Below are positions 1 to 64,000 of a stretch of 64,000 nt of DNA, piece by piece (position 1 is the stretch's first letter; each line of letters opens with the position of its first letter). Location: NCBI GenBank assembly GCA_000004985.1, contig GG738908.1. One strand, written 5' to 3'. The translations under genes were made by a program, and so were the position numbers. The stretch comes from Naegleria gruberi (taxonomy: Eukaryota). The notes beneath the pieces were generated by a model. That model was not told where the DNA came from, did not search any database, and saw only the letters and a list, made by a program, of their open reading frames with translations.

Positions 1-699
1 ACAGGAAGTGTTCATATCAATATTCCAATTCCATCCTATATTGCACCAATCAGTTCAAGAACCAATCAAACATTCAGATGCAGTTTGACTCTTGATTTTA
101 CAAATTTTGAAACTGAATCAAGTTGTAAATTTATCAAGACATCTTTCCAATTATTGACAGATATCAAAGCAAGTGAACAAACTCTTATTGTCCATTGTTT
201 GTGTGATTTATCCTCTCTTTCCAACCTCATGAACAATTCAATGGTTGGAATAACTGCTGATTACCTTGAACAAACTCTTCCTCTTCCTGAAAAGTCAACC
301 ACTCAAAACAGTGACAATAACAATAATGGTAATAACGATAATAATAACAATAACAGTAATGGAAATAGTAATGATAGTTCTGCAGCTGCAGCTGTGGTGA
401 TTCTCATCCCAGTTCTCTTGTGTTGTGTCTGCTTTATCACAATTCCAATTGTTGTTGGTTTCATTATCGTGAGAGAGAAGAGAAAGCAACAGCAAAACAC
501 TCCAAATGTTGCACCACCAATGCCTGCCAACACTCGACCACAATATGATAGAGTAATGACTAATTCAACCAATAGCTCAGGTTCTCCATTTGATCAATTT
601 GGAAGAGTCAATTCGAATTTCAATCAACCATCTAGTAATAATATTGCAATGACAACATATTCTGAAACTAATTTGGGTCACAAACCTACAACTATATAA
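1..699 (+). CDS. 5'-partial single-pass membrane protein with an Asn-rich ectodomain and a basic cytoplasmic tail
   Basis: The frame is open from window position 1 and the listed M at 85 is a TTG. A hydrophobic 25-30 aa helix (AAAAVVILIPVLLCCVCFITIPIVVGFIIV) is followed by REKRKQQQ. No recognisable catalytic domain. Confidence 0.4.
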   Translation, partial: TGSVHINIPIPSYIAPISSRTNQTFRCSLTLDFTNFETESSCKFIKTSFQLLTDIKASEQTLIVHCLCDLSSLSNLMNNSMVGITADYLEQTLPLPEKSTTQNSDNNNNGNNDNNNNNSNGNSNDSSAAAAVVILIPVLLCCVCFITIPIVVGFIIVREKRKQQQNTPNVAPPMPANTRPQYDRVMTNSTNSSGSPFDQFGRVNSNFNQPSSNNIAMTTYSETNLGHKPTTI

Positions 700-849
700 A
701 TAAATTGACCTCGTTTGTCGAATTATTTATATCTTGTTCGTGATTACCATCTAAAGTAACGAATTTTGTAAATTTCACGTTTGAAGAAATCACGTTATTT
801 TCACGTTTAATAGGAATGGATACACATTCTTCGTAACAAACAAACAAAA

Positions 850-1575
850 ATGAATCCAAACCCACAGCTACCCAATCAAATTGAGCCAATGGTCCATTCT
901 ACAAACCCCCAGTTATCAAACTCGAATCAATCGTTAGAAATGAATGAAATGTTAAATCTTTTCGAAGAACCTAACCCCATTCCAATAATTACAGTTGAAC
1001 AAGTTGATCCAAAAAGCAAGGTTACATCTCACAACTTTAGAACTCTGTTGAGAATAAGTGTACAGGTAAATGGAAAATACGTTCCCTTCAAGCCAACACA
1101 TATTGGGCTAATAACAGCAAAAAGGAATCCAACCATTAGTTTTTTTCTTGATGCAGATCTTCCAACTATTGCAACGCTCAAATGGGAAAGATTTGGAGCA
1201 AAGTGTTACAAAAAAAGTTGTAAAGGAAGATATCTAGTTGTTTTAGAGGTTGTCAATGGTTTAGAAGAAACTCAACACTTTGGTTTGATAGTACATGTTG
1301 GAAGAACCAATCAGAAAGGATGCTTCAGTACGAAAGATCTTCCATTCTTCAAATATTCATGGTTTGAAATAAGAGATGTTGCTTCATTTGTTGATGAAAC
1401 AAATCCACAATTGATTTACTTGTGGGATGAGAGTTTTCTATCTCAAAACCAAAGAGTTTCGTATTTTGAAGTTAAGAAGGACAATGTGGTTGACGATGAA
1501 ATGGTGCCACAAATCAAAAGAAAAGAAATGTGTAGTGAAGAAACTATTCCAAAAAGAAAAAAGACAAAAGTTTAA
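850..1575 (+). CDS. hypothetical protein with a basic C-terminal KRKK-type tail (possibly nuclear)
   Basis: ATG at 850 opens a 241-aa ORF of non-repetitive composition with a C-terminal PKRKKTKV. No family recognised. Confidence 0.45.
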   Translation: MNPNPQLPNQIEPMVHSTNPQLSNSNQSLEMNEMLNLFEEPNPIPIITVEQVDPKSKVTSHNFRTLLRISVQVNGKYVPFKPTHIGLITAKRNPTISFFLDADLPTIATLKWERFGAKCYKKSCKGRYLVVLEVVNGLEETQHFGLIVHVGRTNQKGCFSTKDLPFFKYSWFEIRDVASFVDETNPQLIYLWDESFLSQNQRVSYFEVKKDNVVDDEMVPQIKRKEMCSEETIPKRKKTKV

Positions 1576-2516
1576 TCTTCATTCTCATCATCCTCTTCTT
1601 CTTCTTCTTCTTCATTATTATCGGATGAACAAAGTTTGAACGAATTTGATATCCAATTATCAACCCCAAGTTTTTCAATAAATTTCTCAATCCATTCTCC
1701 TGGTGTTTTATCAGCTTCCAATAAGGTACTGTTGAGTAGTTTTGTTACTGCATCAATATTGGCACTGTTGGTTGAAACTATTTCATCAATTATATCACCC
1801 TTAGATGTTATCCAATACACATCTATTAATGTACTATCAACATATTCACTCTCTCCGCGTTTTGACTCATATTCACTCTTGATTGAAAAGTAAAACTTTG
1901 TTGGTTTGTCCATCGAATAATAAACTCCAATAACTTCTGTTGGAGCATCTGTAACCGTTTCACATTCTTGTGCATTATATCCTTCATAGGATTTCACTTT
2001 AATTGGAATTTCAATTGGCCATTCAATGTAGTAAATCTGTTTTTTAAAACTCAACTCATACTCTTGTCTAGAAATATCAATTTCACTTCCTCCTCCAGTG
2101 CCAACTTCAATCATCACTGGCTTAATTCCACAATATTTCTCAAAATCTCTAATTCTTCCCAATAAATATGCATTATGTAAATTGAAATCATAAACAACTT
2201 GTGGAAACAACTCTCCAAACAATGCACGCCAATACTCATCATGATGAAAAATAAATTTCGACCACTTTTTAAAGAATAACAAATTTCCGAGAGACAAAAT
2301 TTCAAAACGATCCAAGAAGGATAGTATCATGCCAATCATTTCATCTGGTAAATTATTCAACTTGTAAAGCATTCGGGTCGAATATTCGTGTTTGAGATGG
2401 GAAATTAGATCTACAAGTTCATCGTTGGTGAGTGAAGATAATTTCTCCTTCTTGCATAAATTTTCAGTAAAATCTGCGGTAGTGCTATCGTGTTTTCGTT
2501 TCATTTTTTTTGTCAA
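1572..2516 (-). CDS. F-box domain protein with an acidic C-terminal tail
   Basis: ATG at 2516. The N-terminus has the F-box signature LPDEMIGMILSFLDRFEILSLGNLLFFKKW and the C-terminus is poly-Glu/Asp. Confidence 0.55.
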   Translation of the reverse strand: MTKKMKRKHDSTTADFTENLCKKEKLSSLTNDELVDLISHLKHEYSTRMLYKLNNLPDEMIGMILSFLDRFEILSLGNLLFFKKWSKFIFHHDEYWRALFGELFPQVVYDFNLHNAYLLGRIRDFEKYCGIKPVMIEVGTGGGSEIDISRQEYELSFKKQIYYIEWPIEIPIKVKSYEGYNAQECETVTDAPTEVIGVYYSMDKPTKFYFSIKSEYESKRGESEYVDSTLIDVYWITSKGDIIDEIVSTNSANIDAVTKLLNSTLLEADKTPGEWIEKFIEKLGVDNWISNSFKLCSSDNNEEEEEEEDDENED

Positions 2517-3034
2517 TCTAGATTTTGCTGTATTTTAAATCTTGTAAACTGAAGAATATTAATAAGGCAAATAAAGCCTTTTATAAATTGTGTGTCTTTA
2601 ATTGGACAAATTGCCGGCTAGTAGAATTGAAATTTTGTCAGTGCTCTCTTCCGAAAAGCCATCATTATTATGTTTTTAAATGTCTTGTTTAATTTTCTGA
2701 TATCCGATATGAATAATGTATTCATTGATGAAGGATTTTGTATTATTTGTTATCCATAGTTCAATTTCATCATGTTTAACAAATGATGTAATAACAACCA
2801 GAGTTTCAAAATCTTCAAGTGTTGTTGAGTTTGTGAGAAGAGAATCCGAACCAGCAAGAACTTTTGACGAGTTTTAATAAGTCAACAGCCATCATACACC
2901 CAAGTGCGTCATCTGTGATTGGACCTTTATCAATTCCATGTCTGTGCAACGAATTCCGGTTTCAAAAAAAAATTAAATTTCCACGTCCTCGAGAATTCGT
3001 CATCACGAACAAGTAGCAAAAATAATAATATAAC

Positions 3035-4843
3035 ATGGCTCCATCATCACCTTCTAATTCCTCTTCATCATCATCAGAAAATTCCTCCTCTCTATTTCTC
3101 TCTCTAAAAGCCAAACCAGAACCGAATTCACCATCAGTAAGTGAAGAATCATCACCTCTAGAACAAAGTACCAATTCTCAAGTATCAACCATCATACCTC
3201 CACAAAATAATAATAACAACACCAATTCGCAACAGCATAATACTTTACCATCGGCCACTACCACTAGTACGAGTGGTAGCAGCAGCAACAAATCATCGCC
3301 ATCACATGATGAAGCCACCTCTTCTTCACCTTCATCAACGAACACCAAACCTGGAAACTCGACCGTAAAGAAAGCGGTTGGTGTGAATTCTAATGCACAA
3401 GCTTCCTCCGGTTCTTCTTCAACAACAGTAATTCCTCAGCAGGTGTCGTCTTTAAACACAAGCACAACAAATACCTCAACTAGTGGTGTCCCAAACAAGC
3501 CAGTATTGATGCAATCAAAAAAGGCTATAAATCCACACCAGCCTATGAATGCTTATTTGCCACCTCAATTAATTCACCATCCACCTCAATTATTTGATCC
3601 AAACGGTGCAATGCCTTATCAACAACCTCCAGTGAGAGTTGCCAATGGCAGTGGCAAACAGCAAGTATATCCAGCAGGGATTCCTCAAGGAACAGTTCCT
3701 AATCCTCTCCATTATTCTTATACTTATCCAGGTGCTCATCCATCTATTATGCAATCACAACCTCCTACTGCCTTCTATCCTCCACCTCCTCCACATGGAT
3801 CTTCAATGGTTCATGATACAAATTCATTGTATGTGCCAATGATGCAACCTCATCCTACCCTTCCAAATTCCGAAGCTGAATCATCCGATGACAGTGAATA
3901 TTCCGAAAGTGACGATGAAGACCAATATACCATCGTAACAATGCAAAAACCAAGTCCCTATACAGAAATTAAGAAAAAGTATGAGGATCTCATGAAGTTA
4001 TACACTAAGGCATGTAAGGAATTGACAGTTGCACAAGCAGAAATATCAGAGCTAAAAAGAAAGAGAGATACGCCTGGTAGTAGAGGTGTTTTCAATCCAC
4101 CCACAAACACTGCCAGCACCAGTAGTGCACACACTGCTCTTTCGCCAGTAGCGAAAAAGAAGAAGACTGAGAGTCCAATTTTCGAACCTATCAGACGAAC
4201 TGAATTGATTCCATTGGGTGTTGATAAGACTGGTAATTCCCAAAGAAGCACCTCCTATCAACAATTGGAAACAAGCATAACTTCCCTTCCTCCACAAAAC
4301 ATGGTAATTGCACCAGTATCGCCATCTTCTGATTCTTCCTCCTCTGTTAGCTTGAATACTCTCGTTTACATTTACTATTATGATGGTGGATGTGATGGTC
4401 ATGGTTCAAGACAATTGAAAGCCAATGGTAAACGTATTTTTATCGACATTAACTGGGACGAGATTTTCAAATTCAGACAAGATGATTGCCTTCATATGTG
4501 CATCTTTGTTAATACTTCCACTGTTGATAAGGTTAAGGATTCTGACTTGATTGCCACTTTTAAGATTCTCAGATCAGATGGTGATAAAGTTAAAATCTCA
4601 AAGATTAGAGAAAACCTCAGAAGACTCAATCTCCAAAATCAATTCTCCCACATTGGTCATATCAAGTTCTTCATTCAAATCAGAGGAAATGATCAACTAT
4701 TTGATTATACTGACAAGATTTTGTTATACTCCAAAACCCAACACAATATTGCCAGTTTTGAACCATCCAATCAAAAGGAGTATAACGAGTTGTCCAAACT
4801 CTTCTATCAACCTGAGAGATTTACTGTTTTCAAGAAGGTATAA
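3035..4843 (+). CDS. Ser/Thr/Pro/Gln-rich protein with a short coiled coil and a globular C-terminal domain (hypothetical)
   Basis: ATG at 3035 opens a 602-aa ORF with long low-complexity S/T/N/P tracts. A central KKKYEDLMKLYTKACKELTVAQAEISELKRK coiled coil and a non-repetitive C-terminal ~170 aa follow. Confidence 0.5.
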   Translation: MAPSSPSNSSSSSSENSSSLFLSLKAKPEPNSPSVSEESSPLEQSTNSQVSTIIPPQNNNNNTNSQQHNTLPSATTTSTSGSSSNKSSPSHDEATSSSPSSTNTKPGNSTVKKAVGVNSNAQASSGSSSTTVIPQQVSSLNTSTTNTSTSGVPNKPVLMQSKKAINPHQPMNAYLPPQLIHHPPQLFDPNGAMPYQQPPVRVANGSGKQQVYPAGIPQGTVPNPLHYSYTYPGAHPSIMQSQPPTAFYPPPPPHGSSMVHDTNSLYVPMMQPHPTLPNSEAESSDDSEYSESDDEDQYTIVTMQKPSPYTEIKKKYEDLMKLYTKACKELTVAQAEISELKRKRDTPGSRGVFNPPTNTASTSSAHTALSPVAKKKKTESPIFEPIRRTELIPLGVDKTGNSQRSTSYQQLETSITSLPPQNMVIAPVSPSSDSSSSVSLNTLVYIYYYDGGCDGHGSRQLKANGKRIFIDINWDEIFKFRQDDCLHMCIFVNTSTVDKVKDSDLIATFKILRSDGDKVKISKIRENLRRLNLQNQFSHIGHIKFFIQIRGNDQLFDYTDKILLYSKTQHNIASFEPSNQKEYNELSKLFYQPERFTVFKKV

Positions 4844-5145
4844 ATGTAGTACAATGTGATGAGGATTCCATGTATTGGAGTTCTGAGTGGAGGAAATGTT
4901 CTTTGTAAATTTGAAGAGTTGTATGTTGGCCATATGTAAAAAGTGCAATAGATGATGACAAGTTGTACAAACAAAACAAGTAATTTACCATTTTTAAAAG
5001 TTTACATTTTTATTTTCAAATTCTTCCTAATTTTTCATTAACCAACAATATTAAAAAGAACAAAACAAGAACAAGTATCCATCTGTTCAGTTTCCAAATA
5101 ACTCCCATCCTATCCTTCAAGAATCGATAACAGTCAAAGTATAAC

Positions 5146-7017
5146 ATGTCGTTTCAAAAATTGAAAGGCTTCCTTAAAAAAATGAGGTTTCCAATCTTCA
5201 CCTCAGACTCTCTATCAACCTCAACGCCAACCTCACTCTCGAATCAGGACGGAACAATTGAAGAGGACTTGGAACGTTTCAGACAATTGAATTCAATTGA
5301 TAAACAAACGGGAGTAAATCAAGCAGCAGTAGTAGAAAATTCTCAAACCACTGCACAAGCACAACATCAACAACCTGCTACAGAGAATACATTAGAAAGC
5401 CTCACAGAGAACGTGCATCAACTCATGCAGAGTATCAAATTTCCACTGAAGAAAGTTGTGATAGGCACTCGGAGAACAACTCTAGTAATGTCTGATCCTA
5501 ATTCTGAATCAGATCGGTCGCTAATCCTTTCTATCTGTAGGTTTTCAATTCAATATCCTATTAATCAAATTAATCATATTAACTAAAGTCAATTTAATTA
5601 CTCTCAGAGGTGCTCAAATGGACATTCCGAACAATCAAGAATCTGAAATTACTCTGGAACAATTGTTTCATTGCCTTGAGAAGTCTTTCCTCGAATATAA
5701 TGTAAGTTTTCATATTGTAATACTGATTATTCTAATCATAACATTTTACAGCCAAAATTGAAACCTTGTAAAATAAGATCCCTCCTCCTAAGATTGTACA
5801 ATACTGGTACTGTTGATTTTACTGTTACTGGCTCCATAGATGGAATTGATAACGATTTGATAGATAAACTGCTCAAGTGGGTAAAGATTTACTTTGTACA
5901 TGGAACATTAATATCAGATAGCGATCCAATCTTTGATTCTCTGAAAGGGATGAAGTATTTCGACCTTATTAATCCCTCCAATAGAAACAAACACTCTAAG
6001 AAGGCAAAAGACATCCAGGAATTTCTCGATCGTCATTCAGATTTGAGTACAACTAAAGATGGACTCACTAAGCTTCACAATACAGAATCCATGAGACTGA
6101 AGATACTCCTCCACGAAGACAGATACTCTGTGATTGTGAATTATAAAGGTAGAGTGTATGAACTCATTGATTCTAACTATTTGGATAAGCATCCTACAAT
6201 TAAATCCAAATATGAACAAGTTAATGGATCGATACCTCCATTTGCAATTTGGGCAAAGTGGCCTCTGCATCACCCAACCGATAAAAGAATGTTGTGTGGA
6301 GGTGACTTTTTTGAGATTAGCCATCAATCAATTGAAGAAATAGTTCTGGATGATCCAAACCAATCTCAAATCACAAACACTGAAATTGATCCAACAGTTA
6401 TCACTTGCCCAATTTCCATGTGTTTGTTCTTTGATCCTGTAGTTGCAGCAGACAATGTCACATATGAGAAGGAGGTTTATAAGAAGTGGTGTGTGAAGAA
6501 GAATGAGGTGGTAAGCCCTGTAACTGGTCGAAGAATTACTACCAAGTTCACAAATGATGTGGTTATACGAAATAAGGTCCAGATATATCTTCAAAAGCAC
6601 ATTCATTTGAAGCTGTCAGAAGATTATTACATTCCAAGGTATGCTGTTGAAGCTTTTAGGAAGGCTGTTATTAGTGGAGCCACAGAAGATGCAGCCATTC
6701 TTTGTAAGGAAGATATTCGCTTGATAATTTTTAAACCAGATGAATTGAAGAACATTAATGAGGATATTGAAGTAGAAGACTCACTGTCAGGTTACAATCT
6801 TGCCTTCATGTACAATAATTGTCAATTACTGAACACTATGAAAGACATAATAACAGAGAATATGTATCTAGCTCTTCAACAAAACTCCACATCTACAGTA
6901 GAAATTCTCTCGTATCATCTGGATGCCATTGAAACAAAGATAAGCGACTTTAGGGAATGCAACAAGGTGAAACTGCAGGCAGAGGTCGCTATGGACCATA
7001 CCTTGATAAATGCTTAA
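5146..7017 (+). CDS. U-box domain E3 ubiquitin-ligase-like protein, 3 exons: join(5146..5540,5608..5701,5752..7017)
   Basis: Two short introns (5541-5607 GT..cag; 5702-5751 GTAAGT..cag) join three ORF pieces in phase. U-box motif VITCPISMCLFFDPVVAADNVTYEKEVYKKWCVKKNEVVSPVTGRRITTKFTNDVVIRNKVQIYLQKH. Confidence 0.6.
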
Positions 7018-7052
7018 GCACAGAATTTGATGACCTTCCTAAACTGGTGTAT

Positions 7053-7124
7053 GGGACCATGGTCTAGTGGTATGATTCTCGCTTTGGGTGCGAGAGGCCG
7101 TGGGTTCGATTCCCACTGGTCCCC
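7053..7124 (+). tRNA. tRNA-Pro (anticodon UGG)
   Basis: A 72-nt cloverleaf: acceptor GGGACCA/TGGTCCC, D-loop AGTGGTA, anticodon loop TTTGGGT, T-arm GTGGG-TTCGATT-CCCAC. Matches the eukaryotic tRNA-Pro consensus ...ATGATTCTCGCTTTGGGTGCGAGAGG.... Confidence 0.85.
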
Positions 7125-7323
7125 TTTGATTTTATTTTTGAAATTCAATACATTAAAATGAGAGTTATCGAAATATTTGAATGGATGTTTTGCTTCGAAA
7201 TACTTGCAAAACTATTTCGTTTTTATGATATTTCTACTCTAATAGAAATACCGCTAGTACAATTTTAATAATCTGTGTTGTGAGAATTCAACAAGGATTT
7301 ATAATTTTGTCTATAAATGTAAC

Positions 7324-7396
7324 GGGGTCATGGCGCAGTCGGTAGCGCGTAGGTCTCATAATCCTAAGGTCGTGAGTTCGATCCTCACTGACCCCA
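7324..7396 (+). tRNA. tRNA-Met elongator (anticodon CAU)
   Basis: A 73-nt cloverleaf: GGGGTCA...TGACCCC acceptor, anticodon loop CTCATAA, T-arm GTGAG-TTCGATC-CTCAC. Very close to the eukaryotic elongator tRNA-Met (GCGCAGT.GGTAGCGCGT.GGTCTCATAATC..AAGGTCGTGAGTTCGATCCTCAC). Confidence 0.85.
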
Positions 7397-7589
7397 ACTT
7401 TTGACCAATTTTAGGTTTTTTTCTTGCATTGGTCTAAGAGAGCATTATCTTTTGTTGCAGAAATTGTTCTATTGTCAAAATCGTAGATTTATTTTGGTTC
7501 GTTCTGAGAGATATCTTCTGCACATTATAGAAGAACTCTTTCACATTCGATCTAATTGCCAATTAATGGGTTAAACCCTCAATATACTT

Positions 7590-9050
7590 TTAAACAATTT
7601 CTGAAACCAATCTTGAAGACCTGTTTTGACACTCTGACAAACCTTCAGATAACAATTTGACCGATTTCAGCACAGAATCTATGGTATGACCATCCAGTTT
7701 GGATGGTGTGTATCCATTCATTAATTTTTGTGCTGCTTGTTTCTTCCTTCTTGATGCTTCTTCGTATTTTTTGAGAATTTGATCCTTTTCGTAGAGTTGT
7801 CGTTTCAAATCGTCAAGCTCACTTGTTAACTTTCCCATCTCTCGTTTATGTTGATGCCCGGTTTCTACTGCACCTCTAAGGTGATTGAGATCATTTTCAA
7901 GTTTTTCATTCTCTCGTTTGACTTTCTCTAGTGCTTCTTGAGAGACATGTTTCAATTCGTCAACAATTTTCTCTAGATCCGTCACGTTTTGATTATGCTT
8001 CTTTTCTTTTACTTTTGCATCTTCCTCCAAATGGAACACCTTGTCTTCCAATTCTCCGTTTACAGTTTCCATATCTTTAATCAAGTCGAGTGTTATTTTT
8101 TCCGAATTGTTAGAATCCTTAAGTTCCTCAATTAATTTATCAACTTCTTCTGAATGGTTCACTTCTGATTCTTTGAGTGTTCGCTTGAGTGTATCAACTT
8201 CCTCCCTCAACAGAAGAATTTTAGTATCTTGCTGTTGAACCATCAGCTCATATCGTTCAATTTCAGCATCATATTCTCTTTCCAATTCTTCGCTGCTCTT
8301 TTGGTATTTTACATAATTCTCACTCACAACCTCAAGATCTCTGTATGTTTCTAAATATTTTCTCTTAAAGAAGGAAGCTTCCTCACTTGGTGAATCAAAA
8401 GTTTTAGAGATGGAAAAGGTCAAATCCGACTCTTCATCCTGACTATTCGACCCAGATCCTTCCATTACATCCACATTTTCATTTTCAGAGCTCTCTTCAT
8501 CTGCAGCTTCTGCATATGCTCTTCGAACTGCTGATGAATTTTCTTCCAACAACATGTCATTAAATTCAACGCTATCCTCTTCCTGATTTCTGTTGATTCG
8601 TAATTTTAATTCATTCTCAATATCATCTTCATCCTCAGAAAGAGTTGGGCTATCTGAAAATGTTTTTGATCTTGGTGTCCTATTAACAATTGGTGATCTC
8701 GATATTGAGGGAGTTTGAGGAGTCTTATTGATCAAAATATTAAGTTCATCACAATTTCCAAGGTTTTGTAAAATACGAGGCGTTGATAGATGAGAATAAT
8801 TCGACAAGTTATCGTGATGAATACATGTGGTTGATGTTGTTGCAGTTGTGCTGTTTGTTTTCATCCTCTTGATACTATTATTACTACTGTTACTATTGTA
8901 CACGTCTGGAGAGGTTGAATCAGAGTCATCGTCTGTGTAGGACACTAGAGAGTCATCGTCTTCATTGATACTCGTTCGGATTTTTGATATTGGAGTTGTG
9001 TGATGATGAACCTTAGCGATTGTTGCTGTAGACATTGCTGATGGTGCCAT
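7590..9050 (-). CDS. long coiled-coil protein with a Ser/Thr-rich N-terminus (hypothetical)
   Basis: ATG at 9050 opens a 486-aa ORF. The C-terminal ~280 aa are heptad-rich, charged coiled coil (E/K/L). Confidence 0.5.
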   Translation of the reverse strand: MAPSAMSTATIAKVHHHTTPISKIRTSINEDDDSLVSYTDDDSDSTSPDVYNSNSSNNSIKRMKTNSTTATTSTTCIHHDNLSNYSHLSTPRILQNLGNCDELNILINKTPQTPSISRSPIVNRTPRSKTFSDSPTLSEDEDDIENELKLRINRNQEEDSVEFNDMLLEENSSAVRRAYAEAADEESSENENVDVMEGSGSNSQDEESDLTFSISKTFDSPSEEASFFKRKYLETYRDLEVVSENYVKYQKSSEELEREYDAEIERYELMVQQQDTKILLLREEVDTLKRTLKESEVNHSEEVDKLIEELKDSNNSEKITLDLIKDMETVNGELEDKVFHLEEDAKVKEKKHNQNVTDLEKIVDELKHVSQEALEKVKRENEKLENDLNHLRGAVETGHQHKREMGKLTSELDDLKRQLYEKDQILKKYEEASRRKKQAAQKLMNGYTPSKLDGHTIDSVLKSVKLLSEGLSECQNRSSRLVSEIV

Positions 9051-9340
9051 AAGGTGGTGATGATTAAGAAGTGTGGCGATGAAGATTTTTTACTGAAGAA
9101 TTTGATGAAATAACAATATTTTTCCAAGTATCTTATTATAGTCGTTTTTTTTTGAAAATGGCGCCAATTACTGGTATTGAAAAGTCTTGATTAATAAAGA
9201 GATAAGGCAATTCCAAAAATCATGTTAATAAATTGGGTTCATTTGATTGGAGTTTGAACAAAATTGTTGAATAGAATACTATTTTATACTTTTTATTTAC
9301 ATTATTGTCCTACTCAGTTAGGTTTTAATATTTGCATTAT

Positions 9341-11068
9341 CTAGTTAGAAAAAAAGGTGAGTATTTCTTCGTCATCATTATTTGTTAAAGGCAAGTCAAA
9401 CATTTGGATAGAATCTATAATTTCAGCCATTTCTTGGTGTTGCACTGACATGATATCGTCATCAGTTGGTAAATTAGTAAAATGGTGATGGTGATGCACT
9501 GGGAATTGGTTATTCAAATTGGTTTGGTGTTGTTGGGCTTGAACATGGAAATCTTCACTAAAGATTTCATCCATAGTTCTCTTGATAGCCCTGTTATCAT
9601 TAAATGATTGTTGAGAAGGAGCTTGGAAGTATTGCATGGTTGGCTGGTAGTTTTGTTGAGTTTGTTGTGGTTGGAAGGTTTGTCTAGTAAATTGCTTTTG
9701 ATAGTCATACTCAAACAAACGATTCTTCATGGCAGATCCCAGACTACTAATGCTCATATGGGCAGCTGTATTAGTTTGATTATTGTTTTGGAATTGGTTG
9801 GAGTTCCAAATGTTATTATTGGTATTGGTGTTCGAGAATTGTTGGTTGTTTTGTTGCATCATTACCATCATTGCCAATTGACTTGCTGATGGCTGATTGG
9901 ATGGTTGTTGTTGTTGTTGCTGTTGTTGTTGTTGGGATTGAACATTGGAAACACCAGAGAATGAATGTCTTTGTGGTTGGTTGAAATCGAGGCTTAATGG
10001 AACAGTACCTTGAGAAAGGATTCTAGTTGTACGATTCACATAGTTATTATTGTTTGGTGTTGTTATCGAAGGGATTTGTTGTTGTTGGTTATTTGGCATT
10101 TGGAATATGTTTTGTTTCTGACTTATGGTTTGACTCATCTTATTAGGGGAACCAACAACAGTAAACATATGTTTGGATTCTTCTTGTACACTAGGTCCCA
10201 TTTCTGTAAAAGTCTTTCTCAACTTGGTCTTGGATTCGCTTTGAGTTACATTAGAAGTAGATCTAACTCTCTTCTTCTTAGAGATTTGATCTGCATTTTC
10301 ATTTGATACTCGTCGAATGGTTGGACTTGTAAGAGTTTGTTCAATAACTTCAATATTGCTTTCATTGCTCTTAGTGGTTGGTTGTGTTACAATGGTTGAT
10401 GAATCAAATGCTTGGACACGATCAATAATTTGATCTATCAAATCATTATCAAGGGACTTTTGGAACATGTAGGCGTTTTCAATACCATACTTATTGTTAC
10501 CTTTACCCAATGAATTTCTCTTGGCCTTAATCATTAAAAAGTAGTGTTCTTCATTCTTAGTAACTTCTTCTGTAATAACAAAAGGCATTACAAATAATTT
10601 TACAGTACCGTTGCAGCCCTTACCGTGACTCTTAACTCTGAAAGCAACTTTTGGTGGTTGATTAGAATTGAGATTATTGGTCTTTGTATTTGTTGGATTG
10701 GCACGAGCACCGGTTGATGATATTACAGATACCCTATCATTCTTCTTTACAGAACTAAAAGTAATTGGGAGCATTTTCTTGATGAGGGTTTGAGCGGTAG
10801 CCATTGTACTTGAGAGGCCATCTTCAGCCAAGTACACACTAACACTTCTATCTGTGAGGATATCAAGCGAGTAATGTTCGACAGTCTTACCAAGAAGAGA
10901 AATTTCTACAGAGTTATTATTGATATCGGTACGTTTCTTGGTATAAAGTTGGAATGGTTGAAGAATTTTAGTGAGTTGGATTGATGTCGAATCAGCAGAC
11001 GTATTCTTATCGGTATTCGAAGAATTGATCATATCCTTCAAGAAGATTTCTTGTCTTTGGGAAGTCAT
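9341..11068 (-). CDS. Gln/Asn-rich putative nuclear regulator with a globular N-terminal domain (hypothetical)
   Basis: ATG at 11068 (the listed start at 11098 is a non-ATG codon). Poly-Q (QSQQQQQQQQQ) and N-rich tracts sit beside a compact domain (FRVKSHGKGCNGTVKLFVMPFVITEEV...). Confidence 0.5.
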   Translation of the reverse strand: MTSQRQEIFLKDMINSSNTDKNTSADSTSIQLTKILQPFQLYTKKRTDINNNSVEISLLGKTVEHYSLDILTDRSVSVYLAEDGLSSTMATAQTLIKKMLPITFSSVKKNDRVSVISSTGARANPTNTKTNNLNSNQPPKVAFRVKSHGKGCNGTVKLFVMPFVITEEVTKNEEHYFLMIKAKRNSLGKGNNKYGIENAYMFQKSLDNDLIDQIIDRVQAFDSSTIVTQPTTKSNESNIEVIEQTLTSPTIRRVSNENADQISKKKRVRSTSNVTQSESKTKLRKTFTEMGPSVQEESKHMFTVVGSPNKMSQTISQKQNIFQMPNNQQQQIPSITTPNNNNYVNRTTRILSQGTVPLSLDFNQPQRHSFSGVSNVQSQQQQQQQQQQPSNQPSASQLAMMVMMQQNNQQFSNTNTNNNIWNSNQFQNNNQTNTAAHMSISSLGSAMKNRLFEYDYQKQFTRQTFQPQQTQQNYQPTMQYFQAPSQQSFNDNRAIKRTMDEIFSEDFHVQAQQHQTNLNNQFPVHHHHHFTNLPTDDDIMSVQHQEMAEIIDSIQMFDLPLTNNDDEEILTFFSN

Positions 11069-12953
11069 CTCTAGATCAAAATTTATAATGGTGCGCAAAG
11101 GATTGTGTTGTCGTATTTCTTATAGAAATATTTGTCTTGGTATCTACAGCAATAGTAGAATATTTGAATGTAGAAATTGAGTGGTTATGAAGGCCGTTAT
11201 GCAACGTTTGTTAAAATTCTAAAGAGAAATGACAGCGCGGGATGAATCAAACTACAAGTAATAACGAAATTAACGTTTTGATTAAATCTGAAGGGGAAAT
11301 GATGTTTGATAAATTAGATTTAGTTTAAATTGTATTATTGCTTGTAGACTATAAAATAACAATAATACTATTGATATTATGTACAATTAGTTGTGTGTAG
11401 TGAAAGCGGTTTAAAAAAACTCTCTTCGCTGTGATGATGTTGTCTTGTTATTTTTTGAAAGGTTAATAACACGGCAATGATTAACAAAAGTGGAAGGCTT
11501 GAAGAGCAGAATTGTTTTGGAAACTTTTCGCTTGTCGTAGTTTTCTTATTGGTAAAATTATGCACCACGAAACGTTGTTAAAATCAAGTGTTGTGTTTTT
11601 TTTAAATTGTAGGAGAGCACAATAAGTCCTTAATTACGAGTTCTTATAAACACTTCACACAACCCTTTGTGATTCTCTGGAGTGAAAAACTTGTTTGGCC
11701 CCTTGTTGTTGTGTGAGGAGCGTTTCGCTTCAACGGTAGTCAATTTGATGCAAGTGAAAATATTAATGTTCATTTGAATGATTATATTAAGGCACAAGAC
11801 ATCCGAGTGATTCGCATTTCTTATTAAGGATCGTAATAAAGTTATTTAGAATTTATCTCTCGATAAGTTGAGTAAAATTGGTTGACTAACTAATCAGTTC
11901 ATAATAATATCTTGGAATGTGTTGTTCGTCACTCAACATCTGTTCTTTTATTCTTAGTTTGTAAAATGTGATTCTGCTTCTAGTTTTTGAATTGTGATAT
12001 ATTCATTTAAAATAATGGCTTCAATCATTAGCCATTCATTTTCAACATGTGTCGATTGAGGCCATTCATCATTCAATTATTTGCTATTTAAAAATATTAT
12101 TGTCCAACCTATTAATATTACACGTGGCGTATTTATATAGAAACTGTGTAGTCGTTGAAGGAGTTGTTTACAAGATCTTTTAATTCACTACCTCAATAGT
12201 ATTGTGATTTCCTTAGAGGAGTGAACTGTAAAAAAATCCCAAAATCACCAATATTCATCTGTTTTGCACTTTTTTGGCCTTGTTTGTGATAGATGGATGT
12301 CGAAATATCGTGGCTGTAATCTTGTAGTTAAGGACAATATATCTAATCTTTTTTATTTTTGATGGTGGGAGTAATATGGAGTCAATATTGTTGTGTTACA
12401 TCATTGCTAAAAGAAGCATTGAATAATAGGTTAGAGTGAAATTCCATTAAATTGATTCATAAGTTTTTTTAATGTTTTAAAGACTAGCGATTGCTATCTC
12501 GGATGATTAGGGATGGAGGAAAGAGAGCCAGCTCTCTTTCTTTGAAGAATTGCTTCTTTTGTGGAGAGAGAAGGTTGTTGCTTTTTCTTCTTTGAGTGTT
12601 GTTGATCAACAATAGATGATAATGTGGAATGTGCTTTCTAGTCAACAACTTTGATTTCTATACAATGGGATGACTGAACTTGATATTTGGCTAATTGGAA
12701 TAGTAAATTATTTCAATTTTCTTAATGATACTACTGTCTTCTTCATTCAAACAATGAACTCGATCTTAATGACCTAAGCTCCAGCATGAGTTTTTATAAC
12801 TTAGCAACGAATAGTTTTCATTTTTTGCGGATAATACTTGATCAACATTACAATAATGAGCATTCATCATTCGGACCTCCAAACCTGTAACTTCATGCTC
12901 CCCTGCACGAATCAATTAAAGCAAAGAGTATTTCAAACATCAGATTAAAAAAA

Positions 12954-13538
12954 ATGTTGTTTAATAACGACAACTGTCACCATGATGGCAAACCTTTCAT
13001 CATGCTTGCCATGATTCTTATCATGTTAACGATAACAACAATTGCCAACGCTTCCATGATGACCATCAATAGTGACTATAAATTACCAAATGGTGGTTTT
13101 TCTTTTAAATTTGAATTACAGGAACGATCTGGAAAATTGGAAAAGTACCACGGTACTACTGTAAGATATCAACAAACCAATGGAAATGCTGTAAACTTGT
13201 TATTGGAGAGTGCAACACTGGGTTTTGGAACATTCTTTGATTCGACAATTTTACATACATTTTTAAAGCCAATTTTGGGAGCAGATGGAGAGACAATGAC
13301 TGAATGTCTTCATTTGAATTATGATTCGCCTTGGAATAGTGGAGTTGAGATGAGTAAAATGTTGGACTTGATTGTTTTCAAGAAGGTTTCTCAAATGGAA
13401 GGTATTAGTTATTATGACAAGGAATTGAATGACAAGTGTTTCAAGAGAGGTTTGGAAGTTTATGCCTTCTCTGTAATGAGTGAAACTATGGCATTGTGTG
13501 CTGATGCTGTTACTATGGAACCAAGATATATTGTGTAG
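12954..13538 (+). CDS. N-terminal part of a secreted/membrane lipase-like protein (signal/TM segment plus ~150 aa), ending at an in-frame TAG
   Basis: Hydrophobic N-terminus FIMLAMILIMLTITTIANASMM. The same reading frame continues open after TAG 13536-13538 into the next ORF. Confidence 0.45.
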   Translation: MLFNNDNCHHDGKPFIMLAMILIMLTITTIANASMMTINSDYKLPNGGFSFKFELQERSGKLEKYHGTTVRYQQTNGNAVNLLLESATLGFGTFFDSTILHTFLKPILGADGETMTECLHLNYDSPWNSGVEMSKMLDLIVFKKVSQMEGISYYDKELNDKCFKRGLEVYAFSVMSETMALCADAVTMEPRYIV

Positions 13539-13571
13539 CCAGCCTTTGTTATCTCTATTTCAGAATTCACT

Positions 13572-14795
13572 TTGAGGGATGACAGCAAGAAAGTTACAGA
13601 ACTATCATCTCATGAAAAGTTCTACCTTGATCGTCTTGATGGGTTAATGGCTAACTGTACTTTCTATGACAGAAAGTGGTTGCAAGAAAATATGAGAAAA
13701 GAAACTGGCTCTCAACCAAATACAGCTGTCAGACAATTCATGGAAAAATACATTCAAAAGTACAAATTCAGTGGAAAGATCAATGCTCCAATATTGCAAG
13801 ATAATATTTACAAAACCTCCCACCAATTAAAGCCAATCAACACTCGTATCAGTTTGTGGTTCCAAAATGAGAGAGAAGCATGTGTATTGGCTCATATCAG
13901 AGACGAAAGTGCATGTAAGAGAATGATGAAATCCAATGAAAATAAGCCAACATGCATCTTCCTTCATGGAGCAGGTTACAAGAAAGATCTTCCTCCTCAA
14001 AAAACACTCTCTGATTATTGGGGTAATGTGGCAGATTATGTTCCTCAATGTGGTGATGTTTGGTTTGGAGCAAGAGATACCAAAAACTTTGGTTGGGATG
14101 ATGAAAACTTGCAAAAATACTATTGTGAAACAGCTTTGTTGGGAAGTGGAAACTCTTCCACCATCAAAAATACCATTATTTACTCTCACTCAATGGGTAA
14201 TCTCATTTTGGCTGCTGCTTTCAAGAATGGTATTTGTGATATTGATCTATCAACATCTGAGTGGTATACTATTGGTTCTCCATTCAATGGTTCACTTGTT
14301 TCAAGAACAGCTCAAAGTATTTGTTACGATTATTACTATGACAATTTCAAGCTCAATAAGAAGGGTATTGTTGGTTGGGTAATTACTTTGGCAGGTTATT
14401 GCATTAAGGGTACACCAGATATCTTCCCAAGTTATGCCTCTGTTGAGGAAGGTTACTGCTCTCCAAAAGATGGCACCTGCATTCACGATTTGTATCAATT
14501 TGCTGATCCTTACGATAAGGGAAGAATGTGTGGAGATACTCCAATTGGCTTAATTACTCACTACAGCATTGCTCTCGAACTAGTTCATCTACTTGCTGAT
14601 TTACAATATCAATCCGATGGATTTGTTACTTTCCCAGCATGTCAAATGGATGAAGCAAAGAAATTTACTAGTGAATCACCAAATGATTTATGGTATAAGG
14701 GTGGAATAAATCATGCAGATGCGACTTGTAGAAATGGAAATGGGTGGTTTGGTCTGGGTAGAAAACCATGTTCCTTCTATACTAACAAGCAATAA
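13572..14795 (+). CDS. alpha/beta-hydrolase lipase-like protein (GxSxG nucleophile motif YSHSMGN), Cys-rich
   Basis: Motifs IFLHGAG and IIYSHSMGNLILAAAF (the lipase/esterase serine elbow), with many Cys. No signal peptide of its own. Same frame as 12954..13538, and the frame is open from 13539. Confidence 0.6.
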   Translation: MRDDSKKVTELSSHEKFYLDRLDGLMANCTFYDRKWLQENMRKETGSQPNTAVRQFMEKYIQKYKFSGKINAPILQDNIYKTSHQLKPINTRISLWFQNEREACVLAHIRDESACKRMMKSNENKPTCIFLHGAGYKKDLPPQKTLSDYWGNVADYVPQCGDVWFGARDTKNFGWDDENLQKYYCETALLGSGNSSTIKNTIIYSHSMGNLILAAAFKNGICDIDLSTSEWYTIGSPFNGSLVSRTAQSICYDYYYDNFKLNKKGIVGWVITLAGYCIKGTPDIFPSYASVEEGYCSPKDGTCIHDLYQFADPYDKGRMCGDTPIGLITHYSIALELVHLLADLQYQSDGFVTFPACQMDEAKKFTSESPNDLWYKGGINHADATCRNGNGWFGLGRKPCSFYTNKQ

Positions 14796-15064
14796 ATCAT
14801 CACCACAGAAACAAGAATTTAACTAATTCTTTTCATCATGCTGTGTGTAATTTTTGCTGTAATCAACTTGTGCCATTTTTAAATATTATGATGCACATAC
14901 CTGCAAGTATCTAGTTATATTCATGTTTGATAACTCCTGAATCAACACAAATTCCTTCCGAGAATAACATTCTCTTCATCCTCTTATTCTCTTCTTTCTT
15001 CAATAATAAAAAAAACAAAATCTTTAAAAAATAATTATTGTAAAAAAAAATTGTTTTTGAAAAA

Positions 15065-17557
15065 ATGCGTAATTTCTCTTCTTTGCTGAAGTCTTCCACA
15101 AAGACGAAAGTAATTTCATCAACACCATCATCATCTCTTCTTAGTCAAATTAGAAGTTATTCAATCACTCACACTGTTTTGGAGGAAAATAAGGATGGTA
15201 ATCGTGGTCAAAATAATAGACCACAACAAGGTGGTAAACCATTCGTAAAAAAGACCTACAATAACAATAACTCTCAACAAGGAGGACAACAAGGAGGTGA
15301 GAATAGACCATACTACAAGAAACAATACAATAATAATAACAACGCTAGTGGTCAAGCACAAAGCACACACAACAAGAGACCATACATGAAACCAAAACCA
15401 CAAGGAACAACCCCACAACAAACTTCTACTTCAACTACTAATACTACCACTGCCAACACTACAAACACTTCCGCTGCTCCAAAGAGAATTGTTAAGAAGG
15501 ACGGTGAATTGTTGAAGGAAGCCCAAAAGTTGAAGGAACTTCAAAAGAAAATTAAGAATGAAGACGCAAATACTTCATCCACAGAAGTTGTTGAAGCACC
15601 TTTGGAAGAAGAGGAAGGCGTAATTATTGTCGATGATGCTGCTCAACCAACACAAAAGATTATGCAAAAGAGAGCCTTGAGTGAAGAAATTGAAAAGCAA
15701 GAATATTTAATGAGATTAGAAGGAAAGAAAAAGAAGCCATCTACTTCATTAAAGATTGCTAGTAATAAGAAGAAGGGTGCCAGAAAGCAACAAAGAAAGA
15801 AGGAAGGACAAAGCGAGGAAGGTGAAGAAGGAAAGGAATTCAAGGGTGAATTCAGAAGAAAGAAGAAGGGTGAAGAAGAAGAGGAAGAAGATGTTCTCAA
15901 GACTGATATTGAATTGAATCAAAGCTTTGCTGAAACAATTGATAGAATTTATACTGGTTTTAACCCAGAGTTGGTTCACGAACAACTTAACTCGATATCT
16001 AAGAGAGGTTTCATTCCAGCTATGGCTGAAATCGGAGCTGAAAGTGGTGCTAATTTTGCTCCACTCATGAAGCAAATTTTGACAGGAGTTGCCATTCACG
16101 ATGAAGCCTATCATAATCTTATGAGATTTGTTTCTAATTATCAAGCTCTTGCTCAAAAAGTTTTGGATTCTATGGAAGATAAGGAAAGAGCTGATAGTAT
16201 TAGAGAAATTTATCCATTCTTGGGTGAAGGTGCTACTATTGAAATTGACTCTAACTTTGATGTTAACGAATTTTTGAAACTCAATCCTGATGTTAGAATG
16301 AATCTTGTCCAATTGTTCGATCCTGACTATTTTACAAATTTGGAAGCTGTTGAATCTAAGGCTGCTAAGGACTTGGAAACTTTGGCTAATGAAGGAAAAT
16401 TAACTAGAAAGGAATTGGATTTATACAAGCAAGAAATTTCAACTTCACTTTTGGCTGAAAAATTATTGAACTATTTTAACTCTAAATTATTCTCACTCCA
16501 ACTTGCTGGTGTTAGTGATTTCTTCTTACAACAGGAAACTGTTAAGGAATTGGCTGATCACTGTTTTGATACTATTGTCAGAAAGAGAGGTTCTGCTGTC
16601 GTTCCATTCCTTCCAGAAGCTGAAAGAAACTTTATTGAAGAACGCGAGGCTAATTTGGGCATGAAATATGGCATTACTAGAGAAAATTTACATACATTTG
16701 TTGGAAAGGAATCACTTTTACGTGAAGGTACTTATCAAAGTTTGAATGGAAGAATTGAAGAATTACTTTCAAAGAAACGTGTCAACACAATTGCTATCGA
16801 AAATAGATTGAAGATTGAACAACCAAGTGATGACTTTGATAATGAAGACGAATACTACTATGGTGATGAACAAAATCCAGTTGAAGCTAAGGAAAAGAGA
16901 GCTAATGCTGTCAATTCAATGCTTGCAGACTTTAAATATCTTCCATTGAAGAGTCACGTCAGTGCTATCAGACATAAGATTAAGCAAAGATTATATCACA
17001 TTATGAAATACGTTTATGAACCAAAGCTTGAAACTATCCCATATATAAGAGATATTCCATTTACTAGTGGTCAATATCACCATGCTGGTAAGACTGGATC
17101 TTTTGCCAAGTTTGCTCCAATTGAAAGAAACTTTGATGAAATTATTGAATCAAGTAGTTCACCTGATTCTATTGCTAGAATTGTTCTCATCAATTATTCT
17201 AGAGCTTTGGGTCAAAATGATACAATTGACATGAAGTCTAAGATGAGTTTGATGCACAGATTTGGATCCTTCATCAAGACTCTCGATGAACAAGGAGATT
17301 TGATTGAACCTGTTGCTCTCAATAACGGTAAGAGAACCCACATTCACCCTAACAGAGTTAATCCTCGTGATGCTGAATTGGATCTCAAGTCTATTCACGT
17401 CAATGAACCTGAAGAACACTGGTTCTGGAAGTACATGGAAGAAGCTAGTGATAAGGTTGATGATGTCATTAGTAAGAGACTTGCTAGTGAAACTAAACGT
17501 TCCGATATTGGACGAGGTGGTAAGCCAAAAGTTAAGAAAGTTAGATCAAAGAAGTAA
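15065..17557 (+). CDS. hypothetical Lys/Glu-rich protein with an N-terminal presequence-like segment
   Basis: ATG at 15065 opens an 830-aa ORF. The N-terminus (MRNFSSLLKSSTKTKVISSTPSSSLLSQIRSYS) is followed by N/Q/G repeats, a KE-rich tract and a large non-repetitive C-terminal domain. Confidence 0.5.
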   Translation: MRNFSSLLKSSTKTKVISSTPSSSLLSQIRSYSITHTVLEENKDGNRGQNNRPQQGGKPFVKKTYNNNNSQQGGQQGGENRPYYKKQYNNNNNASGQAQSTHNKRPYMKPKPQGTTPQQTSTSTTNTTTANTTNTSAAPKRIVKKDGELLKEAQKLKELQKKIKNEDANTSSTEVVEAPLEEEEGVIIVDDAAQPTQKIMQKRALSEEIEKQEYLMRLEGKKKKPSTSLKIASNKKKGARKQQRKKEGQSEEGEEGKEFKGEFRRKKKGEEEEEEDVLKTDIELNQSFAETIDRIYTGFNPELVHEQLNSISKRGFIPAMAEIGAESGANFAPLMKQILTGVAIHDEAYHNLMRFVSNYQALAQKVLDSMEDKERADSIREIYPFLGEGATIEIDSNFDVNEFLKLNPDVRMNLVQLFDPDYFTNLEAVESKAAKDLETLANEGKLTRKELDLYKQEISTSLLAEKLLNYFNSKLFSLQLAGVSDFFLQQETVKELADHCFDTIVRKRGSAVVPFLPEAERNFIEEREANLGMKYGITRENLHTFVGKESLLREGTYQSLNGRIEELLSKKRVNTIAIENRLKIEQPSDDFDNEDEYYYGDEQNPVEAKEKRANAVNSMLADFKYLPLKSHVSAIRHKIKQRLYHIMKYVYEPKLETIPYIRDIPFTSGQYHHAGKTGSFAKFAPIERNFDEIIESSSSPDSIARIVLINYSRALGQNDTIDMKSKMSLMHRFGSFIKTLDEQGDLIEPVALNNGKRTHIHPNRVNPRDAELDLKSIHVNEPEEHWFWKYMEEASDKVDDVISKRLASETKRSDIGRGGKPKVKKVRSKK

Positions 17558-17636
17558 ATAGCCTTTGTGATTAGGGATAAATATCACTGTAATAAAAATT
17601 AATATTTAAAAAGTGACAATTAATTTTTATAACACA

Positions 17637-18269
17637 TTAAGAATCAAAATCTACAGTCATTTTGATTTTAACCAGAGTATTGGCAGCTTGAACATCTTCA
17701 TTTTCAATCTCAAACTCTGATTCCGAATATGACATGTCAGATTGTTCATCATTCGTTGTGGAAGTATCCTCATCTACATCCATTTTATATTCGTCTTCAT
17801 CGTCTTCTGTTTCAACTTCATCTTCACTCTCACTGTCAGATTCCACATTAACCTTTCTTGTTTGTCTTGTTCTTCTTGGTCTTGATGATTTTGCAGGAGG
17901 AGATCGACCACCACTGCTACTATTATTTGACATGTCTATTGAGTGTCCGGAAGATGAGACCGATCTAGCCCACGTTCCAAGTTTCCCCTCATCTGACAGT
18001 TCTCTTATTAGATCATTGTCCTTATTACGTGGTGTATTTGGATTTGATTTTTTATAAGCTGCTAATACCTTGTCAAGTAAGGGTCTAACTAATCTTCTTC
18101 TTGCATTGATGAACCAATTGTTAATACTCTTCATCTCTAGGCTTGTTTGATTAGATAACTGGTTCTTTTGTGCATCCGAAGGATAGGGGTGAAATAAATG
18201 ATCGTACAACCATTCTTTTAATTGTTCAACAGCTTCTTTTGGGAGTGTTCTTTTTTGAGCTTCTGACAT
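17637..18269 (-). CDS. TALE-class homeodomain protein
   Basis: The homeodomain has the TALE three-residue insertion and WFINARRR in helix 3: LPKEAVEQLKEWLYDHLFHPYPSDAQKNQLSNQTSLEMKSINNWFINARRRLV. The acidic C-terminus follows. The gene may have further 5' exons. Confidence 0.75.
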   Translation of the reverse strand: MSEAQKRTLPKEAVEQLKEWLYDHLFHPYPSDAQKNQLSNQTSLEMKSINNWFINARRRLVRPLLDKVLAAYKKSNPNTPRNKDNDLIRELSDEGKLGTWARSVSSSGHSIDMSNNSSSGGRSPPAKSSRPRRTRQTRKVNVESDSESEDEVETEDDEDEYKMDVDEDTSTTNDEQSDMSYSESEFEIENEDVQAANTLVKIKMTVDFDS

Positions 18270-19262
18270 TCTTTCTGATATACAATTAATAATTTAGTGT
18301 GATGATAATGTTATTTCTTGTTGATGTGATGATGTTTCTCTCACGGGTGGATTAGTTTTAATGTACAATTCGATATTTTCAAAAATCCTCAATTAGCCTT
18401 ATGACAATAATTATATACAAATATTCAATATCACAATTCTTGCTTGCAGGTTCTACTTAACAATCCCGTAACCTGCCAATCAACGTCAAAACGCTACACA
18501 ATTACTACAGAGTTTCAACTTGTTTCACTGCCACACAGTGTCTTTCCTTAGAGTTTTTGCTATTTTTTTTTTAAGGCTAAAAAACTTGTCATTTTTGTGG
18601 TATTTTTGAATGGAGGAAGAAGTTGCTAGAACTTTGCTGAAAAATTGCTCTTTTTTGCATTCCCAGAATGGCTAGAGATGAAACAATGCACACATGTGAA
18701 GGTCATCCACATTGCAATTCTGCTTATCTTTGCTTGGTGTGATCTTCATCATCATGTTGTTACTGCTTTGATGTTAAAAGAATAAAAGCAACAGAATGTG
18801 CATTAAGGAAGGGTCAAATAGAGAAGACGATTTTTCCAACTATTGTAATAAAGCAGTCTAAAGAAGGAAAATAAAAATCACTCCAAATAAATACATGGTG
18901 TAATGGGTGATGAGATTTTACAACAATAATTGGTGTGTCCATAGTCAAACTCCTCAGAATGTTAAACCTTAATGGAAATCAAATATTTAACTATTCTCAC
19001 AGGACATTAAATTTTACCCCGTTGACATGTTTATGTTGAGCTACAAAAGATTATTAAAAAGATTGCAACGATTAGAGAATTTTATAATCAAACTTGAGTA
19101 ACCTTTCAATTATTATTATTTGTTCCTATCAATGCAATTTTATATGAAGTTACATTTTCCAAGTTGAGTATCCTAGAGCATAATGAACATGCAACACTTG
19201 CCAACTTTTCTTCGTGATGAACTCCTCCTCATCACCACAGAAATCAAAAACCACCCAAAAAA

Positions 19263-21703
19263 ATGTCTTCAATCCGATCTATTTATTTGCTCTCCACAAA
19301 TCCACTCAAATTGCCAGAATATGTTCGTAATTTTGATCGATATGGTGTTAGGGTAGTCATTCGTGATCCGAAGGATTTTGATACTGATCAGAAAAAGTTG
19401 GAGTTTTTACAACAAAATACATCTGCTATTTGTTTTATTTGTGATCAGATGGATTTGTTCAAGAAGGGAACAAGTGAAAGGGCTAAATTGGAACATTTGG
19501 AATTGGTAGAAAGTAGTACAGAGTTGACAGTTTGGCAATTGAATAAGGAAAAGGATGCTCTTGTCAAGAAGGTTTTCAAGAATGTTCAGTATGGATTTAT
19601 TGATTTATCAAGAAAGAAGCCAAACTTGTTGAGAAAGACTGTATTTGGTTGGGATGATGTATTTGTTAATTTATACTCTGGTAAGAGTAATTTGGATCAA
19701 ATTGAATCAGGTGGCTCGAAGATTTCCTCTCGTGATATGGCTATTTCAGAATATATCAAGGAAAGATTCTACTATTCCAAGAGAAAGGATTTGAATTTTA
19801 CTCCACAAAATATTACTGAGAGAACTATTGATTTTAGAAAGAGTGTCTTGACATATTTTGAAGGACATAATTTGTACAATAATGAGTCAACTAGAAAGTA
19901 CAAGATTACCAATGTTTGGAAAACTGTTGTCAATGATGGTTTGGTATTCAAGTCTTCAAAGAATAGAAGAGAAAATAATTACTTTTCAACTCTTCTTAAT
20001 CCAGCACTTCCACTCGTTTCAAAGAGGGATCCAATTCATGAAACTACATTCCAAATGCATGACTGTGGACATTTTTGCATTCTTGAATTGATTTATACTG
20101 GTTATGAATCTACTGAATTGCAAAAGCTTGTATATATTGCTTTCAGAATGATTAGTGAGGCAGTTACCATGATGATGGCAGACGTTTTATTTATTCATGC
20201 ATTGAAAATGCAAGGTATTGAGTATGACTTTGATTCCAGAAAGATTTATCCTCTCTATTCCAGTTCTAATTTGGATTTTGATAGGGATGGTATTGTTCCA
20301 ACTTTGGAAAAATTGATTAGAGCCAATGTTGATCTTGCCCTCAAGGGAAATGACACCAAATTCAAAGCTATAGCCTCTACAGAAGCTTTAAAGACATTCA
20401 AGGACAAGTAAGTATTGAACGATTTGATATTTTATTGAAAATTTTCATTAGATTTGTACCATTCTTTGTTGAAGATTACAAGTGGAATGCAAACAATTAT
20501 CAAAATATGGAAACTAGAAAGGAGGAGATTAAAAAGTGGTGGGACAGTGTTGAACATGTTCGCCACTATACTCCAGAAATCAGATTCCTTACCATTGATG
20601 AGTTTATTGCACACATGGAAAATTACACTCCATCTGAGCTCACTTCTCTTCACACTGATGAAATTGTAGATATTGTATTTGAAACTGTGTGGCAAGAAAT
20701 GGTCAAGCCAGTATTTGAAAAGGATACAATTGAAGTTTTACCAGAAGAGCGTAGAAATTTCAATACTTTTGTTCGTTACATGTGTGGTCAATTGGCAATC
20801 TTTTCTGCCTTTGAAACTCCAGAATCATCCATCTATCGCGATGGTATTCTCAAGTTTATTAAGGAAAAGGCCAAGACCAAAACAATGACAATTGATGAAA
20901 TTGAGAATGCAGAGACTTTCTTTGGAGCCTATGTTGATTTGTTGGCCCAAAAGAATATGATTACCTATGATGATGCTTCCACCTATAAGGAAATTTATCC
21001 AATGTTTGAACCTTGCTACGTTTTCTATGATGAAAACAAATCCTACTATGATTCTCTTTCGAATGTCTACAAGAGACTCTTCAAGATTCCACACAGAATT
21101 ATTATTATGGGTTTACCAGGTTGCGGAAAGGGCACTCAATCCAAGTTGATTGCTGAAAAGTATGGACTCGTTCATATTTCAACAGGTGATTTGGTTAGAG
21201 AAGTTATCTCTAAACAAACAGAGCTTGGTAAAAAGTGTGAAGCCATCATTAACACTGGTGGTTTGTTGCCTGATGAGTTGATTAATCCAATTTTCTTGGA
21301 TAGAATCCTCAAAGAAGATTGCAAGACTAAGGGTTGGATTCTTGATGGATATCCAAGAACTACTTCAAATCTCGAATTTGTCAGAGCCAATCGTCTTAAT
21401 GTGACAGGTGTCATTTTCCTCACTTTGGACGATGATACAGCCATAGAGAGACAGTGTGGTCGTATTACTGACCCATTGACTGGAGCAATCTATCACAGCA
21501 AGTTCTTACCTCCTACTGAAGAAATCAGAGAACGGTTGGTTAAGCGTGCAACTGATAATGAAGAAAAGGCCAAGATTAGAGTTAAGGTTTATCATGACGA
21601 AATGGATCAAGCATTTGATTGGTTCCCAGAAGAAATCTCTCACAAGATTGATGCCACTCCTTCTCCAGAGGAAGTATTTGAGGCAATTAAAAAGCTCTTG
21701 TAA
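19263..21703 (+). CDS. large protein with a C-terminal adenylate-kinase domain, 2 exons: join(19263..20407,20452..21703)
   Basis: A GTAAGT donor overlaps the stop of ORF1 (20408-20413) and the acceptor is ...cattag (20451). The 44-nt intron joins the two ORFs in frame. The P-loop IIIMGLPGCGKGTQS plus the LID/NMP-binding regions match adenylate kinase. Confidence 0.65.
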
Positions 21704-21747
21704 TCTGAATTTTATTAACATAATACAATAATTCTACAATCAATAAT

Positions 21748-22536
21748 TTAATTAATATTTAATTTGGCTCCGTTATCATCCAATTTTCTATAGAAAGCTG
21801 GCTCTCTAATAATTAATGGATATCTTTGGTGAGCAAGTTCACACATTAATGAGCAAATTTCTTGAACTTCAGTTTCGTTTCCAAAAGATGTCATTCTTCC
21901 AATAAGCAATTTGTGTAAATCTTTGATACTGATAGTGAATGTCAATGCATTGCATTTACAACCCAAATTGAGCATATTAAAGAATTCGGTATTTAACATT
22001 TCATTATTGACACCCTTCTTATCCCAAAATTGCTTATTTTCCTCTCTCAATTTCAAAAAATCTCTAATCATCTTTTTTTGGATTTCCTTGCTTTCTCCTT
22101 GAACACGATAAAAATTCTCACACATGGCCATTGTCTTGGAGGAAGTAAGACGAGCAATGGTTGCCTCCTTATGAGCACACAATTCCAAACAAGTTTCCAC
22201 TGTACAACCAGCAATCAAGAATGTAACATGAGTACCAGCATAGATTGACAAGTGTTTAGCTTCATTGATCATACGATCGTGAAAATTCAAACTCTCCTCT
22301 TGAGTTATTGGTTGATCTTTAAAGCTCAAGTATGTAATTCTACCTTTAAATTCGGCCGATTGCAAATAATCATCACCATGATTACAATGCATTGCTTCAT
22401 ACAATTCTTTTGCTTCTTCGGTATTTTGTGTAACTTCGGTGATCATCACTCCTGGTTTAATGACAAATAAATCATCTTCAACAATTCCTCCACTCTTTGT
22501 GATGAGAGTTCCGAGACGGCTTTTAAATTGAGACAT
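21748..22536 (-). CDS. hypothetical protein (262 aa)
   Basis: ATG at 22536 opens a clean ORF with coding-like composition. No family recognised. Confidence 0.45.
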   Translation of the reverse strand: MSQFKSRLGTLITKSGGIVEDDLFVIKPGVMITEVTQNTEEAKELYEAMHCNHGDDYLQSAEFKGRITYLSFKDQPITQEESLNFHDRMINEAKHLSIYAGTHVTFLIAGCTVETCLELCAHKEATIARLTSSKTMAMCENFYRVQGESKEIQKKMIRDFLKLREENKQFWDKKGVNNEMLNTEFFNMLNLGCKCNALTFTISIKDLHKLLIGRMTSFGNETEVQEICSLMCELAHQRYPLIIREPAFYRKLDDNGAKLNIN

Positions 22537-22959
22537 TTTTTTAATTTGTTTTTTTTTGTAAACTTTGGAAGAGAGAGATTGATGACGTTTGTAATCTTAA
22601 TATCATAACATTCTATATTCCAATTGGATAATCAATATGAATTTTCGAAAGTCCAATATTTCAGTATATTATTAACGTTATTATAGAGTTCAATACAGAC
22701 AAGGTGCTTCATCCACTCTGCCTTTAACAATTGACTGATTAACTTGTTATCCTTCCTAATTTATCAATTAATAACATCAGATACTCAAAATCTTATATCT
22801 GACCCTTCCTTTATTGTCCAATTTCTTCAAAAAGCAAAAATCTTAAAACGAAACCTTGATATCATGGTTATTATTGGCACTGAAAGGTGTGGTTATTACT
22901 TTGAAATCTTTTAAAAAAACCTTCGAGAATTGTACCACACCGTGTTTTCCACTCAAAAC

Positions 22960-23182
22960 CATGAGAAGGCTTACCATTGTTTTGTTAGTATGCATGTTAA
23001 TTTTATTTTTGGTTTGTGTGAATTCTCAACCACCTCCTTATCGAGAAGGAAATAAGGGTGAAACAAGTATCCCACCTCAACCATCTATCCAAACCGAAAA
23101 TTTACAAGCAAATTCAATTGTGTTTCAAGTCAATTCTGTGGTAAAATGGCAAGCCTATTTAAGAGGTAAATGTGATAAATAA
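22960..23182 (+). CDS. possible small secreted protein (signal peptide plus Pro-rich segment)
   Basis: ATG at 22960. MRRLTIVLLVCMLILFLVCVNS looks like a signal peptide. The ORF is short and this is a weak call. Confidence 0.25.
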
Positions 23183-23198
23183 ACATATCGATATTCAT

Positions 23199-23268
23199 TT
23201 CGCGATAGATCAGTTGGTTAGGAAGCCTAACACGCTTAAGGTCGCGGGTTCAAGCCCCGCTCGCTGTA
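23199..23268 (+). tRNA. tRNA-like element with a tRNA-Val(AAC)-type anticodon arm; acceptor and D stems imperfect, so possibly a tRNA pseudogene
   Basis: D-loop AGTTGGTTAG. Anticodon arm GAAGC-CTAACAC-GCTTA (loop CTAACAC as in eukaryotic tRNA-Val-AAC). Variable loop AGGTC and a perfect T-arm GCGGG-TTCAAGC-CCCGC. Only ~4-5 of 7 acceptor pairs form (TTCGCGA/TCGCTGT). Confidence 0.35.
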
Positions 23269-23451
23269 ACCTTTTGCCCATTAGAACAACAATCCTTATC
23301 ATCTTTTTGTCAGCAATTGGAAAAAATTTCCAGAACTGCCTAATTCACTTTCTCAGCCTTTTTCCATTTATTAACATTGCTACATCACAGTCCATATCTT
23401 TAATTCCAAACTGAATGTATTCCACACCAAAAAAATCAAATCCACACAACA

Positions 23452-23706
23452 ATGAAAAAGTCCTGTATTCTCCTCACTTTCCTCATTTTCTTCCTCTTCT
23501 TGGCTCTTCTTGTTGAAAGCCAAAAGCAAAAGCCAACACGTTCTCCAAGACCTGTTCATCCAACTCCGCATGCCTCAGCACGTGTTCATCCAGCACATCC
23601 AGTTAGGCCAACTGCTTCAACTCATCCAGGACAAGGCCACGTTAGACCACTTCGCTCACTTTTGAGACCTCTTCGTTCAAAGCTTCGTCCACAACCTTCT
23701 CAATAA
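23452..23706 (+). CDS. small secreted His/Pro/Arg-rich protein
   Basis: ATG at 23452. Signal peptide MKKSCILLTFLIFFLFLALLVES, then repetitive HP/RP segments. Confidence 0.4.
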   Translation: MKKSCILLTFLIFFLFLALLVESQKQKPTRSPRPVHPTPHASARVHPAHPVRPTASTHPGQGHVRPLRSLLRPLRSKLRPQPSQ

Positions 23707-23757
23707 AACAATTATTAACCAGTATTGTCATATTTTATTAATGGTAAAGCTAACAAT

Positions 23758-24807
23758 CTAGTCAATTCTGATTACAACCTTTCCAAAGTGCTTTCCACTA
23801 GCCAAATACTCAAAAGCTTCTTTTACATTCTCAAAGTCAAACACCCTATCTACAACAGGTTTAATTTCATTAATTTCAATGGACTTGTTCATCCTCTCAA
23901 ACACACCTCTCGATCCAATATAAATTCCCCTCATCTGGACCGAACTATAGAGAACCTTCTCTCCAAATCCACTACAGGTTCCAGCAGACTTGGCCAAAAC
24001 ACCAATAATATGGACATGCCCTCCCAAACGCACAGCATCCAGTGAACGATTCAAAGTGCCCTCTCCACCAACTTCCAACACATGATCGACACCTTTTCCG
24101 TTAGTAATTTCTCTCACCTTAATTTCCCAATCTGGATGTTTCTTATAATTAATTAAAAAAGAAGCACCAAGAGATTGAGCGAGTTTTAACTTTTCATCAC
24201 TGGAGGACAGTACCATAACTTGGCAACCAGCTCTTACTGCAAATTGAAGACCAAACAGAGAGACACCACCAGTTCCAATAATGAGAACAGTTTCGCCTGG
24301 GCCTGCCTTGACACCATTCTCATTGAGAGCACTCCATGCAGTGACTGCAGCACATGGTAAGGTTGAAGCTTGTTCATAACTCAAATGAGAAGGAAACTTG
24401 ATCAAAGCACTCTCTTCAAAGACACGATATTGAGCCAAGACTCCTGGTACAGTAGCACCAAGAGCACGAGAGACATTGTCAGGAGTGATAGGACCATCTT
24501 GCCAAGTTTCAAAGAAGGTTCCACATACACGATCACCAATTTGAAAGGAAGTTACTTCATCTCCCAAGGCAACTACTTGTCCAGCTCCATCTGAGAGTGG
24601 AATTAATCCTGGTGGGAAGGAGAAACTTCCAAATTGACCTCTCGAGATGAGAATGTCTCTAAAGTTGAGACTGGCTGCATGTAAACGAACAAGGACTTGT
24701 TTTCTTTGGGGAGTTTCTACTGGTTCTGAAGGGAAGAGAGTAAGACCATGTGTGCCTTCAAAATGTTGTAGACGATATTGTTTTTGTGTGGTTGGGATTT
24801 CTGCCAT
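23758..24807 (-). CDS. medium-chain dehydrogenase/reductase (zinc-type alcohol dehydrogenase-like / NADPH:quinone oxidoreductase family)
   Basis: ATG at 24807. N-terminal GroES-like region, a Rossmann GxGxxG-type motif (LIIGTGGVSLFGLQFAVRAGCQV) and a C-terminal KHFGKVVI typical of quinone oxidoreductases. Confidence 0.8.
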   Translation of the reverse strand: MAEIPTTQKQYRLQHFEGTHGLTLFPSEPVETPQRKQVLVRLHAASLNFRDILISRGQFGSFSFPPGLIPLSDGAGQVVALGDEVTSFQIGDRVCGTFFETWQDGPITPDNVSRALGATVPGVLAQYRVFEESALIKFPSHLSYEQASTLPCAAVTAWSALNENGVKAGPGETVLIIGTGGVSLFGLQFAVRAGCQVMVLSSSDEKLKLAQSLGASFLINYKKHPDWEIKVREITNGKGVDHVLEVGGEGTLNRSLDAVRLGGHVHIIGVLAKSAGTCSGFGEKVLYSSVQMRGIYIGSRGVFERMNKSIEINEIKPVVDRVFDFENVKEAFEYLASGKHFGKVVIRID

Positions 24808-25269
24808 TTTTTGATTTTGCTATTTTCTATGTTTCTCTTTTACCTTTATTGTAAAATGTTACAACGAGCATAAATATTCCTGCGCCCTATTGAATTATCA
24901 CGCCAAGAATTTCAGTTATTGAGCACGTACTAATTAAGATTTTTACAATAGCAATCATGATGATAATCACAATCAAACTTCAGTTTCATCATGAAAAGAA
25001 GAAGGAACAATTTCTCAATCTGTAAATCCTCGTTTCAGAGCAATTTGGCATCATGTGAGGAACGGTAACCAGCTTAATCAATTGATTTCTACAGTATTCG
25101 ATTATACAAATGGTCAATTTCATATCATAACCAAGACCTCCTACCAATTGAATTGAATATTATTCTTTCCGATGAGGGTTTTCATGTGATTTTCTTGAGC
25201 TTGAAGAAACGTGTGAATTGAATTTACCTTTGTTAAGTAAGGGTTAATAATATTGTTCGAATGATTTAT

Positions 25270-26961
25270 TTAATAGTAAATATCTCTGACACCTTCAGCA
25301 ATTCTTTCAAGGTTCTTCTTGAGTGACTTTCTCTTGGCTTCAGATGGAATGTTCTTTTGTTCTTCTTCAATTCTGTTCCAACCAACAGTTTGAGTTTTTT
25401 CATCGGCATAGTCATGCAAGTATTCAGCAAGTGTCATGATACTGTTAGGATGACACATATTTTGAATGTCACCCTTCTTGGCAATCTTCATAAACTTTTC
25501 ACCAGTACGATTCATTCTGTAACAAGCAGTACAGAAGCTTGGCATGTATCCAGTTTCCAATAATTCACGAATAACTTCACCAGTATTTCTGTGATCACCT
25601 AATGAGAATTGACCCATAGAGTAGTCATCACGCTCGTCTTCCTTCTTTTCATAACCACCAACTGCAGTGTTGGATCCAGCAGACATTTGTGAAATACCAA
25701 GAGAAAGCAATTCTCTTCTCATATCTGGATTTTCTCTTGTGGAGAGAATCATACCAGTGTATGGAACTGAACATCTCAATACAGCAACCAATTTTTTGAA
25801 TTGAGCATCACTGACAAGGTTTGGAACATGAACAGAAACCTCAGAGCCAGATGCTGGTTTCAGTCTTGGAACTGAGATGGTGTGTGGGCCAGCATTCCAA
25901 ACATCACTCAAATGGTTAGCATGTTGCAACATTGCCAACACCTCGAATCTATAGTCATATAAACCAAACAAAGCACCAATACCAACATCATCCAATCCAG
26001 TCACGAAGGCCTTATCCATGGTTTGCAATCTGTCGTAGTATTGTCCTTTAGTACCAAATGGATGCATTTCCTTGTGTGTTTGACGATGATAAGTTTCTTG
26101 GAACAAGATGTATGTTCCGACCTTGTTGGTTGCCTTCAATCTTCTAAAATCAGAAACACTCAATTGAGGAATTTCAACATTGATTCTTCTCACATCACCA
26201 TGAGGTTCAGTCTTGACATCAGCAGCAACTTGCAATTGTCTCATAAAATCTTCAAATGTATACTTTGGACTTTCTCCGCACAACATTAAAATTCTCTTGT
26301 GACCTTGTTTTTGTAAAGCTTCAACTTCTCTAATGACTTCTTCATCAGAGAGGGCTGATCTTGGCATTTCCTTATTAGATCCTCTGTATCCACAATATAA
26401 ACAACTTCCAACACAATAATTACTAGTATACAGTGGTGCAAACAAAACAATTCTGTTTCCGTAAATTAATTCCTTAATATAAAAAGCTGTTGTATATAAA
26501 CTGTTGAGAATATCAGTTTCTTCCTCTGGAATATTCAACAAGGTTGCAGTATCTTCAAGTGACAATCCTTGAATATATTCATCTTTAGGAATGGTTTCAC
26601 AACTTTGTGATTCAACTTCTCCACCATTCTTCTTATTTCGGAGAAGTGGTGATTTGAGCAAGGCTTGATCTCTAGCTCTCTTCAAAATTTGTCGAACGTG
26701 TTCATGATCTTTGGCTTTTTCCTTTGTTTCTTCCATCATTTGATGAATAAGTTTTTCATCAATAATTTTGGTTGGATCTGGAAGTTGTTTCAAGGTTTCT
26801 GGTTCTCTTTCTACGGACCACCTAGCTTGTGATTTAATGGATGTATGGAAATTCTTTGATGCAGATAACAATGAAGCACTACTACCATTAGTAACAGCAC
26901 AACTACTCAAAAGACCTGATCTTCTTCCACCATTAGCAGCCAATCTAGCTAAACTCTTCAT
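25270..26961 (-). CDS. hydG: [FeFe]-hydrogenase maturase HydG (radical-SAM tyrosine lyase) with an N-terminal presequence-like extension
   Basis: Radical-SAM CX3CX2C (CVGSCLYCGYRG) and the HydG-specific C-terminal CX2CX22C (CTACYRMNRTGEKFMKIAKKGDIQNMC). The N-terminus MKSLARLAANGGRRSGLLSS... is Arg/Ser-rich. Confidence 0.85.
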   Translation of the reverse strand: MKSLARLAANGGRRSGLLSSCAVTNGSSASLLSASKNFHTSIKSQARWSVEREPETLKQLPDPTKIIDEKLIHQMMEETKEKAKDHEHVRQILKRARDQALLKSPLLRNKKNGGEVESQSCETIPKDEYIQGLSLEDTATLLNIPEEETDILNSLYTTAFYIKELIYGNRIVLFAPLYTSNYCVGSCLYCGYRGSNKEMPRSALSDEEVIREVEALQKQGHKRILMLCGESPKYTFEDFMRQLQVAADVKTEPHGDVRRINVEIPQLSVSDFRRLKATNKVGTYILFQETYHRQTHKEMHPFGTKGQYYDRLQTMDKAFVTGLDDVGIGALFGLYDYRFEVLAMLQHANHLSDVWNAGPHTISVPRLKPASGSEVSVHVPNLVSDAQFKKLVAVLRCSVPYTGMILSTRENPDMRRELLSLGISQMSAGSNTAVGGYEKKEDERDDYSMGQFSLGDHRNTGEVIRELLETGYMPSFCTACYRMNRTGEKFMKIAKKGDIQNMCHPNSIMTLAEYLHDYADEKTQTVGWNRIEEEQKNIPSEAKRKSLKKNLERIAEGVRDIYY

Positions 26962-27428
26962 CTTTTCTACTCGGATGTTTTTTTTGTATGAAATTGTATG
27001 TACAAGGTGATATTTGTGTTTTTCAAGTTGTTGTGTTGATATTTGGCTAATGAAAAACTCAAATTTGTTTTGAATTGTGTTTTGTTTTAATTTTTTCTAT
27101 TGTTGTCTAATAGATGACAAAGAAGAGTTTTTCGCTTGTGCTGACGAAAAGATTCTCCACCAAATTAGTGCCTGATTCAATACAAAAAAAAAGATGAGGA
27201 ACCAAAAAGGAAATGAGGTAAGAATCATAGAGTTGTGTATTGAGACCTTTTTCAAGTGAGAGAATCAATAGTTGAAAGAATCTCTTAGAGTTTCATCATC
27301 CAATGAATACATCTTTGCTTAAAAGTCATTGTTTTGCATTGAGAACTATTTTGGAAAAAATTAAGAAAAAAAAATAGCAAAAAAAAACAAAAGCGAAAAT
27401 TCAATCTCATCTTTTCGTAAAATAGTTC
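26962..27428. promoter_or_regulatory. shared divergent intergenic/promoter region between hydG (minus) and hydE (plus)
   Basis: A 467-bp AT-rich spacer with poly-A tracts lies between two head-to-head start codons. A regulatory role is inferred from position only. Confidence 0.4.
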
Positions 27429-29003
27429 ATGATGAAGGGATTGAAAAAATCAGCCACGACACTTCTAAGATCGTCCAAGAGTGGTGGTATCAACTTTAAA
27501 GCAGCATCATTGATTTCGGAATTGAAGTTTGTTCCGAATCAATTGTTGATGAGAAATAACTTTTCTACTTCTTTGATACAACAACATGGCGACCACCACC
27601 ATGATCATCATCATCATGATTTGATGGAGGATGAACTGTTACCTACTCCTAAAAAGACAATTATCAATATTAAAGAACCTCCAATACCTACAGAAGTTGA
27701 TTTGGGAGCAATGGGTGAGCAAGTTGCAACAGCATCATCAGCCAATTCTGATCCAAAAGCTGCTGAACGTAAAATGAAAAGAGCAAGAACTGTAAATTAT
27801 CTTCAAAAACCACTCGAACAGAGAATTTTAGTATTGGAAAAGTATTTTGGAGTGAAACCAGAACTTGGAAAACCTGTGGAATTAACAAAGGAACAAATTG
27901 TAAATGTTTTAAATATTGAGGATCATGAGGAACAAAGAGCTCTCTTTGACTATGCCAATTCAATTACTGAATCAATTTATGGCTCAAAGGTTTACTTTAG
28001 AGGTATTATTGAATTTTCAAATGTTTGTCAGAAGGACTGCAATTATTGTGGTATTAGAAAACATATGCAAGTACCAAGATATACAATGCCAAAAGAAGAA
28101 ATAATAGAACAAGCTATTTGGGCCTATGAAAATCATTTTGGATCCATCATGTTACAATCTGGTGAATTGAATACAGAAGGAAGAATCTCAATGTTAGTCG
28201 ATGTCATTCGTGAAATTAAGAAACGTACAGGTGGAGGAGGTCCAGGTGAATGGAATAAGGGACTTGGTATTGCTCTCGGTGTTGGTGAATTGAGTAGAGA
28301 ATCTTATCAGAGATTATATGATGCTGGTGCTCACAGATATCTCCTAAGAATTGAAACATCCAATCCAGAACTCTACTCTAAACTCCATCCTAACGATGAA
28401 AATCACGTATGGGAAGAACGAAAGAAGTGCTTGGAAACTCTAATGGATATTGGATATCAAACTGGTACTGGTGTAATGATTATGATTCCAAATCAAACAG
28501 TTCAAGATTTGGCAGACGATTTACTCTTCTTTAGAAAAATTGGAGCTGATATGATTGGTATGGGACCATACATTGTTCAAGAAGGAACACCAATTGGAAA
28601 GATTTGGATGGAGCAATATGGTCACATGAATGAAGCAGAAAAGAAGGAATATAACAGAGTTCTATTCAGATTGGCTCTGAAGATGACTGCCCTGGCAAGA
28701 ATTTTAATTCCTGAAGCTAATATTTCTGCAACAACAGCTCTTCAAGCCATCAATCCAGCTGGTAGAGAAATAGCTTTAAGTTCTGGTGCCAATATGGTCA
28801 TGCCTATTATTACACCAACCAAGTATCGTGTCAATTATCAACTCTATCAAGGAAAACCTTGTATTGATGATACTAAGGAAGAATGTAAGAGATGTTTAAC
28901 AGATCGTGTTAAATGGTCTAACAAGCAATTGATTTTAGATGAATGGGGTGATCCAATCAGCTACTTTAATAAGAGAAATATGAAAGTACCGAACAAGGAA
29001 TAA
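27429..29003 (+). CDS. hydE: [FeFe]-hydrogenase maturase HydE (radical-SAM, biotin-synthase-like) with an N-terminal extension and a His-rich tract
   Basis: Radical-SAM CX3CX2C (CQKDCNYCGIRKH) and the HydE-type C-terminal CX7CX2C (CIDDTKEECKRC). N-terminus MMKGLKKSATTLLRSSKSGG... followed by HGDHHHDHHHHD. Confidence 0.85.
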   Translation: MMKGLKKSATTLLRSSKSGGINFKAASLISELKFVPNQLLMRNNFSTSLIQQHGDHHHDHHHHDLMEDELLPTPKKTIINIKEPPIPTEVDLGAMGEQVATASSANSDPKAAERKMKRARTVNYLQKPLEQRILVLEKYFGVKPELGKPVELTKEQIVNVLNIEDHEEQRALFDYANSITESIYGSKVYFRGIIEFSNVCQKDCNYCGIRKHMQVPRYTMPKEEIIEQAIWAYENHFGSIMLQSGELNTEGRISMLVDVIREIKKRTGGGGPGEWNKGLGIALGVGELSRESYQRLYDAGAHRYLLRIETSNPELYSKLHPNDENHVWEERKKCLETLMDIGYQTGTGVMIMIPNQTVQDLADDLLFFRKIGADMIGMGPYIVQEGTPIGKIWMEQYGHMNEAEKKEYNRVLFRLALKMTALARILIPEANISATTALQAINPAGREIALSSGANMVMPIITPTKYRVNYQLYQGKPCIDDTKEECKRCLTDRVKWSNKQLILDEWGDPISYFNKRNMKVPNKE

Positions 29004-29102
29004 AGACTCGTTTTGTACTTCCTGGAACCAATCACAAATGATTTGAGAATTATCTGCTTCAGTTCGTCATAAAAATTTTTTTATTTTGAACGTATTGGTC
29101 AA

Positions 29103-30215
29103 TTAATTCAATTTGAACATTCCTTGAACATCCTTTGCAGAGTAGGCTCCTTCCAAACTCTTCTTCTCCTCTTCAGTCAATTGAATTTCCAATGCTTGAA
29201 CATTGAGCTCAACATTAATAGCCTTTGTTGCACCAATTACCGGACTTACAACCCCAGGCTTTGAAAGCAACCAAGCAAGTGCAATTTGAGCTGGAGAAAC
29301 ATTTCTATTCTTGGCAATCTCAGAAACTTTTCTCAAAGTTTCCTTATCACCTTCAGTCAACTTGTCCTTAAATAAGGATTGAACAAAATCGGTGCTTTGT
29401 CTCTTGGATCCGTTTTCAGTAGTTTCAGTTGCCTTCTCCTCAGCATTGACAAATTCATGAGCACGAGCTAACATTCCATTAGAAAGAGGTCCCCAAGGTG
29501 TGAGTGAAACACCTTGATCAACACACAATGGATTCATTTCTCTCTCCTCTTCTCTATAGATGAGATTGTAGAGATTTTGCATGGAAATGAATTTAGTCAA
29601 TCCCTTCTTCTCAGCATAATGTTGAGCTTTAGCAAATTGCCAAGCAAACATAGTAGAAGCACCAATGTATCTGACCTTGCCAGATTTAACCAAATCATGG
29701 AGAGCGTCCATGGTTTCTTCAATTGGTGTTTGTTCATCCCAACGATGGATAATGTACAAATCAATGTCTGTTTGAATTTTTCATTTCGTACGAGTTGAAA
29801 TAAAGTAATACTTACAATCAAGACCCAATCTTTGTAATGAATCCTCAACGGCATGCATAATGTGCTTTCTGGAAAGGCCCATAGTATTCGGCTTGGCTTG
29901 ACTACCAACCATAATGAGCTTTTGTTCACCAGAACGATCCAATGGTGCACAAACTTTGGTAGCTACCACAATTTCCTCTCTCGGAATGTTAAATTCCTTA
30001 ATGAACTTGCCCAAAATTCTTTCACTTTCTCCATTGCTGTAAATATTGGCAGTGTCGAAAAAGTTAATGCCCAAATCCCAGGCCTTCTTCAAAATGGTCA
30101 ATGATTCCTCTTCTTCCAAAACCCATGGAAGCCACTTGGAAGATCCAAAGCTCATGCAACCCAAACAAAGTTGAGAAACCTTCAAACCACTTTCACCCAA
30201 ATTGACGTATTTCAT
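29103..30215 (-). CDS. aldo-keto reductase (Kv-beta/AKR-like), 2 exons: join(29103..29767,29816..30215)
   Basis: A 48-nt intron (GTAAGT...ACAG on the minus strand) rejoins ...RLGLD | YIDLYIIHRWD. AKR motifs LGCMSFG, GINFFDTANIY and DLYIIHRWD are present. Confidence 0.8.
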
Positions 30216-30536
30216 ATTGTATTAAATTGCGATGGAAACTGTTAGTGCAGATAGAATTAAATTCAAAAACTAGTTGTGAATTTGTTTTTTTGTGTTTGGA
30301 ATTAGAGTTTTGTTTCGAGAGCCAAAATTTAAACACAAAATTTATGCTTTTAATTATGCGCGCAGAATCAAATGATTCCAACAGATTTGTGCTCTTATTT
30401 AAACGAGCAGAATTATGATCATTATTGATTGAGGAGGTGGAAATACAACCATTGTCCTGCCAAAACACTGACAACAGCCTAGGTAGCTTGGTGATGCGTT
30501 TCAATTGTTAATAATTCTTATTTTAGGGTAATGAAT

Positions 30537-30655
30537 GGCTACGGCCATATCACGATGAATGCACCTCATCCCGTCCGATTTGAGAAGTTAAGCATCGTCG
30601 AGCCACATCAGTACTGAGGTTGGAGACAACTTGGGAACCTGTGGTGCTGTAGTCT
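30537..30655 (+). rRNA. 5S ribosomal RNA gene followed by a T5 Pol III terminator
   Basis: Approximately 119 nt, GGCTACGGCCATATCACGATGAATGCACCTCATCCCGTCCGATTTGAGAAGTTAAGCATCGTCGAGCC...GGGAACCTGTGGTGCTGTAGTC, then TTTTT. Helix I pairs the 5' and 3' ends. Matches the 5S consensus (box A/C region ...AAGTTAAGC...). Confidence 0.85.
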
Positions 30656-31042
30656 TTTTAATTTTTTATCTTTTTAAATTAGAAAGCATTACCACAAACA
30701 GCTCCTGTGGAAATGTATGCTTGCCAATCATCCAATTGATTGTCTTCCCTTCACCACTGGCAACAATGAATTCATTATTCGACAATAGAAACCAATATAT
30801 TGATTCAATTCTGCCACTACAACAATATTCGTTATCCATGTTCACACTTTCCTCATCAAAAAGCCATGAACACAATCACCATGTTAAAAAAAATTACCAC
30901 ACTAACCATATAAATTAGTTGCAATTAACTATTCTGCAACACGAACATCAACAACACATATACATTTGGCTTTGCAACATTGAAGCTATTACTTCAGCTG
31001 CCAAACGTCATTCCATTAAAAACTTCATCAAAAGTTAAAAAA

Positions 31043-34000
31043 ATGATTCCTTCCTCCTCTGACCCAGTAGCAGCGACAACTACAAAAACTGCTGTTGAAG
31101 GAGGAGTTATCGAACAACATGTGTCATCACCATATGACAGCTGCAGGAATCAACCAAATATTGACATTTCATTATCCACAACTTGTTTGAAAACCTCTGA
31201 ATATTCCAATAATACAATATCTACTCCCACTAGCAGCGCTGCTATTTCCAACAATATTTCCTCCACTACTACTACTCCATTATCCACAAAACTTTCCCTC
31301 CAAAATCTTCATCATCATCATCAGCCAAATAATAATAATAATTTATTTTCATCATTATCGATATCGGAGGGGAATACTTCACCACATGCGAGAAATGAAA
31401 GTAATAATAATAACAATAATGGAGGAAGTTATGCTGGTGGTGCTGTTGGAGGAGGTAATATAATTCTAACACTTTCAATGCCAACACCCAATACACCCAA
31501 TACGCCGAAAGGACAAACAGGTAATAATGCGAATCGACAGGAACATGAAGAGAAGGCTCCTGAAGATGCTGCCAATGATGATAATCTTGTAGGCAATGGA
31601 AGGAAGAGTAGTGGTGTCGATGTTGATCAGCCTCAAGTGCTGCTGAACAAATCCTCCTCTAATAATTCCTCTTCTTTTAATCACAACAATAATGAAATAT
31701 TTGGCGCCAATAATAATAACAAACAAGAAATATCTAAAATAACAACAAATAATCAGCAGCAACAAGAACAATATGTAGGAGGAGGACAAGAACAATATCA
31801 GCAGCAATATCAAATTATTCTAGTGAAGGAAAATCAACAACAACAACAACATGTTTATGAAAAACGAGGAAGTGAAGATCAGAGAGTTTCATTCTCTTCG
31901 GCAACAAGTGATTCTTCATCATCATCAACAATTCAGCCTTTGCACTTGACCAATAATAATAATTCAAATAATAATACTACTACTACTAGTGAATCATCGA
32001 CTAGCAATAACAATCAACGATCAATAGCCAAACCTCGACTTGTACCAATTATTCCCATTCAAAATATACAAAATCATCATCGAGGTTACTCACCATCCTC
32101 CTCCGATTCATCTTCTTCTTCCTCTGAAGAAGATTCAGGCTCCTCTGACTCTCCCAAAGTGAAAACAAGTATAACAACAACACCAACAGGAGACAAGGAA
32201 CCATCCTTCTCTTCATCCTCTTCATCATCAGCATTGACTACTAATCAGTCAAATCTTCACCTGACAGAGTATCACAATCATAATAATCGTTTTCATAATC
32301 GTACGCCTTCTTCACCCACTGCCAGATTAACTGACGATGTTAATACAATTAAATTATCAACCATTTCTCCAACATCACCTTCTTCACCTTCTGTTCTACC
32401 TTGGTCTCCACATACACCACCAGTCAACAAACAACAACAACCACAACAACATGCTCATCTCTTGACTCCCCTTCCAATTCACAAAATTTCTAGTCCTATG
32501 GATTCATCAGATGAGCCAGCAAGATTGACTGCTAGAACACAACAACCACTTTCACAATCATTTTCACAGGATGTTTTACCACTTTTTGATGATAATCATG
32601 TGGATCAATTGGTTACACATCGTACGAGTTCACTTAATTTACAGGCAAGTTATAAAGGTGGTCATATCAATCATGGCCATTCTCACGATCATGCCATACC
32701 TAAAATTCAACAACGTAGAGGTCAATATTTTCCTCACGATCAATTCAAGATTGTAATGACTGATTTCACAATACAAATCACTGAAAAGAACAATGAATCA
32801 ATAATTATTGAAGAGTATACAGAATTGAAATCTCTAGGAACTGGTGGACAAGCTACTGTTTTTTCAGGTCTTGAAAAGACTACTGGTGAAAGAGTGGCTC
32901 TGAAGGTTATTAATGCTGGAGGAAATTCAGCACAATTGTGGAATGAAGTAAGTTTCTTTAGCATCATTGATTCTAATGTAATTTTCAGTTTAATATTTTG
33001 AGAGTTTTAAAGCATTCTTCAATTATACCCGTATGGAAGTTGTACGAAACAAAGAATATTTTCAATTCAATGATTATGATTACAATGCCAGTGTATATTC
33101 ATGGCGACATGACAGCATTTATTACCAAATTTGCTCCTAAATATGACACAAATCCATTTACACCACACGTAAGTAATTAATACTCTTAATAACAATATCT
33201 AACAATATTTTAACAGTGTATTATAGACATGGTTCTTCAAATAACGGATGCAATTCAATATACACACTCTAAAGGCATTATTCACAGAGATTTGAAACCT
33301 GACAATATTTTCATTTCTTCATTGGAACTTGATAAGAAGAATAGAAAATTAATAACATCATGTAAAGTAACTTTGGGAGATTTTGGACTTTCTAAGAATA
33401 TACAACAATCTATGGCAGTTTCTGTTGTTGGTACACTTGGATGGATGAGTCCAGATCATTTGAATGGTAATTTTTCTCTCAAAACAGACATGTGGAGTCT
33501 GGGATGTATTATATATTATTTGATCAGCTTGGATGCTGCTCTTTTAAACACTAACGATATGATTAACGAGAATCATGCTGCACACAAAGTGAAAATGAGA
33601 GAGAATATGTACAAGGTTTGTATTAATAATTTACGAATGTGTTTGTTTTAACATTGCATTTAGAAAATGAATTCAACATTACCTTCAAAATTTGTGGAAT
33701 TAATAGATATTGTTGTTACTAAGTTATTGGAAAAGAATCCAGAGGAGAGATTATCTTCTCATGAATTCTTTTGGGATTATTTGATACCTTGGAGATTTAG
33801 AATTGATGAAACCGAGTTGACAGAAGTAGTCCCTGGAAAAGAAGGTCTTTATTCTTGGAATGGATCTACTGTAACATTAAGAAGGGTCACTAAAGATCAA
33901 TTTAAAACACTTATTCAACTCCGAGATATTCAATACATTACTAAAGTTCTAGGATACTTTACAACGTATGATGAATTAACAGATCAAGAGGAGATTTACA

Positions 34001-37000
34001 TCCTCCACAAACCTCAAGGTACCAATTTGAAGGCCTATCTTGTTCCATCGAATCCAAGATATGTCTCCCTTCATGACAAATTGGAAATTTTGCTCAAAAT
34101 TGCAACAGCCATCGAAGAAATTAATAGAACTACAGATATTAGATTTATTATCAAATTGGACGAATCTAAAATATATGTAAGTATTGTGTAAAGATTGCTA
34201 ATTCGAATACTAATTATTTAGATTGATGAACAAGGAGAAGTTACACTCTCAATTTTGGATGCCGTTCAAGTACAACAACAACCTATGGAAAAGGATAACA
34301 TTTATAATTTATATTTCTTTAGTTTGGATTTATTGGATGATTGTAGAGAAATTTATAACTATCCATTTGAGGAATCATATTCTATGGTTAGGAAAAAGAA
34401 TAGTTTGATTGATTTCCCAAGATTACTAGTTTTCGTCTTTAGTAATTCAATAGTAACTCATCCAAGCAAATATTCATCCATTTACGTCTCACAAAAGTTG
34501 TACACTCAACTCTATATGAATCACAAGTTCCCAGGGGATAAATATGCAGCCGAAAGAAAGGAAAGTGTTACCTCATATCCATCTATCCATTCCCCTAATT
34601 CTTTGAGTATGACTCCTCCAACAGAGAATCCACTTGGACAATCACCACCTCCTTCATCAAATATTGCCATCATTACCCAAACAATGGAAGCAGAGAAATT
34701 GACACCAGAAGAGCAGTTCCATTGTTCACACAAGAGAATTAAGGAAATGATTAGAGCCAACTCAATCAGGCACATTCTCAAATCTTATCATATTGGAAGA
34801 GATGGAAATGATAAAAAGTGGAGTAAAATAATTATTGAAGAAGAAGAGGAGGGTGAAGTTCAAGCTTATGAAGAATACAGTCACCTACAAAACTATCATC
34901 TCACCTCTAACGCTCATGGTACTGATTCTCCTGTGGAAATTTCAGGAAAAGCAAAGAAAAACCCTGAGCTAGTTCATGTTTCTATTGAATGTTTGAACTT
35001 CCAACCAATTCTATTCCGTGATTATTTCAATGGAAAACAACTAGAACCATTGTATTTATATTGGTACTTGATCGATATCAAACAAAAGAGAAGAATTTCA
35101 GAGACCTTCAGTTGTGATATCAACTCTAGAGAAATGAGAATCTTCCTGGGTGAAGACAATGAGGATGATGATCCACTTTCAGTCAAAAAGAGCAGATGTG
35201 CTGGCTATGAAGTTGATTCTAGTAACTCTGACATCATGGTTTTGTTTGTTGTGACAAAGACTCTACAAGGTTCTGACAGCATGGACGCCTACATTAAACC
35301 TGGTAAATCCAAGTTGTCAGAGGAAAAGTTCACCAAATCTGTCAATACTCTTTTCCCTACCTTAAAGAATTATCAACAAGTTGTTTCATGGGCTTGTGAA
35401 CCTCTCTTTGATTTTGAAGGAAATTTGATTTTACCTAAAGAAATTGAAACATTCTATTATATGGATGAGGTCAGAAATGAACATTCCTTCTATGAATTCT
35501 TTGAAAAGAGAGATGTCAAGAAAGAAAAGTTAGTTCCAATGACACTCAAACTTCACTGTGAGCTTACCAGAGCCTACGAAGCAACAACTGTCTCAAGCAA
35601 AGCAGCCGAAAGCCTTACCGATTTGAATGACCAATTTGCCACTTTGGATTTGAAATCTACTTCGTTTTACTTGAAGCAAACTAATGGCAATAACAATGGT
35701 TCCTACATGTGTAAAATGTTCACATTCGCTCCTAACTTTAGAAGCTCACTTACAGACAGTAACAATTTGTATATCTATCCACTTTCTACTGCTTTCAAAC
35801 GTCGTTTATTCTTGAAAGATATGAATGTTGGTATTATTGTGAAATTTAAGAGGAACGATAGAGATATTAGTGATGAAGGAGAACAAGTTTTCATCAAGAA
35901 GAATAACAAGACCTTCAAGGAAGGATTCAGCTCTGTTTCTTATCAATCTACCTCACCCCAATTCAATGATGAGCTCAAATTGCAACTACCAGAACAATTG
36001 GGCTCTGGTGACCATTTACTCTTTACTTTTGTCAATGTGGATTGTGCTGGAGACGAGAAGAATGTACAAGTTGTTGGTCACTCATACTACATGTTGTTGG
36101 GAAAGCATGGTCTGCTTGCCACCCATGGAAATCTTATTTTACCAATCTATAAGAGACTTACCCCAAAGAGCTACTTGCAGGCTAACGAAGATACAAAGAA
36201 GAATGGAGAGTTCAAGGTTGAATTCCAACCAATTTCAACACTTTACACCACTGATATTAACCTGTACGAATTCTTCTCTGCCAACGAAGTAGTCAAAGTC
36301 ATGAAAAGTATTTATGGAGAAAATTTGGCTGAAATTCAAAATAACATTTCTAAAAAGTTGAAGAATTTGGAAAAGGTTGTTGATTTTAGAAATCTCATCC
36401 AATACATGCCCCAAATTGTGGATGAATTGCTGTTAATGATCACACTAAAGCAATTCCCAAATGTTCAATCAGGAGCTTTTGGTCTACTCAACTCATATCT
36501 AGATAAGCTCAAAAAGACTGAAAGAAATACCAAACAATATATTGAAAGATATATCAAGGAAGCTTTTGTTAATCATCCAGATTCTACAGGTCTTCTTTTT
36601 GAACAACTGTTGAAGAGATATGTCAGAAATCTTGATGAGGAACAAAAGATGCGAGCTGAAAAAAAGGGTGAAAATTTCAATTTTTCAGTGTACAATTTTA
36701 TATCAGGTGGAGGATCACATGACGGATTCTTGATCAACATGCCAAATGATAGCATTACCATTGAAAATAGTTCTATCTACTTCCAACTTATTGAAAAGTC
36801 TTTAATTCTTTACATGAATAATCAAAAGTTACTCAATCAACAATATGGTGCTTATAGCCCTTTGAGGCATTTAAGTAAGAAGAAAGATGATGTTCCTGCA
36901 CCATTCTCTCAACTTTTGGATCTTCTTTCAGAGTTGAGAACACTAGTTGTGAAAGAATGCAAGTTTAGATATTCTACCTCCATGTCAGTTGCCAAGCTCC

Positions 37001-38841
37001 TTGTCTCATCTTATGCACAATTCTTGTGTGGATTGATGAATTTGATAGATAGAGGATTTATCATTACAGAAATTGAAATGTTCTTGGATGAATTCCTCCC
37101 ATCAAAAGATCAACAATTTGAACTCTTACAAGAACTGAAGAATATCTTCTTGAAACAAATTTCTTGCTATGACCACTTCCTGTCCATGTGTCTTGCATAC
37201 AGCACCTCAAGCTGCTTGCAATATGTGAAAAAGAATGGTAATTATATTGTTTATCACATGTGTGACACTCACTACTTGTCTGGCATTTTCATCAAGAGAT
37301 TCCTCCTCGACACTCTCCACAAACAACGCAAGGTCAGAGAGAAGGCAGCCATCACATTTAACTTTTTACTCTCCCGACACGAATACGATGCTCGATTCCA
37401 AAGTAAGGAAGAAAGACAAAAGATTGCTTCACTCTACTTCCCTTTCATTATTATAATTTGTGACTTGTGGAAAACTTATGAGGAGCTCACTAAAGCAGAT
37501 TCCAAATCACTGAAGGATACACCAGACAAACGTCCAGAAGCACAAACCATGCTCATCAACTTTTTACACATATTAATCAATACGAGAAAGAAGGTATTCA
37601 GACAGTGGTGGACTCAAGAAGCTGTGGAGAGAAAGAAGCAATTCATCAAGATTCTCTCATCAGTTCCAAAACTATTCAAATATGCCCACTCGAGAAATTC
37701 CAGTGCTGATGAAGATGAAGATCCCTATCATCAACATCAACATCCAATGGCAACTCCAAGAAGTAGCAGTCTCAAACCAGTATCCTCCAGAGAACAATCC
37801 GATGGTGCTCTCTCTCCAAGAGGTAAAAAGTCTGGCACTATGAAAGAAACAACTGGAAGAAAGAGTTTCATTTTCCCATTCGCTTCAAAGGACGATTCAT
37901 TCGATCCAAGGAAGGTTCCTCTTTCTAGATTTTCCTCACCAACTGTTAACAAGCTCTCTCACAGAACTTCTGTCAGCATCTTGAGAAGTCAACAATCCAG
38001 CTATTCTCAACTTTTCAGAGGTGATTCTAAGAAAAAGGCCAAAGAACAACAAAACAGATGGAGAAGAATTCTCTCAATTCAAGCCAGTATTGCTACTATG
38101 AGAATCATGTCTTGGATTTTCGAAGAGGAACTCTATCAACAACAGCAAAATGCAAGACCAAGTAGTCCTGATGATCTCACTTCGGATTTGTCCTATCTGA
38201 AAATCGTTTTGGAATTCTTCTTTTCACATTTGGAAGTTGAGCAATCCGAAACAACTTATCAATTGGTATTCCAATTACTTGCTCTCTTTGTGAAGAATTA
38301 CAAGATATACAGTTACTATTATTCACGTGAAGATTTAATTAGAAAGGTTAATGAATTTGCAACAAGATCAACCGTTGAATCTACCAAACTTACTGCACTT
38401 GCTTTCACAAAATGGGTCAAATTACAGCAGCAATTATTTGCATCCTTGTCTTTCTCTGCAAATTCTGTCAATAGACAATCCTCTTACAATATCAAACCAA
38501 TAGACAGAACCAAGTCATCAGGTGCTTCCAAATTTGATGGAATATTAAACATTTCTGACTTGTTGTGGAATATTAAAGTCAGATACAAGGAGAGACAATA
38601 CGTAGAACAGTTGAAGGGATGGCTCAACAGTCAACAACCAGATGTGATCACTGCTGTCGAATATTTGGAAAAGGAATTTGTCAAGTACATGTATCCAGAT
38701 GATTTCACACCAACTACAAATGTAAACAGTAAGGCAATGAGAGTTTCTGATAATGACAATGACGAAGAGGATCTTGAAAGTGTTCCTTCTGAAGAGGAAG
38801 GTGAAGAACTCTCGCTCTTCCAAGCACTACGACTAATGTAA
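31043..38841 (+). CDS. giant multidomain protein: low-complexity N-terminus, active protein kinase, pseudokinase, then DOCK-family (DHR-1 C2-like) GEF-like region. 5 exons: join(31043..32947,32989..33168,33217..33615,33664..34176,34222..38841)
   Basis: Four 41-48-nt GT..AG introns keep the frame across the kinase subdomains (GTGGQATVFSG...VALKV, HRDLKPDNIF, DFGLSK, SPD). The last intron falls inside a degenerate kinase-like domain (IRFIIKLDESKIY|IDEQGEVTLSILD). Downstream, LYIYPLS...HLLFTFVNV...GHSYYMLL...LPIYKRL matches the DOCK DHR-1. Confidence 0.55.
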
Positions 38842-39046
38842 AGAATTTAAATAGCTATATAAATTTGAAAAATTTCCTTATTAGAGAATGAGATTAATTA
38901 ATGCTAAATATGTACTTGTAGATCAACCCAATTAGACAAACTTCCAAGTTTGAAAAGATTCCTGATTTTGCAGTGTTGTCCACCCTATAAATTGGACACG
39001 TTAAAAAACTATTTGCATTTCCAACACAAGAAAAACAAGAAGAAAA

Positions 39047-39523
39047 ATGTTAAGCCGTTGGATGGGAGATATTTTCGATGAACCATTTGGAATTACTACT
39101 TGGGATCCATTTCTCAGTAGTGGTGGTGGCACTAGCGATCGTAACAGAGGTGGCGTAGATTTCTATAGAAATCAACTTGGCTCCTTCACTCCTTCAACTG
39201 ATGTCTCTGAAACTGACAAGTGCATTTGTGTTAAATCCAATTTGCCAGGTTTGAAGAAGGAAGATGTCAGAATTGATGTTGATGATGAAAAGAGACTCTT
39301 AACCTTCTCAGGTGAAACCAAATCTGAAAAGACTGATGAGAATGAAATCTATCACAGATCTGAAAGATATTATGGTAAATTCAGTAGATCTATGAGATTG
39401 CCACAAAATGTTGACTTGAATGGAATTAAGGCAAATATGAATGAAGGAGTTTTGAATATTTCAATTCCAAAAGTTGAACAAAAGGAAAAACAAGTCAAGA
39501 CTCGTTCCATTGGAGTTGATTAA
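39047..39523 (+). CDS. small heat-shock protein (Hsp20/alpha-crystallin domain)
   Basis: ATG at 39047 opens a 158-aa ORF. The alpha-crystallin domain (...DVRIDVDDEKRLLTFSGE...YHRSERYYGKFSRSMRLPQNVDLNGIKANMNEGVLNISIPK) is present. Confidence 0.8.
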   Translation: MLSRWMGDIFDEPFGITTWDPFLSSGGGTSDRNRGGVDFYRNQLGSFTPSTDVSETDKCICVKSNLPGLKKEDVRIDVDDEKRLLTFSGETKSEKTDENEIYHRSERYYGKFSRSMRLPQNVDLNGIKANMNEGVLNISIPKVEQKEKQVKTRSIGVD

Positions 39524-39581
39524 ACTTCGCAATAAAGTTGTGATTTGTGAGCAGATGATTTTGTATTAGAAACTTTAAAAA

Positions 39582-42290
39582 ATGAAACGAAACCATTCTT
39601 CCTTGTCGAGTGGTGAAACAGTGATACAACAAAATGAAGAATTGGAAAGGAAGAAAAAGAAAACACCATCTGCGTTTCTGGATTCCCTATTGGAAAGATA
39701 TGAAAAAGTCTTGTATTCCATTAAATCGGAACTTTCGAATAATACAACAACCATCAATTCCGATTTGAGAAAAGAACTCGACCATTGTCACTTTAGTCTG
39801 ATCAATCTAATGGATAATCCTATTTCAAATCAACCGAAAGAAGACTATTCATCCTACACTGAATATGTCGAACAAAGTATTAATGACGTTTTACCAGATC
39901 ATATTCTCTCACAAATATTCTCCTATTTGAGTTTTCATGATTTCCGAGAGGTTACTAGGACTTGTATGATGTGGAGGAGGATTTGCTTTACAATTCAGAG
40001 TGCTTTGAGCGCATTTGAGATTTCTGATGAGATGCCAGTCGAGTGTGCAATGAGTTTATTCACCAGATTTGTGGAATGGAGAATTGGAAGTATTAGAAAA
40101 GTGAATATTCATTCAATCAATGTGTTTACGAATTGTGGACACAAATTTACTGGTGTCAAGTTTCTGGAAGAAGCAAGTAGTATGGCATTGACTGGATTTC
40201 CAAATATTGAAAGGGTTAAAGAATTGGAAATTACATCAACCTTCTTTGGAGATATGTACAAATATCCTGGATTGGAATCAATCAAATTTTTGAAATTTAA
40301 GGATGCTGTAATTGATTTCTTTCATTGCTCATTGTTTGGATTGACTTTGGTAGAATCGCTTCTTCCATTAATTGATTTTGAAAAGGTTGACTCACTCAAA
40401 TTGGTAACTAATTCAAAATTACTGAATTCCTTAGCTTGTTATGCCAAAGAAAATATCCAATCAAAAGCAAATCTACTCTTTCAGAATATCAACTCTAAGA
40501 TTAAATATTTGAGAATCACTCTAGCTGAAGAATCAACTGAAGATGACGATTTTGAAGGAGAAGTTGACATTCCACTTTCCAATTTAGAGGAATTATATGT
40601 TGAATTCGCAACCGTACGAACGGTGAATATGCTCCATTTTGATCCAGAGAAATTGAAAAGATTACAGATTGGATCTTGGCACGGCAAACACACAATTGAA
40701 AATCCACTACAGCCAAGAGTTAGTTTTGAGTTGTTTCTCGTTTCAGAATTTCACCAATTGCTAAACAGATCGGCAAAAATTCAAACTCTAGTTTTGGATA
40801 ATGTCAAGCCATTATTTTACAGAACCTTTGCGTTTTCACAATTTAAAAACTTGACACATCTCCATGTTGCAGAAATGAGTAATTCTAATCTAACCCAACT
40901 TGCACCAAAGCTTCAAGTTCTCAAAGTTGGCACAATTACTGAATTTAATCCAGAGATTTTCAAATTATTTGGATCATTGAAGGAACTTGAAATGGATCCT
41001 AAATATGCTTCAAAGATTGACTTTAAAGACCTACCGAAACTTTCAAATATTACTTTACAATCATTTTCAGCTCATTACTCGATGGATATTAATTCAGATT
41101 CTTTGAAGAGTATTCGGGTTATGTCCCGAATAAGAACTCTCACCATCAATGCAATCAATCTTGAAACATTCGATTTGAAGGGAAATATTGACAAACTCTC
41201 TATCCGATCGAACCAATTAGAAGCATTAGGTGTGATGTCTTATAATCAAATAGGGGATTTGTCAATTCTTTCATTCCAAATTCCAAACCATGGATGTGAA
41301 AATGTGTCCCCTCTAAAGGAGTTAAATTTGGCTAATGTCTCAACTGTAAGACAATTGCATTGTCCTTATTTGAAAACAATTAAGGTTCAATCTATGGCAT
41401 CTATTTGCCAACTTGTAGATTTGGATCAAACTCCTCTTATTGAAATGATAATATTTGAAAAGGCGTTTATTGAACCAGATGCTTTCAAGACATGTTTGGA
41501 TTATTTTGAAAATCTCAAAACGATTGAATTTTTTGATTGTAATCTTGGATCCTCAGCAAATGAAATCATTGAATTCTCATCCACAATTGAAGTTATTGAA
41601 ATTTATGAGGGAAGTCCAGAATTGATCAGATTTTTAACTAGCTTATTCTCAGAATCACCAAGTATGAAAGCTATCTATTTAATGGACACGGAGGTTGAAG
41701 AAACCTTTATTGAATCCATTTCACAACCAAAAGCAGATCAGTGGAAGAATCTCGAATTAATATCCCTCCAGAATTGTGTCAACATTTCAGGAAAGGCAAT
41801 TTCAGACTTTTATTCAAATATCAAACATTATGCATCCCTCAAATCTCTCACTCTGGTCCTTTCACCAGGAAATGAAATTGTCTACGATGCAAGAATTCCA
41901 CAAACTTTGGAATCCTTTACTGGAATTTTCAATTCTGTGGAAATTATTCCAACCAGCACGGCAAGAAGCAATATGGTGAATTTAAAGACAATTACATTGG
42001 ATGGAAGAAATTCTACATTTTCAAATTTTGAGATTAATACATTTTTACAATCGATATTCGATTTGTTTGTGGATGATAAGGAAGAAATGGCTCCATTCAG
42101 GACAGAGTTATATTCGCTGTTAGCTTGTGAAAGGTTGATTGCAGATTCTGAAAGTGATCCTCCAGATTTCAAACTAATCAATAAGGTAGTTGCTGGAATT
42201 CCTTCTATTCGAATCGTTTCGAAACAGTTATTTACAGATGATCCAGTTTTATTGCTCAGTCAGCGGCCACATCTCAAATTGTGTGATTAA
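39582..42290 (+). CDS. F-box / leucine-rich-repeat protein
   Basis: ATG at 39582. F-box LPDHILSQIFSYLSFHDFREVTRTCMMWRRICF, then ~750 aa of irregular LRR-like Leu/Ile/Asn-rich repeats. Confidence 0.6.
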   Translation: MKRNHSSLSSGETVIQQNEELERKKKKTPSAFLDSLLERYEKVLYSIKSELSNNTTTINSDLRKELDHCHFSLINLMDNPISNQPKEDYSSYTEYVEQSINDVLPDHILSQIFSYLSFHDFREVTRTCMMWRRICFTIQSALSAFEISDEMPVECAMSLFTRFVEWRIGSIRKVNIHSINVFTNCGHKFTGVKFLEEASSMALTGFPNIERVKELEITSTFFGDMYKYPGLESIKFLKFKDAVIDFFHCSLFGLTLVESLLPLIDFEKVDSLKLVTNSKLLNSLACYAKENIQSKANLLFQNINSKIKYLRITLAEESTEDDDFEGEVDIPLSNLEELYVEFATVRTVNMLHFDPEKLKRLQIGSWHGKHTIENPLQPRVSFELFLVSEFHQLLNRSAKIQTLVLDNVKPLFYRTFAFSQFKNLTHLHVAEMSNSNLTQLAPKLQVLKVGTITEFNPEIFKLFGSLKELEMDPKYASKIDFKDLPKLSNITLQSFSAHYSMDINSDSLKSIRVMSRIRTLTINAINLETFDLKGNIDKLSIRSNQLEALGVMSYNQIGDLSILSFQIPNHGCENVSPLKELNLANVSTVRQLHCPYLKTIKVQSMASICQLVDLDQTPLIEMIIFEKAFIEPDAFKTCLDYFENLKTIEFFDCNLGSSANEIIEFSSTIEVIEIYEGSPELIRFLTSLFSESPSMKAIYLMDTEVEETFIESISQPKADQWKNLELISLQNCVNISGKAISDFYSNIKHYASLKSLTLVLSPGNEIVYDARIPQTLESFTGIFNSVEIIPTSTARSNMVNLKTITLDGRNSTFSNFEINTFLQSIFDLFVDDKEEMAPFRTELYSLLACERLIADSESDPPDFKLINKVVAGIPSIRIVSKQLFTDDPVLLLSQRPHLKLCD

Positions 42291-42300
42291 TAAAAGTGGT

Positions 42301-43636
42301 TTATTTTCTTAAAATTCGGCCTCTGAACAAATCACTATCCAAGAATCGAACATAAATATCCTGAAGTGAATCAGATTCGATATTCTTGATTAATTCAGTA
42401 AAGAGATGAGGGACAGATCCTTCATTCTTGTATCGTTGCATGATGGCTTCTCTCACATTGGAGGCTACATTGAGTTCAGTTGGTGAGTTTGAATTTAAAT
42501 AGGAATCTATAATCTTCTTTGCTAATGCCTTTCGTTTGGTTTCGTTTTGAACTTTCTGATAACAGTGAGCTTCTTCCCAAAACATTAAACTTTCAGCAGC
42601 GTAAATCTTTGTAGAAAATAACTTTAAAACCTTTCTATAATTCTTATCTGCCAAAATCTTTTGAAGTGGAAATTGCTGAGTTAAATCTTGATTTGAAATT
42701 TCTTCAATTTGAGCAGAAAAACAAGAATTTGATTTCTTCTTTGCAGTTTTGAGAATTGGTTCATAAATTGGCTTTACCTCTACAGCAATCTTTTGAAATT
42801 CTGAAATTGTCGTTTCAATATTTTCAGTTCTTGACATTTGACTTGACATTTCGGCAGAAGAATTTACATATTCTGATTGATCTTTCAATAAATCAAACAA
42901 ATCATCACTTCCTTTTCCTTCCAAGTCAAGTAAAACTTCCATAAAATCTGGAACTACATAAACCTTATCATTCAAATGTCTATTTACAATCTTTCCATTT
43001 GCAATTACGAAAGTTGCCGAAAGCTGACTTCTAGATGCTCGCTCAGCTACATAATTAGTCAATTTGTAACCTTGAGAAAGTGCCACTTTCACAGTTTCGA
43101 TGACAACTTTCAGATTATTTGACATGTCAGATGCATTACTGGTCTTGACACCAAATTGTTGGTAATAGTAATTTCCTTCAGGATCTGCAACTCGTAGGAA
43201 TTTACTCATCAATTCTCCTCGTTGGTTCACTTGATTCTTTGTTGAGTTCAGAGTTGGACGAATCTTGTGAAGTTTCGAATTGTTTGTTCGAAAGTGGTTT
43301 TGGCATTCCAGCCCGTGAAAAGAATTCATCTGCCTCTTGCTCACTTTCCTGATGTACAAAAACAGGTATACAGTTTAGTTTAATCAAGCTGGATAAACTA
43401 TTTACAATATCCACAATACTTCTCTGACAGAAAACACATCCAAAATATCGAAGAAACACCAACAAAACAACATGCTTCTTGGAAAGATCAGCAACACTAA
43501 CTCCAATGTTAGTTATCATGGTTTCTAATAAATGATGTGGAAGGCCATTAAGACCAGAAATGTTATTCGAAACTAAATGTTGGTTCTCCGAAGAATCTAT
43601 TGGAGTTGTGAAGGTTTGGATGTTATCTTGTGACAT
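42301..43636 (-). CDS. PRXL2/PAMM-like thioredoxin-fold domain fused to a C-terminal RGS domain; the reading frame is interrupted (a +1 shift near 43205-43300)
   Basis: The upstream ORF (43636..43202) carries a VVLLVFLRYFGCVFCQR CxxC motif like PRXL2A. The overlapping ORF in the +1 frame (43359..42301) continues the same fold (GELMSKF...SATFVIANGKIVNRHLND) and ends with an RGS domain (ESLMFWEEAHCYQ...IIDSYL...IYVRFLDSDLF). I can find no GT..AG intron that reconciles the frames. Confidence 0.5.
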
Positions 43637-43825
43637 TGTGTGTGGTTGTTTTTTTGTGTATGTTGTTGTTCTGAAAATAAGAACGGAGACAGATCGGTAA
43701 AAGTTATTCGAAAGTTCAAGCTGGATTTAATCCACACGTAGAAAAATAATATTTGCCTTAACTCCATACTTGAAGAATGTTTGCTTCAAATTGATGTAGT
43801 AGTATGAGCCAAATTCATAAGTGAA

Positions 43826-44095
43826 ATGAATCAATTAACATCACTTGATGTATACGATAATCAAATTGGTATAGAAGGATCCCAATTCATAAGTGAAATG
43901 ACACAATTAACATCACTTAATATATGTTACAATCAACTAGGTGATGAGGGAGCCAAAATCATAAGTAAAATGACACAACTAACATCACTTGATATATTTA
44001 GCAATGAAATTGGTGATGAGGGAGCCAAATCAATAAGTGAAATGAAACAATTAACATCACTTAATATTGCTGACAATCAGGTTGTTTTCTATTAG
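43826..44095 (+). CDS. RNI-like leucine-rich-repeat fragment (probably an exon of a larger gene, or a gene remnant)
   Basis: Three or four tandem ~28-aa repeats, MTQLTSLNICYNQLGDEGAKIIS. The repeat continues in frame upstream of the first M but is cut by a stop. Confidence 0.35.
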   Translation: MNQLTSLDVYDNQIGIEGSQFISEMTQLTSLNICYNQLGDEGAKIISKMTQLTSLDIFSNEIGDEGAKSISEMKQLTSLNIADNQVVFY

Positions 44096-44282
44096 CGTTG
44101 AATAAAACATGAAAGTTTATTAATGTCTTTCTAAAATGAATTCTTGAGCTCGTGGCACAAACTCTTCTTCTGATCTTGTGTTCTGAGTGTTTAGTTACTC
44201 TTATTATCATTAAAAATTAACAAATTAAAAAAAATATTAAAAAAAAAATTCAATCAATTACACTTGAAACTCTTCCATCATC

Positions 44283-45005
44283 ATGAGTACCAACAACACA
44301 GCTGCAGCATCATCAAATCCAATCGGTAGTGATGAGGATTTATATCTCCGATCATTATTTGCTCACAATTCACCAGAGGCTTGTTCATCATTATTCCGAG
44401 CAGCCAATGAAGAGAAGAAATTAAAAGGAATTGAAGGAGGATTTCATACACTCTATGTTGGATGTTTATTAAAAGTATTGACAAAGGCTAAGGAACCACT
44501 TAATTATTGTTTACCTTCGTTTATTAAAAATCCAGGAACAACAGAAGATGATGAAGAAGCAACCTCTGTTATCAAAATGAAAAAGGTTAATGAATGTATC
44601 GGAATGGATGTAGAAACAACTACACATATTTTGGGAGAATTAGATAGAGTGGTTTCTAGAAAACCAGCTGAAGTTTTGGGACATTTAAATTCTATTAGTA
44701 GTAACTTGAATAGTAATGGCTTGCAAATTAATTCATCAGACTCTGTGGATATGATTAGAAATAAGGTCAAGAGTGCTGTTGAATCTAATTGTATGGATTG
44801 CTTTTCGGAAATTGATGGTTCTCAATCGATAGATTCACAAGCTTACTCCATGTTCAAGTCTCATTTGTGCTTGTTTGCATCTGTTTGTAAGAAACAATTT
44901 CAATCTTGTTTGACAAGCCATACTACACATAGAGGATTTTCAAAATGCTTAGAGGAAAGTGCACAAATGGAATGTTTTAAATTATACAAGGATGTTGAAT
45001 TTTAA
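44283..45005 (+). CDS. hypothetical Cys-containing protein (240 aa)
   Basis: ATG at 44283 opens a clean ORF. No family recognised. Confidence 0.4.
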   Translation: MSTNNTAAASSNPIGSDEDLYLRSLFAHNSPEACSSLFRAANEEKKLKGIEGGFHTLYVGCLLKVLTKAKEPLNYCLPSFIKNPGTTEDDEEATSVIKMKKVNECIGMDVETTTHILGELDRVVSRKPAEVLGHLNSISSNLNSNGLQINSSDSVDMIRNKVKSAVESNCMDCFSEIDGSQSIDSQAYSMFKSHLCLFASVCKKQFQSCLTSHTTHRGFSKCLEESAQMECFKLYKDVEF

Positions 45006-45192
45006 AATTCATATCTAAAATTTTTTAAAGGATTATTTTACAATGAACTACTCAATTTTCTATTTTGGTAAATCATTTTACCAAAAGTAAATTCCGTCTT
45101 AATTAAGAATTAGAGATGCAATATGAATCAAATGTCAGCGCTGAACCGAGCATATTATTCGAATCTTGACCTAATTGTATTTTTTTACAACT

Positions 45193-46341
45193 TTAATGGT
45201 TTGGTTTGGCAGTGTTTGTGGATTGCTCGCTACTGGCATCACTGCACGACGCTGATTCGTTATCTGATGAAGTTGAATCATCTTGTTGCTTCTTTTCATC
45301 TGTTGTAGGCACAGGTTTCTTTCTTCCTCTTGGAATTGATCCAGGTTTTCTAGGTCTACCTCTAGGTCTCTTTGGCAAACTTTGTATTCTCAATTGTTCA
45401 GTTTTAAACGATTCCAAAGTATGCATAGAAAAGTTGCATGTCAATGCTGATTCTGGAGATGGTCTATGCCTTTCATGTTTCGAGCTCTTCTTAACGCCTC
45501 CTGATAATACAGGGATTGGAATTTCCTCTCGTTTTGAACTCGATGAAGATGCCCTGGATTGATGTTTTGAAATAACTGTAGAGGATTGGTTCACATGGTG
45601 GGACGAAACCAAATCAATTGCGTTGGATGCATGTTGTTGATTCATGGAAGGGAATGCTTCTTGATGAGATGTGAGAGCATTTAAATTATTCGAAAGGTTT
45701 AAACTGGTGGAAGCGTGTGTAGCTGAGAATAGAACATTACTACCTGCACTACTTTCATGTTGTTGCTGTTGATTATGTAAAGCATTTTGTAAGAGCTGCG
45801 ATACACTTTCATGAGAAAAATCATCTTCAATAGAGGATTTGTGTCCAATCGAAATTGTTTGCTTTAGTGGGTTGACCACCACATGTGTTGACTCATTGTT
45901 GATGTTCAGCTGTACAGAGGGTTGTTGATGATGTGAAGAAGGTATTGGTAACTTTTCCAAAACCATGTATAATTGAAATAATTGCTCTGGAGAAAGCTCT
46001 TTGAGTAACTTTTCTTGAATGTACTGTAAATTGTTATGTGTTGGAATTTGTTGTTGATGTATATTTGGGGAAGCAGATAATGAAGTGGAAAAGGAAACAT
46101 TGGAATAGGTATTATGGAGATAGTTCTCGGCTAAATGACTTGTAGGTTGTGAAAATTGGTGACTTGGTATAGTAACAGTGTTTTGTTGACTAATAGAAAG
46201 GTGTTGTTGCTGTAAGTTTAAATTAGGTGTTGTTGACTGTGTATTGTTGGCATTGAAGGTGTTAGTATTATTATTACTTGAAATTGGAAAGAGAGAATTA
46301 TTATGCTGAAGTTGATTATTGATGTTATCTCTGGGAATCAT
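45193..46341 (-). CDS. AT-hook-containing Gln/Asn/Ser-rich nuclear protein
   Basis: ATG at 46341. C-terminal KRPRGRPRKPGSIPRGRKKP AT-hook motifs; Q/N/S-rich elsewhere. A paralogous copy lies at 48659..49047. Confidence 0.55.
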   Translation of the reverse strand: MIPRDNINNQLQHNNSLFPISSNNNTNTFNANNTQSTTPNLNLQQQHLSISQQNTVTIPSHQFSQPTSHLAENYLHNTYSNVSFSTSLSASPNIHQQQIPTHNNLQYIQEKLLKELSPEQLFQLYMVLEKLPIPSSHHQQPSVQLNINNESTHVVVNPLKQTISIGHKSSIEDDFSHESVSQLLQNALHNQQQQHESSAGSNVLFSATHASTSLNLSNNLNALTSHQEAFPSMNQQHASNAIDLVSSHHVNQSSTVISKHQSRASSSSSKREEIPIPVLSGGVKKSSKHERHRPSPESALTCNFSMHTLESFKTEQLRIQSLPKRPRGRPRKPGSIPRGRKKPVPTTDEKKQQDDSTSSDNESASCSDASSEQSTNTAKPNH

Positions 46342-47543
46342 GTTTGATGAGATTAGTATTTTGAGAGAAAGAATAGTAATTATTAGACAACCTCTTTGAC
46401 GAACGAAACTAGAAGACTACTTGGGTAGTAGAAAGTTCAGTGCACTGCTTGATGTTGTTTCTCTTTTTTAAATTTTTGCAACACAAACAGATTGCAAAGG
46501 CAATATTGAGAGTGGTGATTAAATCCAGAAAAATACAAAGCGATGTTGGCTTTCTTGTCATAATACGACAAAGAAATCTGCAACCATGTCAGAACGCACT
46601 CCACACAGTTACCTCGATTGTCAGTCTCAATTTTCCTACTCATAAACCACATTGCCAAACAACAAGTTGTAGACTACCAATTACCAATACAGGTGTGGAA
46701 GTTACTCTTCAATCTTCTCATGCAAACAACCAAGAAGAAAAATACCTTTAATTCTTAACAATGCTAACATGGTGTCTATCTTCATTTTGTAAATTGTGGG
46801 CCAACCAGATCTTTTGATAACTATTGGAAGCTGGTAGACACTTAATTACGTGTGGGTTGCAATATAGCCAATTGGTTTTGGGGAGGGATTCTTTCATTGC
46901 CACACTTTAGTGTTACGGTTACTGGACTCAATAAATACATATATGTAAATATGTAGGAGGTCCATATTTACTGTTTAAGTTGGCAACACGTCAAGATATG
47001 TCACCGAAGCCCAATACCGCTTACCTGTTAGTATTTTCCAATCCAAGTTGTAGGATGTAAAACAAGTATGACTAAGGTTGACAGGAATCTCCTGCTCCTA
47101 CTACCGAGCTCATTTCGCATTTGCATTAACTTTAAACATCATCTAAGGCAACCTTCATTTCTAACGGCTGTATTCGAAAGCGATTCATTTCTCCCACTGA
47201 ACTTGCTCCCTTCCTTAAACTTCAACTACTTCTAATAATCGATTCAAATTACATCCAAATATGACTATGAAAGTTGGTTCAAGAATAATTTACTAGTTGA
47301 GTTTCCTTTTCAAACTTCTTTTCTCTTGTCTAAATTCTCAATATGGAGAAATTACTCATCAATTTTTATTCCCTACCTCAGGTATTATTAAGAATGTTGT
47401 AACATCAAAATGGCTTCATATGTTTAGAGTTTGGTTCAACAATATCTGAAGATGACCAAAAATTATCCATTAAACAACTCAAAGTTCCTAGCTCTGCAAT
47501 TTGAATATATAAGAAGAGATGCATCATAATTATATTGAGGAAT
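46342..47543. repeat. copy 1 (more diverged) of a ~1 kb conserved non-coding element upstream of the AT-hook gene
   Basis: Conserved blocks (gtgggccaaccag, ggggagggattctttcattg, ttggcaacacgtcaagatatgtcac, cgcttacctgtt, catctaaggcaacc, aacatccaaatatgactatgaaagttggttc) are shared with 49048-50358 and 50409-51333. It ends in agaagagatgcatcataattatattgaggaat just before the N gap. Confidence 0.6.
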
Positions 47544-48658
47544 NNNNNNNNNNNNNNNNNNNNNNNNNNNNNNNNNNNNNNNNNNNNNNNNNNNNNNNNN
47601 NNNNNNNNNNNNNNNNNNNNNNNNNNNNNNNNNNNNNNNNNNNNNNNNNNNNNNNNNNNNNNNNNNNNNNNNNNNNNNNNNNNNNNNNNNNNNNNNNNNN
47701 NNNNNNNNNNNNNNNNNNNNNNNNNNNNNNNNNNNNNNNNNNNNNNNNNNNNNNNNNNNNNNNNNNNNNNNNNNNNNNNNNNNNNNNNNNNNNNNNNNNN
47801 NNNNNNNNNNNNNNNNNNNNNNNNNNNNNNNNNNNNNNNNNNNNNNNNNNNNNNNNNNNNNNNNNNNNNNNNNNNNNNNNNNNNNNNNNNNNNNNNNNNN
47901 NNNNNNNNNNNNNNNNNNNNNNNNNNNNNNNNNNNNNNNNNNNNNNNNNNNNNNNNNNNNNNNNNNNNNNNNNNNNNNNNNNNNNNNNNNNNNNNNNNNN
48001 NNNNNNNNNNNNNNNNNNNNNNNNNNNNNNNNNNNNNNNNNNNNNNNNNNNNNNNNNNNNNNNNNNNNNNNNNNNNNNNNNNNNNNNNNNNNNNNNNNNN
48101 NNNNNNNNNNNNNNNNNNNNNNNNNNNNNNNNNNNNNNNNNNNNNNNNNNNNNNNNNNNNNNNNNNNNNNNNNNNNNNNNNNNNNNNNNNNNNNNNNNNN
48201 NNNNNNNNNNNNNNNNNNNNNNNNNNNNNNNNNNNNNNNNNNNNNNNNNNNNNNNNNNNNNNNNNNNNNNNNNNNNNNNNNNNNNNNNNNNNNNNNNNNN
48301 NNNNNNNNNNNNNNNNNNNNNNNNNNNNNNNNNNNNNNNNNNNNNNNNNNNNNNNNNNNNNNNNNNNNNNNNNNNNNNNNNNNNNNNNNNNNNNNNNNNN
48401 NNNNNNNNNNNNNNNNNNNNNNNNNNNNNNNNNNNNNNNNNNNNNNNNNNNNNNNNNNNNNNNNNNNNNNNNNNNNNNNNNNNNNNNNNNNNNNNNNNNN
48501 NNNNNNNNNNNNNNNNNNNNNNNNNNNNNNNNNNNNNNNNNNNNNNNNNNNNNNNNNNNNNNNNNNNNNNNNNNNNNNNNNNNNNNNNNNNNNNNNNNNN
48601 NNNNNNNNNNNNNNNNNNNNNNNNNNNNNNNNNNNNNNNNNNNNNNNNNNNNNNNNNN
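47544..48658. other. assembly gap (1115 N)
   Basis: Run of N. ORFs predicted inside it are artefacts. Confidence 0.95.
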
Positions 48659-49047
48659 GCTTGATGTTGTAGTAGGTTGTGTGCGCGATTTTGTGTAGTA
48701 ACAACGTTTTGTTGATTAATCGAAAGGTGTTGTTGCTGTAAGTTGTCTATAGTTGAGAACATGTTGCTATTCAACATGTGATGGAGAGGATTCTGTGAGG
48801 ATTGCATGAAACTGGACGAATCACTATTACTCGTTGAAGAACTATTTACACTATTTGTCAACTCTGACCGAATGTCAAATAAGGAGTTTAAACCTTGTGA
48901 TTGTATAAATGTTAAATTAGATGTTATTGACTGTGTATTATTGGCATTGAAGGAGTTTGGATTATTACTGCTTGAAATTGGAAAGAGAGAATTATTCTGC
49001 TGCTTATGTTGATTATTACTATTGATGTTGTTATCTCTGGGAAACAT
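48659..49047 (-). CDS. 5' portion of a second AT-hook-family paralog; the rest lies in the gap
   Basis: ATG at 49047. The N-terminus MFPRDNNINSNNQHKQQNNSLFPISS... parallels MIPRDNINNQLQHNNSLFPISS... of the 46341 gene. Confidence 0.5.
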
Positions 49048-50358
49048 GTTTGATGAGATTACAGAAAGGTAGTAGGAAATCTGCTTTAAAAACTAAATTA
49101 CCTTCTCTCAACCTCTTGGAAGAACGAAACTAGAAGAAACACTCGAGTAGTAGAAAGAGTTCAGTGTTTGATGTTGTTTCTTTTTAATATTTTTGCACCA
49201 CAAACAAGATTGCAAAGGCAATCTGAGCGACGTCTTTTGATGAAATCCAGAAATATACAAAGCGATGGTGGCTTTAATTCCAAAGTAATCTCAACTTCCA
49301 ACCCTGTCATTACGCACTCCACATAGTTACCCCAATGGTCAGTCTCAATTTTCCAACTCAGAAACAAAAAATATAGCCAGAACAAGTTTAAGACAGGTTG
49401 ATGTTACTCGTCGATCTTTTCTCAAGCAAAACAACCGAGAAATAACTTTAATTCTTAACAATGCTGGTCTGTGCGAACATGATTTCTGTTTTATCCAAAT
49501 GAAAGAGATTGTGGGCCAACCAGCTCTCTCTATAACTATTGGAAGCAGTTAGAGTAAATTCAATTGGATTGGCAAGCTTTCATCTTTCATTAAAAATCTT
49601 AAGAGTCCGAGTTTCGTACATGTAAAATCAATGATGAACCTTTCTTAATTGTTCAGAGCAATCGTGGCTACGTAGTCACTGGGTTTTGGGGAGGGATTCT
49701 TTCATTGTCACATATAGTGCTACTGAAATATAGGAAAGTGGTCCTTATTTACTAATAAGTTGGCAATACGTCAGGACATGTCACAGAATCCTAATAACGC
49801 TTACCTGTTGGAATTTCCAGAAACTGTAGGGCGTAAAAAAGCATGACAATGGTTGACAAGGATTCTCCTCCTATTACTGAGCTTTCGTTTCGCAACACGA
49901 ATCAATAGCATTGACTTTAAACATCATCTAAGGCAACCCGCATATCTAACAGCTGAATTGGAATGTATTCCCTCCCACCACAGAACATACTACCTTCCTT
50001 AAACCTCAACTACTTCTAATAATCAAATAACATCCAAATATGACTATGAAAGTTGGTTCTGAATTGTTCAAGGAGAATCCAAGTTGAGTTACCTTTTTAA
50101 ACTTCTTTTCCTTCATTTTCATTCAGCAAATTGGGTATCACTGGAGAAAAGTTGTTTTGGTCTTGTCTCAATAATGGAGAAATTACTTTATTATTCCCAA
50201 ACTTCAGTTATTACCAAGATTGTTTAACGTCCTTATTACTTCAATTGTAATTCTTCGTTGGCTTGTCTAGCTTCCATCAATTGTTGTTTAACCATCATTA
50301 ATTGGATTTTGAACGGGAAATGGTGTCTCTTACGATTCTTTAATAGCCATCTCTTCTT
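49048..50358. repeat. copy 2 of the conserved non-coding element (upstream region of the second AT-hook paralog)
   Basis: Long near-identical stretches with copy 3 and blockwise ~80% identity with copy 1. Confidence 0.6.
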
Positions 50359-50408
50359 NNNNNNNNNNNNNNNNNNNNNNNNNNNNNNNNNNNNNNNNNN
50401 NNNNNNNN
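50359..50408. other. assembly gap (50 N) between two tandem element copies
   Basis: Run of N. Confidence 0.95.
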
Positions 50409-51333
50409 CAAGCAAAACAACTGAGAAATAACTTTATTCTTAACAATGCTGGTCTGTGCGAACATGATTTCTGTTTTATCCAAATGAAAGAGATTGTGGG
50501 CCAACCAGCTATCTCTATAACCTCATCATGATAACTATTGGAAGCAGTTAGAGTAAATTCAATTGGATTGGCAAGCTTTCACGTAGTCACTGGGTTTTGG
50601 GGAGGGATTCTTTCATTGTCACATATAGTGCTACTGAAATATAGGAAAGTGGTCCTTATTTACTAATAAGTTGGCAATACGTCAGGATATGTCACAGAAT
50701 CCTAATATCGCTTACCTGTTGGAATTTCCAGAAACTGTAGGACGTAAAAAAGCATGACAATGGTTGACAAGGATCCTCCTCCTATTACTGAGCTTTCGTT
50801 TCGCAACACGAATCAATAGCATTGACTTTAAACATCATCTAAGGCAACCTTCATATCTAACAGCTGAATTGGAATGTATTCCCTCCCACCACAGAACATG
50901 CTACCTTCCTTAAACCTCAACTACTTCTAATAATCAAATAACATCCAAATATGACTATGAAAGTTGGTTCTGAATTGTTCAAGGAGAATCCAAGTTGAGT
51001 TACCTTTTTAAACTTCTTTTCCTTCATTTTCATTCAGCAAATTGGGTATCACTGGAGAAAAGTTGTTTTGGTCTTGTCTCAATAATGGAGAAATTACTTT
51101 ATTACCAATTTTATTCCCAAACTTCAGTTATTACCAAGATTGTTTAACGTCCTTATTACTTCAATTGTAATTCTTCGTTGGCTTGTCTAGCTTCCATCAA
51201 TTGTTGTTTAACCATCATTAATTGGATTTTGAACGGGAAATGGTGTCTCTTACGATTCTTTAATAGCCATCTCTTCTTGTAATTCCTTGTATAAAACAAA
51301 AATTAAACAAACAGATTGTCCTAGAATTGCAAT
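50409..51333. repeat. copy 3 of the conserved non-coding element, in tandem with copy 2
   Basis: Nearly identical to 49424-50358 apart from a ~100-bp deletion and a small insertion. Continues into the 3' flank of the 7TM gene. Confidence 0.6.
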
Positions 51334-51357
51334 TTGATTAGAAGAGATGCATCATAA

Positions 51358-52678
51358 TTATATTGAGGAATTGATAGAATCATTGTGGTTGCTTAGTAGT
51401 GATGGAGAGGAGAGACCAAGATCATCTGCTGAGGGAGAAGTTGGTGAAACACAAACAATGGCATCTTGTCCATTAATTGGGCCATTAATCATTAATTCCT
51501 GTGGCTCGTCATGAGGTGAAGTGTCTGCGAACGAGGAAGCCAATGTGTTGCTATTTGCAATTTCCCTAGCTGTTTTTAAGGTTGTGGTCTTGTTATTATA
51601 GAAGGTCATTGTTTTGATTGCCTCTTCTGCATGGATAAACATTGGATAAAACATGGACATGCTCAGGGAGGAGCAGACGAGCACTGAAAAACTTGTTGAA
51701 ACTTGCCAAACAATTTTCACAACAGTATTTTCTGATCCACCAACAAGTGTGGCCACTCCTCCAGCAACTATATGGAGAAATACGCTCAATACCATGGCAC
51801 TAATCAGTAGAATAGTGATAAGAAATGGATTGACCTGTCTTTTTACAAATCCTTTCTGTTGTAAAGGTTCTATGTGTGCAATGGAGAGTCTGTGAGTATT
51901 TCTCTTAATTGCCTTAATGACGACAATACCAGACCAAAGGGTGAAAACAGCTTTGAATACTAACATGCAAGATACCACAGCGAATATAACACTATTCGAA
52001 ATTGTAATTGGTGTCTGAGGCAAAATGTCCATCAAGTGAAGGAAATGAAATAGAGAAACAACTGAAACAATAATGAACATGGAGAAGGAAAATAGCCCAG
52101 TGATCACGTACAATCCCTTCTTTAAATTATTGGCCAACTTGGCTGAAAGAGCTTTCGCCCGATATGAAGAATTCAAACTATTTCAATAATAAAATTGGAA
52201 ATGATTAGATGTTGTTAATAAATTACCTTCTCCTTACTTACAATATAGTCTGTACATAACTAATAATCACAAACAAGGTTACAAAACTCAACAACAAAAC
52301 ATAATCAGATGCAGTTGACAACAAGGCATAAACCACATACAGAGCTTTCGTAATATGAAACCCTTCCTCCATTTTCATTCTCAATTCAATCACTACAAAA
52401 TCTGAAACAATCCTCACCACAATATTCACCATCTGAATGCTCATAAATACCGAATTCAGAATGAAGAATTTCTTGGCATTCGTTGACAATCGAATCTTTT
52501 TTAAATGATTCAAGAGAGAAACCAATGCCACACAACAAGCAATGAAACTTGCCAGGAAACCAAATTCAATTCCAATGGAAATACCACTCACTCCAATCGG
52601 AGCAAAATGATCTAAAGAAGTTATATTGACAAAATTTCTTCCGAATTCATCTTTATAAAAGTTAATGTGCTCCGCCAT
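51358..52678 (-). CDS. seven-transmembrane (GPCR-like) membrane protein, 2 exons: join(51358..52177,52242..52678)
   Basis: A 64-nt intron (GTAAGT...AATAG on the minus strand, plus coordinates 52178-52241) joins the two ORFs in frame (...VQTI|F|LNSSYRA...). Seven hydrophobic helices with a Ser/Thr-rich cytoplasmic tail. Confidence 0.5.
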
Positions 52679-53035
52679 TATTATTTGATAATGATGGCTG
52701 TTCAGGTCTTTTTTGTTTTGTTCAGAGATGCAGAAATTACATGATTACCTTCTTGTTTACAATTTTACTTAATAATTGTTGTTGATTGGGAGAGAAAAGA
52801 AGAAGTTTGCTGGGTGTAATCGTTTTGCGCGCTTAAACCTGCCGTTAATCTTTTATTTCAAAAATAAAATTGATAAATAAAAAATATATTTATAAATCAA
52901 TCCCAAAGAAAACCTTCTTTCATGATGATGAGAGAAATATTTTCTCAAGACTGCTTTTTCTCTCCGAGAAAATTATCTTTCGCTCCAGCATGGAAAGTAG
53001 AAAGCCTTCAATCTCCAGGTTGAATTTCTTCCTTT

Positions 53036-54712
53036 ATGCTAACAATTGAATCAAAACTCAACAAAACAAAATACACAACAATATCATCCCTTTCAATGTC
53101 CTTTAATTCATCTTCATCATCAACATCATCATCATCATTGCAAAATAATTCCACAATTGTGTACACGAACATGAATCAATTAAATATTGATATTCTCGAG
53201 TATGTGTTTGAATTTATTCCGAGAGGAATGGACAGGAGGAGAATAACACTGGTCAACAAGGCTTTTCACGATTCCAGATACTTGCTGGAGAAACATGAAA
53301 TGGCTCGGATGTGGCACGATGAGAATACTTGTCTTTTAAATCCTCTCGTGGAAGAAGTGGTGAGTGAAGAAGAATTGGAGACGAAACAGGAAGAATTACA
53401 AATTGCCATACCTTTCCATTTGAAATGGTTTGTAACTGGCTTTACGAATGGTAGAAAGGCATGGTCTAATTCTGTTGTGCATGTTAGTAATTTGTTGGGA
53501 CCTGTCAAATCTTGGAAAATGGACACACAGAATGGTTATGTAGTGTTGGGAGTTGATACTCAATTCTCGAACATGTTAACATTGAGTAGGGATGGAAGGA
53601 TTAGAGTGAATAGAGACACGGTTGACTTTTTTGATTTTGTAACGATGGTAAATCGTCCATTGAATCCAGAATTTTACAATTTTGAAAAGTTTAAAGAAAG
53701 AGTGTACTTCCCCTTCTCAATGACTAAGGGATTTTATAGTATTTTGCCAGACAAGTACAAGTTTGTGGACAGGTTGACCATGCATGCTATTGAATTGGAT
53801 CCAAAATGTTATACTTATGTTCCAGATTATATCAAGAGGATGAAACATATTGCCAAGAAGGTGTTTATTAGAAATCCATCCTTGGGCAGATTAATTCCAA
53901 AAGAAATTTTGGAAGATACAGATTTTGTTATGGATATTTACAAATCATCACAATCAATTCTGTTTTATGCTTCTCCTAAAGGAAAATGGTGGAGTGATAG
54001 GGGTTTTATGATTGAGGCATTGAAGCGTGATGTATGTTTAATAAGAAACTGTTCTGAGGAAATACGGACTGATAGAGAAATTATTGACATGATTATTGAC
54101 ATTGATGCAGCAAGTTCTTTTCAATATATTGGAAAATTCAAGGAAGACGAAGATATTGTGAAAACGGCACTATTTAAATCAAACTTCAAGATTCTGCATT
54201 ATATCAATAGTGATTTTCTACTTAATAATAGAGAACTAGTTCTCACAATACTGAAAAGTAATGGAAAGTATATTAACGAAATGCCAGAGTCAATCAAAAA
54301 GGATAGAGAATGCTTTTTCCTAGCTGCAAGAACGCCTTATTTCACATACAAAGTTCAATCTCTTTACAAAATAATAGAGAGTGACAGAGAGGATTTCAAA
54401 TCAATTCTGCAATTTAATCCGGACCTTTTGGAGAAGACCATTTTCAAACACGACAGAGAGCTCCTTAAAGAGGCTCTTTCACACAGTGGATATTGTCTCA
54501 GATTTGCAAGTGAAGAATTCAAGGCAGATAAGGAACTTGTTTTGACAGCCGTAACAAACAATGGATCTGCCCTAATGTATGCTTCTCCAAAACTCAAAGA
54601 TTGTGAAGAGGTTGTCTTGGCAGCTGTAATGAATAATGGAAAAGCAATTCGCTTTGCTTCAAAGAGATTATCATCCAATCAGAAAATTATCAAATCAAGA
54701 AAGTTAAAGTAA
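53036..54712 (+). CDS. DUF4116-type repeat protein with an F-box-like N-terminal motif
   Basis: ATG at 53036. LNIDILEYVFEFIPRGMDRRRITLVNKAF resembles an F-box. C-terminal tandem ~38-aa repeats ...DKELVLTAVTNNGSALMYASPKLKDCEEVVLAAVMNNGKAIRFASKRL fit the DUF4116 pattern. Confidence 0.55.
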   Translation: MLTIESKLNKTKYTTISSLSMSFNSSSSSTSSSSLQNNSTIVYTNMNQLNIDILEYVFEFIPRGMDRRRITLVNKAFHDSRYLLEKHEMARMWHDENTCLLNPLVEEVVSEEELETKQEELQIAIPFHLKWFVTGFTNGRKAWSNSVVHVSNLLGPVKSWKMDTQNGYVVLGVDTQFSNMLTLSRDGRIRVNRDTVDFFDFVTMVNRPLNPEFYNFEKFKERVYFPFSMTKGFYSILPDKYKFVDRLTMHAIELDPKCYTYVPDYIKRMKHIAKKVFIRNPSLGRLIPKEILEDTDFVMDIYKSSQSILFYASPKGKWWSDRGFMIEALKRDVCLIRNCSEEIRTDREIIDMIIDIDAASSFQYIGKFKEDEDIVKTALFKSNFKILHYINSDFLLNNRELVLTILKSNGKYINEMPESIKKDRECFFLAARTPYFTYKVQSLYKIIESDREDFKSILQFNPDLLEKTIFKHDRELLKEALSHSGYCLRFASEEFKADKELVLTAVTNNGSALMYASPKLKDCEEVVLAAVMNNGKAIRFASKRLSSNQKIIKSRKLK

Positions 54713-54768
54713 CTTATTCGGTTATGCGCATATTAACATTTATCTGGATTTCTGTCAATACCCATCTC

Positions 54769-57700
54769 NNNNNNNNNNNNNNNNNNNNNNNNNNNNNNNN
54801 NNNNNNNNNNNNNNNNNNNNNNNNNNNNNNNNNNNNNNNNNNNNNNNNNNNNNNNNNNNNNNNNNNNNNNNNNNNNNNNNNNNNNNNNNNNNNNNNNNNN
54901 NNNNNNNNNNNNNNNNNNNNNNNNNNNNNNNNNNNNNNNNNNNNNNNNNNNNNNNNNNNNNNNNNNNNNNNNNNNNNNNNNNNNNNNNNNNNNNNNNNNN
55001 NNNNNNNNNNNNNNNNNNNNNNNNNNNNNNNNNNNNNNNNNNNNNNNNNNNNNNNNNNNNNNNNNNNNNNNNNNNNNNNNNNNNNNNNNNNNNNNNNNNN
55101 NNNNNNNNNNNNNNNNNNNNNNNNNNNNNNNNNNNNNNNNNNNNNNNNNNNNNNNNNNNNNNNNNNNNNNNNNNNNNNNNNNNNNNNNNNNNNNNNNNNN
55201 NNNNNNNNNNNNNNNNNNNNNNNNNNNNNNNNNNNNNNNNNNNNNNNNNNNNNNNNNNNNNNNNNNNNNNNNNNNNNNNNNNNNNNNNNNNNNNNNNNNN
55301 NNNNNNNNNNNNNNNNNNNNNNNNNNNNNNNNNNNNNNNNNNNNNNNNNNNNNNNNNNNNNNNNNNNNNNNNNNNNNNNNNNNNNNNNNNNNNNNNNNNN
55401 NNNNNNNNNNNNNNNNNNNNNNNNNNNNNNNNNNNNNNNNNNNNNNNNNNNNNNNNNNNNNNNNNNNNNNNNNNNNNNNNNNNNNNNNNNNNNNNNNNNN
55501 NNNNNNNNNNNNNNNNNNNNNNNNNNNNNNNNNNNNNNNNNNNNNNNNNNNNNNNNNNNNNNNNNNNNNNNNNNNNNNNNNNNNNNNNNNNNNNNNNNNN
55601 NNNNNNNNNNNNNNNNNNNNNNNNNNNNNNNNNNNNNNNNNNNNNNNNNNNNNNNNNNNNNNNNNNNNNNNNNNNNNNNNNNNNNNNNNNNNNNNNNNNN
55701 NNNNNNNNNNNNNNNNNNNNNNNNNNNNNNNNNNNNNNNNNNNNNNNNNNNNNNNNNNNNNNNNNNNNNNNNNNNNNNNNNNNNNNNNNNNNNNNNNNNN
55801 NNNNNNNNNNNNNNNNNNNNNNNNNNNNNNNNNNNNNNNNNNNNNNNNNNNNNNNNNNNNNNNNNNNNNNNNNNNNNNNNNNNNNNNNNNNNNNNNNNNN
55901 NNNNNNNNNNNNNNNNNNNNNNNNNNNNNNNNNNNNNNNNNNNNNNNNNNNNNNNNNNNNNNNNNNNNNNNNNNNNNNNNNNNNNNNNNNNNNNNNNNNN
56001 NNNNNNNNNNNNNNNNNNNNNNNNNNNNNNNNNNNNNNNNNNNNNNNNNNNNNNNNNNNNNNNNNNNNNNNNNNNNNNNNNNNNNNNNNNNNNNNNNNNN
56101 NNNNNNNNNNNNNNNNNNNNNNNNNNNNNNNNNNNNNNNNNNNNNNNNNNNNNNNNNNNNNNNNNNNNNNNNNNNNNNNNNNNNNNNNNNNNNNNNNNNN
56201 NNNNNNNNNNNNNNNNNNNNNNNNNNNNNNNNNNNNNNNNNNNNNNNNNNNNNNNNNNNNNNNNNNNNNNNNNNNNNNNNNNNNNNNNNNNNNNNNNNNN
56301 NNNNNNNNNNNNNNNNNNNNNNNNNNNNNNNNNNNNNNNNNNNNNNNNNNNNNNNNNNNNNNNNNNNNNNNNNNNNNNNNNNNNNNNNNNNNNNNNNNNN
56401 NNNNNNNNNNNNNNNNNNNNNNNNNNNNNNNNNNNNNNNNNNNNNNNNNNNNNNNNNNNNNNNNNNNNNNNNNNNNNNNNNNNNNNNNNNNNNNNNNNNN
56501 NNNNNNNNNNNNNNNNNNNNNNNNNNNNNNNNNNNNNNNNNNNNNNNNNNNNNNNNNNNNNNNNNNNNNNNNNNNNNNNNNNNNNNNNNNNNNNNNNNNN
56601 NNNNNNNNNNNNNNNNNNNNNNNNNNNNNNNNNNNNNNNNNNNNNNNNNNNNNNNNNNNNNNNNNNNNNNNNNNNNNNNNNNNNNNNNNNNNNNNNNNNN
56701 NNNNNNNNNNNNNNNNNNNNNNNNNNNNNNNNNNNNNNNNNNNNNNNNNNNNNNNNNNNNNNNNNNNNNNNNNNNNNNNNNNNNNNNNNNNNNNNNNNNN
56801 NNNNNNNNNNNNNNNNNNNNNNNNNNNNNNNNNNNNNNNNNNNNNNNNNNNNNNNNNNNNNNNNNNNNNNNNNNNNNNNNNNNNNNNNNNNNNNNNNNNN
56901 NNNNNNNNNNNNNNNNNNNNNNNNNNNNNNNNNNNNNNNNNNNNNNNNNNNNNNNNNNNNNNNNNNNNNNNNNNNNNNNNNNNNNNNNNNNNNNNNNNNN
57001 NNNNNNNNNNNNNNNNNNNNNNNNNNNNNNNNNNNNNNNNNNNNNNNNNNNNNNNNNNNNNNNNNNNNNNNNNNNNNNNNNNNNNNNNNNNNNNNNNNNN
57101 NNNNNNNNNNNNNNNNNNNNNNNNNNNNNNNNNNNNNNNNNNNNNNNNNNNNNNNNNNNNNNNNNNNNNNNNNNNNNNNNNNNNNNNNNNNNNNNNNNNN
57201 NNNNNNNNNNNNNNNNNNNNNNNNNNNNNNNNNNNNNNNNNNNNNNNNNNNNNNNNNNNNNNNNNNNNNNNNNNNNNNNNNNNNNNNNNNNNNNNNNNNN
57301 NNNNNNNNNNNNNNNNNNNNNNNNNNNNNNNNNNNNNNNNNNNNNNNNNNNNNNNNNNNNNNNNNNNNNNNNNNNNNNNNNNNNNNNNNNNNNNNNNNNN
57401 NNNNNNNNNNNNNNNNNNNNNNNNNNNNNNNNNNNNNNNNNNNNNNNNNNNNNNNNNNNNNNNNNNNNNNNNNNNNNNNNNNNNNNNNNNNNNNNNNNNN
57501 NNNNNNNNNNNNNNNNNNNNNNNNNNNNNNNNNNNNNNNNNNNNNNNNNNNNNNNNNNNNNNNNNNNNNNNNNNNNNNNNNNNNNNNNNNNNNNNNNNNN
57601 NNNNNNNNNNNNNNNNNNNNNNNNNNNNNNNNNNNNNNNNNNNNNNNNNNNNNNNNNNNNNNNNNNNNNNNNNNNNNNNNNNNNNNNNNNNNNNNNNNNN

Positions 57701-57800
57701 NNNNNNNNNNNNNNNNNNNNNNNNNNNNNNNNNNNNNNNNNNNNNNNNNNNNNNNNNNNNNNNNNNNNNNNNNNNNNNNNNNNNNNNNNNNNNNNNNNNN
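54769..57800. other. assembly gap (3032 N)
   Basis: Run of N. The flanking ORFs of X are artefacts. Confidence 0.95.
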
Positions 57801-58445
57801 GCTGAAGAATTATTAAGCCAAGAGTTTACTCCTCGTCTTTTTACAAAATTAAGCACGAAATATGATGTTGGTGTTGTGCCAAGTATGTGTACAGCATGTC
57901 GAGATGACAGAATCAACTGCTTTAAAGAAAGACCAATTTGTTCACATTGTCTTGAGAAAGGAATTCCTTGCATTTATCCCAAATTTCTTAGGTTAGCTCG
58001 TAAGTATTCCTATTACAAATGTATGTAATTTATTATTTGCAAAGCATGTGTTCCTTGTACGCAACACAGAAGCAAAGTCTGCAATAGACAAAAACCATCT
58101 TGTAACCGTTGTGCAAAAGGTGAATGTTTTTATTTCACTTCAGATACAGGTCTAATAATTGGTGATATGAAAATACGGGCAGCCAAAGAGCTCTATGCCA
58201 ATTTGGATGCAAAAGAACTAGAAGAGCCAAAAGAGAATGAACAAATGTCTGTTTCTCAGACTTTTGAAGGTTCAGATAGTGAGGATAACGATGAATCATC
58301 AATGTTGGAAATTGAGGAAAACAAAAAGAATGCATTAAAGCTTAAGGAGCAAATTCACAAGTGGAAAAAAATAGTGCAGGAAGAAAAGGAATTGAATAAC
58401 AAGAAATTGAACCAGTTGAATTATATTATTTCCGAGTTTAAATGA
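57801..58445 (+). CDS. 3' part of a gene encoding two tandem Zn2Cys6 (GAL4-type) binuclear-cluster motifs and a coiled-coil tail: join(57801..57999,58045..58445); the 5' end lies in the gap
   Basis: The frame runs out of the gap. CTACRDDRINCFKERPICSHCLEKGIPC fits CX2CX6CX6CX2CX6C. A 45-nt GTAAGT..aaag intron follows, then CVPCTQHRSKVCNRQKPSCNRCAKGEC and an E/K-rich coiled coil. Confidence 0.55.
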
Positions 58446-58449
58446 ATTA

Positions 58450-59610
58450 TGATCATTTATTACCAATAGAAAGTATATTATTGACAAGGAAATAATATTC
58501 GAAGCGCTTCCTGATACAACCCTGATATCATTGGATTTGTGTGGTGATGGTACTAAGCTAGGTTGTGGTTTAACACTATAATACTGTGGAGTTGGGGAGT
58601 AGTAAGGTTTTGGAGATGGTTGTGGATTAATAGATGGCTGAGGAGTTGGGGGCTTTATGGAAGGTGGAGCTGGTGGATTGGTATCATTTGATGGGTTAGT
58701 ATCATTTAATATCATTTGCATTTGGTGGCAACAATCCAATTTCATCAAATGGAATTAATGTAAAATTAACACCATAGCTTGAGCTTACAATTGTAAAGCT
58801 CAAAGCAGTGATGTTGGCATAAATTGTTTTTGGAACATTGAAAGTATTGTTCGTGTAGGTACTGTACTGATAGACAGAAGAATCAATGGATGTTTATGCC
58901 TTTCCACTAATCAAATTGAATCTGATATCATTTCCCTTTGGAGCTCTTAAAGATTTCAAAAAGATTTAGTTGAAAAATATACAAGAAGTGCCACCAGCTC
59001 CTGGACCTTTAATTCTATAAACCAAGTTGTGCTTATCTTGTTGAGTGAAATAACATGATTAGCATTTGCCACTCCACAAGATAGCTACATGGTCAGCATT
59101 GTAGAGATAGTTTTGAGTGACAAGACCACCAACACCTTGTAAGTGAATGCCAGCTCTGTATGCTTTCCGATTCTTGAAAAAAAGACATTATTGTTAGAAA
59201 CATCAATAAAACTTGGAAGGAGAGTTCTTCTAACACCTCCATTAATACACCTTGTCCATTCTCATAAATGACATTATTGACAATTTTACTTCCACCATGA
59301 CATGCAGTAATCCAAATTGCATTGCTACCAGTATTTGATTTGATTGCTGTACCAGTTGTCATTTCCAATTCTATTCCTTACGTAGCAACTTTTGGTTTCA
59401 GTAGAACATTTGATTGAATGCTAACAATGTCTTCCACTGCCTCAGCCCAATCCCAATACAAATGTCCAGCAAGGAATGGCCACTTTTCTCTATTTTCACA
59501 TTTTGGATGAAGCATGTTGAAACCATTTGGATTATTCATGGATGTAACATTTTGCACACAAAGGAAGAGGAAAACCTCCTGTCACTTTCAATGACGGTCT
59601 CCAAATAGTT
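58450..59610 (-). pseudogene. decayed or fragmented gene for a secreted Pro/Thr-linker protein with pectin-lyase-like beta-helix segments
   Basis: The minus strand has coding-like stretches in three frames broken by stops and shifts: ...EKWPFLAGHLYWDWAEAVEDIVSIQSNVLLKPKVAT*, TGTAIKSNTGSNAIWITACHGGSKIVNNVIYENGQGV, NNTFNVPKTIYANITALSFTIVSSSYGVNFTLIPFDE..., and a PSPKPYYSPTPQYY linker. It could instead be a multi-intron gene. Confidence 0.3.
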
Positions 59611-59757
59611 GGCGAATTGGTTTTTTTATGATTGTTTTATGTGAATTGTTACCTAATTAATGATTTTCGTTCTACGTTTGTTGAAAAACAAAATGAACAG
59701 TCAAACTTAACTGTAGATTTGGAACTAATTCAGAGCAATCAATGATATGATAGTATT

Positions 59758-60651
59758 TTACAAAGATTGGTGTCTTACTTCTTGAATGAAACTGCACTTG
59801 TCATAGGAACAGATTTCAAAGCATTTCATTTTCATTCTTCTATTATCGTACAGGATACTGACACAGGGTAAAATTGACTGGTTTTCATGTAATTTTTCAG
59901 CAATATTCGGAGCTACCACGTTCAAATAAATCTTTTCGAAAGTAATATCTGTGACATACTCCAAAGTTAAATTGTCAGTATCAATCAACAACCCAAGTAC
60001 CAATTGTTTGTACATTTTAATACCATACCCTGATTTCACACTCTTTCCTCCATAATAAATTGCTCCATCACTAAAGTAATAACCCACTGAATTCTTATCA
60101 GATCCAATATAACCTTCATTAGATTGATTTTCCAATACAATTCCAAAAAGAACGTTATCAGTCGAATCAATTTTATCCATAAACACACATTCGAAATAGT
60201 AACATCCAGTATTGATCTTGAGTGGTCTATTGATCGAGGCAATAGAGCTACCGACTGACTTTTTAAAAACAATCACATTATTTTTCAATAGTGATCGATC
60301 TTGAACAACTCTATAACTTTCCTTTCCTGCAATAACATTACAATTTCTGTAAAAGTTAATTTCCCACTTCAATTGATCAAACCAGAAATTATTCGATCCA
60401 TCTTCCTTCAATCCCTTGTTATTCCTCCACATAAACATCTTTTCATACATGAATTTGTAAAAGAAATTACCCTGTTCCGACATTCTCAACACGTGATAAA
60501 ACCTTTTGCAAACCATCGGCAAGTTAATCATAAAGAATAACCACTCTTCATTATTAGGAGGCTTGATCCATCGAAAAATCTCAACCCACAACTCATCAGG
60601 AATTTCCAAAATATGAGGATAAGTATTATTTGTTATTATTATTGATTGCAT
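59758..60651 (-). CDS. F-box-like / SPRY (B30.2) domain protein
   Basis: ATG at 60651. N-terminal LEIPDELWVEIFRWI...VCKRFYHVL (F-box-like). C-terminal SPRY-like GCYYFECVFMD...GYIGSDKNSVGYYFSDGAIYYGG...LVLGLLIDTDNLTLEY. Confidence 0.6.
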   Translation of the reverse strand: MQSIIITNNTYPHILEIPDELWVEIFRWIKPPNNEEWLFFMINLPMVCKRFYHVLRMSEQGNFFYKFMYEKMFMWRNNKGLKEDGSNNFWFDQLKWEINFYRNCNVIAGKESYRVVQDRSLLKNNVIVFKKSVGSSIASINRPLKINTGCYYFECVFMDKIDSTDNVLFGIVLENQSNEGYIGSDKNSVGYYFSDGAIYYGGKSVKSGYGIKMYKQLVLGLLIDTDNLTLEYVTDITFEKIYLNVVAPNIAEKLHENQSILPCVSILYDNRRMKMKCFEICSYDKCSFIQEVRHQSL

Positions 60652-60923
60652 TTATTTCGTGTTATTCTTCACTACGATGGATAATTAGCAACCAACACTT
60701 GAAGGCTTTTTTTTGATTTTTTTGTAATGGGTTCAATCTGCCGCGCTTAAATTAAGGCTTTTTTTAATTATTAAAAAAAAATTTAGCGCCACGACTTGCC
60801 GTGCTTTTTTAGTATGAAGTTTAAAAGTCTCCGAACTGGAAAATATCTTTTGTTGAGACCTTTCGAAATTATAATGAAAGATGGAATGGTGGTAACCTAT
60901 GTGGGTGTTATCATTTCTAAAAA

Positions 60924-63900
60924 ATGGATTCCAATAACCAGCACCATCAGATTCTAATAATTTGGTTATTGTTGTTGGCAATTTTATTATTATTAACAAG
61001 TTTGCCTACTGTTGACTGCACAACATCAACTGCAAATTCATCATCATCACAAAATATTAATTATAATGAATTGGAAAACTCTCCCTCTTTTTCACTGTAT
61101 CAATTCGAACAATCACCTCCTGTAAATATTCAAGAACTTTCCGGAAAGAGAGAAATTCAAAACAACTTTATGAGTATTGCTACCATGCAAAACAAATTCT
61201 ACAGCTCTGCTTCACAGATAATTGTCCGTTTGATGATGAAAAACACATCAAATACAGAAGCAATTTGTTCGGAGAATGATCCTTGTTATAGTTTTAGTCA
61301 ACTGTTTGACAGTATGAAATTATTGATGGATAGAAATATTCAAGCGATGACTGCCAAAAATGTTACTGTTAATATTCTGTTTCTTGTAAATATTGATAGT
61401 GACCTATTGTTAAATACCTATGGGGATGTTAATTTACCATCAAATCCATTGATTTCTTACTTTTTCATGTTCCAAAGTTCTGACAAGAGAGTTTTGAATT
61501 TTCAAATTGAACCTACAATATATTTGGATTTGAAAAATAGATCTGATATTTCTTGGATGTTATTTAATAATCTTGAAATGGTAAACTTTGGCATTATGAC
61601 AACCTTTATCAATCTTGATATTGGATATGTGAATTGCAAATTGAAAACGTGTCAAATACAGCATATTTTCCAAGGTGATTACCAGGAAATGTCCACAACA
61701 ACAAATTTCCTAGTAGAGAGTACTGAAATATTCGATTCTTACATTGCTGTTGCCTCTTCCTTCCTAACCTTATTCAAAGATTGTAAATTTATTGGAAATG
61801 ATAACCTTGGGACCAATTTACTACTGAAATTATCCAATCAACTTGTTTTTGATAATATTGTGATGAGTAATGCTTATTTGTTGATATCAATTGATGAAAC
61901 CAATATTGTCATATTTAAGCAGGGACAATTTACAACTTCTCGATTAATTGTTTCTACTATTAATGTGAAGAAAGTCCACATTAGCTATGTGAATGCTATT
62001 GACTGTTCCAAAGATAATATTTTCTTTGCAATATTATTTTCTGATTCGTGCACAATAGTGAATTCATTCTTCCAGAGATCAGGTTCAATTCTGAATATAA
62101 GAGGTGTAAAGAACCTTAATATTGCAAACGTTGAATTCGATGAAAATGTTCAAACCGAGGCAGTTTCAAATGCTCAAACCTCACCAATTGAACTCAAAAT
62201 CATTGACAACTTGTTAATGATAAATGTCACTGTTCGAAATCAGTACAGCAACTATTTAAATACTGCCTACGCACTATATATTCAGGATGTTATCAGGTTG
62301 AAAATTGATGATTGTTATTTTGTGAATAACAGAATTGGAGCTCTGAGAATTCACAATCCAATTTTTTCTGAATCCTACAAGTATTCGGCTTCCATTACCA
62401 AGACACGTTTTGTTGCCAACAAATGTTCAACTGCTGGATGTGCAATGTCTTTGGAAATGATATTCTACTTGAATATTTCGGAATGCCAATTTAATGATAA
62501 TGATTCACCATCAGATGGAGGTGCGATTGTTGCTACTGCATTACAGAGATCTCTTATTTCTGATTGCACTTTTCAAAATAATATAGCTCAAGGAAATGGT
62601 GGTGCAATTGCTTTTGGAGGTATTATTGTTTATCCAAACGAGGTTTCAGGTTGTGTGTTTATTCGAAATAAGGCAAAAAAGGCAGGAGGTATTTATTTTG
62701 AGAAAAATAATTTAAAATCAATCAAAAATTCCAAATTTTTCGAGAATAGTGCTGATTATGCTGGTGCCATCTACTCATTAGGTAGCTTACCTCAATCATT
62801 TGTGAATTCATGTTCGTTCTCTAACAATCAAGCTTTCAAGTTTGGTGATAATTTTTTGGCACTAGCTGAAAGAGTTGCTCCCACACAAATATTGGAAGGA
62901 ATGAAACTTCTCAAGCCAGGACAAACCGTAAGCATCAATGTAACTGCATATTCATACGATGGCGAACCAATTCCTCTAGACTCAATGCCTTTCATATGGC
63001 CTAAACGATTTTTTGGTAAGAGACTTTTTGTTGATGTTGTGCAAGAAGCTTTCAAAATGAGCTTCACACCATATGTTGTGAACTATCCAGAGTTGGACGA
63101 AGAGTACTCAGTGATCATTTCTGTTGCGAATATTACCGCTGTATCAATAGTTGTTAGTAACTGTTCAGAAGGAGAACAACTGAAACCTTTTGCATTGGCC
63201 TCGGTAGCCAATATCTATTCTTGTGAACAGATTTCACAACTTTCATTCACACTATTTCTTGCTATTTTACTCCCTGTTTCACTTATTGTATTTGGTCTCG
63301 GTATTATTGTGACAATTTGTATAATGAAAGGGATAGTTCATATTCGAAAGAGACTTGTTTTATTAAGAGAGAAGGAACATGCTGAGAGATCAGTAGAAAA
63401 GAGAATAATAGATAAGAAAATTATTTTTGGAGATTCATATCAGCCATTAATTGATGAGAGTGAGAATAGTCTTGATAGCATGCGTTATGGACAGGAATTG
63501 AAAGCACGATCATTCATCATACCAATTTCTGAACTTACAATTGAAAGGAAATTAGCTGAGGGTGGTCAAGGAGTTGTATATGTGGGTAATTGGGGTTCTT
63601 CAACTGTTGCAATTAAATCTTTGAAATCAGATCAAAGTGAAGGTTTTGAAACTGAAGTCAGTTTACTAGCATCTCTTAGACATCCATGTATTTTGACATT
63701 CTATGGAATTTCCATAACAAATGACAGCAAATACATGATAACTGAATATTTGTCAGGTGGAAGTTTGGAGAAATTGATTTATTCAAGCAAGACAAAAACA
63801 ATTGCTTTGACATATATGGAAAAGATAAATATCCTTAAAGATATTGCAATAGGAATGAATTATTTGCATACATTGACACCTCCTATAATTCATAGGGATC

Positions 63901-64000
63901 TGGTAAGTTTTAAAATATTCACATTGTATTCATTGAAAATTATTAGAAACCTGGCAATGTATTGCTTGACAACAACAATAGATGTAAAATTGCTGATTTC
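60924..64000 (+). CDS. receptor-type protein kinase, 3'-partial at the window end: signal peptide, beta-helix ectodomain with Pmp-like GGAI/FxxN repeats, TM helix, kinase. join(60924..63902,63948..>64000)
   Basis: ATG at 60924. Signal/TM MDSNNQHHQILIIWLLLLAILLLL. Repeats DGGAIVATA, GNGGAIAFGG, KAGGIYFEKN and YAGAIYSLGS. TM helix LFLAILLPVSLIVFGLGIIVTICI. Kinase GQGVVYVG...VAIKSL...HRDL|KPGNVLLD, split by a 45-nt GTAAGT..ttag intron. Confidence 0.65.
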   Translation, partial: MDSNNQHHQILIIWLLLLAILLLLTSLPTVDCTTSTANSSSSQNINYNELENSPSFSLYQFEQSPPVNIQELSGKREIQNNFMSIATMQNKFYSSASQIIVRLMMKNTSNTEAICSENDPCYSFSQLFDSMKLLMDRNIQAMTAKNVTVNILFLVNIDSDLLLNTYGDVNLPSNPLISYFFMFQSSDKRVLNFQIEPTIYLDLKNRSDISWMLFNNLEMVNFGIMTTFINLDIGYVNCKLKTCQIQHIFQGDYQEMSTTTNFLVESTEIFDSYIAVASSFLTLFKDCKFIGNDNLGTNLLLKLSNQLVFDNIVMSNAYLLISIDETNIVIFKQGQFTTSRLIVSTINVKKVHISYVNAIDCSKDNIFFAILFSDSCTIVNSFFQRSGSILNIRGVKNLNIANVEFDENVQTEAVSNAQTSPIELKIIDNLLMINVTVRNQYSNYLNTAYALYIQDVIRLKIDDCYFVNNRIGALRIHNPIFSESYKYSASITKTRFVANKCSTAGCAMSLEMIFYLNISECQFNDNDSPSDGGAIVATALQRSLISDCTFQNNIAQGNGGAIAFGGIIVYPNEVSGCVFIRNKAKKAGGIYFEKNNLKSIKNSKFFENSADYAGAIYSLGSLPQSFVNSCSFSNNQAFKFGDNFLALAERVAPTQILEGMKLLKPGQTVSINVTAYSYDGEPIPLDSMPFIWPKRFFGKRLFVDVVQEAFKMSFTPYVVNYPELDEEYSVIISVANITAVSIVVSNCSEGEQLKPFALASVANIYSCEQISQLSFTLFLAILLPVSLIVFGLGIIVTICIMKGIVHIRKRLVLLREKEHAERSVEKRIIDKKIIFGDSYQPLIDESENSLDSMRYGQELKARSFIIPISELTIERKLAEGGQGVVYVGNWGSSTVAIKSLKSDQSEGFETEVSLLASLRHPCILTFYGISITNDSKYMITEYLSGGSLEKLIYSSKTKTIALTYMEKINILKDIAIGMNYLHTLTPPIIHRDLVSFKIFTLYSLKIIRNLAMYCLTTTIDVKLLI

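What the first reader, a model, noticed from the sequence alone, without database searches (positions are those of the whole stretch)
57801..58445. Tandem Zn2Cys6 binuclear-cluster (GAL4-type) motifs in an amoeboid protist gene
The first motif is a textbook CX2CX6CX6CX2CX6C (CTACRDDRINCFKERPICSHCLEKGIPC). A second, variant motif (CVPCTQHRSKVCNRQKPSCNRCAKGEC) follows after a 45-nt intron, then a coiled coil that could mediate dimerisation as in fungal Zn-cluster regulators. This fold is overwhelmingly fungal, so occurrences elsewhere bear on its origin. The 5' end lies in the 3-kb gap.
Basis: partly seen in the sequence, partly recalled or inferred. Interest (0 to 1): 0.5.

Follow-up and report, generated by a model that had tools for sequence, protein, structure and literature searches.

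The report
Unannotated Naegleria zinc-cluster gene, 3' half
This is the 3' part of an unannotated Naegleria gruberi gene whose protein has one genuine GAL4-type zinc-cluster domain followed by a diverged copy and a long C-terminal helix; zinc-cluster proteins were already known to be numerous in this amoeba, so it is one more member, though with an unusual layout.

Summary
The window is a Naegleria gruberi NEG-M scaffold. Motif 1 (57888-57971) has the canonical CX2CX6CX6CX2CX6C spacing. It scores 35.4 bits on Pfam Zn_clus (cutoff 21), and its predicted fold matches only GAL4, HAP1, PPR1 and similar structures. Motif 2 (58047-58127, CX2CX7CX6CX2CX4C) looks like a diverged duplicate. It scores below the Pfam cutoff (18.9 bits), breaks the canonical spacing twice and did not fold confidently. 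All six of its Cys, and the odd X7 and X4 spacings, are nevertheless kept in a roughly 50%-identical paralogue.

The 45-nt intron is real. The paralogue has a 44-nt intron at the same position and phase, and there it must be spliced to keep the frame. A 94%-identical metagenome contig closes the gap by proxy. The full protein is 585 aa: an N-terminal DNMT1-type replication-foci domain (RFD), an acidic and basic linker, Zn_clus, the variant cluster, and a C-terminal helix.

The window gene is unannotated. Its annotated paralogue EFC36386 has the canonical cluster spliced out of its gene model.

Zn2Cys6 in Naegleria is not new: Pfam already recorded 71 such proteins (Scazzocchio 2014). My verdict is an ordinary new member of a known expansion. 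The RFD fusion is a modestly interesting architecture that I did not find described, but architecture databases could not be queried.

The parts
54769..57800 (.). Assembly gap (3032 N) that hides the 5' part of the gene. By proxy this is about 1158 nt of CDS: the start codon, the RFD domain, and the acidic and basic linker.
   Evidence: Orthologous contig L002 aligns to the window from 57801 onward (L002:1198), and its ATG is at L002:40.
57804..57999 (+). Visible 3' end of exon 1. It ends in phase 1 (C|GTAAGTATT).
   Evidence: Open frame. It differs from L002 at 3 of 196 nt.
57888..57971 (+). Motif 1: canonical Zn2Cys6 binuclear-cluster domain, CX2CX6CX6CX2CX6C.
   Evidence: Pfam Zn_clus 35.4 bits, E = 1e-8. 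AlphaFold pLDDT about 85, with two short helices starting at the CX2C pairs. Foldseek PDB hits include GAL4 1d66 (rmsd 1.9 A over 39 columns) and PPR1 (0.9 A over 31). A profile of the orthologue and paralogue, which includes this domain, hits GAL4, LAC9, HAP1 and PPR1 in PDB sequences.
57883..57884 (+). Possible alternative 5' splice site (A|GTATGT). Used with the acceptor at 58044 it would remove motif 1 in frame (162 nt).
   Evidence: The equivalent donor is the one used in the JGI gene model of the paralogue EFC36386. Inference only; no RNA data.
58000..58044 (+). 45-nt intron, GTAAGTATT...GCAAAG, containing an in-frame TAA.
   Evidence: The same intron, with one substitution, is in L002. 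The paralogue L001 has a 44-nt intron at the same position and phase with the same GTAAGTATT donor, and there splicing is required to keep the frame.
58045..58445 (+). Exon 2, including the TGA stop at 58443-58445.
   Evidence: An exhaustive phmmer search finds only two relatives.
58047..58127 (+). Motif 2: variant Cys6 motif, CX2CX7CX6CX2CX4C, probably a diverged duplicate of motif 1.
   Evidence: Pfam Zn_clus 18.9 bits, below the cutoff of 21, matching only profile positions 1-26 of 39. hhalign against motif 1 gives P = 1.3e-4. All six Cys and the X7 and X4 spacings are conserved in the paralogue. AlphaFold pLDDT is about 45.
58128..58208 (+). Segment strongly conserved between paralogues, FYFTSDTGLIIGDMKIRAAKELYANLD. 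It is a linker plus a short helix, and a candidate equivalent of the GAL4 linker and dimerisation element.
   Evidence: Invariant columns. Helix at exon-2 residues 37-54, at low confidence. The functional role is inferred.
58209..58292 (+). Acidic, poorly conserved and probably disordered linker.
   Evidence: pLDDT below 50. Gapped alignment.
58293..58439 (+). C-terminal 49-residue helix, a possible coiled coil.
   Evidence: AlphaFold helix 83-131, pLDDT above 90. Six of eight a/d positions are hydrophobic in the best 28-residue window, which is not significant against shuffles.

Best explanation
The region is the 3' third of an unannotated protein-coding gene of Naegleria gruberi NEG-M. Its first 1.16 kb or so of coding sequence falls in the assembly gap. 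Judged from a 94%-identical orthologous contig, the protein is about 585 aa long. Its parts run in this order: an N-terminal DNMT1-type replication-foci domain (RFD); an acidic linker with lysine- and arginine-rich nuclear-localisation-like stretches; one canonical Zn2Cys6 binuclear-cluster domain; ten residues later, across a 45-nt phase-1 intron, a diverged second Cys6 module; a conserved linker and short helix; an acidic spacer; and a long C-terminal helix. It has one paralogue in the same genome (EFC36386, NAEGRDRAFT_54422), so this is a small family seen so far only in N. gruberi-like amoebae. The most likely mechanism is inferred, not shown. I propose a nuclear protein that binds DNA through the canonical cluster, with the variant cluster acting either as a second DNA-contacting or structural zinc module. 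It probably self-associates through its helices. The RFD would connect the bound site to chromatin or replication-coupled partners, as RFD domains do in DNMT1 and in fission-yeast Raf2. It belongs to the already documented expansion of Zn_clus proteins in Naegleria.
For: Organism: window ORFs are identical to N. gruberi NEG-M proteins EFC38395, EFC38347 and EFC38400 on a 259-kb scaffold. Motif 1: above the Pfam cutoff, and its fold matches only Zn2Cys6 structures. Chance: no Cys6 pattern in 300 shuffles. Gene model: intron position and phase are shared with the paralogue, whose 44-nt intron shifts the frame unless spliced. The donor GTAAGTATT also occurs at a candidate 44-nt intron in the adenylate kinase gene of the same window. 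Full length by proxy: L002 has an uninterrupted 585-codon CDS with an in-frame stop just upstream of its ATG. It scores RFD 29.0 bits (cutoff 22) and Zn_clus 30 bits. The paralogue P0017 scores RFD 35.7 bits. Conservation: all 12 Cys are invariant between paralogues that are about 50% identical. Between the strains, the two motifs differ only by R33K and two synonymous changes. Not annotated: neither the spliced protein nor a profile finds a NEG-M protein for this locus. Known background: 71 Zn_clus proteins in N. gruberi (PMC5611559).
Against: There is no RNA evidence for expression or for which donor site is used. Synonymous versus non-synonymous differences between the strains are only 5 versus 8 codons, so purifying selection is weakly shown outside the zinc motifs. 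In motif 1, the positions that carry DNA-contacting lysines in GAL4 read R-D-D-R-I-N, with two acidic residues; the paralogue has HRKRIM. The comparison with GAL4 contacts rests on my own knowledge. Motif 2 fails the Pfam cutoff and was not folded. The RFD lies in the gap and is inferred for the window only from the orthologue. A PDB sequence profile search did not recover DNMT1. The coiled coil is not statistically supported. DNA binding, zinc binding and dimerisation are all untested.
Confidence: 0.75

Rival explanations
1. The canonical cluster (motif 1) is removed from the mature mRNA by a longer intron (57883-58044, 162 nt, in frame), as in the JGI model of the paralogue. The protein would then carry only the variant Cys6 motif, or alternative splicing would produce both isoforms.
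For: The annotated paralogue EFC36386 reads ...AIP|ACIPC..., which corresponds to a 158-nt intron in L001 that removes motif 1. An equivalent in-frame donor, A|GTATGT, exists in the window.
Against: The segment that would be removed is an open frame in the window, in L002 and in L001. All six Cys are kept at about 50% identity, and the KERPICSHCLE region has a 48-nt stretch of 85% nucleotide identity between paralogues. The true short introns share only their splice-site ends when read side by side. Motif 1 scores 30-35 bits on Zn_clus in all three loci. The same annotation also draws a 230-nt intron in the adenylate kinase gene, where an open frame runs on to a 44-nt GTAAGTATT intron. This suggests the JGI models may over-extend introns.
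Confidence: 0.12
2. Motif 2 is not a Zn2Cys6 binuclear cluster. It is a different Cys-rich module, for example one that binds a single zinc, or a structural or protein-binding knuckle. The protein would then have one DNA-binding cluster, not a tandem pair.
For: It scores 18.9 bits, below the cutoff of 21, and matches only profile positions 1-26 of 39. It is not detected in the paralogue at E <= 1. Its spacings of X7 and X4 lie outside the canonical X6 and X6-8. AlphaFold pLDDT is about 45.
Against: It still has six Cys in a CX2C...C...CX2C...C layout, and a K/R-x-x-P before the fourth Cys as in motif 1. hhalign aligns five of the six Cys to motif 1 with P = 1.3e-4. Zn_clus is the only Pfam family it resembles at E < 0.01. 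All six Cys are conserved.
Confidence: 0.4
3. The locus is a decaying pseudogene or a non-expressed gene fragment next to a gap.
For: It is not annotated. The 5' end is unavailable. Non-synonymous differences outnumber synonymous ones between the strains (8 versus 5).
Against: The orthologue in a strain that differs at about 6% of nucleotides keeps an intact 585-codon frame, the same intron and the same stop codon. Changes inside the zinc motifs are synonymous or conservative. A paralogue with the same architecture is retained. Lack of annotation is explained by the gap.
Confidence: 0.05
4. The zinc-cluster sequence is fungal contamination or a recent transfer from a fungus.
For: The domain is overwhelmingly fungal.
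Against: The region is flanked on the same scaffold by Naegleria genes and has the same GC content of about 35%. Its intron has the GTAAGTATT donor also seen elsewhere in the window. Its only relatives among 1.84 billion representative proteins are N. gruberi-like sequences. It has no fungal middle-homology region.
Confidence: 0.01

Closest known systems
Fungal Zn(II)2Cys6 regulators (GAL4, LAC9, HAP1, PPR1, PUT3, LEU3; Pfam PF00172)
   Same: Motif 1 has the canonical six-Cys spacing, scores above the Pfam cutoff, and its predicted fold superposes on GAL4, HAP1 and PPR1. Helical segments follow the clusters and could mediate self-association.
   Different: The protein has no Fungal_trans middle-homology region. 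The cluster sits near the C-terminus rather than the N-terminus. A second, non-canonical Cys6 module follows after ten residues. The confident helix is about 55 residues downstream of motif 2. Acidic residues occupy two positions that are basic in GAL4 (my own knowledge). The N-terminal domain is an RFD. The host is a heterolobosean.
The Naegleria gruberi Zn_clus expansion (71 proteins in Pfam, according to Scazzocchio 2014, PMC5611559)
   Same: Same organism and same domain. That review already notes that these proteins look unlike fungal ones and have varied architectures.
   Different: This gene is not among them, because it is unannotated at a gap. Its paralogue EFC36386 is recorded with the RFD only, because its gene model splices out the cluster.
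RFD/RFTS-domain proteins: DNMT1, and fission-yeast Raf2 of the CLRC complex (PMC4121317)
   Same: The orthologue and the paralogue have an N-terminal domain above the Pfam DNMT1-RFD cutoff (29.0 and 35.7 bits). Like Raf2, the RFD is not attached to a methyltransferase. N. gruberi has a conserved DNMT1 (bioRxiv 10.1101/2025.04.15.648976).
   Different: There are no methyltransferase or BAH domains. A PDB sequence profile search did not recover DNMT1. I found no description of an RFD fused to a Zn2Cys6 domain, although architecture databases could not be queried.

Membership tests
Zn2Cys6 binuclear cluster (Pfam PF00172), motif 1 | Six Cys spaced CX2CX6CX5-12CX2CX6-8C | tested here: met
   CX2CX6CX6CX2CX6C at 57888-57971.
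Zn2Cys6 binuclear cluster (Pfam PF00172), motif 1 | Profile score above the curated cutoff | tested here: met
   35.4 bits against a cutoff of 21, E = 1.1e-8. The orthologue and paralogue score 30 bits.
Zn2Cys6 binuclear cluster (Pfam PF00172), motif 1 | Fold: two short helices, each starting at a CX2C, superposable on solved Zn2Cys6 domains | tested here: met
   The AlphaFold model has helices at residues 30-35 and 47-52 with pLDDT about 85. All 27 Foldseek PDB hits are Zn2Cys6 proteins, with rmsd 0.9-1.9 A for the best. Foldseek E-values are weak (0.015) because the domain is small.
Zn2Cys6 binuclear cluster (Pfam PF00172), motif 1 | Binds two Zn(II) through six thiolates, and binds DNA at CGG-type half-sites | not testable with these tools
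   This needs metal analysis and DNA-binding assays.
Zn2Cys6 binuclear cluster (Pfam PF00172), motif 2 | Canonical Cys spacing | tested here: not met
   CX2CX7CX6CX2CX4C in the window and CX2CX7CX5CX2CX4C in the paralogue. The first loop is one residue too long and the last loop two too short.
Zn2Cys6 binuclear cluster (Pfam PF00172), motif 2 | Profile score above the curated cutoff | tested here: not met
   18.9 bits against a cutoff of 21 (E = 0.0017), covering profile positions 1-26 of 39 only. The paralogue's motif 2 is not detected at E <= 1. Homology to motif 1 is suggested by hhalign, P = 1.3e-4.
Zn2Cys6 binuclear cluster (Pfam PF00172), motif 2 | Zn2Cys6 fold | tested here: inconclusive
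   AlphaFold pLDDT is about 45 from a two-sequence alignment.
Fungal zinc-cluster transcription factor architecture | N-terminal cluster, then a linker and coiled coil directly after it, then the Fungal_trans middle-homology region | tested here: not met
   No Fungal_trans hit. The clusters lie at residues 416-480 of 585. The confident helix is about 55 residues after motif 2, and the heptad test is not significant.
DNMT1-RFD (Pfam PF12047) | Profile score above the curated cutoff | tested here: met
   29.0 bits for the L002 orthologue and 35.7 bits for the paralogue P0017, against a cutoff of 22. This was met only in the proxies; in the window this part lies in the gap. No PDB DNMT1 sequence was recovered, and no structure prediction was available for this part.

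The most novel reading that the evidence does not exclude
A family seen so far only in N. gruberi-like amoebae, in which a DNMT1-type replication-foci domain is fused to a tandem zinc-cluster DNA-binding module. It could act as a sequence-specific adaptor that brings replication-coupled chromatin or DNA-methylation machinery (N. gruberi has DNMT1 and 5mC) to defined loci. Alternative 5' splice sites might switch the canonical cluster in or out. The conserved CX2CX7CX5-6CX2CX4C module would then be a new structural variant of the binuclear cluster.
Probability: 0.12. Interest if true: 0.55.

Novelty: new member of a known kind. Interest (0 to 1): 0.3.

Why it matters
The headline is already known. 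Zn2Cys6 domains exist outside fungi and are numerous in Naegleria, and whether that reflects ancient origin or transfer remains open (PMC5611559, PMC5415576).

This locus adds three smaller things. First, it corrects the annotation: there is an unannotated gene at a gap, and a paralogue (EFC36386) whose model probably deletes its canonical zinc cluster. Database counts of Naegleria Zn_clus proteins and architectures are therefore slight underestimates. Second, it shows an RFD-plus-zinc-cluster architecture that links a DNA-binding module to a chromatin or replication-type domain, in an organism that has DNMT1 and Tet enzymes (the Tet enzymes are from my own knowledge). Third, it shows a conserved non-canonical Cys6 spacing that would be worth a metal-binding test. 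None of these changes current views on the origin of the fold.

Tried and rejected
- **Word-indexed homologue searches.** Searches with the spliced 198-aa fragment and with the 98-aa two-cluster core found nothing, not even the query itself. This was informative only in showing that the gene is unannotated.
- **JGI metagenome scans.** Two scans, one with the whole-protein profile and one with the exon-2 profile, found no relatives.
- **Paralogue DNA.** The NEG-M DNA for the paralogue P0017 could not be fetched. L001, from a related strain, was used instead.
- **RFD check against PDB.** A PDB sequence profile search did not recover DNMT1.
- **Literature.** Searches pairing Naegleria with Zn2Cys6 or Zn_clus, and PF12047 with PF00172, returned nothing. 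The 'binuclear' hits in the Aravind-group papers were irrelevant. de Mendoza 2013 is not held.
- **Heptad scoring.** The score of the C-terminal helix did not exceed shuffles, so 'coiled coil' is kept as plausible and not treated as shown.
- **Domain phylogeny.** A phylogeny of the roughly 30-residue domain against fungal and amoebozoan sequences was not attempted. The tools gave no way to collect those sequences, and the domain is too short for resolution.
- **Fungal contamination.** Considered and rejected.

Full report
**What the sequence shows**

The window has a 3032-N gap at 54769-57800. The frame starting at 57804 is open immediately after the gap. It encodes ...STKYDVGVVPSM-CTACRDDRINCFKERPICSHCLEKGIPC-IYPKFLRLA. 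An in-frame TAA follows inside a 45-nt GT..AG segment (58000-58044). The frame then continues as CVPCTQHRSKVCNRQKPSCNRCAKGEC-FYFTSDTG... to a TGA at 58443-58445.

The two Cys6 strings lie at 57888-57971 and 58047-58127. They are the only matches to a strict or relaxed Zn2Cys6 pattern in all six frames of the 64-kb window. Three hundred shuffles of the window produced none.

**Organism**

Five window ORFs are identical to Naegleria gruberi NEG-M proteins on a 259,034-bp scaffold. Among them are HydG (EFC38395), a second [Fe]-hydrogenase maturase (EFC38347) and the SPRY-domain protein EFC38400. 'Amoeboid protist' is therefore correct, but the host is a heterolobosean amoeboflagellate and not an amoebozoan.

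**Motif 1**

- Pfam Zn_clus scores 35.4 bits against a gathering cutoff of 21, E = 1e-8.
- A single-sequence AlphaFold model places two short helices at the two CX2C pairs, with pLDDT about 85.
- All 27 Foldseek PDB hits are Zn2Cys6 proteins: GAL4, HAP1, LAC9, PPR1, PUT3, LEU3, Pho7, AlcR and Cep3. The rmsd is 0.9-1.9 A for the best hits. E-values are weak (0.015) because the domain is small.
- A PDB sequence profile search, using a profile of the orthologue and the paralogue that includes this domain, finds GAL4, LAC9, HAP1 and PPR1.

Motif 1 is a genuine member of the family.

**Motif 2**

The spacing is CX2CX7CX6CX2CX4C. The first loop is one residue longer, and the last loop two residues shorter, than the canonical range.

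- On its own it scores 18.9 bits, below the cutoff, and matches only the first 26 of 39 profile positions.
- The paralogue's version is not detected at all.
- AlphaFold gave no confident fold (pLDDT about 45).
- In its favour, hhalign aligns five of its six Cys to motif 1 with one inserted residue (P = 1.3e-4, probability 54%).
- All six Cys, and the unusual X7 and X4 spacings, are conserved in a paralogue that is only about 50% identical.

I read it as a diverged internal duplicate under constraint. Whether it still forms a binuclear cluster is open.

**Relatives and the gap**

An exhaustive phmmer search with exon 2 against 1.84 billion representative proteins found only two relatives. Both come from one metagenome run, ERR1078381.

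Contig L002 (2235 bp) is 93.9% identical to window 57801-58874 and carries the complete gene:
- The ATG is at L002:40, with an in-frame stop just upstream.
- The same 45-nt intron is present, with one substitution.
- The same stop codon is used, giving 585 codons.

This closes the gap by proxy. About 1158 nt of CDS are hidden in the gap.

Pfam on the full protein gives an N-terminal DNMT1-RFD domain (29.0 bits against a cutoff of 22, residues 37-173) plus Zn_clus. Between them lies an acidic linker with stretches resembling nuclear-localisation signals (NNKKRKTHVKNQKKKRMKK).

**The paralogue**

Contig L001 carries a paralogue. Its counterpart in NEG-M is the annotated protein EFC36386 / NAEGRDRAFT_54422 (583 aa, RFD 35.7 bits). 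No NEG-M protein exists for the window locus itself, so the window gene is unannotated.

**Intron**

In L001 the intron sits at the same codon position and phase, with the same GTAAGTATT donor. It is 44 nt long, so it must be spliced to keep the frame. This is good evidence that the 45-nt intron in the window is real. A candidate 44-nt intron with the same donor occurs in the adenylate kinase gene of this window.

The JGI model of EFC36386 uses a donor further upstream and so deletes the canonical cluster (...AIP|ACIPC...). An equivalent in-frame donor exists in the window at 57883.

The deleted segment is an open frame in all three loci. It keeps all six Cys and scores 30-35 bits on Zn_clus. 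I therefore consider the JGI model a probable mis-annotation. Alternative splicing cannot be excluded without RNA data.

**Selection**

The window and L002 differ at 15 coding positions, giving 5 synonymous and 8 non-synonymous codon differences. Within the two motifs there are only R33K and two synonymous changes. The non-synonymous changes cluster in the C-terminal tail. This is weak as a test. The intact 585-codon frame, in a genome of about 35% GC, argues more strongly against a pseudogene.

**C-terminal region**

After motif 2 comes a segment that is nearly invariant between paralogues (YFTSDxGLxIGxMKIxAxKELYA). Its helix is predicted only weakly. An acidic, disordered spacer follows, and then a 49-residue helix with pLDDT above 90.

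The best 28-residue heptad register has 6 of 8 a/d positions hydrophobic, which is no better than shuffles (61 of 500). A dimerising coiled coil is plausible but not shown. Unlike in GAL4, the confident helix is not adjacent to the cluster.

**Mechanism (inferred)**

I propose a nuclear protein that binds DNA through the canonical cluster and possibly through the second module, which lies only ten residues away. It would self-associate through its helices and use the RFD to engage chromatin or replication-linked partners.

The precedents for the RFD are DNMT1 and fission-yeast Raf2, whose RFTS domain binds Cul4 in the CLRC complex (PMC4121317). N. gruberi has a conserved DNMT1 and low-level 5mC (bioRxiv 10.1101/2025.04.15.648976).

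One caveat is that motif 1 has two acidic residues (RDDRIN) where, from my own knowledge, GAL4 has DNA-contacting lysines. The paralogue has HRKRIM at these positions.

**Comparison with what is known**

Zn2Cys6 outside fungi is already documented, for Naegleria in particular. Scazzocchio 2014 (PMC5611559) reports 71 Zn_clus proteins in N. gruberi from Pfam. He notes that they look unlike fungal ones and have varied architectures, and he cites Iyer et al. 2008. Shelest 2017 (PMC5415576) describes the patchy non-fungal distribution, with ancient origin versus horizontal transfer left open.

This locus does not change that picture. Its contributions are an annotation correction, an RFD-plus-zinc-cluster architecture that I did not find described (a very limited check), and a conserved variant Cys6 spacing.

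**Limits of the family**

No relative was found in the N. fowleri or N. lovaniensis proteomes, although both are present in the collection, nor in JGI metagenomes. Unannotated genes in those genomes could not be searched.

**Verdict**

This is a new, unannotated member of a known expansion, of low to moderate interest.

Noticed in passing
window 19263-21703 (+): The annotated adenylate kinase EFC38346 (736 aa) uses a 230-nt intron (20222-20451). However, the upstream ORF stays open to 20411, and a 44-nt GTAAGTATT...TTAG intron (20408-20451) would also keep the frame and add 62 codons. This may be an over-long intron in the JGI model, the same pattern as in EFC36386.
   Followed up: partly
NEG-M paralogue EFC36386 / NAEGRDRAFT_54422 (P0017); L001:77-234: The annotated gene model splices out a conserved canonical Zn_clus domain, so databases record this protein with the RFD only. 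The short 44-nt intron (L001:191-234) restores the domain.
   Followed up: yes
window 25270-26961 (-) and 27429-29003 (+): The [FeFe]-hydrogenase maturase genes HydG and a second radical-SAM maturase (HydE-like) lie next to each other, divergently oriented. Both are already annotated in N. gruberi.
   Followed up: no
window 58450-59600 (-): On the minus strand, a string of short ORFs with frame breaks ends in a proline-rich segment (PPAPPSIKPPTPQPSINPQPSPKPYY). Its ORF overlaps the 3' end of the zinc-cluster gene by about 110 nt. No Pfam hit and no exact match in the protein collection. The alignment to L002 across this region contains three gap openings; their size and position were not measured. 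This is probably an intron-containing or unannotated gene.
   Followed up: partly
L001:1-23: The Logan contig begins with Illumina adapter sequence (CCTACACGACGCTCTTCCGATCT), so its first 23 nt are not genomic.
   Followed up: yes
window 53036-54712 (+): A 558-aa protein with at least five DUF4116 repeats (Pfam 166.9 bits) ends 56 nt before the gap. Its exact sequence is not in the protein collection.
   Followed up: no
window 47544-48658 and 50359-50408: There are two further assembly gaps (1115 and 50 N). They explain the apparent low-GC stretch at 46-50 kb in the composition profile.
   Followed up: yes
L002, L001, L003 (run ERR1078381, PRJEB11402): A single metagenome run contains an N. 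gruberi-like strain about 94% identical to NEG-M at this locus. It could serve to patch other gaps in the NEG-M assembly.
   Followed up: partly
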